In this document: one piece after another, positions 1 to 64,000 of the stretch | Position numbering within the stretch: position 1 is the stretch's first letter | Layout: the number at the start of each line of letters is the position of its first letter | Assembly (NCBI RefSeq): GCF_004010195.1 | Contig: NC_057733.1 | Location: forward strand, 33,629,473-33,693,472 | DNA: 64,000 bases | Direction of reading: 5' to 3' | DNA from: Chiloscyllium plagiosum | Taxonomy: Eukaryota | Program-made: the position numbers and the translations under genes | Notes under the pieces: generated by a model | The model's input: the letters and a program-made list of their open reading frames with translations, nothing else | Database searches by the model: none | Told to the model about the DNA's origin: nothing

Positions 1-464
1 GAGCCAGACACACCAGAGTCGTTGACCTCCCACATCAAGCACATAGCACACTGAACCAGCTTGGCAGTCATGTCTTCACCCTCTTCAACTGTGGCATAAT
101 CACTTCACTCAACCTTCTTGTCAAAGTCTCCTGAGCTAAAGCCTCACTCTTCAATCCACAGAAACTTCCTTGGACCCTCTTTTTGGGGCAAGTCTGTGGA
201 CTTTTAATTTAGGTTAGAGAAGGAGGGTGGGAGGGATGCCCTACTTTGTAGGACCTGGGGTCTAGAACACATCCACTCAAATAACAATCACTTACCTTCC
301 CGACCGGCTTTGCGCTCCGACTTCACTTCCGCCCAGCTCCCGCCGTTCTCTGCTGCAAAAAGACCATTGGCGTTGAGGTAAGTTCTTGAAAAACAATCAC
401 TTACCTTCCCGACCGGCTTTACGTTCCGACTTCACTGCCACCCAGCACCTGCCATTCTCTGCTG
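1..464 (-). mobile_element. CR1 LINE 5' end: 5'UTR and start of ORF1 (runs off the window)
   Basis: Minus-strand ATG at 71 gives MTAKLVQCAMCLMWEVNDSGVSG, matching the CxxCxMWEV zinc-finger start typical of CR1 ORF1; the upstream UTR has a duplicated 73-bp unit. Confidence 0.75.
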
Positions 465-1074
465 TTAATATTAACAGCGATTATGTTAATTCCTTGAAGA
501 ATAAATCACAACAAGTCGGAATATCATATTTTGGAAGGAAATGTGTTGAGGAAGAGTTATTTAAGGATTTGTAAAGATGTTTGTGAGATAGCCCAAGAGA
601 CAGTGAATAAATATTTTTAATATGTCATGGGAAATTAAGCTATTTGATTAATTCTGATGCATACGTATACAAATATGAGCTAAATTATAATAGATTATAC
701 AGATGTCACGCTCTAAATCACATTTAATCTAATGTAACATTTTCTGTTGTTCTTAATACAATGCCAGAATATCTTGAATTTCTTCATTCATCCCACAATC
801 AGTAGGTCCATTCTGGCCCTTGGCTGACATGAACATTTAAGAATGCAGAATGATTAACAGTTCCAAGTTCTTGTTTAAGCAGGAAATTGGCCAAATTTGC
901 AGTCTTTAATCCAGCAGTTTACAACCTGTCACTTATCTATCATCTGCTGCTATAGAGAAGCACAAAATATACCTCTTTTTCAATGTGAAAAGGTCAGCTC
1001 CTTTCGGGGAAGTTTGTAATGTTTTCGATTAGTCAAGACAGCAGAGTAAGGGATGAGTGTTTTAAGATGCCAAG

Positions 1075-1200
1075 ACTACATTTAAGCTAGGTATCAGCAA
1101 ATATTCCTTTGAGGGGAATCAATAACTGGAATAAGTTACCATGAACAGTAGTTGAGACTCAAGAATTGAACTCACTTAAAAAACACCTAGATGTCACCAT
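1075..1200 (+). mobile_element. Ancient CR1/L2-type LINE ORF2 C-terminal remnant
   Basis: Translates INNWNKLP*TVVETQELNSLKKHLDV, like the WNxLPxxVVEAxxxxxFKxxLD end of CR1 ORF2. Confidence 0.55.
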
Positions 1201-1589
1201 GGAAAGATAATTGGCTTGCTACTGTGGAAAGATGGAATCAAAAGGGCTGGAGGGCTTTGAGAACTTTTATCTTCCAAGCCTATATAATGCTTCTTTGCAA
1301 TACATGCAACTCAATAACTGTTATGGACCATGGACAAAGACAGAAGTGACAAAAAGTTAATTTTTCTGGATGTGACGACAGGAAAGTTAAAACCTGTCCA
1401 AAACAAAGGATTTCGTAAATGACGTTTTCCCTCTACTAATTTCACGCTTTGAGCAGAAATCAACCTTGTATGCTGGAGGATGACTCCTTACAAGGTTATT
1501 GCTCAGATTGATCTCCTGTTGAGCTGAACTTTGAGCATCATATTTGATCCATTACAAATACTGCCTATTTCCAGCTTGGCATTGGCCAA

Positions 1590-1653
1590 CGTCGAATCTT
1601 CTGTTCCCTAGATGCTGCCTGACCTGCTGTGCTGTTCCAGCAATAAAGTTTCA
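1590..1653 (+). mobile_element. Penelope-like terminal-repeat fragment with 11-bp TSD
   Basis: Contains cgtcgaatc...gatgctgcctgacctgctgtgctgttccagc; flanked by gcattggccaa at 1579-1589 and 1654-1664. Confidence 0.8.
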
Positions 1654-3054
1654 GCATTGGCCAAACCTACCTGATTAGATATGATAGGTTAAAGTATCCA
1701 ATATGTTACATTTGGGCAATTAATGCTTTGGCCTTTCATGTATGTAAAGGGCTTGGTACAGATGACATTGGCTAAAACACAATGTGGTAAAATTTGCATG
1801 CAGGATAGAACATGCCCATGATCTGAGATGCATGCTCCAGGTGGAATGAATATAGACTATGGCAAGCTGCAGCTGATTTAGATTGACATGTCAAATTTGT
1901 TTTTTTTAAATATTTCCACGTCTCTTCAGTTGACTACTTTGTAATAAGCTGCATAGAGGTCTTTTGTCACCTCACCCTCCTTCACTCCCAAGGGAGGGCA
2001 GTGGTGGAGTACGCATTGCCTTTCTGGCAATATGGCAGTTTGCCAGCGGCAGGAAAAGTAGAGAACAACCTTCCAACTGTACCATTCAAGTGACCAATTA
2101 TGTGTGTCTTCTTGTTGCTGCTGGCATTTTACCAGGTGTACATGAAACCTCCGCTGTGTGGAGGATTGCCTGGTAAAATCAAGAGGCTTCCCTCCAGACC
2201 TAAGTGGTGGGGCTCCTTCTAATCAGGCATCCTGTGCACAGAGGGGTCATCTGGCTACAAGCTTGTTCCTACAGTAACACCCTCCTTGCCTTAACCAACC
2301 ATCCTCCCTCCCATCTTGTCATTGCCTATCTGACTGGCGGAAGACACCCAAGCTGGGCTCCTGACCTCTGACCTGACAAAATCCTGACCATTGCTGGAAA
2401 GCGATGAACTGTGATTGTGGCACAAATGTTCAGAAGTAAGGCTTTTCCACTGCACTTTGACGTGCAACTCATCATCCAATTCCAGTGAAAGATTCCTGCT
2501 TGTGGTTGGAGCAATGAGAGGGCATCAGGATATTTTTACATCCTGAGATGAAGTTACATGTATTTCCCAGCTGAACTTTAACAGAAAACTCAGAGTGAAT
2601 TCGAACCCTGCTCTTGGGGCTCCATTTCATTTAGATATTGCCTAGGTCCATCTCATCCTGAAGTTTATTTAATTGGAAATACATGTATTGTAGGTTTAAA
2701 ACTTGTTGCAAAATTGGATCTGTGACAAATTATCATCACTTACATTCATCTCCTGAGGGTTTCTTAAACTGGGACAAAATCAAAGTCACCCTGAAGCAAA
2801 GATGAATTGTTCATGTTGGAAATGTTTTGATGAAGCAAACCTTAGTCCACAAGTTATTTGCACAAGAACGTATTGCCAATCCCCATCATTACAGATTAAT
2901 GATTAAGTAGAATATTGCCCTAAATTATCAATTTGTCACTTTACTGTTAAGCTAGTGCTCTGAGACAGATATTTACCTACTTGTATTTGACAACTGTTGC
3001 TGAAAAGGAAAAAGTCTGTTTTCTTTTCCAGAAAGGTCATAGATACTAAACACT

Positions 3055-3380
3055 AAAAGTGCCAGAGATATACAGCAGGTCTGGCAGCATCTCTGGAGAG
3101 AGGAGTTGAGTTAATGTTTTGAGTCCAATATGTCTCTTCCTCAGAGGTCACAGTGGATTCAAAACTTGATCTTTATTTCTCTCCACAGGTGCTGCCAGAC
3201 CTGCTGACAAGTCCAGTATGATGCTTCTTCTGAAGCCTTAGTGCTGTAGGAAACAAATCATACTGGATTTAAAGCCTTAATTCTGTTTCTGTCTCCACAA
3301 AGCCGACCAGATCTGTTTTGTTTCTCCAGTACTTTCTGTGATTGTTTCAAATTTCCAATGTCTGCAGTATTTTGCTTTTA
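3055..3380. mobile_element. Old Penelope-like terminal repeats in inverted/tandem arrangement (second family)
   Basis: cagcaggtctggcagcatc followed by tgctgccagacctgctg and a tctgcagtattttgctttt tail. Confidence 0.65.
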
Positions 3381-3489
3381 TTTGAATATGACTTGGAGGA
3401 AACATTCCGATGGTAATGTTCCCATGTTTCTGCTGCCCTTGTCCTCCCATGTTTCTGCTGCCCTTGTCCTCCTAGGTGATATAGATCAT

Positions 3490-4615
3490 GAACAAAAACA
3501 GAAATTGCTGGAAAAACTGAGCAGGTCTGGTAGCAACTGAGCAGAGAAAGCAGAGTTAATGTTTTGGGTCCAGTGATCCCGCTTCAGAATTGATTGTAGC
3601 TGGGAAAAATTGGAATATTAGATTAGATTAGATTAGATTACATTACATTACAGTGTGGAAACAGGCCCTTCGGCCCAACAAGTCCACACTGACCCGCCGA
3701 AGCGCAACCCACCCATACCCCTACATTTACTCCTTATTACCTAACACTACGGGCAATTTAACATGGCCAATTCACCTGACCTGCACATCTTTGAACCCGA
3801 GCACCCGGAGGAAACCCACGCAGACATGGGGAGAATGTGCAAACTCCACACAGTCAGTCGCCTGAGTTGGGAATTGAACCCGGGTCTCGGGTGCTGTGAG
3901 GCAGCAGTGCTAACCACTGAGCCACCGTGCCGCCCATATGTGCTGAAGTTGGGGTAATGGGGGGGGAAGTGTAAGGAATAAACACTATTTGGAGCTGGAA
4001 CCCAGAGAGAGAAAAACAGTTGGCAGACAAAGGTCATCCTGGGAGAATTGCTAACTGCTAATGGGGACCATTTAGTGGCTGACAATGGGTTATGCATGGT
4101 AGCAGCCCATTTGATGACAAGGCCTGGTGTGTCAGGTACGACATGATATTGAACTCTTCACCTGTTGCCTTCACCTCCATGCCCATTTCTTTGGACAAGA
4201 GTCCCCTTTCCATCCCACAGCCTCTAACACCTCCCTCCACCTGAACCCCCTCCCTCTGGCCTTTTACCTGCACTTGACCTGTTCATTGACACCTGTTTAC
4301 AGGACATTGTCACCACAATTTCTCTGCCTCCCAGAACCACACCCTGCCCCCCATTCTCCCCTCATCCATTCAAACCTACCTCCCTCTGAACTGACTGCAC
4401 TTCATGCTCTCACATCAAACCTAATGGCAAGGGTGGGGCTGTTGTTGTCTGGAGGACTGACTCCCCCAGTTACCTTCACTAGACATCCTGATTCCTGTAA
4501 AAGCTCCATACCATTCTCCCAATTTCTCTGTCTCTGTTTCAATGATGCCAACTTTGAAAAGTGGGCCTCCAAAATGTCCACCACGTTCTTTAACAGATGG
4601 ATTCCCCACAACTGT
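3490..4615. mobile_element. Penelope-like element: inverted terminal repeat plus deleted ORF fragment, interrupted by a SINE
   Basis: Minus-strand terminal repeat from 3490 resumes after the SINE at 3936; plus-strand ORF remnant has HPDSCKSSIPFSQFL, the PLE RT-thumb-region motif also seen at 48250. Confidence 0.75.
3617..3935 (-). mobile_element. HE1-type tRNA-derived SINE
   Basis: Reverse-complement head gggcggcacggtggctcagtggttagcactgctgcc (A box), ggttcaattccc B box, CR1-like 3' end with (TGTAA)n(TCTAA)n tail; small internal deletion relative to the other copies. Confidence 0.9.
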
Positions 4616-5274
4616 AAATATCAAATGGCTTGTTGGCTGTGACTTAGAAAGGGTACACTGAACATTTCAAATCTGATCAAACAGAGTTTTCATAAATTTA
4701 CAAATCAGTGTAATAAGGCATTTTTACTTTTATCAATGTTATTGCAAATCTGTTCATCTTAGATATTTGAGAAAAACACATCAATTTGGATTTAAACTTA
4801 GTTAATACCATTTCATTCTAATCCTTTATATTGCCCCAATATTCATATTAACAACAGGAATCCAGTGAAATGTGAAGCCTATCAGTTGTCTGCAAAACCC
4901 AGTAAACCACAACATTCCCTAAACATTTGATAACAGGTCAAGTTTAAGACAGGAGAATCTATTAAAATGTCAAAGTGAGAGATAGGTAGACATCACAAAT
5001 AATCTCTAGTCTGCACTGCGGCTTCATTAAACTTCTTGTGTAGAGTTTTAGACAGGTACTTCATTGTTAAGACAAGCTAGAAAACTCTTTAATCACTGCG
5101 AACCATTCAAATAATTCATGGCTATTCTTTAGAGTTTACTTTTCCCTCAAATAAATGGAAGCATGCATCCTTCTAGATTCTTCAGTCAGAATTGCTTTTT
5201 ATCCTGCTACATGTCACTTTTGCCAGTCTTCTGCCATGATCACTTCCATTTAAATAAACAGTGAAATACCTCAC

Positions 5275-5738
5275 AGTAGTGACTGTAATGAGGTCAGCTA
5301 AGTGGACCTCATAGAATATGAGTTCGCTGATTGGGGCTGTTAACCTGGTCCAATCAGGGAGCCCTGATTGAATGATAAGAACAGGAGGGTTAATGGGCTT
5401 TGTGTGTTAATGGTTCACATGGGTAATTTTTCCTGATAGTGAAAATATAAAGTTCTTGCACAATGTTATCTTTTTACTGAGTCGTTGCACATTCACATAC
5501 AGCCATGGATGATGTGGGAAAATATAAGCACTACAGCTGGGGCCCCTTTGGGTGCAAAAAAAAGAGAAAGGAAGAAAGGAAAAGAAAGAAAAAAAGAAAG
5601 AAAAATAGAACAGGAGTTCAAACATCATGTTCGCTCTGAGAGCTGGCTGTGAGGGAGCGTGATCAGTGTCAAGGACTCTCCATGAGTAGATAAAGGGTGA
5701 TTTGGAGACATGATACCAGTCTCTGTGGAGGTATTTCA
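5275..5738 (+). repeat. Gypsy 5' LTR (contains a 219-bp insertion)
   Basis: Aligns with 8204-8438 once 5388-5616 is removed; ends in CA. Confidence 0.85.
5388..5606 (+). mobile_element. A-tailed retroposed insertion with 10-bp TSD
   Basis: agaacaggag at 5378-5387 and 5607-5616; ~50-nt A/GAAA-rich tail; absent from the 3' LTR. Confidence 0.75.
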
Positions 5739-8203
5739 GTGGTAATGAGAAAAAAAGCACGCTCCTGCAGAAATTCAATCGCAATAGTCATCTTTGAGTT
5801 GGGATAAGCATTTCTGGCATCATGCTGTTAGTTGGGAAGCTGGAATTGTTTAATCCTGCTGTGTCGAAGACAGGGCCCAGTATGTGGAAAGAATGCGTTA
5901 ACTTTTTTCCAGACAAATGACACTGAGGGAGATGAAAAGCAATGAGTAATCCTTCTGACAGCTTGCCGACCTGCAGCTTTTGTGGTTATTAGGAGCCTAA
6001 CTTTCCCTGAGGCACCAGAAACTAAAACCATGACAAGTTGACCGATTTAGTTAAGGAATATTTCGACTCCAAACTTTCTTTAATTCTGAGATGGTATCAG
6101 TTTGACTCAGCAATTCGAGAAACAGGGGAATCTGTATCAGGATTCTTGACTCGGTTAAGACAACTGGCAGAGGCATGTGACTTTGGTTTAACCTTTAGTG
6201 AGATGCTGAGAGACTATTGGGAATGTGGGATTAATGATGCAACCATGTAAAAGCATCTACTGGCTGAAACCCAACTGGATTTCAAACACGCATGATAACA
6301 GGCTTTGTTATTGGAAAATGTGACAAATAGAGCGTATGAGTTGTAGGGTATTCCGATATGACTGAGCTTGGGTAACAGCGCTTGAGTGCAGGTAATTGCA
6401 TAGCCTCAATCAGGACATATCCTGAACAGAGGGACTGTAGGTCAGCCCACAGCAAAACCCCAAAACAAAATCAAGCCTCGGCCAAACAGATAAAATTTTC
6501 TTCTGTGTAAGGGCCAGCCAGCCATTGCAGTTGCTGCTGATATGCGGATTTGAGAAAGCAAAAGAGTCCCACTAGATCTAAATTGAGTAAGCAAACTTAC
6601 AGGCTGGTATCCAAGGAGATTGCACACCCTGGAAAGTTTGTCGACATCTAGTTTGGATCTAATTCTGTGTGTATTATTACAAGTTGGAAGACCGTCCAGG
6701 AGGCCAAGTAGCAAAAGAAGATGCATCGAATCACCTCCCACTAGCAGATACACCATTGATGGTACCGCCACTAGTGAAGTCTAAAAAGGTTTTAAATTTT
6801 CTGGACACGCTTCCAGTCACAGCTGACAATATCAGACTTTGGAGACAGAAAGATCCGGTCCTGGCAAAATTGAAACAGTTGGTGAAGATGGGAGAAACCA
6901 AAGAGCTGTCACAACCAGATTTGAAACCTTTTTTTGACTCCGAGAGACCAGATCACAATAGAGGATGGCATATTATTATGGGGAGCAAGAATGATTGTCC
7001 TGAGCAAAGGTCACTGCCAGATACTGGCTGAACGATACCAGAGTCATCTAAAGGTTTCCAAAATGAAGATGCCAGCAAGAGGTTATGTTTGGTGGCTGAG
7101 ATTGGATGAACACGTAGCCATGTTGGTGAGGCAGTCCCGAGAGTGCCCACAAGGACAAATATTACCACCAGCCACTTCCCCACCTTCATGGAGATGGCTG
7201 GGTAAGCCCTCGACTTGGTTACACATTGACTATGCAGGTCCTCTCATGGATTCAATGTTCTGAGTCATTGTGGACACCCATTCAAAATGGCTGAATGTAC
7301 ATAAAGTTCATTTGTGAAACACAGGAATGATGATAGAAAAAATATGTGCATCTTTATGCAACATACAGACTCCTGGAAATATTGGGCACAGATAACTGGC
7401 CATCATTTAGCAACAGGGTGTTTGAGTATTTTCTAAAATTGAATGGTATTTGACATATAAGAATGGCTCCTTACTATTCGTCATTCAATGGTCTGGCAGA
7501 TGGTGCAGACCAAACTTTGAAGGCAGGCTAAAAAAAGAGCCTATGGCTTCATTTGATAAAAAAAAGGTCCTGGTTCCTATTTAATTTTTAGACCACCTTC
7601 ATGCAACTCCAGGGATAGCTCCAGCAAAGTTGCTAATGGGGAGAAGACTGTGCACCAATTTAAATCTGATCTTTCCTGACTTGGAGGAGGATGAAATGGG
7701 ATCAGGAACACCAATGCCAGACACAAGACTCTGCTAAATGAGAGAGACAGTTTACTTCATGGGATAAAGTTTGGTATAGGGACCATGGGAATGGCTCTGC
7801 ATGGGGAAGAAGCAAGGAGGACTCGAGGTCAGTTCCAGTGACATAAAAGATTAGGGTAGTGAGGCGGTCCTGAACAAGTGTGTGGGCCATATGAAAGCTG
7901 CAAACTCACAATTGGTGCAGGAGCACACCACGCTCAACTGCACTTCCGACTCTTCCAGAACCCATGGATTCTCCCATTCGGTCAAGCGTTGAAGGTCCCT
8001 CAGAATCTAAGATGGACACGGTGCCGCCTTGATGCCTTTGCCACCTGAAGAAGAGAATGAAATTTTCCAAGACACTCCAGATACAAGAAGCGAGCTGATG
8101 TGCATTACACCCCCCCCAAATCAGAGTCAGGATTGACCAGACCAGGTGCTAAAACGCCCCAGGAAGAGTTACAAAGAAAAAGATCTAGTCAGAGGGGGAG
8201 GGA

Positions 8204-8438
8204 TGTACTGATTGTAATAACGTTAACCAGGTGGACCTCATAGAATATGAGTACCCTGACTGGACTGGATTAACAGCCTCAATCAGGGAGCCCTGTTGAG
8301 AGATAAGGATAGGAATGTCAGACATTATGTTCACTCTGAGTGCTGGTTCTGCTGGAGCTGGATCAATGTTAAGGACTGTCCAAGTATAAATAAAGGGTAA
8401 CTTGGTGATGGTATACAGGCCTCTGTGGAGTCATTTCA
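8204..8438 (+). repeat. Gypsy 3' LTR
   Basis: TG...CA ends, immediately after the PPT, contains AATAAA. Confidence 0.85.
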
Positions 8439-9067
8439 TCCACAAAATGGCAGCACACAAGACAATCAAATGTCCCCTTATCTGACACAATCTACTTTCC
8501 TGTTTTCTTTCCTATGCCAACCATTATTTTATAGATAGATTTGAATCAACCCGGTGAGAGATGTTGTACACAGCTCTGGAGCAGGTGTGACTCTAACCCA
8601 GGCCTCCTGGCTCAGAGATAGGTCACTACGACTCTGCTAAAAGAGCCCTAAGTATTATTGTTTTTAATTCCTTTGTAAAGTATGTCCAATTTCTGCTGAT
8701 AAGTATGATAAGCATCATTAGGTAAATATCACTATAGTTTCTCTCTAGATTTTTCTTGGAAGCTATCACATTGGATTTTTGATGCATTAGTTAGAGGAAG
8801 TTACTTCACTGTATTAACTATATTGTTGAAGTACATCAAAGCATCAGGTCAGAACACTCAGTCTGACCGCAATTATTTAGAAATGATTATTTCTGTTCAT
8901 TGTGATTAATCTTTGTCAATTCTGTTTCTTTCATGAAACAAAGTAACATTTTGAAACAATTTTCTTGAAAGCTGCAGTTTCCTTTCACCACCAGTCAATA
9001 CTATATCAGTTCTTTGTTTTGCTAATCTAGATGCAGGTTTTTACATGAAGAAACATTAAGTTCTGAT

Positions 9068-9650
9068 GATGTTGTGGCTTTAAGAGGTGTGTTAGGAGGT
9101 GAGATTGGGGGTCAGGTGATGAGCAGTCTATGACAATGACTTGTCCGGCCTTGAGTGTTTTTTTTAAAAGCTAAACCAATAGAAGCAGCTTGAATGGATG
9201 AGGCCAAGCTCCCAGCTATTTAGTTTTCAACAGCAGTTACTGTTGGAGTCTTGAAGAAGTGGAAGCTATTTATCCCTCTCTCAATTATAGCTAAAAGTTG
9301 TGGGTTCTCTATGTGGGCTGCTGTGTTTGATGTGAGACAAGATCTGTTTTATGATTTTTTGTTTTGCCAAGGGTATGTTTATGGGATGTTACTGTAGTGG
9401 AACAGTTAAGTTAGTAATAGTTACTGTATCTAATATTCTGTTACATTTTTCAATAGAGTTAAGTTATTCTAAGTTCTTCTCTCTTTTGTTGTATTTTAAC
9501 TATAGTGCATGAATAAATTGTGTTTTGGTCAACATCGAGTAGTTTGACCAATTGAATTGCATCTGGAACACAGCGCCACCTTTAAATTTAAAGTCAGATC
9601 TCTGCTACCTTCTTAATATATTTTGAGAGGGTCAGGTCTGGTCCATAATG
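9068..9650 (+). mobile_element. Probable solo LTR of another LTR retrotransposon
   Basis: TG start, T-rich body, AATAAA at ~9512, ends ggtctggtccataa; recognised by general resemblance only. Confidence 0.4.
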
Positions 9651-9931
9651 AAGTATATTTTAAATATGTTGCTGCAGATAGTTTCATATAATTGTTAGGT
9701 TGGTGATAAAGCATGATGGTAGGATGCTATTCTGGAGCATAAACATGGGAAACAATTAGTTAGACCCAATGGCCCATTCTGAGTTGCATCATCCATGAAA
9801 CGCTCTCACAATTATCCCTTCATTGAATTTACTTCCAGGCAGATTAATTTGTAGATGAGCATTTCGCCTTCATAACCATTTGATTTGGTTTCAGTCATTT
9901 CTCCTGTGCTCTCCATACAGCATGCTAGCTC

Positions 9932-10030
9932 AGAAACAAAAATTGAAACTGCTGGAAAAGCTCAGCAGGTCTAGCAGTATCCATGGAGAGAAATTAGAGT
10001 TAATGTTTCAGGTCAAGTGACTCTTCTTCA
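9932..10030 (-). mobile_element. Penelope-like terminal-repeat fragment
   Basis: gctggaaaagctcagcaggtctagcagtatcc...gagttaatgtttcaggtcaagtgactcttcttca, homologous to 3490-3590 and 54241-54352. Confidence 0.7.
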
Positions 10031-10844
10031 ATTTCACAGAAATTCCGTTCAGAGAAATTGTGTTTACACTCATGCTTTATCACCTCTGATAAGATCTTTC
10101 CAAACTGTCTGATATATCCTTTCCTTGTGTAACAAACTTATGCTCTTCTGTTAAAAAGTATAGTGACAACCACTTGTGATTATGTTTAGTGATTGACTAC
10201 CAGGGTAACCAAATTTCAAAGCATAAAGTCCAGTTAAACTCTGGGATCTAACTTGCCCACTATTAACATTGGCTCTGAGCATAACAGTAAAATATAATGA
10301 CAGAGATGGGCTGCAAAGTAGGAAATGTCAGTTATGACACATTTTAGATAAGGCTTTCAGAATTAATGCCTGGTATCCTAGACTTCCCTGCTGCTTTGTT
10401 AGAATCATGACACTTTATACATTGTGCAATATGAAGGAAATTGGAATTATTCCATAAATTATGGGGATGTTGCATTTTTATATCATATCCAATTGGGTAC
10501 AAACAGGAACCATTGTTTCTAGATAATAATTATGCTTCTTGTGTTAGTTCTGGTTGGACATGATTGCATTATCAGGATGTTTTAATATTTAATATTATCA
10601 GGATGTTTTAATATTATCCCATTTAATTCCATAGCTTTAAGCTTAGGGCAAATGATTTTTTTCTATGAAGCATTCCAATTAATGTGACGTTGATTGTTGT
10701 CAACAGTATTTTCATTGAAATAAAGAAATATCTTTGAGGTCATGGTAGTATTATGTCTTTTCTGAGCATTTCTTTGTGAATGAAAATTTTAGGAAGGCTG
10801 TAGTGTTTGGTTGTTGGCTTGCTGTGGCTAGTCAGTCCTATTGT

Positions 10845-11830
10845 GATCAGCGGATTCTCCCATAGAAGCTGCAAGTGATGCTGAAGTCAGTGCTGGGGAC
10901 ACCTGGATCTATTCTCCCCCTTCTCTGTATCTTGCTGACTCTTCTTTCAGCTTCAAAGATCTCTGTAGTTTTCCTAAAGTAGCATCTCCATGTATCACAA
11001 CCTGTGGCCTGTGCTTCAATGTGGCACATAAAGAGATACATGTTTGAGGAGCTCTTGAGATGTTTGCATTGTGCCCTTTTTGCCAATAAATAATGGTCAG
11101 GTCTCCAGGTAATGTGATGTCGGACAAATGACTCATCCATTTAGGCAACATGACCATGCAATGCAGTTGGCCTTGCAGAAGGATGCACTTGATGCTGGAG
11201 ATGTTGGCAGTTTCCAGGACTTCAATGTTTGTGATATGGTCTTGACGAAGCTGCAGAGGCAGTGTTGGTGATAGCAGTCTAGAAGACGCATATGTCGATG
11301 TTAAAGGACCCATGATCAGTGCTATACAGAAGGATGGTGTAGGCTATGGCTTTATAAACTTGATCAGTGCTTGAAGAGTTTAGTCTGTGCTTGCTACACA
11401 CTTGTTTGTAGAGTCGGTCAAATGTGATATTTGTTTCTAAAGGCCCATCTTGCTTGCCTTTAGTGGCATCAAACAAGATGATTCTGTCCAAGTGGGTCAG
11501 TTGCTTGACAGCATATGGCACACTTCCATTGATGACAATGCTTGGTGCTCTATGTTTAACTTGGGATACAGGCTGATGCAGGATCACAATTTTCTTTGAA
11601 TTTTTTTTAGTCTAAAGAGCTGTGCTACCTCAGAAAGTGTGTTGTTATAGGTTGCTGTGGGCAAGAAGAGTGCAGTCATCAGTGAAGTAAAGCTCACAGA
11701 TGAACTTTTCCTGTGTCTTTGTGTGAGCTTAAAAATGCCTGAAGTTGGAAAGACCTCCACAGTATTGTGCAAAGAGCACGGAGTGACAGCATAATTCTGA
11801 ATTATGGGGAAGCTGTCAGTTCAGCAGAAT
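10845..11830 (-). mobile_element. Degenerate RTE-clade LINE, RT C-terminal part
   Basis: ORF fragments ILHQP...VYKAIAYTILLYS and HITNIEVLETANISSIKCILLQGQL resemble RTE/BovB-type ORF ends; many frameshifts. Confidence 0.75.
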
Positions 11831-12334
11831 TGCATTACCCTCTTGGTATAATAATGTTTTATTGAGGTACGAGTAACAGAATCATTGGCCGTTTTAAATA
11901 ATTCACCAATGTTCTCATGACATTGACAGTGTAAGATTGGAAGGAAACTGATATTCAAAAACAGTACATAATGCTTTGATGGCCACCAGCAAACCAAACT
12001 GATGTTCCATTTTGTGTGCAGGTCTTGACAAAGTTCCAGCTGTGTCACAAACAATGGCCACACAAACCCTGTGGCCAAAATTAATTACAAATTTTGAATT
12101 ATTTATAATTAAATGAAGTTTAGAGCTGTGTTCTTGTCGTAGCATTTTTCAAATCTGCAAATTACCTCGGGAAAGAAAGTATGAGCCCATACAATCAGGT
12201 CCAATTTATGCACAGCCCTTTTTATTATTTACAATTCTGTGTCTTATCTGTGAGAAGAAGGTTGAATCTTCAAGAAACATTGATCAGTTCAAGTCTGTTA
12301 GAATGTCAGCTCATTTATAGTTTCACTAGTGCAC

Positions 12335-14230
12335 GTAAGGAGAAGACCTAAGGAAAATCCCAAACTTTTTTACGTATGTAAGGAGCAAGAGGGAATTTAT
12401 GCACAGTGTTTTGAAGACCATTAAGGGGGACAAGTTCCCAGAACCTGTTGGGATCTATCTTAGAATGCTGAGGAAGGTAGATGAAGACATTGCTGAGGCT
12501 TTGTAGGAAATCTTTTTATCCCCTTTAGAAACACAAATGATCCCAGATGTCTGGAAAATAACCAATATTGTCCCCTTGTTTAATAAAGGCAACAGGGATA
12601 ATTCAAAAGATTACATATCAGTGAGCCTTACATCAGTGGCAGGGAAATTATTGGAGAAAATTCTTAGGGACAGGACTTACTCGCATTTAGAAAAATATGG
12701 ACTTATTAGCAATAGGCAACATGGCTTTGTGCATCTCACAAACTTGATTGAGGAAATGACAAAGATAATTGATGAGCGCAGAGCGGTAGACATTATCTAC
12801 ATGGGCTTATACAAGCCCTTTGACAAGGTCCCTCATGGCAGGCTGATACAAAAGGTGAAGTCATGTGCGATCTGCAGTGAGCATGTATGATGTACACAGA
12901 ACTAATTTGGCTTTGGAGACAGAGAGTAGCAGTGGAAGGGTGTTTTTCAGAATATAAATCTGTACAAGTGCTTTTCCACAGGGATCAGTGGTGGGGCCCT
13001 TGTTATTGGTAACACATATAAATAATTTGGAGAAGAATATAGGTAGTCTGATTAGTAAATTTGCGGATTGGGGGACCTGCAGATAGTGAGTAGGATTGCC
13101 AGAGGATACAGCAGAATAGACATAGGCTGGAGATTTAGGTGAAGAAATTGCAGATGGAATTAAATCCAGACAAATGGTGGGTGGCACGGTGGCACAGTGG
13201 TTAGCACTGTTACCTCACAGCGCCAGAGACCCAGGTTCAATTCCCAACTCAGGCGACTGGCTGTGTGTAGTTTGCACATTCTCCCCGTGTCTGGTTGGGT
13301 TTCCTCCGGGTGCTCCGGTTTCCTCCCACAGTCCAAAGATGTGCAGATCAGGCGAATTGGTCATGCTAAATTGCCCGTAGTGTTAGGTATAGGGGTAACA
13401 CTATGGGTTGCGCTTCGGCGGGTCGGTGTGGACTTGTTGGGCCGAAGGGCCTGTTTCCATACTGTAATGTAATGTAATCTAAAAACAAATGTGAGGTGAT
13501 GCATTTTGGAAGGTTTACTGCAGGAGGGAAGTATACAGTAAATGGCAGAAACCTTAGTAGCATCAACATTAAGAAATATATAAGCGTATAGGTCCACAGT
13601 TCCCTGAAAGTTGCAACGTAAGTAGATAAGGTGATCAAGAAGGCAAATGGCATACTTGCCTTCATGGATTGGGGCATGGAGTATAAAAAATGGCAAGTCA
13701 TGTTGCGGCTGTATAGATTTTAAGTTAGGTCTCATTTGAAATATTTCATACAGGTCTGGTCACCATACTGCCAGAGGAAGGGGACAGAAACAGTTTACCA
13801 AGATGTTGCCTGGTTTAGAGGATATTAGCTATGAGGAGAGATTGGACAAACCTGGCTTGTTTTCACTTGAATATCGAGGAATGAGAGGCGACCTGATAGA
13901 CATTTACAAAATTGTGAGAGGCATGGATAGAATGGACCATCAGAGCCTTTTTCCCAGGCTGGAAATGTCAATTACTAGGGCACATAGGTTTAAGGTAAAA
14001 AGGGATTAGTTTAAAGGAGAAGTGAGAGGCAGTTTTTTTTTAACACAGAGTTTGGTAAGTGCGTAGAATGCACTGTCAGAGAAGATCATGGAGGCAGATA
14101 AAATAACAACATTTAAGAGGGATCTTGACAGATGTGTGATTAGGTGGGCAAGAGAAGGTATGGACAGCTTAGCGGCAAAAGGTTTATAGTTTGGAAAAGC
14201 TTCATGTATCCACACAGTCTCTGTAATGTT
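12335..14230 (+). mobile_element. CR1 LINE, 5'-truncated and degenerate ORF2
   Basis: PDVWKITNIVPLFNKG..., FDKVPHGRL and SYEERLDKPGLFSLE..RMRGDLI motifs. Confidence 0.9.
13179..13485 (+). mobile_element. HE1-type SINE nested in CR1
   Basis: tRNA-like head, (TGTAA)n tail, short acaaatg duplication at the flanks. Confidence 0.9.
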
Positions 14231-14764
14231 CTTTGTTTGACTTCTTTTAATGCACATCAAGTCTTGTGATGGGACAGCTGCCATCCATGTAAAAGATGGT
14301 GACGTGATACATAACCATAAAGATTCCTTTCCTAGGATCACCAAGGCAGATCAATTCTAGCTCCCAATTCACTTTCATTCTGGAAAAATGAAGGATGGTT
14401 TAAGGAACTATTGGTGAGAAAGCTGAATTTGTATCAGTTCCCTCTTCAGCAACCCAAAAACAGGTCTTTGTTATTAACAGAAGAACTGAAGTCTTTACAA
14501 TTTTTTGTTTTACAAAATTCCAATTAGTTGGCTGCAATTCTCGAAATAAAATTTGAACTATAAGAGGTAGTTTGTTTATTAATATTTGCATTAATTGGTA
14601 CAGTGAATGGGACAAATATACAATGAATAGCTTGCAAATATATTTTTTTAAAACCATGATGATATAATTGAGTAGCTATACACTGTAATAAAATGAATAT
14701 CTTCTGACAATGTTGTATTTCAAGAAGAGCCAGGCTATTCATCAAGGTATAGTACAGACACATG

Positions 14765-15427
14765 AGTAGAAATTTCTGCTCCTACAGGTGGCAAGCTTGA
14801 AGGTGAGAAGGGCTTTTAATGAGGTGGGAAGGTGGCCTACCTGAACCCTGCCACTGTTCCACTTCTACCAGAATTAAGTTTTAGGTGAGAAGACCTGTGT
14901 TTCACCTTCTGCCCACTGCCAATAAATGGCCAATTATGAGCACCCAAGGGGCACATGCTGCTGAAGCAGGTTTAACACTGGGATGGACCTATTGCCAGCA
15001 GGCATACATGGCAGCTACAATCATATGGCCACCTTCTCACCTCTGGGATAGTTCAGACTGTCCCTTAATTGAAGACACTCAGTGCCTCTCCTTGCTGTTG
15101 CTGCTGACCCAACTTACACACCTCTTCCTGTGACCCCATCTCACAAAACCCCTCCCCACACTTTACGTATATGTGACCTGGGTTGCTCCATAACCCTGGG
15201 ATTCTGGTAAATGTTGTATCTGCAGCAACCATTGACTTCCCTGTAGTGCTGCTGCTGAGCACAGGAGTTATCAGGCTCTTAACTCCAAGGGAAGACCCAC
15301 TGATGGCCTGGGCATTGCCTGATTGCTTTGCAGTTTGTCAGGCCTTCCAAAAATTAGAAAACATGAATTTCTTGTTGGCTTTTCAATGGCAGGTGAGATC
15401 CAGATGTCTCAGCAAGATTTTGTCTTA
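14765..15427. mobile_element. Possible non-autonomous DNA transposon (MITE) remnant
   Basis: GC-richer island with weak inverted ends (gtagaaattt / aagattttgtc); shares motifs with 1960-2440. Confidence 0.3.
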
Positions 15428-15779
15428 TGTGTTAATTTCAAATGGAAAAGAAAAACATGTGTACCTTCCAGAAGTTGGTTCAAAACCATGTCAAATACCA
15501 AAGAACAATGTTTCTCATGATATTCTGGAGTGTATTTAATGGTGCAATGAAAATACATGGAGAGAATGTTTTCAGTTTGAAAGAACATATCTTTTCATCT
15601 TTAAGCTGTCTAAAGTGCTTCAAACTAAGCAGTTTATGAAGTCTAAGTACTATGATAGCATCGACAAATCTGGCAAGCAAGGTGTCTATCGCAAAATACA
15701 TTAATGGTGCACGTTGAGTGATAAAGTATTGGCTAGGTCTGTAAAAGAACACATTCTATCACTTTGAAGAGACTGACTT

Positions 15780-15925
15780 GATCTTTTACATCCACCTGAG
15801 GCAGTAGATGGGGCCACTATTTAATGTTTCACCAAAGAGGAAGTATTTCAGACAGTGAAGCATTTTTGTCATACTGGAACACAGTTACAGTTCCGATTAG
15901 GTGTTCAAGTCTTTCAAGTGGTGGA
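15780..15925 (-). mobile_element. DeuSINE/SacSINE1-like fragment
   Basis: atcttttacatccacctgag..gatgggg..tttaatgttt..gacagtg..gtgttcaagtct..gtgg resembles the reverse complement of the DeuSINE 5' half. Confidence 0.6.
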
Positions 15926-18900
15926 TGTATTAGATTTTGCTTTGAGTTTGAACAGTGCATTTGCTCTAGTGTAAAAATCATCACACTTGAGACTATATGG
16001 TTCCAGCAAGCAAAGATTTTATTCAAGCTTATGCAATATCTTCCCTAAAATATGGAGTTTTCAGCACATAGTTGTAGTTTTCAAACTCACACAGGCCCAA
16101 ATTATCTCAACTTTCAAGTTGCTCATTTCCATATTAATTCAGTTTTCTTGTCTGGATTCTCATTTTTCCTTACATCCTTGCTCTGCATAACAATGAAAAA
16201 CAACCTTAAAAAGGTTGTTATCATTACTACATGGATGAAATCAAGCATAACAACAGCAATTAGCTGAAGACTATCATTGCACTTTATTTTAATCCAACTA
16301 ATGTTAATCCTCTCATCCTTCTTCATTCTTCACAAAGTTACTTGCAAAACACAATCAGTACTCATGGAGTATCTGCAAAATAACCATTCAAATGGTTCAT
16401 TTTTGTGTATGCTATAGTTATTTGTAATTTAATCTATAAGAGGGGCATTAATCAGGGAAATGATATTTTTTGATATCTAAAAATATTGTTTCCACTATTA
16501 AACCTTGCCCTTTAAGAGCTAAGAAGTATGAGTTCATGTTGACATGATGGTTTTAGCTCTGCAATTGAAGTGTGAAGGTATTGAGTAAAGAGTTAGACAA
16601 TTATGAATGGAAATTACTTGACTTGCCTTTAACCACTGTTGACAATCAAGAATACCTTTGCAGTGATGTTAAAGATGATGAGTAGGTGTTCTCTGAAGTG
16701 TAACTATTATCCTCAAACTGGAAGCTCTGTGGGTTTCAGCCACGTAATTCCATATTTATACGGTAACTCAGAAAGTTTCATTCTTACCAGTAATGATAAC
16801 CCACTTACACAAAGTTTCACTCCCAACAATTATGTTTTTAAAATGTAGTAAGGGAATGTAAATTAATTGCAGCTAAGTTTTTTTAAATGTTATATTTCAC
16901 CCTGAAATTTCACTAATATGCTGTCAAATTGTATTGATGTAAAGCAAATTCTTCAGTCCGTATCAGACTGCTGCTTTGAGGATTTAGGTCACACCATTAG
17001 TCCAAATTGATCCAACTTTAATCTCTACTCCACCCTGTTGTCTGAGTGCAACTACATTCTCATCTTCTAATCTGAAATGTGATCTTCTTTTGCATTTCCA
17101 TGTGCAATATCAGAAGAGAATCAACTATTATCCCACACAGTATCAACTATCAGGGATTCAATTCAAAGGTGTAATCTTACCCAATGTTTAGACACTCCTC
17201 TCAATCTTCTTTTTATCTTATGTTACCTGCATTCACCAACTGGATTACAACACTATTGCTCTGAGCTACCCATTATCTGACATCTAACTCATTTTTGTTC
17301 ACCATCAGAGAAGTTATGCCAAATCCATTTAATGCTGATTAGAAGGCCAGTACTGAAAATAGGAAATATACATAAGATACAAATATGCAATAAATCCTGC
17401 ACTGTCTTATATTAATTGTGTTAATTATTTTGAATAAGCATTGCAAAATCAATCAATCTCCTCCTGTTCCAGCACGCTGATCTGTACAACTCTGCACTCT
17501 GATTGTCCAACACCTTTAATCGCTTCAGAACCTCTGTGATACTTCCAAGAATTAATTGATTGTAAATGGGAGGCAAAAGAGCTCATACACATTCAATTTG
17601 ATGAAATAAATATTACTGAAATTATGACATTGAAAATACTATACAGTTATCTCCTTGAATCTAGTAATCCTGTTAACATGGACAAACCAAACTTTGAGGT
17701 CAATTGTGTGCTGAATTAATATGGCTCATATCACTGTACTGGCTCCCCGGTTTCAAAGTATTGTCACACTTACCCTGCTACCATGAATGTGTATATGTAC
17801 AAATATTAGCCCACACTATTAAATTTCTACTGTCAGTTTATACATAAAAATCAAACAGTTATCACACATTTCTCAAAAAGGAGATGGTGGGGACAGAGAT
17901 CTGGGAACAGGCTTCACTCGTCTAGACGACAGAAGAAAGGTTAATCAAAATTTGAACTAATCATTCTATAAGAAGTCAATTTCCTCTCATTACTTTTCCA
18001 ACTTGCATGTTTATAATGGCTTTATTTAATTCTTTTATGAATGTAAGTTTATTATCTGTCAATTTGAATAGGTTGAGGTTATTTAGAAAACTCACAATAG
18101 AAATGTGTAAGAGTCGGTCTTTCTTAGTATAGGATATAAAAATGAACAATTAATAGGCGAGGATGATATTCAAAAATGAAACAATATTTTGTTAGCTATT
18201 ATTAACAGAGTTACATGTTCTGTATAATGTTGTGGAGGTCACCTCAGCACCAAAATCAATCTTTGTTTTATAACATAATTAGTGTGAATTGCAGGGGCCA
18301 AATTGGAATCATAGGAAACCAACCTGAGGGGGTTGGTTTCATGCCAGTTTCAATTTGAGTTGGTGCCAATAATGCCAGCAAATGGCTTACCCCCAATTAT
18401 CTTGATTAGTTCAGCCAAACAGTAATCTCTGAAATACTTGTTTGGTATCCAAAACAAAGATAAAATGAATGAAGTGGAAAATGGAATGGACAACAAGTTA
18501 AACCAGCACCAATTCCTAGGATATGCTACACTGTAAAAACATTTCAAGGTCATGTCAGTGCAAAGTTTTAAGTTTAGATAAGCATCCTGCTCAGGATGTC
18601 ACAGTTGATAATCTTACTATGTTGATGTACAATGGGATTTATGAAAAAATTGGATTATAATCCAGTCTTAATAAAAATCTACTTAGTAAACAACAACTGG
18701 TCTGAAGAAATGATAGCCCTTAACACATCTTTCAATAACTTTTTAGACATTTTAAGCATTTATATAGGTGGAGGTCACTTATGGAGAATGCTAGGGGAAA
18801 ATAAGATGCAATAATAATAACAATGTCTTAAATAATTGAAGTACCCTGGAGGTAAAATATATCAAAAATAATGTTCTACAGAACTGAATGGAAAGCTTTC

Positions 18901-21230
18901 AATGTAGATGTTGTTCTTATCTAATTAAGTTATCTGAAACTGAGCAAGTTAAACTGGCTCTTATATTATCTTCTTAGCAAAACTGATATATAGTGTAATA
19001 TTTTAAACAATGAACTGATTGTTAGTATGAAAGAAATTGCCTCAGGGGCACATTAGCGCCTGTTTCAGTGCATTGCCGAATAATTGGTACAAGCCTACTG
19101 CCATCAATACCAATTAAACCAGCAACACTTCATTATATTGGACTTTTGACCTGATTACTGATGGATCTTCAGCAAAAAAAATTCTGGCTTAAAAGTCTTA
19201 CCTGCAGCTTTGTGCCAGACACTTGGAAAGATTCTAAATAAAATGACCAAAATTTCCCTCAAGTCAGTAGCGATGTGTTTTACGCTACCAGCATTTTGTT
19301 TTTCTACACTTTTCCTAGCAAACTACAAGACTATAGGTTATCCAATTACTGTTTTGTACTTATATGTACTTTAGGAAAGATAGAACATGCTATTTCTGAA
19401 TTGAAGCAGGGATTGGGGTGAAAGTGCTGGTGGGAAAAGCAAGCTTGAACTGTTGTTAGCATTTGGATAACAATTATCAGTAAAAGATGGACATAAGTGT
19501 CTTTTTCTAGAGGTCAGCTAATTCAACGTTTCATATGATAAAGGCACAGGGACATATGTTCCGGGATTTTCTCACCTTTACTTCCCTTTTGGTTTTTTTG
19601 ATGAAATTAATCACAAAATGCTAAGAGCAATACTAAGTACACATCGCTAATCAAAAGAACAATTAAAATACCAGATCCTGGTTTGACTACTTATAGAAAT
19701 GTTTGATATTACTGATAGTAGAACAAGTCAAGTTTGCTGACATTCACACTACATAATGTGCATGCTTTCAGTAATGAAGAAGTTATAAAGAAACATTTAT
19801 TTCTTCTGGAACTGCTTTCTATGGTATTGGGTAAAATCACAATGGAATTGACCTGACTGTTATGCTCTTACTAAATAGACTGAAGTGCAAATGGCCATCA
19901 GTTTCTGTTCTTCATAGCTGGAAGCAGAAATTTCCTGCTTGATTGGCCAAACTCTTTAACAGCTCACTGTCTTGTCTTCATAAATAACATTCCCTGGTTA
20001 TTTTTAACAATGTAAAACTCAGTGTTTAGGTCACCTTTATTCTATACAATTTTTGATGTTCTACTGTCAAAATTACATGTCGGAAAACATTTTAGAAAGG
20101 CACATGACGATCCATTTCATGGGTCTAGGATATAAACTGAAAGAAGAAAAGTGAGAGGGTTCAGAGAGGACATAAAGTAGGGTTATGTTGCTGAAAGGTA
20201 TAAATAATTCAAGCCATGTTGTTTAAATTATTCTGTAGTCATTGAGTAAGTATTTAAAGAACACAAGCCTTCCAAAATGCAAAGATACTTAACATGACAA
20301 CTGAGTATCATATATAATACAAAATGCATCAGGTTCTGCATATTTCTAAGTGCAACTGTAGTGAAGTCATTGATATTCTATATATTGATCACCGATTTTG
20401 CAAAGTCTAAAATGTCGAACAATTAATTATTTACAGTGAGCTCCTAGTTTGTATTGAGGTTGATGTTGGAAACCCACCAAATCACTGACAAACCCATGTT
20501 AAATAGTCAGAGCCAAGATTTGAAGGGATACATCCACTTACAGTTAAGTAGCTACATATTGGAGTGATCTCTTATATCCTTGACAGAATTTTAATGGTGC
20601 ATTATTGTGTAACTGCATGAGGTGAGTGTGACAACAAATGGGTTACAGCAGAATAACCCTTACATGTTCGAGGGAACTATTCCAAAGGACAGCAGTACAC
20701 ATACCTGACCAGAATCAGTAACTAAGATTGACTTGTGTACACTGGCAAAAAGGCATCAGATATGGATGAATATTGCATATCCTAAGAAAAGTGTTAAGGA
20801 AAGAATGCTCAACAGCACCTTTATGCTAAAAGTATATGCAACGAAGAGTTACCCATAAATCTAATCCATATTTATTCTGTTGCCTTGTACCCAAACACCT
20901 TTGCAACCTGAGAGTGTTTTGCTGGTTATCATGCATATCCAGACAGCATTGCAAACATGAACTACAACTTGCAAGACTCATTTTTCAAAGGACTTTGCCA
21001 CTAAAATAATTACAGTGCAGCCTACCTGTAAGACACAAACTAGTTAAGAATCAATGGGATATCCAAAATTGATGCCATCACTATTTTTAATACCATAGAC
21101 CACAAGGGATAGGAGCAGAAGGAGGCCACTCAGTCCTTCAAGTCTGTTCAGCCATTCAATCCATGGCTGGTCTGATAATCTTTAACTCCACTTTCCTATA
21201 AGACTTGATTCCCTGACTGATGGATTGAAA

Positions 21231-21359
21231 ATTCCTGATGAAGGGCTTATGCCTGAAATGGTGACCCTCCTGCTTCTCGGATGCTGCCTGATCTGCTGTG
21301 CTTTTCCAACACCACACTTTTCGACTGACTCTCCAGCATCTGCAGTCTTCATTTTCTTC
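21231..21359 (+). mobile_element. Penelope-like terminal-repeat unit starting at the hammerhead-like motif
   Basis: ttcctgatgaagggcttatgcctgaaa...ccagcatctgcagtc; flanked by tgg(a)ttgaaaat repeats. Confidence 0.8.
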
Positions 21360-21467
21360 TGGTTGAAAATGGGCCGATGTCAGCCTCAACACCTCTCTAA
21401 GGTAAAGATTCACAAATCTCCGAGAATAGAAATTCCTTCTCATCTGTCTTAAATGTGTGACCCCCTT

Positions 21468-22414
21468 AGAACCTAGAACATAGAACATTACAGCACAGTG
21501 CAGGCCCTTCAGCCCTCGATGTTGCACCGACCTGTTATACCAATCTGAAGCCCATCTAACCTACACTATTCCATGTACGTCTATGTGCTTGTCCAATGAC
21601 GACTTAAATGTACTTAAAGTTGGCAAATCTACTACCGTTGCAGGCAAAGTATTCCATACCCTTACTACTCTCTGAGTAAAGAAACTACCTCTGACATCTG
21701 TCCTATATCTATCACCTCTCAATTTAAAGCTATGCCCCCTCATGCTCACCGTCACCATACTTGAAAAAAGGCTCTCTCTGTCCACCCTATCTAACCTGCT
21801 GATTATCTTATATGTCTCTATTAAGTCACCTCTCAACCTTCTTCTCTCTAACGAANNNNNNNNNNNNNNNNNNNNNNNNNNNNNNNNNNNNNNNNNNNNN
21901 NNNNNNNNNNNNNNNNNNNNNNNNNNNNNNNNNNNNNNNNNNNNNNNNNNNNNNNNNNNNNNNNNNNNNNNNNNNNNNNNNNNNNNNNNNNNNNNNNNNN
22001 NNNNNNNNNNNNNNNNNNNNNNNNNACCTCTCAGCCCAGCTCTGCAGCTTATCTATGTCTCTTTGTCACTGTCCACAACTCCACTGACCTTAGTGTCGTC
22101 TGCAAATTTACTAACCCACCCTTCTACGCCCTCATCCAGGTTGTTTATAAAAATGACGAACAGCAGTGGACCCAATACCGACCCTTGCGGTACACCACTG
22201 GTAACTGGACTCCAGGATGAACATTTCCCATCAACCACCACCCTCTGTCTTCTTTCAGCAAGCCAATAACTGATCCAAACTGCTATATCTCCCACAATCC
22301 CATTCTTCCACATTTTGTACAATAGCCTACTGTGGGGAACCTTATTGAATGCCTTGCTGAAATCCATATACACCACATCAACTGGTTTACTCTCATCTAC
22401 CTGTTTGGTCACCA
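21468..22414 (-). mobile_element. Young CR1 LINE 3' fragment spanning the assembly gap
   Basis: ORFs [17 protein letters not shown]...[14 protein letters not shown]...KFADDTK and MRGDLIETYKI...WNTLP; (TTCTA)-type tail. Confidence 0.92.
21856..22025. other. Assembly gap (N run)
   Basis: Run of N bases. Confidence 0.99.
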
Positions 22415-22665
22415 TGTTTGGAGATTCTGCCATCTTGTCCAAGACTCTTCCATAACAGAAACAAGCTTTCCATATCTATCCTGTCAAGTTCTCTAAGCAC
22501 CTTATATGTTTCTGTAAGGTCACCTCTCATTCTTCTGTACTCCACCAAGTACAAGCCAACTCAACTCAACCAATCCCTCTGTACCTGGTATCAGTCTGAT
22601 GAACCATCCAATACCAGTGTGTCTTACCTCAGGTAAGGGGCTAAAAATTGTTCACAGAATTTTTT

Positions 22666-23250
22666 GGCAAGATGACATCAGCTCCTCTGCTCCACCTGTT
22701 CTATTTCTTTCTTTTCTTTGTTTTCTCATTTTAGCAGTCCCACAGCAGAACAAGGGTAACGAGTTCCAGAGTGGGTGAGGGGAAGTGTATTCCGGAGCAG
22801 GGTGAGGGGAGTGAGTCTCGGAGGAGGACAAGGGGAAGCGAGTCCTGGATTGGGGCGAGGGGAAGCGAGTCCCGGAGTGGGGTGAGGGGAAGTGAGTCCT
22901 GGAGCACTGTAACTTCCTTTGGTGCAGCTGAGCACTGGTGCGATGTGGATTTAGACAGTTGTTGGTCTGGGACCTGGTGTGTGTGGTCAGATCAGGTGCT
23001 GAGCTGCTGCTATTTGAAACTCTTTACTGGACTGTAATGTCACTCCTTTAACTATGTTCTAACTACCTTACATCTAACTTAATTTTTTAGACATGCTAGT
23101 ACTTTTCCTTTTAATCCTTTTTTGTATTCAAGTATTGTACTTGTACCAAAGATGGCAGCATTAGAAGCAGCCATTGTAAAAACGATTCACTCTACTTCTG
23201 TGCTGGAGTACATGTGACAATAAAGGATATTCTCTTCTGTTTTATTCTGT
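22666..23250 (+). mobile_element. Non-autonomous retroposon with internal 27-bp minisatellite
   Basis: About 5 copies of ccggagtggggtgaggggaagtgagtc at 22766-22905; ends gagtacatgtgacaataaa plus (attct)-like tail; interrupts the CR1. Confidence 0.6.
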
Positions 23251-24828
23251 GATCTGACTACTGTCTTATATAGTTTTCGCAAAACCTCCCTACTTCTATA
23301 CTCTGTTCCCTTTGAAATAAAGGCCAACATTCCATTTGTCTTTCTTATTACCCACTGAACTCGGATACTCAGTTTTTGTGATTCCTGGATGAGGATTCCC
23401 CCAGACCCCTTTGATCTGTAGTTTTCTGTGGTCTTTCACCATTTAAACAATATTCACATGTTCTATTCTTCCTGCAATGTGCATAACCTCACACTTCCTC
23501 ACATTATATTTCACCTGCCAAATTTTTACCTGCAAAAATTAACCTGTCTATATCTCTCTGAAGTATCTTTGTGTCAGCCTCGCCACATGCCTTCCCACCT
23601 ATTTTTGTGTCCTCCACAAACTTGGCTATTGTATGTTCTGTTTTGCAAATAATTGTGGTCTCAGCACCAATCCTTGTGGCAGGATGATAATGTGCCCTTT
23701 ATTCCAACTTCCAATCCTGTTTGTGAACACATCCTCTATCCTGTGCTTCCAACAACTTCCAACACTATGGACTCTTAGCTTACAAAGTAGATAATGTATG
23801 GCACCTTTTCAAACATCTTCTAAAAATCCGAATATATTGCATCCACCTCCTCCCCTCTAACTATCCTGCTTGATTACTACCTCAAAAGAATTGTAATAAA
23901 TTTGTGAGGGAAGATTACTACCAGTGTATCCTTTTTATTCCTTTTAAAAACAGCAGCTGATTCCAAAACAGTGTTCTTGAAAATAAATTATCTGGCACCT
24001 TTGTTCTTGTGACCCAAGATGTGCGAAGGGGAACTGTCATGTCTTACTTGCCAACTCAAATTTGCTGGAAACCAACATTAGAACTTGATAGTGTTCCTCC
24101 AGGCTCCAACCATTAGAGATCACTTATTTCCTCCATCTCCTGACGGGGAATTCTGCATCAGAGTAGTTTATGAGGGGGATATCCACCAAGTCCCTGCCAA
24201 CGCCCCCTACTGCCTGATTTTGACAGCTAGGTTGCATCTTCAGACAGAACAAGTCAGCAGAGTGTATATCAATCAGACCGTGCTATTACAAATACTGTGC
24301 TGTCTTCCTACCATGGAGCTGAAAACCTCCACAGTGAATCTAACTGTCCCCACATCAACAACTTTTGCAGCAGAATATGTGTCCTATTATCGGAAACTAT
24401 CTACAGGTATTACCATTGCAACTTATGACTTTTAAGTAGTTAGATGCAATTAAGCTGTTTTAAATTTAATGAAAATTACAGCGCAAAGAAATCTCATTTT
24501 AATAAGAAAATTACAAAACTCTTGTCATTTGACCTTTAAAAACTCTCTGTAGACTGGAAAAAAGATGATGGGAAAATGAACCAAGGTAATTCTAACCTGA
24601 AAGTAAACTGAGAATTCTTGACTAATCTTGAAATATGTTTAAAACAATTCGCACTTATAAATCCATTGCTAGCAAAGGATAATTAGTTTTTTCCAATTTA
24701 ATGTTGTTCGTAAGAATAATTACTGTGCTCAGGTTTGGAAAGTTTTTTTCTGCAGTGATAATTTCCTTTTGCATCAAAGAAGGACAGTGTCCTTTCGATA
24801 AAAAGTCTGATTGTCTAATGCTATTGAG

Positions 24829-25034
24829 ATGGAAATGTGTTGCTGGAAAAGCGCAGCAGGTCAGGCAGCATCTAGGGAACAGGAGAATCGATGTTTCGGG
24901 CATTAGCCCTTCTTCAAGAAGGGCTAATGCCCGAAACGTCGATTCTCCTGTTCCCTAGATGCTGCCTGACCTGCTGCGCTTTTCCAGCAACACATTTCCA
25001 TCTCTGATCTCCAGCATCTGCAGACCTCATTTTC
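24829..25034. mobile_element. Fold-back (palindromic) Penelope-like insertion with 15-bp TSD
   Basis: 89-bp arms centred on 24915; tctaatgctattgag at 24814-24828 and 25035-25049. Confidence 0.9.
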
Positions 25035-25454
25035 TCTAATGCTATTGAGGACTTGGGACAGGAGGTGCACAGGGGCTAGGCAAACTCCCTGGTGGAATGA
25101 CTGCACTGAGCCAAGGAAGTTAAAGAAGCCAAAACCGTGTTGGAAAAGCCACACAAAGGCCTAGAGAATTCAAGAGACAGTTACCGTGTTGTGGCTAGAT
25201 CTAATCAGTACAGGAAGATTCACACAAAGACCTAGCGTAGAGGAAGAGCAATCTTCATTGAACAATCTTCACCAGGCAGATGGACCAGAAGGAGAGGAGG
25301 AAGAACAAATGAGAAGTTCCCTCACACCTCGGCTAGACAGTATGATGCTGCCTTCCCATCACTTCATTGAGACCGGAACATTTCCACGCTTACAGCCAAT
25401 TCCTTGGCATTTGTGAACCATCGTCACACTTGTATACTTTATTTGTCCAATTGT

Positions 25455-25760
25455 GGGCGGCACGGTGGCACAGTGGTTAGCACTGCTGCCTCACAGCGCC
25501 TGAGACCCGGGTTCAGTTCCCGCCTCAGGCGACTGACTGTGTGGAGTTTGCACGTTCTCCCCGTGTCTGCGTGGGTTTTCTCCGGGTGCTCCGGTTTCCT
25601 TCCACTGTCCAAAGATGTGCAGGTCAGGTGTATTGGCCATGCTAAATTGCCCGTAGTGTTAGGTAAGGGGTAAATGCAAGGGGATGCGTGGTTGCGCTTC
25701 GGTGGGTCGGTGTGGACTTGTTGGGCCGAAGGGCCTGTTTCCACACTGTAATGTAATCTT
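25455..25760 (+). mobile_element. HE1-type SINE
   Basis: Full head gggcggcacggtggcacagtggttagc to tail gggcctgtttccacactgtaatgtaatct. Confidence 0.92.
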
Positions 25761-26394
25761 AACTAATATGTTATATCTAAACTACTGCTGCTGAACTAAC
25801 ACAATAAACTAACTGGAAATTACTTGCAATAAATTATTGACTGCTTATCTTGAGTAACTGTGATCACTAACCCCTGAAATCAACACTGCTCAATTCATTT
25901 GGCTTACATTGGATATCTTTTTATTAGAGTTCCTCATCTCTCATTGTCACAACCGAAGGTTTGGGTTCTCTGTATTTGACTCATGATTTCACTGTATCTG
26001 ATGTGGGGATCCTGTGGTCCTGCTATTTCCTCCAGTTCCATACAGCAAATATTGAGGAATGCCATCAACAACACAGAAAGGACAAAACATGTGAAATCGC
26101 GCATGTGATTAATCCCAGTGATACATTCCATACTACCATTAAAAGGTCAACTGCAATCTTGCTAGTTTTTGGAATTAAAAATGAGTGCCAATTTGCTGCT
26201 TACTTGTTTGCAAATGAAACTGAGAACTTGAAGTGAGTAAATAAATATGAAATCAAAGTTCACAAAGCAAATAACATTGAAAGCAAACAGATTTGTTGGA
26301 TTACTGAGGAAGAATCTTTGGTATTACAACATCTAACTTAACAAACATTTCTTCGTCCACTGCTGGAGTACACAGGTTGTTTGTGAGATTCCTG

Positions 26395-27130
26395 AATGGT
26401 GCAACATGTGGCAGATGAAGTTTAATTTTGGTAATTGCAAGGTGATAAGGCAAACTAGGGCAAGGTTTATACAATTAATGGTAGTCCCCTGTGGAGTGTT
26501 GTCAAACAGAGGGACCTAGGGGTTCATTTACACAGTTCCTTGAAAGTGGTGTCACAGGTAGGCAGGGTGGTGAAGAAAGCATTTAGCATACTTGCCTTCA
26601 TTGGTCAGAACATTCAGGAGTTGGGGCATCATGTTATGGCTGTACAGGACATTGGTGAGACCACTTGGAGTACTGCATACTGTTCTAGTCATTCTGCTAT
26701 AGAAGGATATTATTAAATTGGAAAGGGTGCAGAAAAGATTCACAAGAATGTTACTGGGACTGGAGGTTTGGAATGATAGGGAGAAGTTAGATTGGCTGGG
26801 ATTTTTTTCCCTAGGGAAGCAGGAGGTTGAAGTGTGACCTTATAGAGGTTTATAAAATGAGAGGCATTGATAAAGTGAATACCCAAGGTCTTTTCCCTAC
26901 AGTAGGGGAACTCAAAACTAGAGGGCATAGGTTTAAAGTGAGAGGGGAAAGATTTAAAAGGGCTGCAGATGGCAACCTTTTCACACAGAGCATGGTATGT
27001 ATATGGAATGAACTGCCATTGGAAGTAGCAGATGTAGGTACAGTTACAACATTTCAAAGACATTTACACAGGTACATTAATAAGAAAGATGTAGAAGGAT
27101 GTGTGTCAAATCCAGGCAAATGGGATGAGA
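26395..27130 (+). mobile_element. CR1 LINE 3' fragment
   Basis: DLIEVYKMRGIDKVN..LFP..ELKTRGHRFKVRGERF...IWNELP. Confidence 0.88.
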
Positions 27131-29072
27131 GTTATAGAGTCATAGAGATATATGGCACGGAAACACATCCTTCGTTCCAACTCATCCACGTCAACTACAT
27201 ATCCTAAATTAATCTCATCCCATTTGGCCCTATCCCTCTAAACCCTTCCTGTTCATGTACCCATCCAGATGCCTTTTAAATGTTGTATTTGTACCAGCCT
27301 CCACCACTTCCTCTGGCAGCTCATTCCATACACGCCCCACTACCGTCTGTGTGAAAAAGTTGCCCCTAAAGTGCCCTTTAAATCTTTCTCCTCTCACCCT
27401 AGACCAATGCCCTCTAGTTCTTAACTCCCCCAATCCAGGGAAAAGATGTTGTCAATTTGTCCTATCCATACCCCTCATGATTTTATAAACCTCTACAACG
27501 TCACCCTTCAGCCTCCAATGCTCCAGGGAAAACAGTCCCAGCCTACTAAACCTCTTCCTATAGCTCGAACCCTCCAAGTCTGCAAACATCTTTGTAAATA
27601 TTTTCTGAACCCTTTCAAGTTTCACAGAGTCCATCCCATAGGAAGGAGACCAGAATAGCACTCAATATTCCAAAAGTGGCCTAACCAATGTCCTCTATAG
27701 CTGAAACATGAACTCCCAATTCCTATACTCAATGCTCCATACAATAAAGGAAAACAAAACTAAATGCCTTCTTCACTATCCTGTCTACCTAAGACTGCAA
27801 TTTCAAGGAACTATGAACCTGCACTCCAAGGTCTCTTTGTTCATCAACACTGACTAGGACCTTACCATTAAGTGTATAAGTCCTGCCCTGATTTGCTTTT
27901 CCAAAATGTAACACCTTGTATTTATCTAAATTAAACTCCATCTGCCACACCTCAACACATTGGCCCATCTGATCAAGATGTCATTGTACTTTGAGGTAAC
28001 CTTCTCCGCTGTCCACTACACCTCCAATTTTGGTGTCATCTGCAAACTTATTAACCATACCTCTTATGTTCACGTCCAAATCATGTATATAAATAACGAA
28101 AAGCAGTGGACCCAGCAACAATACTTGTGGCACACCACTGGTTACAGGCCTCCAGTCTGGAAAACAACCCTTTACCACTGCTGTCTTCTACCTTTGAGCC
28201 AGTTCTGTCTCCAAATGCCTAGTTCTCCCTGTATTCCATGAGATATAACTTTGCTAACCAGTCTCTCATTAGGAATTTTGCTGAGTGCTTTATTGAAGTC
28301 CACATAGATCACATCCACTGCCCTGACTTCTTCAATCCTCTTTGTTACTTCAAAAAACTTAATCAAGATAGTGAGACATGATTTCTCACACACAAAGCCA
28401 TTGTTGACTATCCCCAATCAGTCCTTCCCTTTCCAAGTACATGTAAATCCTGTCCCTCAGGATTCCCTCCAACAACTTGCCCACCACTGATGTCAGGCTC
28501 ATTGGTCTATAGTTCCCTGGCTTTTACTTACCACCTTTCTTAAACAGTGGCACCACGTTAGCCAATCTCCAGTCTTCCGGCACCTCACCTGTGAATATTG
28601 AGGATCCAAATATCTCAGCAAGGGGCACAGCAATCATTTCCCTAGCTTCCCACAGAGTTCTAGGCTACACCTGATCACATCCTGGGGATTTATCCACCTT
28701 TGTATATTTTAAGACATCCAGCACTTCCTCCTCTGTAATATGGGCATTTTTCTCAACGTCACCATCTATTTCCCCACATTCTGTATCTTCCATGTCCTTC
28801 TCTACTAATACAAAATACTCATTTAGTATCTCCTCCAATTCCTGTGGTTCCACATGTAGGCTGCCTTGCTTATCTTTGAGAGGTCCTATCATTTCTCTTG
28901 TTGCCCTTCTGTCCTTAATGTATTCATAAAATCTCTTTGGATTCTCCTTAACTTTATTTGTCAAAGTTATCTGCTGTCCCCTTTTTGGCCTCCTGGTTTC
29001 TCTCTTAAGTTTACTCCTACTGCTTTTATACTCTTCTAAGGATTCAATCAATCCCTGCTCTCTATACCTGAC
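27130..29072 (-). mobile_element. CR1 (HER1-like) LINE fragment, tail-to-tail with the previous one
   Basis: [51 protein letters not shown]; (ctctatga)-type tail. Confidence 0.92.
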
Positions 29073-31667
29073 AAAAGGAAGTTTAGTTTTGGGAAAACCT
29101 GGTTGACATGAAGCAGTTGGACTGAAAACTCTGTTTCTATGCTGAATGACTCTGTGACTTAGAATGTATTTCAAAGATGTGCTGTTTGTTTCTGTGTGAA
29201 ATTATGAAAAAATAATCAGTGTTCCATACTTGATGAAGGTTATGAAATGGGGACCAAGGCAGCAAAGCAGGGAGATAAAGAGACAAAATCTGTTCTATAA
29301 GATACATGATGACCTGTTGGGAATTGACAGAAACAAATATCTCTGGCAATGGCAATTCATGAGGTAGCCAGCCACATAAACTACAAAGGCAATTTAAAAG
29401 ACAGTGTAGCAACAATCTTTCTTCCCAATAATAATCCCACAATGGAACAATCTGACACAGAGAATAGTCACACGTTTATTACTTGAAAACTTCGAAACCC
29501 ATCTTTGGATATTTCCATTTTTAAGCTTTCATTATCAGGACTACAATTTCAACATCACACCTACTTTAGGTAATGCTATCCACATAGATGTAAGTGGAAT
29601 AGGGATATTAGTCTGTAATGTCAAAATAAAGCAGAGGTCTTGGCAAGAGCTTGATATTTAGTTTTCTCAGTTTATTCAGAATCTAGCAAGTTGTTACTGG
29701 GTGTGTGAGGATATATATACACCAAAACCTTCAAGTAACTCTGCACATTCTTTTTGGCAGCATTCTGTGTTGATGGCTCACAGAATCAAAATTTCTTGCT
29801 TCTGACAACAAGTATATCAAATGTTCCACAGGTCTTGTGAACACATATTTATTGTGTGGATGTCAAGTTAAACATCAGGTGTAATTGAATTTGAAATCTT
29901 TATTGTAGATGGGTGTCCAAAATCAATCTGAACAACTGATCAATTTGTTGCACTTTGTGTTATTAATGTATCTGAAGTTTGACATTTATGTAGAAGAGTT
30001 CCTTTTTATCAATAACTTGAAAATAACATTTCTTGAGTATAGGAACCTTCATAACAAATAGGTAATTCCTCTCAAAGTAGGCTTATCCCCATCTGAGGAA
30101 GTCTTGAGCATTAAAACCAAAACATCAGGTAACAGAAACAAGATAAAACAACAAATATTTGCCACATTGAATGTCTACCATTTAAGGAATGAATACATTG
30201 AAAAATCTTTGTAGTAATCGATTCCTTCATGAAATTGTGTGTTCTTTTACATCTCAATCTGAAGCCACCCCAGAGACCCCTTGTACTGGTAGACGAAGTA
30301 TAAGAGCAGTTTAGACAGGCACTATGGGCTCACACCCAGGGATACAGCAGTTAATGGAATACAAACGCCTGTAAACCATTTTGGAACTCCTGTTATACAG
30401 TTTGGTGTACTTTACAGTTATCATTATTACTGGGGGTATTGGCTGTTTTATACTTCACATTTCTCCAGATTTTTGTATCAGTTGAATTCAATTCAATATC
30501 ACTGATTTTGCACTACCACACAATATCACTACCACACAAAGTCAAAATTATCCTCAACATGTCTTACTTCATTTTATGTTTGATTTGAGTGCAATTCCCT
30601 GGATGATGGAAAGAATGGAACTAATTGTTTTATGGCACTGTTGGGGAAAGAGAACAGTAATCTTAAGCCGAAGTGCTCCAATGTGATCTATTGTTACAGA
30701 GGTCTTGCAGTTGACAGAAGAGAGCCTTACTCACCATCCTCAGTGTGTTTCATTTACATCTCCCTCTGTATCATCCTCTGCAGCGTCTTGGTGGGTTGGC
30801 CACTCTGAATGATAAAACTGTTTAATGTGCAGTAGATGGCATGTTACTCGAGAGCCTCTCGGGATTATACTACCTCACCATTTCCAGACTTATTTCAACA
30901 GAGAAGTGTTGCTTCAGTGGCGTATATCAGGCCTGCTGTGAGCGCTAATGGATGGACACTGTTTGTCCCTAGTCTTTGCACATTGCTTGCATTTCTGTGA
31001 GGTCAGCCTTCTCCCACCAAACAGACAGCATCTGATCTGATGTTCAGGTATGAGATAGATGGAATAAGAAATGATACAGATGGAACCATAATGGCAGACG
31101 CAAAGAAGCCCAGAACAGACTGCATAAAGAGCTACATGTTGTACGCCAGCTAGGTGCTCAGTGATTGAAATTCCCTTTCGATTCTTACAGGCTATAGGCA
31201 CAAAATATTATGTGAGTGTCAGATGATGCTCAACATCTGAGGAAGCTCAGAGCCCTGTCATGCTGGTTTATAGCTCGCTTTTTAGGCAAATTGGCTGATG
31301 TCACACATGTCAACTCAAATGATCTCAAGGCATATAAGGCTGGAGCCACCATATTTTAAACAGACACAGGAAAAGAAGGTTGTGATCTTGTTGTGGGCGG
31401 TCATTGGTACTGCAGCAGACAATATTGTTACAACACGGAGAGAGACAGCTGAACCAAATTAGCCTTTCTACCTTTGTATTTGCAAAACAGTACAATTAAA
31501 CTGAAAAGCCCAGTGATTACTCCAATGGTTCCTAACCAGACTTTCAATAACCAATTCCAGACGTGCACATAATTAACTCAAGACACTGATTTTGTATCTC
31601 AAACAAAACATTTGAATACTTCAGTAAATATGCAAAACTACTGCAGATTTAAAAAATCAAGATAATA

Positions 31668-32120
31668 ATCATAGAATCATAGAGTTAGACTGCACAGAAA
31701 CAGATTCATCGGTCTAACTAGCCTGCGCTGACCAGATATCCTAAATTAATCTAGTCCCATTTGTCAGTGTTTTGCCCTTATCCCTCTAAACCCTTCCTAT
31801 CTATGTAACCATGCAGATGCTGTTTAAATGTTGTATTGTACTGGCCTCCATGACTTCCTTTAGCAGCTCATTCCAGCCACATACTATCCTCTGTGTGAAA
31901 ATGTTGCCCCTGAAGTCCCTTTTAAATGTTTCTTCCCCTCATCTTGAACCTATGCCCTCTAGTTTTGAACTCCCCTAACCTGGGAAAAAGACCTTGTCTA
32001 TTTATCCTATCCATGCCCCTCATGTTTTTATAAACCTCTATAAGGTCACCCCTTAGCCTATGACACTGCAGAGAAAACAGCCCCAGCTTATTCAGCCTCT
32101 CCCTATAGCTCAAACCCTCT
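31668..32120 (-). mobile_element. CR1 LINE 3' fragment
   Basis: SYRERLNKLGLFSL..RLRGDLIEVYK and tail. Confidence 0.9.
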
Positions 32121-33504
32121 GCCTACCATTAAACTTGAAAGATTTGTTTTCAACGTCCAATAACATCAAAGACAGACAGATAGACAAGTTGAGGGATAAA
32201 TAAAAGAAAACTAACCAGATTACTTAAATCATTTTCAAGTTGTGATGCTTTGTGAGGCTACGTGTGTATTCCATTGTTGCTTTTCTGGAAACGTTGAACA
32301 GGGTTTGCTTCTTTATCACTCAGGTATAAGTAGCAATATTTCTAACTCAGCTTTCTATTTTTTGGATTTCCAAAAGTTGGCGTAGGAGATTAGGCAGGAT
32401 CTTCCATCTCCAGCAGCCAAACTCAACTCCTCCAGAAAGTACAGTTTAAACACAACTCCAATTCTGCTTCCACCCTGATAGACTGGAAGCAATGCCCTCA
32501 ATTACCATTCAGCATCTGCTTGAACACAGACTTGCTGGAACCAGTTCCCACGTACTGAGCTCTTAACAGCCACCTCTGCCATCTATTTAAGTACAATGCT
32601 GTTCCTAAGGTTACTGTGTCCATAGAAACACTTTTAATTAAAAATCAGCCTACAATTAGCCCCCAGGCTTAGCCTTTCAAACCTCCAAAGGCTTGTTTGA
32701 ACTGTTGTTTTCCTTTTGCCACAAGCTATTTCACAAAGTCCACAAGTCTTCTTTGACTCTAAGCCAGAACAGATGAAAGGATAAAAATAATGAAAAAAAT
32801 TAGGGAAGGTTCTAACAATGGCACTTTGAAATCACCTCCAGTATCACAAAGTCTTCTCATACATGGCTCCTTGGTAAACTGCAGCTCCCACTGTCTTCAC
32901 CTATACATTCCTGTCGGGTATACCTTTTAATTGTACTCCTTCTGCCTCTTTCTTCTCTACTTCCATGGACTCAATCTGTTTCCTCCTTGCATTCGGATCA
33001 CAAGGTTCCATGCTTAGTGAAACCAGAGTTTTGCCAGCAGCCCCTGAGTCAAAAACCCTCTGCCAAATCCCCCAAAAATGCTCAGAAATATTGACTATCA
33101 GTTCCACAATCAATTTGCCACACCTCAACAGCAGCACCAGAATATGGAACAGCAAATTAATTCAGCAATAATTTACCTAAGATAAAATATCTTAGGTGAC
33201 TTCAAATATCAGCAGAAATGGCACAGAACAACTGTTCATCCCCATGGTTTCAAAGAACAATTTAGAATTTCCCAATAGGTCAGTAGAGCTGCAAAGAAGT
33301 AATTTAAATTCAAAATCAACTGTAGATTTCTTATTAAATTTCTTGCAGCATGCTTGCTGATTTAAGAAGACTGAATGCTTACAAGTAATGCTATTTCAAT
33401 CTGATGACAGTTATATTCTGAATGTAGAATGGCACGCTGAATTGCATCCCAAATTTCATTCAATGATAACAGCAATGGTTTTGCTTTGCAGAACCAATAG
33501 AATT

Positions 33505-33638
33505 AGGAGCAAATTACTGCAGACGCTGGAATCTCTACTGAAAACAACAAATACTGGAGACCATGGCGTGTCAGGCAACATCCATAGAGAGAGAGCAAGC
33601 TGATGTTTCGAGTCTAGATGACTGGTCATCAGAGCTGG
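33505..33638 (-). mobile_element. Penelope-like terminal-repeat unit (third family)
   Basis: Reverse complement reads cagctCTGATGAccagtcatctagactcGAAACatcagc...gttgcctgac...ttccagcgtctgcagtaatttgct. Confidence 0.7.
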
Positions 33639-34099
33639 TGAGTTGAAAGTTCAACATTACAGTGCTTATCAGTGTAATAGATTGCCCACATTGAAAGTCC
33701 CTCCTCATTGACTTGCAGGAATGTCAAATCATAACTATTTCTAAAATGGTAAATACAAACATTTGGAAATATTAGATTTTCAAAATTTGACATTTCACTA
33801 ATCTGGTCTCAGATGCAGACAATGTGTGCCAGTAACTGCAGCTGTGAACACTGACATTTGCAAAATAGCAATGGAGAAACAAAGTGTTGTGTTTGCAAAC
33901 AAATTTCATAACATCAATCTGATGCATCCAAAACCAATGGGCAGATACTTATAGGGACGCGAATGACATGGGCTATTATGAGAAATCATATGGAGATGTT
34001 AGGAGCAACTGGTTCCATTTTCCAACAGAATTCCAAATGTTGAGATGAGATTTTTACTTTGGAATGGTGACATGGTCCACCCCATTGAGTGACCTGATC

Positions 34100-34220
34100 A
34101 GACAATCCATATCCGGTCCACTAATGTCTTTTAGGGAATGAAACTGCCATCCTTTACCTGCTCTGGCCTATATGTGACTCCAGACCTACAGTAAAGTGGT
34201 TAACTCTTAACTGTCCTCTG
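34100..34220 (+). mobile_element. SINE body fragment
   Basis: cactaatgtcttttagggaa..ctggcctatatgtgactccagacc..actcttaactgtcctctg resembles an abundant fish/shark SINE segment; family not assigned. Confidence 0.5.
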
Positions 34221-34539
34221 GGAAATCGTGAAGATTTCCTCCTTCACGAACAATGTTACTCAATTCCTTCCTGCCTGTCCTTCCTGAAATATTGAGTACC
34301 CCTGAATGTTCAGTTCCATCTTTGGGCACCATGCAGATGGATCTCTGCAATTGCACCAAATCACAAATGTTTAGATCCATTTGCGCTGCCAATTCACCTG
34401 CCTTATTGTGAATGCAAACTCATAGATTTATTAGCTCTAATATGGATTGTCACTCAATGGGGTGGACCATGGTCTCTCCATAGGGTCCATCTGCAAAACT
34501 AAGTGAAAAGGTTTGGATCACTCTCTGTAATCTGGAAGA

Positions 34540-34955
34540 AGGTTCTGAGCTCGGTAGCAATCTTTGATCAGACTGACAGGATCTGGTGGCACAGCCTCCT
34601 CTGCCAGTTGTTCAGGAAGAGGACTCCTCTCCTTTGCACCAGCCCATTCATCAGGACTTCCAGTTCCCTGTCCGTCAAGGTTATTCTTATCTTTTCCTTC
34701 TCCATCATGTTAAGATTGTATCTATCAATGAGCAATGCAGCTTTGGAGCATACGTGTTCTTCCAGCTGCACTGCACTTTCTTAAAGTTGGTGTTAAGCAT
34801 CGGTGTAGCAATTGAAACTCTTAAGTTACCCTCTCAACAGGATGGTGAGCATAAAACCCAGCTCAGTTGTCTACAGGACATCGAAAGACATGTGGATGAA
34901 GTCAACAGACTTGAGAGAATCTGAAAGGTAAGACTGAATCTGAAATCATGCCTAC
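34540..34955 (-). mobile_element. PIF/Harbinger remnant: Myb/SANT-like gene fragment
   Basis: MEKEK..LTDRELEVLMNGLVQRRGVLF matches the F(S/T)DxELEVLvxxVxxRxxVLF start of Harbinger Myb/SANT proteins. Confidence 0.65.
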
Positions 34956-35284
34956 TAATTTGCTTCAAATTGTTTGCACAACATGCCAAGCTTTCACACA
35001 ATGTTACAGTTCTATCATCAACATCGGTGCATTCACATATCAAAATAAAACACATGATCGAGTGCCTTTAGTTGGCAGAGAAAATATGTTGCCTTAGAGC
35101 TAGCAAAGCACAAACATCTGAATTTTGGATTACAGAATTTTGGAATACAGAATTATTATCAACCTAATTAACCAGTGATTCTTTGATTTGGTTATCATAA
35201 CGTTTGGACTACTACATATGGTTATGGGTACAAATGATCTTAATACCAGGCTGTACCATACATGGACCAGCCTTATACATGTAA

Positions 35285-37670
35285 GTAGTAGACATGGAGA
35301 GGAATTTGTTAAGTGTGTACTAGAAAATTTTCTGATTTACTATGTGGATCATATTAGAGAAGGTGCAAATCTTGACCTACTCTTGAGAAATAAGGCAGGG
35401 GAGGAGACTGAGGTGTCAGTGGGGAAGCACTTTGGGGCCAGCGACCATAATTCTATTAGATTTAAAATAGTGATGATAAAGGATAGACTGCATCTAAAAG
35501 TTGAATTTATAAATCGGAGGAAGGCTAATTTAGGCAAGAACTTTCAAAAGCTGATTGGGGGCAGATGTTCACAAGTAAAGGGACAGCTGGAAAATGGAAA
35601 GCCTTCAGAAATGAGATAACGAGAATCCAGAGACAGTATATTCCTGTTGGGGGAAAGGAAAGGCCAATGTTGGATGATGAAAGAAATTGAGGACTTGGTT
35701 AATAAAAAGAAGGAAATGTCAGGTACAGACAGGAGAGATCGAGTGAACCCTTAGAAGAGCATAAAGGCAGTAGGAGTATACTAAAGAGGGAAATCAGGAG
35801 GGCAAAAAGGGGACATGAGATAGCTTTGGCAAACAGGGTTAAGGAGAATCCAAAGGGTTTAATAAATGTTTATAAATACATTAAGGACAAAAGGGTAACT
35901 AGGGAGAGAATAGGGCCCCTCAAAGATCAGCATGGCAGCCTATGTGTGGAGCTGCAGGAAATGGAGGAGATACAAAATGAGTATTTTGCATCAGTGTTTA
36001 CTGTGAAGAAGGACATGGAAGATATGGAATGTGGGGAATAGTTGGTGACATCTTGAAAAATGTCCATATTACAGGGGAGGAGATGCTGGATGTCTTAAAA
36101 CGCATAAAAGTAGATAAATTCCCAGGATGTGATCAGGTGTACCCTAGAAATTCTGTGGGAAGCTTGGGAAGTGATTGCAGTGCCTCTTGCTGAGATAATT
36201 GTGTCATCAATAGTCACAGGTGAGGGGCCGAAAGACTGGAGGTGGCTAACATGGTGCCACTATTTAAGAAAGGTAGTAAGGAAAAGCCAGGGAACTGTTG
36301 ACCGGTGAGACTGACATCAGTGGTGGGCAAGTTGTTGGATGGAATCCTGAGGGACAGGATTTACATGTATTTGGAAAGGCAAGGAATGATTAGAGATAGT
36401 CAGCATGGCTGTATGCGTGGGAAATCATGTCTCATAAACTTGACTGAGTTTTCTGAAGAAATAGCAAAGTTGATTGATGAAGGTAGACATGATCTATATG
36501 GACTTCAGTAAGGCGTTTGACAAGGTTTCTCTTGGGAGACTGATTAGCAAGGTTAGATCTCATGGAATACACAGAGAACTAGCCATTTGGATACAGAACT
36601 GGCTCAAAGGTAGAAGACAGAGGGTGGTGGTGGAGGGTTGTTTTTCAGACTGGAGGCCTGTGACTAGTGGAGTGCCACAAGGATCAGTGCAGGGTCCACT
36701 ACTTTTCGTCTTTTATATAAACTATTTGGATGTGAATATAGGAGGTCTAGTTAGCAAGTTTTCAGGTGACACCAAAATTGAAGGTGTAGTGGACAATGAA
36801 GAAGGTTACCGCAGAGTACAATGGGATCTTGATCAGCTAGGCCAATGCGCTCAGGAGTAGCAGATGGAGTTTAATTTAGATAAATGTGAGGTGCTGCATT
36901 TTGGAAAAGCAAATCTTAGCAGGACTTATACATCTAATGGTAAGGTCCTGGGGAGTGTTGCTGAACAAAGAGACCTTGGAGTGCAGATACATATTTTCTT
37001 GACAGTAGAGTTGCAGGTGGATAGGATAGTGAAGAAGGCATATAGTATGCGTTTCTTTATTGGTCAGAGTATTGAGTACAGAAGTTGGGATGTCATGTTG
37101 CAGCTGTACACGACATTGGTTACGCTACTGTTGGAATATTGCATGCAATTCTAGTCTCCTTCCTATCAGAAAGATGTTGTGAACCTTGAAAGGGTTCAGA
37201 AAAGATTTACACAGATGTTGCCAGGGTTGGAGGCTTTGAACTATAGGGAGAGGCTGAATAGGCTGGGACTGTTTTCCCTGGAGCATCGGAGGCTGAGGGG
37301 TGATCTTATAGAGGCTTATAAAATTATGAGGGGCATATATAGGATAAACAAATGAGGTCTTTTCCCTGAGATGGGGGAATCCAGAACTAGAGGGCATCAG
37401 TTTAGGGTGAGAGGGGAAAGATGTATAAGGGACCTAAGGGGTAATGTTTTCACACAGAGGGTAGTACGTGTATGGAATGAGCTGCCAGAGGAAGTGGTAG
37501 AGACTGATACAATTACAACGTTTAAAAGGCACCTGGATGGGTACGTGAATAGGAAGGGTTTAGAGAGATATGTGCCAAAAGTTGGCAAATGGGACCAGAT
37601 TAGGTTGGGATGGTCAAGTAGTCCGAAGGGTCTGTTTCCGTGCTGTACATCTCTATGACTCTATGACTCC
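35285..37670 (+). mobile_element. CR1 (HER1-like) LINE, 5'-truncated ORF2 from endonuclease end to tail
   Basis: [53 protein letters not shown]; ctctatgactctatgact tail. Confidence 0.95.
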
Positions 37671-38961
37671 ATGTATATTTTCTGGTGCTCAGCTGGTTGA
37701 TCTATTTAGTAAAGACAAATTCAAAAACGCTGAATTAATTTAATCAAAATCAATCTTTATTTTACAAAATGCAAGAAACTGGTTCTAAAATACTATGATC
37801 TATTCCCCCCAAAATATGCAACATTTATCTTCCCAAGTGCAATCAGTCAGTCAAGTCTAAGTCACACTGACTAGGTGCTGACATAATCACATACCAGCCT
37901 ATGGACTCCAAGCTCAAAGTGTTAGGGGTTTCACACTGAGTTCTTCTTTCTTCTTGTGATGGTTATTCTTGGGTTGTTGCCGCAGTGTTCTGTTCACCAG
38001 TATCTTTCTTGAGATGGCATGTGGCTTGGCGCCTGAAATTCTGCTTGTACAAGCCACCAAATCCCATCCCTTCAGCAGATATGATTTCACTATCCCAGTC
38101 AATCAGATTATCTTCTCATGTTTAGTTCACCAGACAGGATCCCGTAACCTTGGTTAATTAAGTTATATTCCATTGTTGGGCTTGGGGCTTGTTATGCCCA
38201 TCTTTGGTTAGACCCACTTGACTCCTCCGAGTTGTCCACTTTCACAAGCATGCAATTTGGTCTGGCCACAACTTGAGTAATTATTGACAAGTAATTGCAA
38301 ACTTTCTCATTGTTAAATCATTTAGGAACACAAGTTCTTTGAGAAAATTACTTTGTTGTTGTTTCTAATTTTGAAAATAAGAGTAATACCAAACTGATAG
38401 GATAATATTAGACAAAGAAGTAAGCATAGAATCATTGATGCAGTCAATGAGAAAAATGGCATCCATTGGCAAAGGTTAGATCTAATTTATAACTGGATGC
38501 TTTGACTTATTTGGCACTATAAGTATCGAATCTCAATTAAAGCAATTCACAAAATACTTCCTTGTTGGCAAGTTTGGCTTCTCAAATTGAAATAAAAAAT
38601 GGTTTTCCAAAGATACACAACCATTGGGAGCTTGAATAAGTTTTCTCTTCCTTATTTCTTCTACCTGCAACTATCTGTTTTATTTCTCCACTGAATTTCA
38701 ATGAAAGATACCTTCATAAAGAATATAGAGTTTTGTGTTTAAACAAAAATTCTATGCTGACATCAACTCGGCACATGTATATATTACTGCATGAAAACCT
38801 TTTAAACTACTTTAATCCAATTGCAGCATCCAATCCCCAAAACTGAAGGGGAGCAGGATAATCTCTGATATTTATATTCCTGCTGAGGAATATTCTCTCT
38901 CATATATTCTCTCTCATACTTACCTGTCTGTTGATCTATGAAGAGTTTCAAAGATCACATT

Positions 38962-39060
38962 ATAGAGTCATAGAGTCATACAGTACGGAAACAGACCCTT
39001 CAGTCTAAGCAGTCTGTGCTAACTATAATCCCAAACTAAACTGGTCACATCTGCTTGCAT
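38962..39060 (-). mobile_element. CR1/HE1 3' tail fragment
   Basis: atagagtcatagagtcatacagtacggaaacagacccttc. Confidence 0.75.
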
Positions 39061-39977
39061 TAATTTTATAATTTTCTAAGTGTTTTTTGGTGAGTTGGTT
39101 CAATAGAAATATAAACCAGATAATCAACTTATGTCAAACTGTTGAAACTTTCCAATTGGTGGTATTGCATTACATCAAATACAAGTAAGAAAATAATTGA
39201 GTATGTTACCGTAATAAAAATCTGCGAAGTTAAATAGCTTCCATTCTATGCTAATAACAAACTTGCTACTTGCAGTACTGATTTTGCACTCATCCAGGCA
39301 AATGACTTTGGGAATTAACCTGATTCTGAAAATCAGAAAGTAGCAACTGTAAAATTTATGAATATTAATGAACAATTAATTTTTGACATGCGCCTAGAAC
39401 AGTACAAGACTTGTTTTCAGATGTTCTGCATTGCCAATTGCTTAGACAAGTTCAAATGTCAAATATGTTCAAGCTACCAATTACCTAAGCCTTGTTTACC
39501 AGCTTTTTGTTCGTCCAGTGTGACATAACAATGAGGACCAATTCTCTGCAATAATGTCTGAATACTTTCAACCAAAACTTATGCGTTTGTGATTTACTTT
39601 GATGAATTTCTGCTCCATTTTTCTATGTCAAATATTCAACACTTAATGCCATACCCAAAATACCTCCAGAAGTACTTGCTTTGACCTCTTATGCATTAAG
39701 TGCCTTTATGTAATTTTCCAGAGATGACAGCTTTCCTTGAGATAACACTATTGTCTTCAAACATTATTTTCTGTGAAGTAATAGTACTATCAATTCAAAA
39801 CAGGATCACAGAAATGAATAAGATAGCAAACTACTTCTCAGTTCAGTTTCAGAACAAATAAATGTGATGAGGTAGAGGTTTGAAGACATTTTTCAGAAAT
39901 AATTAACAACATACAGAAGTGAGGACATTAATGCTTTGTACTGCCTTCTCTTAAACACATTTAATAAAATGCATTTC

Positions 39978-40352
39978 AAAGAAAGAAAGAAAACTTGAAT
40001 TTGAATTTATATAGAGCCTTTCACAAAAGCTCAGGATCTTCTAAAGGGTTGAACTACCTTTAAATTTTAGTCACAATCGTAATGCAGGAAACACAATAAT
40101 AGCTCGGTCCCACCAATAACAATATGATAATGTCCAGATATTGTCCAGATTGATGATAAGGTCAGAAAACCTGGGAGGTTTACCCCTTCCCTTCTTTGAA
40201 ATAATACAATGGGATGTCCTCAACAACTAAAAAGAGAGGGGGGCTTAGTTTTACATCATCTCCAACAATATTGGAGTGTCAATTTACACTCAGTGCTGTA
40301 ATCTCTGGAAAGGTTTGAAACCCATAGCCTTCAGACCCAGGGATGAGCCATA
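39978..40352 (-). mobile_element. DeuSINE/SacSINE1-like element, degenerate and near full length
   Basis: (GAAA)n, atttatatagagcctttcac, ctttgaaataatacaatgggat, ggagtgtca..ctctgga..tttgaaaccca in the expected order. Confidence 0.6.
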
Positions 40353-41639
40353 GCTAATTCTAATTTATTGGAAAATTTCTTTGTCCATTGTAACAGATTT
40401 ATCTTACAGCCATCTTTTCATCAGTTGTTTTCACTCTGTTTTTGTTCTAATGATTCCACATTACAAATGGCTGCAAGAGCGTTGTCATGGAATTTTAGTA
40501 TTTTGAATAATGTATCCCATCTGGGGCCAGTCCAAGTAAACACATGCACAATGGATCCTAGAATTAAAATGCAATTAGAATAAAGCTAAAGCAGGAAACA
40601 TTAATATTTTAAAAAAACTGTCTCCTTTAAGATTTGATTTAGGAAATGAATCTGAAAGAAAAATCCAGTCAGTCTCAGACATAAGAATGATTCAGAGAGG
40701 TTCAGTGCATAAGTGCGCATGAACAATTAGTAACTGATGAATGCTGCTGGCGTGACTACATTAGAGAGGGACATTTTAACCCTACTTGGCAGCACATTAA
40801 TGGAGCCTACTGGTTAAAATCTGCTATGGGCAGACAGGGAATAAACCAATACCCAGAATTTCTCAGTGGAAACCTGCTGGGAATTGCAATCAGATCTGTG
40901 GTATCCTTCAGTGCACCCATGACATATTTTATTTAGTGGGTAGATTTAACTTTAAATTCAAATGTACTTTGGAAGCATGCTGGAAATTGCAATAAAGTAA
41001 CAGATGACAGTGAAACAGAACTGTGCATTATGGATGACTTAAGGAATTTTTATTCTTCAAAGATATGGATTTGAAATCCAGTTGAATCCAGAGTATTGTA
41101 AGAGACAAATTTGAAATGAATTTGCAGTTATTAGTTGGTGCAAAGCAGAGCAGTGCCAATTATTTGCACTTAATTTTCTCAAAGAAGCTGGCTTGTGTGA
41201 AAATTTGAGAAGGAAAGTCATTCTGGTGAAGTATACATTCTCCCAAGGTTGTTGGAAAGGCACACTGGTAGAAAATTATTTTGAAAATTTACTCTGCCTA
41301 ATCTGTGCTAGACCAAATCCAGAAATAACAGTGCTGTTAGGTTGGACAAGTTATCCATTACAGTTTTGAAAGTCATTGCATTTCTGACATCAATGTTCCC
41401 CAAATAGTTTAGCACAGCATTCGGAATCCCTCCAGAAAAATTCAGTTGTGAAGTATCAAGCAAACTTCAAGTAGAACATTATTGATCAGACATTAAAACA
41501 AATCCCAATCTAGTCTCCCTGATGATGTCATAAGCCTATGCTAGTATTGAAACAAAAGCAAAGAAGCTCTGCTTTGTGCTATCGCCAAAATTTATTCTTC
41601 AAACCAATAACAAAAACAAAATAATTGATGCATTCAAAT

Positions 41640-41750
41640 AGATTGCCGCATTTCCTGCATAACAATAGCAGCCTCACTTCATTTGGTTACAGAGCACTTT
41701 GTGATGTAAAGAGGGTATGAATGGTTCAATATAAAAGGTATTGTTTCTTC
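41640..41750 (+). mobile_element. DeuSINE-like 3' tail fragment
   Basis: gccgcatttcctgcataacaa..cacttcatttggtt..gcactttgtgatg..tataaa..tttcttc. Confidence 0.5.
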
Positions 41751-41997
41751 ATTGGAGAATTGGACAAATAACGTGATGTTGTAATTTTATACTTTATAAG
41801 ATTTGATTTCGAGTCCTAAATCTGTAGCAATTAGTGGCAGAGATTTGTAGACCCAAAAAAGAACAAAGGTTGATAAAGTATAAACCTTATTCAAAGTTTT
41901 GATTTGTTCAATAAGTGTAAACCACCACCTTTCTAATGAACGAGCAGCCCTAGGTGTTTGGCGACTTTACTTTATAATAAGAAATAGTTGTTTAAGC

Positions 41998-42430
41998 GAT
42001 AGTCACAGGTGAGGTGCCAGAAGACTGGAGGTTGGCTAACATGGTACCATTATTAAAGAACAGTGGTAAGAACAAACCAGGAAATTATAGACCGGTGAGC
42101 CTGATGTTGGTGGTGGGCAAGTTGTTGGAGGGAATCCTGAGGGACAGGATTTACACGTATTTGGAGAGGCAAGGACTCATTAGGGATAGTCAACATGGCT
42201 TTGTGTATGGGAAATCATTTCTCATGAACTTCATTGAGCTTTTTGAAAATGTAACAAAGATGAATAAAGAGGGCAGAGTAGTGGATGTGATCTATAATGA
42301 CTTCAGTAAAGCGTTCAACAAGATTTCCCCATGGGAGACCGGTTAGCAAGGTTAAATCTCATGGAGTACAGGGGGAACTAGCCATTTGGATACAGAACAG
42401 GCTTGAAGGTAGAAGACAGAGGGTGATGGT
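41998..42430 (+). mobile_element. CR1 internal RT fragment
   Basis: PEDWRLANMVPLLK..PGNYRPVSL..DSQHGFV; homologous to ~36210-36630. Confidence 0.9.
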
Positions 42431-44743
42431 GAATTTGCCTCAACACAGCTGTAAGTGGGCACATTGTGTTAATTTACATGCAGATGAGATTCATTCTTAA
42501 TTTCAAGACCTGAAGGAACCTTATAAATGGTTAGAGTGAAATTAGGACAAGTTAGTGTGTTATTGTTTCAATGCTGGGACATCAGTTCTGAGGAAACTTG
42601 CTTTGAAATGCATGCTCAATGGCTGGAGATAATTCATTTCAAAGGCAAGAGTCACACAGGGCATGTGGCCACCTGGTTGCATTGATAGTTCTCAGGCTAG
42701 TTTGTCAATTGTGTTATTCAGGGTCCTATACTCTGCAGACTATGCAATTAAGTTGAGTGTCTGGAGCTTTAAAATCACTGAAATGAAAGTGTGAGCACAG
42801 GTGCATTCCTAGGTGGGCTTCTGTTATGATCAGGTTAATCATTGGTGTATATATATATCAGAACCAACTCAAGGTGTCATCTATCTTCTGTTGTTACACA
42901 ATAGGTGGCTTGCAAAATGATGCACGTCACATTAGGTGTGCATAGGTGAAGTTTTTTATCCATCCATTCACTGCTTTATTCTGAAGGTATTCTTGTGTGA
43001 AATGTGAAGCACCAAGGTCAAGAGTACTCGATTTTTAAAACCGTTTTAACATTGTCAGTTTAGTGATATTGTATTTTTATAACTGAAGTGTATCACCATT
43101 CTGCTCCCACTACTTCATAGGTCACAACATAAAATAGAAATTCTTCCTCCAGCCACCAAGATGACCAGTTAAATACTTACCTATATCAGGTTTTCACAAA
43201 ACATTTTATTAACCAATAAATGCAATGAAATATTTATTATAAAACCAAAACTTATTCAATAAAGGTGCAATAATTAGTTAACATAGTTTGTAATAAAGAA
43301 ACATAAACGCATATCTCTATACATACCCCCAGAAAATACGCACATACACATTCACTCACTCTTCAGGAACAGGGAAAAGTAAACATATTTCTCAGCAGAT
43401 AAATTGGCTTTCTGAAGCAAGTATTTTGGTTCATTGGTTACTCTTGAAGGCAAAGGGATAAAGTGTAATATGTTTTGGTATATGTTTCTCTGATGTTGTG
43501 GCATGTATGTGGTCAAGTCACAATCATGCAGAGTTGTCACTGAAGTCTTGCAGACCAAGCTTGTTCCCGAAATACAATCTTGAGACATTCTCTCAATCAC
43601 TTTTTGAAAAGAAGAATACATTTCACCCTGAACTGATGAACTTTTGAGAAATGAGAGAGTGCAGCTGGTCAGCTTGTTCCTGGCATGCTTTCCTCCAAAG
43701 ATTTGTTCTTAGCAGGCTTCCCTTTAAATAAGTTACCAGGTTTTCTTTCAACTAAACCTATTTAAAACAAACCTTTCCAAAACAGGCACTGTTTCAAAAC
43801 AGTCCCAGGCAGGGTCTATGGAAAAGCAAGTAATTCTCACAAGTCATATGATTTTTACAATGTCTTAAAGAAATCTCAACATCCACGCTGAAATGTCAAT
43901 GACCTTCTTTAAAGAAATCACTCCAGGTACATCCACAAAATTCAAAATAAGTTCCTTTCTTCAGAATCCTTTAAAACCCGAGCCCTGCAAGCAACTTTAA
44001 ATGCAAAGCATCTTTGTAACAGTATGAAGAATTGCATTGCAGTTTGTATTCATCGTGCAATGTGTTTTTAATTTAGTTTGACAGAACAAAATCTTTGAAC
44101 TGACACTTGGTGACATTATTGTACTCTAATTTCAGATGCTTCTCTCCACAAAGGGGGAAAAAATAAATCACAATCCTTAAATGTTAAGTCCTCAACTAAA
44201 TATCAAATTTAGACATTGAATACACATCTATCAAGCACACAGGTAATAATGTCACGAGATATCCCAACTAACATCTTTACAAAAACTAAGCAGTACATAC
44301 ATGTTGTTGTGTACAAATAGGATGAAAGAGTTTTAACAAAAAAATTATTTTTGTGGGGATGAAACCTCTTCATCTGTTGCCCTAATAGCTTGTTCAAGTT
44401 AAAATCATTACCAATTCCATAACAGAGAGTAAATAACTCTCAGTTTCAAAGTATATTTGTGCTGTTATATGAGGTTATCCATTTGATTTGGTATGGCATC
44501 TGCAATAGCAGCTAGAAAATAAAAATGAGCTGTTAAATTGCAGATTTACTTTTAAAGGTTAGAAGAGGGAGGTGCATCTAATTATTTAAAATAAGCTTGA
44601 AGGCTTGAGTCTCTTGATGTGTTTTGACCTTATCTATTCAATTTAATTGAAGTAGAAGGAACGTTAAAATACCACTGAGCATCCCTACTTTGGAAATACT
44701 AGTGTCACTTTCAATGTTATAGAACTGACAATAGGTTTTTACA

Positions 44744-44876
44744 GGGCAAAAGTGAGGACTGCAGATGCAGGAAACCAGAGTTTAGATTAGAGTGATGCCG
44801 GAAAAGCACAGCAGGTCAGGCAGCATCCGAGGAGCAGGAAAATTGACGTTTTGGACAAAAACCCTTCATCAGGAAT
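44744..44876 (-). mobile_element. 133-bp Penelope-like terminal unit with 10-bp TSD
   Basis: ggtttttaca at 44734-44743 and 44877-44886; reverse complement begins attcCTGATGAagggtttttgtccaaaacgtc. Confidence 0.88.
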
Positions 44877-45109
44877 GGTTTTTACATTCTTTCAACATCC
44901 CTTGGATTTTCCAAAGAACGCTGGCCAGGTTTGGGATAGGGATAACTAGTTCTAAATCTCTGCTCAATTTAGCAGTGGCCAATTGACTTTGATTATTTAT
45001 GATTGTGCAAGTGGCTGCCCTAAAAGGCATGGGGTATTTAAATAAGGCTGTCCTGACGAGATGATTATAGCACCAAATGTGTTGGCATTACTTAGCATTG
45101 CAAACAAGA

Positions 45110-45294
45110 TACGTGTTGAGGTATGATGCTAACAGTGTGGGTTCAGTTCCTACGCTGGCTGAGGTTACCATGAAGGATTCTTCTCAAATTCTCCCCTCGC
45201 CTGAGGTATGCTGACTCTCAGATTAAACACCCAATAGTCATCTCTCTCTAATGAGAGATCTGCCCTATGATCCAGTAGACAATGATGACTTTAC
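45110..45294 (+). mobile_element. tRNA-derived SINE whose tail is the target of the PLE composite
   Basis: B-box-like ggttcagttcc; body ggctgaggttaccatgaagga..ctcccctcgcctgagg; tail gactttac continues as ctttgac at 48514; related tail fragment at ~41920-41975. Confidence 0.65.
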
Positions 45295-45681
45295 GGAGAA
45301 AGTGAGGTCTGCAGATGCTGGAGATCAGAGCTGAAAATGTGTTGCTGGAAAAGCGCAGCAGGTCAGGCAGCATCCAGGGATCAGGAGAATCGACGTTTCG
45401 GGCATAAGCCCTTCTTCAGGAATGAGGAAAGTTTGTCCAGCAGGCTAAGATAAAAGGTAGGGAGGAGGGACTTGGGGGAGGGGCGTCGGAAATGTGATAG
45501 GTGGAAAGAGGTCAAGGTGAGGGTGATAGGCGAGACTGGGGTGCGGGGGGAGAGGTGGGGAAGAAGATTGCAGGTTAGGAAGGCGGTGCTGAGTTCGATG
45601 GATTTGACTGAGACAAGGTGGGAGGAGGGGAAATGAAATTTTCAGCTCTGATCTCCAGCATCTGCAGACCTCACTTTCTCC
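45295..45681 (-). mobile_element. Young Penelope-like terminal repeat with 44-bp inverted ends
   Basis: 45295-45338 is the reverse complement of 45638-45681; hammerhead-like motif at 45388-45424 on the minus strand. Confidence 0.9.
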
Positions 45682-45844
45682 TATTATGAGACCCAGCTAT
45701 GTTTCTTGAGGGTTAGTAATCAAACTACGTGGTCCTGGTGCCATCTTTAAAAGGCAGCTTGAAGCCATTCAGTGACTGCAAGCATGGAACTGCCACTCAG
45801 CCTGAAGTAGTCTCCCTCAACTGCAGTCAGCATCCCTCCAGTAA

Positions 45845-47150
45845 AACATCAGCTTGCTCCGTGTTTCAGTGATGCTTTATTATAGGTGCTGCTGGAATGA
45901 GGAAGGGACAGAATGGAGGTCCTGCTTTTGGGGGAATGGCATGAGAAAGCCATGACATCAAACCCATCTTGCAAGGACAGAGATAGCAGCATGTGTCAGT
46001 ACCAATGCCCCTCATAAACACACTCCACATGGTGCTGCAAGAAAATAAATGATCTCTTGATCTCCACAAGGATAATTGGCACTCTTTTCTCTCTGTTAGT
46101 TTATGCTCACAGAGCCATCACTCAGTTTAACTCTATCACTGTGCATGCAGCTCACATGCACATTGTTCACTCCAGGGCTCATTCCCACCTCATCCTCTCA
46201 AGATGCCTACCCACCCTCTGCTTTCTGCTGTCACACTGGGGATGGCCCATCATCTCACCATGGTTATACATGCTCACAAAAGGCTCCTGCACCCATTCCC
46301 ATCACACTCAGTCTTTCTCTTTATCTCATTGCAGGAAAAAGTTTGCTCGCAATCGTGGGAAGAGGGCCAAAACCTGTGGAAGGACATAAAGATCTTCACC
46401 TACGCTGAGGAGAGGACAATCGAGCTGGGCAGGGAAGACCAGGATCACTCCTGTAGGGATGGGGAGGGAGAATTAGCCGAGGAACACGGTAGGCAACGTT
46501 GTGGACTACACTTTCTCGGATGAGCGCTGCTGAGACATTTGCCTGCACAGGCTATTGTGCAACTTCGCCAACTAATTCCTCCTGCAGACACTAGGACACC
46601 CAGGAACTATCCTAGAAAACTATCCTGAGCCACTTTGGCATCCCCACCAGCACCTCTGGGAACCCTCAGGGGAAGCACTGGTAAGGCATTCACCACCAGC
46701 TCAGACACTGCCACCTCCCAGTGGGTACTCTTGCCACATTGGATTTGGAGACATAGTCTGGCGAGTCCATTACTGTCAAGTGACCACAGCCAGTGGAACA
46801 AGAAACCCCTGAGGTCTCTGACACGCTCAGACTTGCTGGAGATCAAGTCTATACTGTGTCCCATGGTAAAAGATGTGACTCTGACCTCAGCCATAAGTGA
46901 AACATCCAATCTGCAGCGAAGTCATGAGAACAGCAGGCAAATATGCCAGAAGCCCTCAGTAGGCTGTAGCTAAAGATTCAGCACGTGAGACTGTGGATGC
47001 CTTTATATGGCAAGGGTGGAGGTTACCGTGGAGATCAAAATCCAGCAGAACTCTCAGCTGCCAGACATGTGGTCAGACAAATACATCATTGCTCAGCACC
47101 CATGGTAAGACAAAAGGTGTCAAAGAGAGTACCCGATGCTCACAGGAAGA
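45845..47150 (+). pseudogene. Degenerate intron-containing Harbinger Myb/SANT gene
   Basis: LAPCFSDALL*VLLE*GRDRMEVL...TEIAACVS...CKKINDLLISTR; acceptor tctttatctcattgcag at ~46334 followed by (A)RNRGKRAKTCG, like AHNxRERxKTGGG. Confidence 0.7.
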
Positions 47151-47178
47151 GGTGATAGGTCCCTCAACAACATCTTTT

Positions 47179-47505
47179 GGGTGACACGGTGGCTCAGTGG
47201 TTGGCACTGCTGCCTCACACTGCCAGGGACCTAGGTTTGATTCCCATCTTGGGCGACTGTCTGTGTGGAGTTTGCACATTCTCCCCATGCCTGCATGTGT
47301 TTCCTCCAGGTGCTCCGGTTTCCTCTCACAATCCAAAGATGTGCAGGTCAGGTGAATTGGCCATGCTAAATTGCCCACAGTGTTAGGTGCTTTCTTCAGG
47401 GGCAAATATAGGGGAATGGGTCTGGATAGTTACTCTTCAGAGAGTTGGTGTGAACTTGTTGGGCTGAAGGGCCTGTTTCCATACTGTAGGGAATCTAATC
47501 TAATC
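47179..47505 (+). mobile_element. HE1-type SINE (older subfamily)
   Basis: gggtgacacggtggctcagtggttggc head; (aatct)n tail. Confidence 0.9.
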
Positions 47506-48246
47506 TTTACCAGGCACTTCAGAAATGGCTGCCCCTCCACCTCTTCTCTCAGAGAGAAACTCCAGCTAGAAAAACCCAGGAATTCATGGAAATAAATGTA
47601 CTTGTAGACTGGAGCTTCATTTTGAAGGGTACAAGTTGGAGCAGTATGTCTCATTCACCAGTTTTACTGGCTTTCTCTACTTCCAACAGTGGAGGGCTGG
47701 GAGAGTACACCTTCATCTCTACAGGATAGTCTCAGCTGGATGGAGCCGGTACCCTGAGCATAGCTTCCAAAGACTTCAATGTCACAGGAGTGTACCAATC
47801 AGCAGATTCCCTCCAGCCCACCCACCAGTGGCTGGTGGGACCACACTTAGATGTAAGGAGGAGAGGAAAGTTCGTACTGGCACTGGCCCTCAATAATTGT
47901 ACATAATCTACACTTCTGTAAACATGCATTCACTTTCACTATATTTTACTATGCCAGTAGGAACTTAGAAAGTTCTTGGAAGCATCTTGTCCCAGCAAAA
48001 GGATATGTGACTTCCCACTGTTAGAACCTCTCCCATAACCAGCGAAGTGGGAGATGAGTGACTATCTCAGCCATCAGGGAATCCCAGCCCTGTGTGGTAG
48101 GGACTGTAGATTCTCTTCGGGACACTGATGTTAGTGATAATGTCTCAGGGGGAATTCAGGGTAAGAAATGTCTAGTTGGTGGACACTGTGCTTCCACCTT
48201 ATTGGAGTGATGGCAGAATTTTTCATGTGTTTGCAGGTCCAAGAAG

Positions 48247-48498
48247 CACCTCCTCCCATCCTGCCCCCTGTAAAAACACCATCCCATTCTCCCAATTCCT
48301 TCGACTCCACCGCATCTGCTCCCAGGAGGACCAGTTCCAAAAACGTACAACCCAGATGGCCTCCTTCTTCAAGGACCGCAATTTCCCCCCCGACGTGGTC
48401 GACGATGCACTCCACCGCATCTCTTCCACTTCCCGCTCCTCCGCCCTTGAGCCCCGCCCCTCCTGACCTGCTGCGCTTTTCCAGCAACACATTTTCAG
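48247..48498 (+). mobile_element. Penelope-like ORF fragment fused to truncated terminal repeat
   Basis: TSSHPAPCKNTIPFSQFLRLHRICSQEDQF...FFKDRNFP, then a jump to cctgacctgctgcgcttttccagcaacacattttcag. Confidence 0.9.
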
Positions 48499-49179
48499 CA
48501 ATGATGACTTTACCTTTGACTAACACCCATTTTGCATCATGATCAAACTATTTTCATTCAGTGACAATCATGGGCAAGTAAAATGGACATCCAATGTTGC
48601 TATGCATTCCAATAAGACAATATGGAGGTACAGTTGGATTTAAAACATTTAGCCAAAGTTTTTTAAGGATTAAAATAAGGCTAATTTCTCAGGGAAATTT
48701 GTTTATGTTTTGCAGCTGGTAACTGCTTAATAGGCTTCCTTTTGATGTTGCAGGTTCTCTTCCTTTTCTAAAGACACACCATGAATTTCCTGTTAAGTTC
48801 ACTTTTGTTTGGAAGTGGGAGAGATGATGCACTGCAGAGAAGCCTAGATGGTCACTCACACAGGTGATTTTCGCAATATAACCATTGAGGTATACTATTG
48901 TTTGATAGCCTTGCAGCAGTACTTTGGGAGGAACTGCACCACATCGATGAAGGATGACAAACATTACAATTTGCCTACACCCTGTTGCATGGGTATGTCT
49001 GCTCAGTACACAGTACTATCTGCTACTCATGATGAATACTGCTGCCACTATCTCCTTTAAGTCAGCCTGTTTTGTCTAATGTGGTAGAGGAAAACCACTT
49101 TCTCGTCTAAGTTGAATAATCTCTTGCCATTTTCAAACTTTAACTTTTTGCCTGTTAGCAACTAGTTAAAAGTTACATA

Positions 49180-50450
49180 GTTAGGAAATTATTATTATAG
49201 AACTTTGAGGAGAACCAGATATTAGGTCTAAGATTCTAAGCTATCGTGGCCACAACCATCTTTTATGTTTGCCTCTATTGTAGAGTGTGGCCTGTGATGC
49301 ATGGCAGGATTGCTGCTTACATACAACTTGATGGTCCTTGAGATGTCAATGTGGACCAATTTCTTTGGTAGGTGGGGGGGGGGAGAAGCTCAGTCTTCAG
49401 CATCTTGCCCATCAGCAAGTTTGATAGTGTTGGACCATGTTGAAGTGGGGTGCATCCATGAATTAACAGTGTTGTGTGAAAGTCCATACTATTCTTCAAG
49501 AGCGATTTACCTGTTGTGAATCCATACTTGGTTTCCTTCTATGATTGTGGCTTGTGACAACTTCAACCAAGAACTGGTTGCAAATTGGTCGAAGCACTCA
49601 TTTGTGAACTGGGGCTGTTATTCAAAACAACCACATCAGGGAAATCACACATTGAATTTGGTTATGTAAGACTTAGTTAATAGCATCTGGATTTGACTAG
49701 ATTTCTTGGAGAATTCACACATTGTTCAGAGTGACCTTTCTGCTTGAAAATGCTTTACGATTGCATGCACTTCTGATCATGCTCTTTAACTGTTTTCTCA
49801 TGTGGTTCGCCTGGAGAAATAATCAATGACAAGGAGGTAAGACCTTCCATCAAAAACATAAAGGTTGGTGCCCACACATTCCCTTGGTTTGGTAGGGAAT
49901 GGGTGGGTCTTAAAATCTCCCCTTGTTCAATCCATGGATGGCACAAGTCTGACAATCAGTGATAAGGTCCTCAATATCATTGGAGATCTTAGGCTACCAC
50001 ACCACTGACTGTGCTCAGGCTCTGCATTTGGAGATCTCCAAGTGTTTGTGATATAGCTTCCTTGAGATATCTCTCTGAAGTATGTCATCCACATTTGTAA
50101 AACAGCAATGGTGCTCTTGATATGTGTTCAGGGTCAACTTGTTACGTCTTTGGTCTGAGCACAACAGATATCAAGACATGCCTGGCTCCTCAATTGATCG
50201 TATCGTACCTGGCTAAGTTGACTGTGGCGAGCTGAACATTGTGCCACGAAGCACTGAGCATATGACTGATTTTGTGAATAAACTCAATACTATCCCTGGT
50301 ATGGCTGTTGCCCAGTTTCTGAAGGGTGGTTCTGCTGCTGCCTGCGGTTTCCCTGCATTTATACTGTTTCATTGGTGGATCGCATGAGACAAAGTCTTTA
50401 TTTTGTTGGAAGCATTATTGCTCACTCCTTCCCATCCAGTAGAGAAATTA
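49180..50450 (-). mobile_element. Old Gypsy integrase remnant
   Basis: Minus frame LYHKHLEISKCRA*AQSVVW*PKISNDIEDLITDCQTC (HHCC zinc-binding region), then VFDGRSYLLVIDYFSR. Confidence 0.75.
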
Positions 50451-50689
50451 AAGGTTTCCATGACCAATTTCAGTCCTAGGATTAGATATTAACTTAAAAT
50501 TGACAGGTTAGCCAAAATGATAGAAAATGAAATGAATAAAAATAACTTATGGAGCTGAATGATGACCTGATGGTTAGGTCATCATTCCCAGTTGCTATGT
50601 GTGCTGCACAAGCAGATAACTTAATACTGAGTCTGAAGATCTCACACACTGCTGCTCAGCATATGCTGTAGAGCAGTCAAATCAAAACT

Positions 50690-51540
50690 GTACCCCTGTC
50701 TACTATGTTGCATGGGTATGCCACATTATTGTTACAGAGACTTTGAGGAGGACCATATTTTAGGTATCATTCCTTTGAGATCGTCCATTGTTCTGTGATC
50801 ACATGACATTATCATAGAGGGTGGTGTTTATGGTACTCCTCAATATTCTTTTTCAGATCCACTTAGAACATGGGCCACCTCTATCGTAGTCACTGATCTA
50901 TAATACAATCTCTACCAGAATCGACCTGAAATTTCATTCTGTGGTGACACTGTAGCTGCTGTTCAGAACTACACAACATTGTCAATTAGTTGTGTGTAAA
51001 TATAGTAAGCAGATCTCAGCTGCTTCATTCGTCGCAGTAAAATATTTCGTCCACGCACTCTTGGTTCATGGAGGTGGCAATATGGCAGAGCATTGTCAAT
51101 TTATAGAGTGGTTGGATTTCTAATTGGCCAAGCTGTCACAGATTGCATCCACAGTTCCCTGGTCAACAGCATTACAAATGTCCACATAATGCCCATCCAG
51201 CTCATTAGCGATCAGCAAATGAATGCTATAAGGAGCCATGAATCTTTTATTTGAACCAGGAATCTCAGACACTGTGTGACTCTGGAAGATCCAAAGCTGG
51301 CCATTGTTAATAACCATTTGTACTTTCCCATGACATTAACCATGGGCCAATATAATGAGATGGACTCATCCTCCAGTTTCATCATAGAGCATACAATTAA
51401 AATGTTGAAGATATGGTTCAGGTGCTTGAATATATCTGGGATGCTCAGCTATAGAATTCAGTCTCAAGGTTTATAATTATGTGCTGCCTGCTGCACACTT
51501 TGCATTACAAAGAAGCTTCATCATGAAGGCTCCATAGGAG
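50690..51540 (-). mobile_element. Possible second, more decayed Gypsy 3' remnant
   Basis: gactttgaggaggaccatattttaggt resembles aactttgaggagaaccagatattaggt at ~49201; tgttgcatgggtatg is shared with ~48983; VINNGQL resembles the SDNGPQF motif. Confidence 0.35.
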
Positions 51541-52099
51541 GAAAGTACCCAAGGGCAGCAAGAGATCAGCTGTAGTGGCATGAACAGAGTATGAGGACGC
51601 TGCCAAAAAAGATTTTGCAGTTGAAATCAAACTTTATCAAACCCACAATAAAGAAGGAAGTGTTTGGTAAAACTTTGAAGACATTTAAATGTGTGAAAAA
51701 CAAATTTATTATCCCATTCAAGAAAACATTAAATATCATGGGTGTTATTTTTAAAAAGATGCATTTTGTTCAGTTACTTTTTGGGAATGTTTTAAACCAA
51801 CTTCTGATGTGTGTTTACTCTGTGATGTAAGAGGAAACAATGAGTTCTCATGCTGGAGAGCAACCATCTTTTATTAATTGTTTACACTATATATAGGCAT
51901 GTGAGTAAGGGAGAGCATGCTTTGAACCTTGGTCCTATTTCCATTGTGCCACTACATCAGCAGGCATCACTCAAGATATATACAATTCATGAAAATAATG
52001 TGTTTGCTCATTATCCTACACCTCTCCCAGTCTAACCCTTTCAGTCATGGATGTTTAACTACTAATATGTTCGTTAACATTCAGCCATCAACATTTTCC

Positions 52100-53690
52100 T
52101 CACTTCTACTGCAACTTGTCAAGTCTCTTTTCGATTCTGTTATCAGTCTGTCTTAGAGAATGATGTGATATTGGTGATTCGCTTTCTGTTGATCGGAAAA
52201 CAGATTCTGGAGCAGGCCAAGCTGGCACATGGGGTGTACCCATCCCAGTGACCTGAAGGTTTTGACAGTAAACAAAGGGTGGACTCATAAGGCAAAACCA
52301 TCAGGACTTGGCGGAAGAAAAGCAGAGCGATTATTTGAGTCTTCTTCATATTCTGCGCTGTATCCCACCAGGAATCTTCATGACCCTACTTTAGGAAATG
52401 GAGAATCTACATCTCTTGCTCTGTCTCTTTGGAATGGTCATGGAGGAATAACCCTATGGCACTACTGCACACCAGGAAGGATGATGCCAGAAGAGGGAGG
52501 ACTTTCTGGGCATGTCTATGGAAGTCTCAGAGTAGATATCATTGGAGATAGTGGAGTAGCTTCTCCATGTTCAGGAGCTTGGAGAGTGCTTCAGAGTGGA
52601 GGATGAGATCTCTATATCTTAGATATGGGTTTTCCCTTGCCTCTGAAATAACAAAAATTTTAATCATACCTCCTCTGGGATGGTCATGAACAAAACTGAA
52701 TCGATGAGTATGATTAATTGGACAGTGGATGGTGTGGGGACTGCTATACATCCTTGAATCTGAGATTGTACCTTGAAAGATGACAAAGTTCCCAGGCTGT
52801 GGAATATATGAGCTAGGGAAGATCCCAGTGATTCACTTTCTCTGGATACTATAATCAAAATCTGAAGAAGATAGATCTTTGGTGAGTCCCTCAACAGGAA
52901 AATGATCTGAGAGAGTGACAGATGTTACTTTGGAATAACATATTTTGGAATAACATAGGGAAGATCCTCAAGCTGTAGAAGCACCGAGATTAAAAATGTT
53001 TTGATACATAATGTCTTGAGCAGTAGACTTAATTGAGGTCAAAGATCAGGAGAAGTGGAAGGGATGGTTCAGATGGCTGATTAAAGAATTCCAAAGACTC
53101 AATACAGCAATGCGACAGTACAGCACAGAGAGACTCCAGAGCAGACTGATGTCATGCTGAGGACAAAGGTGTCAAACTAAAAGAAGGTCTTGCTTATCAT
53201 AGGACTCTGATGGCAGCATTGATCTGCATGCTGACTCATAGAATTAGGGAATTCAGTGGCACCCCTGCGAGAATCTGCTGGGGTATACTGGCTTATAGAT
53301 ACAATGATAGGTTCAAAAGATTCATCTGTCCTCAGGCAGTTGGGAGGCAATAGTGGAGGCATGTACCGTGAGCATTTCTACAACATCAGGAAAGATTGTT
53401 TCTCACATTTCTGGAAGGATGTCTAAGAGGATTCAGACAGACGTTCAGTCAGGCTCTGAGACAGAGGCACACCTGCATCAGTGCGGTCAGCAAAGGGTTG
53501 ATACTGGTCAATGGGACGACAGAGATTGTACAAGCATTGTTGATCTCTATGAAAGAGTGTCGCTATATCCACGGTCTTTTCATCCATCAAATCATAAGCA
53601 ATGGTGGCATTTTCCTTCTCATGTGTTCCATCATCAAAGAACAAGTGATAGTTTAACTTGGCATCTACATGCTAATGCATTTAACCTTAC
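52100..53690 (-). pseudogene. Candidate decayed large exon of an unidentified Ser/Pro-rich protein
   Basis: Strong acceptor ttttctttccag adjoining 53690; long stop-poor frames; ORFs 53423-53644 and 53177-53362 share a frame; no TE motifs recognised. Confidence 0.35.
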
Positions 53691-54240
53691 CTGGAAAGAA
53701 AATGGAAAGTCCAGAAAATGCATCTGTGGTACCTGGGACAGAGTATCATCGAAGCAGGTTGGCTCATAGTCATTTGCCACTGAGCAAAGAAGGTTCAGAA
53801 CAAGACAAGCTTCTCCAGTCAGTGAAGAACACAATTCAACAATAGCATATAAGAAGTCCTAAACTCAAATACATTACAGTGAAGTGTGACATAAAACTGC
53901 CTCTTGACATTCAATTTAATACATGCTGCAAGAGTCAAGATGTTCAAGGGCTGAAGAGGTAAATTTTAAGCCACGTTATAGTATCAGAAAGAGTGGACAA
54001 CCTACCCTCGCTGCCAATTTAAAATGGTTCTTGTTGCTGTTGACAAAACATCTGAGTATCCCACATCTCATCCTCGAAAAAAAAATATTGTTATCTTAAT
54101 TTTCATCCATTTCTCAAGTAGTAATAAGTTGCAGCAATATACTTTGCTGTTACGTTCCACTCCTGGAACTGTTCTCCTGCTCCTGCAGACAGTTCTGAAG
54201 TGGCCCAGTTTTGTTACAAGTGTGGCACAGTGCATTTCTG

Positions 54241-54352
54241 ACAAACAGAAACATAAAGTGCTGGAGAAACTCAGCAGGTCTGAGAGCGTCTGCAGAGAGA
54301 GAGAGAGAGAGAATGGATTAAAATTTTGAGTCTGATATGACTCTTCTTCAGA
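54241..54352 (-). mobile_element. Penelope-like terminal-repeat fragment with (GA)n expansion
   Basis: gtgctggagaaactcagcaggtctg...(ga)n...gagtctgatatgactcttcttcagag. Confidence 0.75.
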
Positions 54353-54723
54353 GTTTCTTCATGAATGGCATAACAGGTTTCCTGCTAATGGGGACATTCC
54401 CAGCCACTCCATGGACAAGAAGTGATAAATGATATCCTGACCTGACCCCATTGGTTTTTGGTTTCTCAGTGACCAAGTTGGATTATAACAGAGAAACTGG
54501 ACAAACCCAGTTGTGGATTTGAAGGGAAAAGCTGTCTCTCAGAGAAAGCCTGCTGGGCTGAGTGGCCCAGGTTAATGCCAGATCCTCTCTGGGCTCTGAG
54601 CCTTACACAGGATAACAGTCTCGAAGCAGCTTGTCTCACGTATTCCAGTAGTCACAGTGTTGAGCTAAGTGACAGCTCATTTATGAAAGAATCCACACTC
54701 TCTCTTGTTTCCTTGCCGTGCTG

Positions 54724-56053
54724 ATTAAATGTAGAATGGTCAAAATGGTGCTTCATTTTGGACTGAGATAGCAGTTGAGGGCCTTGATTAAAACATCATA
54801 TTGTGTCATTTCTTCCTCTAACCTGAGGCTGGCTACAACTGCATCAGCAATGTTATCGATGGGCATAGAAAAGCATGCTAGCCTGGTCTTTATCAGGTTT
54901 GGAAGTGGGGCCTGAGGTGGGATGGAATCAGGTAACTACCATACCCACTGAAGGGCTTAGTCTGGACCAGCAATGTGATCTAAATGCTCAGGTAAGGATA
55001 AAGACATATCCATTGATAAAGACAAATCTATGTTCTTCAGTCAAGCAAGCATCTAAGTTAGTTTGTTTGTGTTTAATCGCTGAGCAGTATCTTTTCCACC
55101 AACATTTTGCTAATGAGAACAGCCAGAGACTGCCTCACTGTTCATGCTTCTGCCTTCCCTGATGACTTGGTCCAGACTGCTGACAGATTTAAATGGCCCC
55201 ACCACAAATGGGAATTTTTACTAAGCTAAGGGGCCATTACTATTGTCATTATGTGAGCGGATCATGCTGAGGCTGTAGTGAGAGGCAAGTCTATCTTTAT
55301 GCTTAATCATTTACAATATATAGAGAAGTGGATAAGAGAGAGCATTCTTGGAACTTTACATGCTTGGTCCTTGGTCCATATGAATCCCTATGTTGGAATC
55401 ACCAATGATGAATTTAGCATAATGCGATTTATCCTTTATCTTGCAGTTTCTCAGGTACATACATTTCACTGAAATTTGGATCTGAAAGAAATTTTTACCT
55501 TCCTCTATCTAGTCCACCTCTGACTTCAGCCCAGGGCAATGAGACTGACTTTTAATCACAATCCGTAGGTGCTAAAGCATAAAGACCTGCCCCCACACAC
55601 TCTTGGGAAGTCAGAATGGGCAATGAATGTTGGTATTTCATGAGAATGAGGAGAAAGTGAGGTCTGCAGATGCTGGAAATCAGAGCTGAAAATGTGTTCT
55701 TCAGGAACTTCCTGAAGAAGGGCTTATGCCCGAAACGTCGATTCTCCTGTTCCCTGGATGCTGCCTGACCTGCTGCGCTTCTCCAGCAACACATTTTCAT
55801 TTCCAGAGAATGACCACAGCAAATCAAAACTAAAATACTTTTACTGACACCTATTTATCTCAAAATCCCTGCTTTCTCATTAGCATAGTTGCATAAACAG
55901 GCACGAATCATCTTTTGACCAGATTTTAAGCCTTACAACATTTTAAGCCTTACAACATTAAATGTAGAATGGTCAAAATGGTGCTTCATTTTGGACTGAG
56001 ATAGCAGTTGAGGGCCTTGATTAAAACATCATATTGTGTCATTTCTTCCTCTA
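54724..56053 (+). repeat. 97-bp direct repeat pair (54724-54820, 55957-56053)
   Basis: Identical by eye: attaaatgtagaatggtc...atttcttcctcta. Confidence 0.92.
55650..55798. mobile_element. Fold-back Penelope-like insertion with near-perfect 15-bp TSD
   Basis: atttcatgagaatga at 55635-55649 vs atttccagagaatga at 55799-55813; hammerhead-like core at 55712-55739. Confidence 0.85.
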
Positions 56054-56764
56054 TCTTGCAAGGTGAACTTCAGAATTTCAGGACAATTGGAGTCAGACTT
56101 CCAGTTGGCAACTCCAGCTTTTCAAGCTTTGAGTTTGAAACTTAAAATAAACAATACATTGGGTTCATTTATATTAGGGGTTCTATACCCTAAAATGGCT
56201 CCTGAATTGGTGTTTCTCAGTGTATGATTATTTGGAAGAACATAAAATAGTTTCCACATTTCAAATTGTGCAGTGTTTTATAATATTTATATGTCAATAA
56301 AACATTCAGAAATCACCTTATGTACTTTGAAGGAGAAAAGGAAAATGTTATGCAAATATCTGTTCTTAATGGTCCTGCATGGAAGTGTGAACAACATACC
56401 AATATACAATTCCCCAATCTATGCTTGTGGAAGACTTATCCACTAGGTGGCTTAATATATTGTTAATCACAAACAATGAAAAAATCAAGAGGGAAATTTC
56501 TGAAGTCAGAAAGCACACCTCTTTGCTAAATATGGAATCGTTTTGTCCTAATCTTTACATAATAAATGCATCAAAATCTTACTTTTCAGATGAATGGATT
56601 CAATCTCTCAGTATTTACTTTCTTGTCATGTGCAAGCACAATTTATTAGTTAATTTGACAAGAACTGGGCAGGAATACAAAGGTACCATAATTAAAATAG
56701 ACTGAGTTTCCTTTTATACTGTATATGCTAATAGGATATTTATTAATGAAATTTCTTCCTTATC

Positions 56765-58235
56765 ACAGCAGTGAACAGGAGACTAGTTGAGTGAATGGGT
56801 AGGTGGATGAGTTAGTTCAATAGATAGGGTGGGTAGATGATAAGATAGTTAAGTATGTCGGGCAGTGATGTGGGTAAGCAAGTTGGTATTTAAATCGGTT
56901 AGGGAATGAGGTGAGGTATGTTGGGTCAGGTGGGTTGGTCAGACTGGAGAGGAGTTGGGTTGTCAGAAGCAGTAATCAGGTCAAGGTCAAGTGAGAGAAG
57001 GTTTCAGGTGGCCAGGAGTTATTGGATCAGATCAGGAGAGTATACAAGTCTGGGCAACATTGGGTATGTGCTGCAATTTTTTACTCACTCATAAAATTCT
57101 TGAGTGTTTACCTTTTGTTGCTTCCTGATCTATTGCATTGCAAAGTTGATCTTTGATATAGTACTGAAGAACTGTGGTCTATTTCATATGAAACATTTCA
57201 TAATTTCATAAGAAACAAATATTTCATAGACATAATGGACCAAATCTTCAGATTGTTGAAGATCAGATACATGATTCAAGATGCATTCCAGAACCCGGCA
57301 GAAATCTTGATCTTGGAACCTATGTGGAATTTTCAGATAAGCTTAACCATGTGATTGACATTCCCTCTGCTCCCTATAAATCTCTGCCAAAGTTATCAAT
57401 TCTGAGTCAGGAGATTTTGGATAATTCCATTGACCTTCCTGGGTAATTATCCATGTAATATTAGACAGGTTAAAACCTAGAGTCGAGAGTTTGGTGCTGG
57501 AAAAGCATAACAGGTCAGGCAGCATCTGAGGAACAGGAAAATCGAAGTTTTGGGCAAAAGCCATTCATCAGAAATGAGAGGAATCAGGAATGTCTCATTC
57601 CTGATGAAGGGCTTTTGCCCAAAATGTTGATTTTTCTGCTCCTCAGATGCTGCCTGACTTGCTGTGCTTTTCCAACACCACACATTCGACTCTACTCTCC
57701 AGCATCTGTAGTCCTCACTTTTGTCAGGTTAAAGCCAAATCTAACACTTGGGTAACTATACAACTGAACACGACATCAGTCTTATACCAACAACTACCTG
57801 ACTAGTCCCACATTGCCTTCTCCAACCAGCAAACTGATCATCTACCACCACACTTAACACTGACTCAAACTGATCGACTATTGTCCTGACTCCCGGACTA
57901 CTCAAATGACCTGATCTAGCCCCACCCTGAACATACCCAATGTTGCCCAGACTTGTATACTCTCCTGATCTGATCCAATAACTCCTGGCCACCTGAAACC
58001 TTCTCTCACTTGACCTTGACCTGATTACTGCTTCTGACAACCCAACTCCTCTCCAGTCTGACCAACCCACCTGACCCAACATACCTCACCTCATTCCCTA
58101 ACCGATTTAAATACCAACTTGCTTACCCACATCACTGCCCGACATACTTAACTATCTTATCATCTACCCACCCTATCTATTGAACTAACTCATCCACCTA
58201 CCCATTCACTCAACTAGTCTCCTGTTCACTGCTGT
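56765..58235. repeat. 305-bp inverted repeat (56765-57069, 57931-58235)
   Basis: Arms read as exact reverse complements by eye. Confidence 0.92.
57478..57724. mobile_element. Older fold-back Penelope-like insertion with 12-bp TSD
   Basis: caggttaaa(a/g)cc at 57466-57477 and 57725-57736; diverged inverted arms meeting near tcattcCTGATGAagggc. Confidence 0.85.
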
Positions 58236-58954
58236 TTAAATACTAGATCTTACCTTAAAGAAGCTAGTGTCATGGCCATGAATCTTCTGCCTTGTGCAAT
58301 CACAATTTATTAGTTAATTTAGTAAGACTTGGGCAGGAATGCAGATGTACCATAATTCAAATCAAACTCGTTGTCTTGGTATTTTTTGGAAGGTTTGCTA
58401 TCACAAGTTCTCAGGCGTTCTTTTGCCTGATCTCATGAAACTCATTAATTACCTTTTATTCTTCACCATTGTGTTTCTCACCCAATTCTTGGCCAACCTT
58501 ACTGTGCACCATTCCCAAAAAAACTCTTCGGTCAGTGGATATCTTGCAAAACACCACAAACTATTCGCTCACACCATTGTTGTGCACCGAGACAAACATG
58601 GTCAGTCTAGATCTGCTTTGTGTGGTTGGTGACATTTGTCATGGAGGTCCTGCTGGCCAGGATGGTGCCAATTTGGAACTTTCTTCTACCCCATGCCCAA
58701 CAGTGGAGACCATAAAATCAGAACATGCCAACCTGGCCCATATTTGCCACCCAGGTTAAAGCAATCTCAAATGTTTGGAGAGTTTCATTGTAAGATAGGA
58801 AGAAGGTTAATGACCTTTCCACTCTGTCAGGATAATTTCCACCATCTTCTTTCTGATACCTCAGGCTCACTCTGTCCCTGCTACTGTACCCACCTCCTAC
58901 CAAAGCTTATACTCTACCACTCTCACTTCTGCCTGCAACATCCTCCCCCAGGTG

Positions 58955-59945
58955 GTTATGAAAGGCAAATCATGCTTAACAAATCTACCAAGTTTTTGAG
59001 GATATACCTAGTAGGGAAAAATGGTGAATCAATGGATATAGTGAATTTGGATTTTCAGAAGGCTTTTGAGGGAACCAAATGCAACATTTCCAGGTTTGCT
59101 GAGGGCTGGGGAAACTAGGCTGGATTGTGACTTGTGAGGAGATACAAAGGAGACTTCATAATGACTAAGGAATGTTGACTGTGTGGGAGATGGCAGATTG
59201 CAGATGCAGTTCAATGTGGCTAAATGTGAAGTTTCACATGTTGGTGTAAAAATCAGGAAGAAAGAGGATTATTTAAATGGTGAAATATTGGGAAGTGTGG
59301 ATACGCAAAATGACCTGAATGTTCTTGTACACCAGTTAATGAAATTAAACAGGCAGGTACAGCAAACAGTTAAAAAGATAAATGTATCTTGGCCTTCATT
59401 GTAGGAGGATTGGTGTTCTGAAGTAGGGTATGTCTTACTGCAGTTATGCAGTGCATTGGTCAGGCCATATGTGGAGTATTGCAAGCAGGTTTGGACTCCC
59501 TACCTGGAAGGAATGCAAGTGAGGTTCTCTAGGTTGATAATGGGGAAAGCCAGACTGTCCTATGAAGAAAGACTTTTTGACTGGGCCTGCATTACTAGAG
59601 TTTAGAAGGAGAGAGGGAATCTGATTGAAATATATATAATTGTATTATGGCCAGACTGATTAGCTGCAGGGAAGACATTTTCCCTGGTTGAGGAGTCTAG
59701 AAGTAGAGGACACAGTCTTGGGATTCAGGGTAGGGTATGATAAGGAAAACTTTCTTCACTCCGTGGAAGGTTGTGGAGGCCAATTCATTGAATATATTCA
59801 AGAAAGATACATTTTTAGATTAAGGACATCAAGACTATAGGGAGAAAGTGGAAAAATGACATTGAGAGAGAGGATCAGCCATAATACTATTCACTGGCAG
59901 TAAAAGCTCAGAAAGCCAAATGGATGATTTACTTCTCCTAGTTTC
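58955..59945 (+). mobile_element. Degenerate, internally deleted CR1 LINE
   Basis: MDIVNLDFQKAF, QMQFNVAKCEVSH, ALVRPYVEYC motifs; tail ttctcctagtttctatg. Confidence 0.85.
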
Positions 59946-62900
59946 TATGATGAACAAACATTTATACTCATGCACTTACATCTTGCCACTGCCAAGTATG
60001 AAGCTTGCCACACCAGCTGTGAGACACATGAAAGATGATCTCAATGTCGAGATGCTCCTCACTGCATTTGTCACCAAATCTTGCCACACATCTCACAATA
60101 GCCCAAGTTGCGCAGAGCCCTATAAAATCCTACATGTGGTCTAAAAATCAATCACTCCTTGGGGATTGATCAACTCCGTGCATTAAATGGAGAGAGACTC
60201 AAAAAAGTGCAGTGCAGAGGGATCTGGGTGTTCTTGTGCATGAAGCACAAAGTGAATCTGCAAGTGGGGTCATTTACATAAATGGGGTACGTGGTGTGAA
60301 GAGTACAGTTTTGTATTCAGGAATCTTGGAAGATCTTGTTTTCCTCAAGTCCCGCTAAATTTAACACTGACCTGCAATTAACTTTTATACTGCATTAGCT
60401 GACTTCAGTCAATCCCGTGGGAATGCTGTTGATTGTTGAGCAGTTAAGCCTTTGGCACCAGACCATAGTTAGTGAGCAGAGAAAAGAAAGACAGGTCAGA
60501 GGTCGGAGGGAGGATACGGAGATGCCATTGCGATCTGATGTCCAAAAAGGAATTCAAGAGTTTTGACTCAGTGGCAGTAAAACATTGAAACTGTATGTTC
60601 AAAACAGGATGGTGTGTGATTTACTGAAAATGATGTTTCATGGTAACAGTGCAGATAATCCAATATGCTTGGGCGTGTGAAAAGCAGAATGTATTACAGA
60701 GTCACAAAGTTTAAGGTACAATGAAGTGGAGAAGATTTAAATGCATGATTCGTCTGCTGATATTTCATGGAAGCAGCGATAATCAGAAATAATGGATCTA
60801 AGTTCATAATTAATAAGTCTGAAGTGAAATGAAAGGTGAGAAGAATTTACTTCACATCAAAGCAACAGATAGATGGAATAATCTTCCATCAAAAGCACTT
60901 AGTAACAGGTCAAGTAACCTTTTGAATAGTGCTAGATGAACATTTACCCAAATACGGGACTGAAGATCACAGAGCTAACACAATGCTTCATGGAGATATC
61001 AGCTCTCCGAAATACAAGCAGATGGGAATACCCATCATGATTGCAATGGTAGGTAAGTTTTGTGAGGTTTTGACTGGTCACTGTGCAGAAATAGAAATCT
61101 TAGAGTTTTAACAAAGGTTTTACTTATCCTCTTTGTTCTTTCATTGATGTGATAACTGAGACTGGAAAATCTCTACTTACATACTTCCAGCTATGTCCTC
61201 GTATTAAGTTGCAGTAACTGTTGCTTGTTTAGTTTCTTAGGTGACTGTGGCAGCAAGATGGAAGACAAACTTCTCTAGGTATACAATCAGGTTTGTAGTT
61301 TATTCATGATGAATAAAGACAAGAATGAAATGCTGACTGTAATTTAATTATATGGTTTCTACCAAACGTGAACTTAAAGATGGAGCTGGAAAGTGGTGTT
61401 GGTATTTGATTCAGACTAATTTAGGAAAGTAGGCGAGTTTGAAACAGTTCAGGTTGATGCTTCCTGCTCCTTAATTAATCAATAAATAATTTATATGGTC
61501 TATAACTAGAGCAACACAATGAGGTATATAGATAGACATGACTCTGAGTCATACTGATGAGAAGCACAGCAGGTAGGTTTTGTAGGTAGGTACATGTTTG
61601 ATCTCTGCTGGACTATGGAGACCTATGGAAACCATAGATTGCATTTGGGCTGGAACAGATCTTGACTGTAGACATGCTGGGGAAGACAGATTTCCTAATT
61701 CACTGACTCTGTTATGATAGTTAAATTGCTATTTTGTATAATCTAATACCTCACAATGCCCACCCCTTCTCTGGTGCCCACTGAAAATTTCTTCTTTTTT
61801 TTCCACCTGACAATGTGCTGGATTTTCAAGTTTGAACCGTTTACAAATCCCTTCTCTATCTTCAATCATGTATTGTCATATTTTGCACATTTTATTCTTA
61901 GTAATTGATTATTTGGTAAATGCAGTAGATGAATAACACCCCCAATGCCGTGTGACATTGTACACTGCAATAATCCTCAACTGGTCTGACCCCAGATTTT
62001 GTGTCTTCATTACTACAAATTTTAGTTTGCTGCTGCAATGCACCTTGTCTAATTAAAAATAAACTGCTACAGACTATTAATTAGAAGATAGTTGCATAAT
62101 TATTGAAACTGGAACCACGACATTCACCTTGCAGTCCTCTTTTGTTATCATTAAATGAAGTCATTTAAAATAAATTACGAAATAATTAGGTGGATTTTAC
62201 AGTGTCTGGGCTGTTGATTGTTTTGAATAGCAGTGAGAATGTAGCAGTTTGCCAGAATTCTTCACAAGAGACTCAGAAACAGCCCGGAGCCAATGTCCTT
62301 AATAAGTGAGATTTGGCATACAAGTGACTGTAACAATAATAGAAATTCTAATTGGTTCCTTCACAGTGAGAGCATAGAGAGTTTCTTTTTGGTTCTTTGT
62401 ATAGTTGTTGTGTCTGTCAATGCTCAGTAGTTTTTAATCCACCAAGCAAACATCTTGCAAAAATAATTATCAATGCTCGAAAATACCAGATTTTCAAATG
62501 AAACTGCCCTTATTCCTTGCCTCCTACATTCTCTAGAGAACTAAGCAACAACACATGCAAGATTTATAAATACGCACTTTTAATTAAAACAAATACCTGT
62601 TGTCAGACAAAGTGAAATAACATCGGTTCCAAATAAAAGGGCAAATAACGAAAGTATTCTGAAACACCTTCCTTCAAATACCAGTGCATGCTGCCCTGCC
62701 AAGTATTTCTTACTGTTCAAAAGGTGCTGAATGTGAATTATGTTGCCGCACTGGCAATGTGGTTGAAGGGAGCTGAAATGATTGCTGTTGGAGTGATGTG
62801 CAGTAGTGCTACTTTGGCTGGTTCCAATCAGTGGGGTTTGGCCATAAGCTGAGTCCAAATGCTACAGTGACCACATTTGCCGAACATGTGAACACCAACA

Positions 62901-63394
62901 CTGGTAGGAATCAGCAGTGTGAGCGACTGGGTTTGCTGCATCACTTGGAAAATAGTTATTTGATAAAAACAAAAAAAAAATGTAATTTAAAGAGCTTTTA
63001 GTTCATAAAGACTGAATTTTTGGTAGAGTTGCTTAAGTGTATTATTATCCCTCTCCCATCAGTAGCATTGCAAACCACTTAATGTCTATTACAGGCAAGC
63101 CATATATCATCAAATTTATTGAATTCAGTTTCTCAACTTGCCATTTCTCAACAATGTGAGCTCATGACCTTTTTTGTCCAGTCCAGTTACAAAGCAATGC
63201 CAGATTAATGATAGTGAACTTGAACAACAATAATAAAATAATGCATTCAATTTCTTTTGAAGCTTCTTTCTATTGGTTATACAGTAGAAGGTGAATTCTC
63301 CCTCTGCCCAGAGAAAATGAGAAGGTATGGGCATTAATATTAACGTGGTTTACATTGTTTTGTGGAAGGGAAATCAGGATTAACCAATTTTTTT

Positions 63395-64000
63395 AAAAAT
63401 TAAGGTTAGGTTTTATTGTCACTTGTACTCAAGTACAGGGGTACAATGAAAAGGTACAAAGGTATCTAGGTATAAAATCTTAGAAAGAAAGTAGAAAAAT
63501 AAGATAAAAAGTTCAACATTGCAGTTCTTCTTAGTATAAAACAGAAATTTTTTTAAAAAGTTAAACGTCCAGCATTACAATCTTTCTTTATTATCAATCT
63601 GCAAACATTTGTCACTGGGCTTTCGCACGCGAGCTCATATTCCCCATGAGGGCCTGTTCTCTCCCCCTCGCTGAGCTTGTTCTCTCCCCTGCGCTGGGCT
63701 TGCTTGATCTTGTCAACGCTGAGCTTGACCCTCCCCTGTGCTGGGCTTGATCTTTTCCGCATGCTGGGATTGATCTCTTCCCCTTGCTGGATTCGATCTC
63801 TCCCCTGTGCTGGGTTTAATCTCCTCCATGCTGGGATTGATCTCTTCCCCATGCTGGATTCGATCTCTCCCCTGTGCTGGGTTTGATCTCCTCCATGCTG
63901 GGATCGATCTCTACCTTACGTGGCACTTGTTCTCTCCCCCATGCTGGGATTGATCTCTCTCCCGCATGGGGCTTGTTCTCTCCCCTGTGATGGGATTGAT
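63395..64000 (-). mobile_element. Retroposon 3' end with internal 21-23-bp minisatellite (runs off the window)
   Basis: Reverse-complement tail gagtacaagtgacaataaaacctaacct; array gggattgatctctcccc(a/t)tgct from ~63650 to the window end. Confidence 0.6.

Follow-up and report, generated by a model that had tools for sequence, protein, structure and literature searches.

The block at positions 45280-48513 of the window, the 64,000-nucleotide stretch of Chiloscyllium plagiosum DNA analysed here (NC_057733.1, positions 33,629,473 to 33,693,472), is, on the evidence of its sequence, one member of a source-traced, multi-copy transduction system of Penelope-like elements (PLEs). It was probably made (we put this at about 0.6) by template-switching target-primed reverse transcription guided by homology, which would have brought cargo from the flank of a PLE on contig C12 into a single young PLE insertion. 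The block consists of the following features.

45280..45294, plus strand: left copy of the target-site duplication, 15 bp, in the 3' tail of an old SINE-like repeat
45295..45637, minus strand: PLE terminal-repeat arm, 343 bp, with the tailed end at 45295
45395..45419, minus strand: hammerhead-like minimal core (CTGAAGA...GAAA), recognised by eye
45627..45653, no strand assigned: fold-back junction J, with the break between 45637 and 45638
45638..45681, plus strand: inverted tail of the terminal repeat, 44 bp, the homology stretch where differing cargos join J
45682..48248, plus strand: cargo, 2,567 bp, matching the flank beyond the tailed PLE end at G000:C12
45847..46074, plus strand: broken frame of a decayed multi-copy repeat, with a putative Myb/SANT-like resemblance seen by eye
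47175..47504, plus strand: old SINE copy within the cargo, ~79% identical to three other window copies
48247..48463, plus strand: PLE ORF piece, 217 bp, from between the RT core and the GIY-YIG endonuclease
48462..48498, plus strand: terminal-repeat piece, 37 bp, ending at the tail-less end site (...ACATTTTCAG)
48499..48513, plus strand: right copy of the target-site duplication, 15 bp

The structure of the ends indicates that the block is a single, very recent PLE insertion into an old SINE tail. By exact-match count within the window, CAATGATGACTTTAC is present at 45280-45294 and 48499-48513; a third match found in the search carries two mismatches, and at least three hits were reached in 0/100 shuffles. 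The single 15-bp target-site duplication proposed around the block in the initial annotation is borne out, both copies being exact. Removal of the block was also expected to restore the host SINE tail, and this agrees with the 19 paralogues of the left flank, in which CTTT follows at the equivalent position exactly (5) or with one base off (3 more) and none of which is interrupted there. The ends resemble those of a 149-bp insertion at 55650-55798, as had been noticed earlier (98% over 49 nt and 97% over 36 nt). The overall order of parts was likewise read correctly, but the segment 45295-45681, taken as one repeat, consists of a 343-bp minus-strand arm and, after it, a plus-strand tail of 44 bp (45638-45681, which repeats 45295-45338 perfectly in inverted orientation), and the cargo end, placed at 48246, is refined to 48246/48248, CA (2 nt) being common to the cargo and the ORF piece. 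The ORF piece and the last terminal-repeat piece overlap by 2 nt as well.

The observed/expected CpG ratio is 0.46 and 0.82 in the PLE parts, 0.10-0.20 in the cargo and 0.18-0.20 in the flanks. This contrast fits the earlier description of young PLE parts around old cargo, yet the cargo is old in content only: it was freshly copied, since it is identical to a copy on contig C4 and differs from the C12 donor at 4 positions in 2,611 nt with 0 gaps. PLE ends are abundant in the window, and one might suppose that two independent PLE fragments happen to surround native DNA, the 15-mer having arisen by chance or by local duplication. The probability of this is negligible, given that copies without any difference from the cargo exist on other contigs, that C12 is the only place where it has a native continuation, and that the flanks rejoin as a SINE tail. 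A single integration event that placed the whole block, with foreign cargo, is supported by the duplication and by the donor elsewhere.

A longer genomic copy (L145), 96.8% identical to the ORF piece, has a frame that runs into a GIY-YIG-like domain, and the best hit of the piece in the Atlas (0.97) belongs to a GIY-YIG/HTH_animal cluster, which points to an EN+ PLE with an RT followed by a C-terminal GIY-YIG endonuclease. The ends are those of a pLTR, with an inverted arm, a tailed end at 45295 and a tail-less end at 48498, the two lying about 35 nt apart in the repeat. A C-x4-C-x2-C linker was read by eye in L083, and in L145 with the last Cys changed. According to the accessible text of PMC8557442, a CX2-5CxxC linker between RT and EN marks the Neptune/Nematis clade, and the element is predicted by this linker to be of Neptune type. 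Pfam gave no useful hit on the PLE frames, and an intact full-length PLE ORF was not recovered, the long "open frames" that were fetched being gap-inflated or broken. The motif at 45395-45419, a putative hammerhead-like core by its agreement with the consensus, had no Rfam match, and its predicted fold was no better than that of shuffles.

The cargo itself is decayed repeat DNA, and no functional effect is claimed at this locus. Its earlier label as a Harbinger Myb/SANT gene is kept as a resemblance at eye level: Pfam had no hit for the cargo frame and two paralogues, and no terminal repeats were found among the PIF/Harbinger signs looked for in the cargo. An Rfam scan of 44700-47100 returned a single chance snoRNA match (E 0.41), and no host gene able to supply a transcript was recognised by eye among the 145 window frames.

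The near-identical donor beside a PLE end, for which a search had been proposed, was found on a contig other than the window's (G000:C12, cargo start 43632356, minus strand), and the flank continues natively there. This donor carries its own 14-bp duplication (1 mismatch) and itself inverts 3 nt from the J break point. A LINE 5' end lies at a distance of 3.5 kb from it. The cargo starts with the donor's own target-site duplication, TATTATGAGACCCA. As in other transductions, the cargo matches the flank of the source element from its boundary, and the whole unit lies inside one target-site duplication; it differs from a classical 3' transduction in that the cargo comes after the inverted tail and, read along the element, upstream of the tailed arm.

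Pieces of the C12 flank were found in six daughters on six contigs. They are nested (2766, 2567, 1249, 1109-1112, 514 and 182 bp), share one start at the donor duplication and all have junction J in common; the junction between tail and C12 flank has only 7 matches in the genome. Thus the capture was not the lone event assumed in the initial annotation, five sister insertions sharing the junction and nested pieces of the same flank, and, because the cargo of the C4 sister (within C4:91818900-91822300; 2,766 bp) is longer than that of the window copy (2,567 bp), the capture step need not have occurred at the window site. Read-through transduction or template switching had both been suggested. 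Plain 3' read-through is discarded, the cargo being inverted relative to the synthesis-start end and lying behind a junction from a third locus (C7), but PLE ends do mobilise cargo, and repeatedly. In the C5 and C6 daughters, minus-strand ORF pieces reach from the cargo to the right duplication, and the C14 daughter lacks a duplication and runs into a LINE piece. As to an RNA intermediate, the nested truncation fits; neither spliced cargo, nor poly(A), nor a transcript was seen.

Junction J occurs in 125 exact copies in the genome, and its home is a short insertion on C7 (G000:C7:22329358) with its own duplication and native flank. Three different cargos were found behind it. The C7 tail-flank junction has 112 matches, and about 112 places hold the C7 flank; among 57 fetched daughters with C7 cargo, 19 extend to position 1166 and 38 end at various points. 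The third donor is on C2, and its flank is carried by two places behind J. A related family with a fourth flank, Y, which adjoins a tail-less inverted end, has 302 matches to the flank start and nested decay; pattern searches for its source copy gave 1 and 5 hits, all unrelated stubs. Duplications of 13-18 bp (mode 14) were present at 37/54 evaluable J loci versus 4/54 controls. The route appears to have spread neighbouring DNA to hundreds of places in the genome. Two origins of J were considered and rejected: a programmed break at the transcription start, since ordinary copies have the ORF running through this point and J has a single C7 home, and self-insertion at the tail or a fold-back onto flanking DNA of the new site, with which the flanks do not agree.

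The assembly is fragmented (101,977 contigs), with gaps inside many copies and zero interior variation. Another explanation could be that the outer boundaries are real and that the assembler, misled by the 44-46 nt identical tail, built a chimeric interior, namely the J-cargo join and the haplotype patchwork. This is very improbable. The cargo-end junction is different in every daughter, and most daughters have a duplication of their own; in the donors the same tail is preceded by other, ordinary sequence, so that the assembler told the two forms apart; and in L084 haplotype H2 is found no more than 135 nt from a unique junction. The daughters differ from the assembled donors at 4 SNPs for C12, at 1 SNP and a 14-bp deletion for C7, and at 4 SNPs for C2, 2 of them matching a second allele fragment at C2. 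Since they differ from every assembled donor, an unseen allele or an intermediate is needed.

It is also conceivable that the capture used DNA, invasion of the C12 element or its flank by a sense-tail cDNA having led to copying of chromosomal DNA, and that the founder then spread by ordinary PLE retrotransposition. The introns and splice-like sites of the cargo are untouched, with 0 gaps against the donor, and rotifer PLEs are reported to retain introns in captured genes (PMC3846280, as far as the accessible text goes). We nevertheless regard this as unlikely. The donor is on another contig, and thousands of copies share the tail, yet the C12 cargo stands behind two J haplotypes, H1 (C4, C2) and H2 (window, C14, C5, C6), and donor C is likewise found behind two. 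Moreover, DNA capture would alter the founding step only, and the nested series would still require spreading at the RNA level.

The distribution of variants along the arm bears on the template at which copying starts. Variation among J copies is confined to the outer ~140 bp, from the tail to the hammerhead; in the window arm this part carries copy-private variants, and the inner ~200 bp is haplotype H2, common to other J copies. Singletons in 18 non-Y J arms occupy 2/3600 cells of the inner 200 nt versus 33/2348 of the outer 143 nt (Fisher p 1e-11), and ordinary arms (n=47, 24 of them starting at positions 200-239) have no such step (21/2132 versus 54/5381). Age does not account for the outer-arm variants, because cargo near unique junctions is free of mismatches (0 in 4366 nt, 38 copies), a control confined to the cargo ends. 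The right-end piece of the C4 copy has the outer private variant without the inner one, and private variants are common to left and right pieces at 2/5 loci where the right piece covers the left variant. The step lies ~140 nt from the unique flank, near short-read length, and the assembler could have flattened the inner arm. In a second subfamily the outer arm is almost invariant, so the signal of a helper RNA could not show there. The confinement of variants to the outer arm suggests that synthesis begins on a helper RNA and then moves, guided by homology, to an RNA that carries the cargo.

In the mechanism that we favour, template-switching target-primed reverse transcription, the endonuclease would cut with a ~14-nt stagger and both strands would prime. 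The left-primed strand would start at the tail site on a short helper RNA from any of the many copies, reach the helper 5' end near the hammerhead and re-anneal to a J-bearing RNA; this transcript would run in from the cargo side through the fold-back end, and copying would stop in the cargo. The right-primed strand would start at the tail-less site, copy 37 nt, jump into the ORF and join the cargo over 2 nt. J was probably joined to the C12 flank once or twice, through template switching within the 44-nt inverted tail, giving source copies (the C4 or the window copy are candidates) that would have spawned the rest. The fold-back end may serve as an adaptor, a transcript entering from either side ending in a sense terminal repeat usable by the enzyme. 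An anole PLE is reported to use two internal start sites, 30-40 nt from each other, and to cut and extend both strands, and a dimer is predicted for it (PMC11167929, accessible text). The scheme draws directly on the duplication, the donor, the five sisters, J and its C7 home, the three cargos, the nested lengths and the patchwork terminal repeat. Against it, the RNA templates are what we infer and transcripts from the donor flanks were not observed; no intron has been lost from the cargo, so that RNA and DNA templates are not directly told apart. The position of the variation step near short-read length, the sharing of private variants at no more than 2/5 loci, the C14 daughter, the failure to find the Y source copy and the need for an unseen allele or intermediate also speak against it.

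The pieces right of J in the window are all in donor sense orientation, and a plus-strand PLE piece follows the cargo in 29 of the 64 cargo-bearing daughters. These observations would also suit twin priming on a sense read-through RNA, in which the right strand jumps to the transcript leaving the donor 3' end, copies flank and tail and anneals to the left strand, amounting to an inverted 3' transduction; in LINE-1, twin priming yields chimeras of opposite orientation (PMC13174262, accessible text). We consider it quite unlikely, as a minus-strand piece follows the cargo in 11/64 and in C5 and C6 reaches the right duplication, where there is no start site, as flank Y adjoins a tail-less inverted end, and as J must still be imported from C7. 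The C5 and C6 pieces are the product expected of a continuing left-primed strand under homology-guided template switching.

PLE capture of host DNA is known from a rotifer, Adineta vaga, in which Penelope elements capture it between pLTRs; the capture described here is source-traced and multi-copy. The accessible text on A. vaga (PMC3846280) reports a similar arrangement, in which direct and inverted pLTRs enclose DNA foreign to the element, with a single duplication around the unit, retained introns and mobilisation in trans. That text covers one NRPS gene and "a few other cases" with unique spacers, from the Penelope/Poseidon clade, with an 8-bp duplication and no donor traced in it, whereas here the donors are traced, the nested series comprise 6 to 300 copies, the duplications are ~14 bp, the linker is of Neptune type and cargo is swapped behind one junction. 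A canonical EN+ PLE insertion is described as an inverted 5'-truncated copy with a 30-40-bp tail (PMC8557442 and PMC11167929, accessible parts), and the present unit shares with it the tailed and tail-less ends, the inverted arm, a putative hammerhead-like motif and the end sites ~35 nt apart. It differs in holding kilobases of donor flank between the arms, in an inversion junction that is inherited across loci and not made anew, and in a start portion that appears to come from a different template than the rest. Traceable flanks, chimeras of several RNAs in one duplication and secondary sources are also found in LINE-1 5'/3' transductions and template-switch/twin-priming chimeras (PMC13174262, accessible text). 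Unlike LINE-1, there is no poly(A) here, the start is internal at the tail, the cargo is unspliced, and the switches appear to use long terminal-repeat homology. In the minus-strand strong-stop transfer of retroviruses, a short first cDNA is moved by terminal-repeat homology to another template. That system has a tRNA primer, an integrase and a true LTR, and the PLE here is primed by target DNA without these; a similar transfer appears to take place here, and the likeness is one of mechanism only. A literature search, with subscription papers and supplements outside its scope, found no multi-copy, source-traced PLE transduction in vertebrates.

The in vitro study, in its accessible part, ends at initiation (PMC11167929). 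The loci described here are source-traced natural products that bear on the way PLEs form inverted ends, retain introns and take up host DNA, and their nucleotide markers point to a change of template near the hammerhead and a change of cargo inside the tail. Tentatively, and with rather more doubt than confidence, we suggest that fold-back PLE stubs might form a standing, trans-mobilised DNA-shuffling network, with routine starts on short helper RNAs headed by a hammerhead, a strong-stop-like transfer onto any transcript that crosses a fold-back and homing through the 44-nt tail to swap flanks. In a vertebrate germline, one 350-bp stub might in this way seed families of duplications that are several kilobases long, retain introns and number in the hundreds, and the whole composite might be taken over by a second PLE subfamily. 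If this is general, the very abundant fold-back stubs would be an active source of kilobase duplications able to move exons or regulatory DNA between chromosomes.

The initial annotation placed one 15-mer at both ends of the block, and the match is exact (45280-45294 and 48499-48513) and above chance expectation. Self-comparison resolved the left part of the block into two pieces of a Penelope-like element (PLE):

45295-45637, minus strand, terminal-repeat arm of 343 bp
45638-45681, plus strand, copy of the terminal-repeat end (the tail) of 44 bp

The same comparison placed after the tail the non-PLE DNA (the cargo), including an old SINE, then an ORF piece of 217 bp and a repeat piece of 37 bp, the latter stopping some 35 nt before the tailed end of the terminal repeat is reached. 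The joins of the ORF piece to the cargo and to the repeat piece show 2-nt overlaps. The proposal that removal of the block restores the host SINE tail was borne out, as left-flank paralogues are uninterrupted at the site and 5 of 19 have exactly the four bases found after the right duplication, with 3 more of the 19 one base off.

The ORF piece comes from a family with very many copies (38,841 candidates, 150 of them scored, in the 3.56 Gb and 101,977 contigs of the assembly searched). Its longer copies carry a C-x4-C-x2-C linker followed by a GIY-YIG-like domain; a linker of this type is a mark of Neptune/Nematis elements in the available text of PMC8557442. Judged by its repeats, the genome looks shark-like. 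Short fold-back stubs of the PLE subfamily of the block lie at 55650-55798 (149 bp, with a 14-bp duplication with 2 mismatches) and 24826-25036. A 305-bp inverted repeat (56765-57069 and 57931-58235), with 100% complementary arms 861 bp apart, surrounds a PLE fold-back of greater age (57479-57721); neither of the two reference PLE subfamilies accounts for it. The window also contains a 102-bp local duplication (54724-54825 and 55957-56058; 98% identity, 1.2 kb apart), the second copy of which comes after a short tandem duplication, a decayed tandem array with a unit of about 23 bp (63644-63983), and two broken minus-strand frames (10850-12148 and 53426-53671), by eye like transposase or gene remnants.

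A genome search for the proposed donor of the cargo was successful. Seven sites match the initial 1,469 bp of cargo at 100%, each beginning at cargo base 1; the tail-cargo junction has exactly seven genomic matches, and the distal cargo part three. On contig C12, a 340-bp plus-strand arm runs up to the tail and the cargo then runs on as ordinary genome, the element being bounded by a 14-bp duplication (one mismatch), and the right copy of this duplication makes up cargo bases 1-14. Since the cargo continues natively here and is opened by the duplication, C12 is the donor. The remaining six sites are insertions with a common left architecture.

Cargo length in the six daughter insertions, by contig
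C4 daughter, 2766 bp
Window daughter, 2567 bp
C2 daughter, 1249 bp
C14 daughter, about 1110 bp
C5 daughter, 514 bp
C6 daughter, 182 bp

Beyond the cargo, C14 has a piece of a LINE and the other daughters have unrelated PLE pieces. Five of the six lie within duplications of 13-15 bp (one mismatch in C5; in C2, 8 additional bases on the left side), and none was found flanking the C14 daughter. Among daughters the cargo differs at a single base, located at the C14 junction, and they have as many as four changes in common relative to the assembled donor; their 343-bp arms do vary (9 mismatches when window and C4 are compared). Locus L020 (G000:C12) contains, some 3.5 kb past the donor's tailed end, the 5' end of a LINE, CR1-like by eye, with raised CpG.

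The fold-back junction J was probed with a 27-mer spanning 45637/45638, which occurs 125 times in the genome. Among the first 30 of these loci, 26 carry a second flank, three the C12-type cargo and one a third flank; the junction of the second flank, named after contig C7, has 112 genomic matches. J is a one-off junction of the C7 insertion, because locus L091 on C7, a fold-back of about 350 bp, has its own 14-bp duplication and the only native continuation of that flank within the search. The inversion point of the C12 donor lies 3 nt from the J position, near the ORF end, a near-coincidence that possibly marks a hot spot. The third flank leads to an ordinary PLE on C2; an assembled fragment that lacks this PLE lies next to it, pointing to a polymorphic insertion. 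Locus L104 (G000:C2:61888194-61889938) has two copies (879-1181 and 1501 onward) of the initial 302 bp of the third cargo, one of them without the PLE, and these are probably both alleles of the polymorphic insertion, assembled in tandem. With 69 J loci taken in 10-kb context and the left end not called by motif in 15, a 13-18-bp duplication was found at 37 of 54 evaluable loci versus 4 of 54 controls.

Most fetched C7-flank loci (49/58) also hold 1.4 kb of further DNA, termed Y, together with the fold-back end of another PLE subfamily. Sequence at the beginning of Y matches the genome 302 times, and inversion junctions among 50 Y loci are of seven kinds (22, 14, 8, 2, 2, 1 and 1). Copy number declines steadily away from the tailed end, as in 5' truncation; pattern searches of the genome found no source copy of Y. 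At position 1166 of the C7 cargo, a microsatellite, 6 of the 19 copies reaching it run on gapless and enter sequences that are all different (PLE, SINE, LINE-like or other); a template end and an assembly break are candidate readings.

Single-copy variants in 18 J arms without Y occupy 2/3600 cells in the 200 nt adjoining J and 33/2348 in the 143 nt that extend from shortly before a hammerhead-like motif to the tail, versus 21/2132 and 54/5381 in corresponding segments of 47 ordinary arms. The variation boundary lies near one short-read length from unique sequence, so the assembly could have flattened the interiors. Nearly half of the ordinary arms (24/47) start at the same boundary. Cargo beside unique junctions has 0 mismatches in 4366 nt, and thus the insertions are too young for mutation to account for the outer-arm variants. 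The inner arm has a few haplotypes, none seen in 16 ordinary hits, and these are shuffled against cargo: H1 occurs with C12 cargo (C4, C2), and H2 with C12, C7 and C2 cargo. An outer private variant of the left arm is present in the right-end piece of C4 and L084 and absent from that of L099, C2 and L086.

According to the available text of PMC11167929, both strands are cut and extended by a PLE protein, which initiates within its RNA at two sites lying on either side of the tail; by analogy, we infer that the two ends of the block lie at equivalent sites. In the simplest reading, the left-primed strand would start on a short helper RNA, switch by homology to a transcript entering a J-bearing locus from the cargo side, and continue over J and the inverted tail into the cargo; the right-primed strand would make both small PLE pieces, and the 2-nt overlaps would join the two strands. 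A sense read-through RNA with twin priming, instead of a continuing left strand, is disfavoured, as minus-strand pieces up to the right duplication in C5 and C6 point to the latter. The initial annotation had a single PLE integration copying unrelated DNA by read-through transduction or template switching; template switching is retained in the proposed reading, while sense read-through is not favoured. Across 64 daughters, the PLE piece after the cargo is plus-strand in 29 and minus-strand in 11, the rest having a gap (13) or none of the reference sequences (11).

One or two founders would most likely have brought the C12 cargo behind J, through a switch inside the 44-nt tail; a DNA template for the founding capture is a less likely but plausible alternative. 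Since the C4 cargo is longer, the window copy cannot have been the only founder; speculatively, this copy, the longest with H2, could be a secondary source. The LINE 5' end on C12 lies just past the longest cargo and, judged from sequence, is a candidate for the antisense promoter that would drive transcription toward the donor.

In the literature searched, no paper describes PLEs with traced donors, nested series in many copies, a fold-back junction passed on between loci, or exchange of cargo at the tail. For LINE-1, both transductions and chimeras are well documented (PMC13174262, available text), and in Adineta vaga PLEs host DNA is captured between PLE repeats within one duplication, as here (PMC3846280, available text). 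The block is a real insertion and a variant of this known PLE capture of host DNA.
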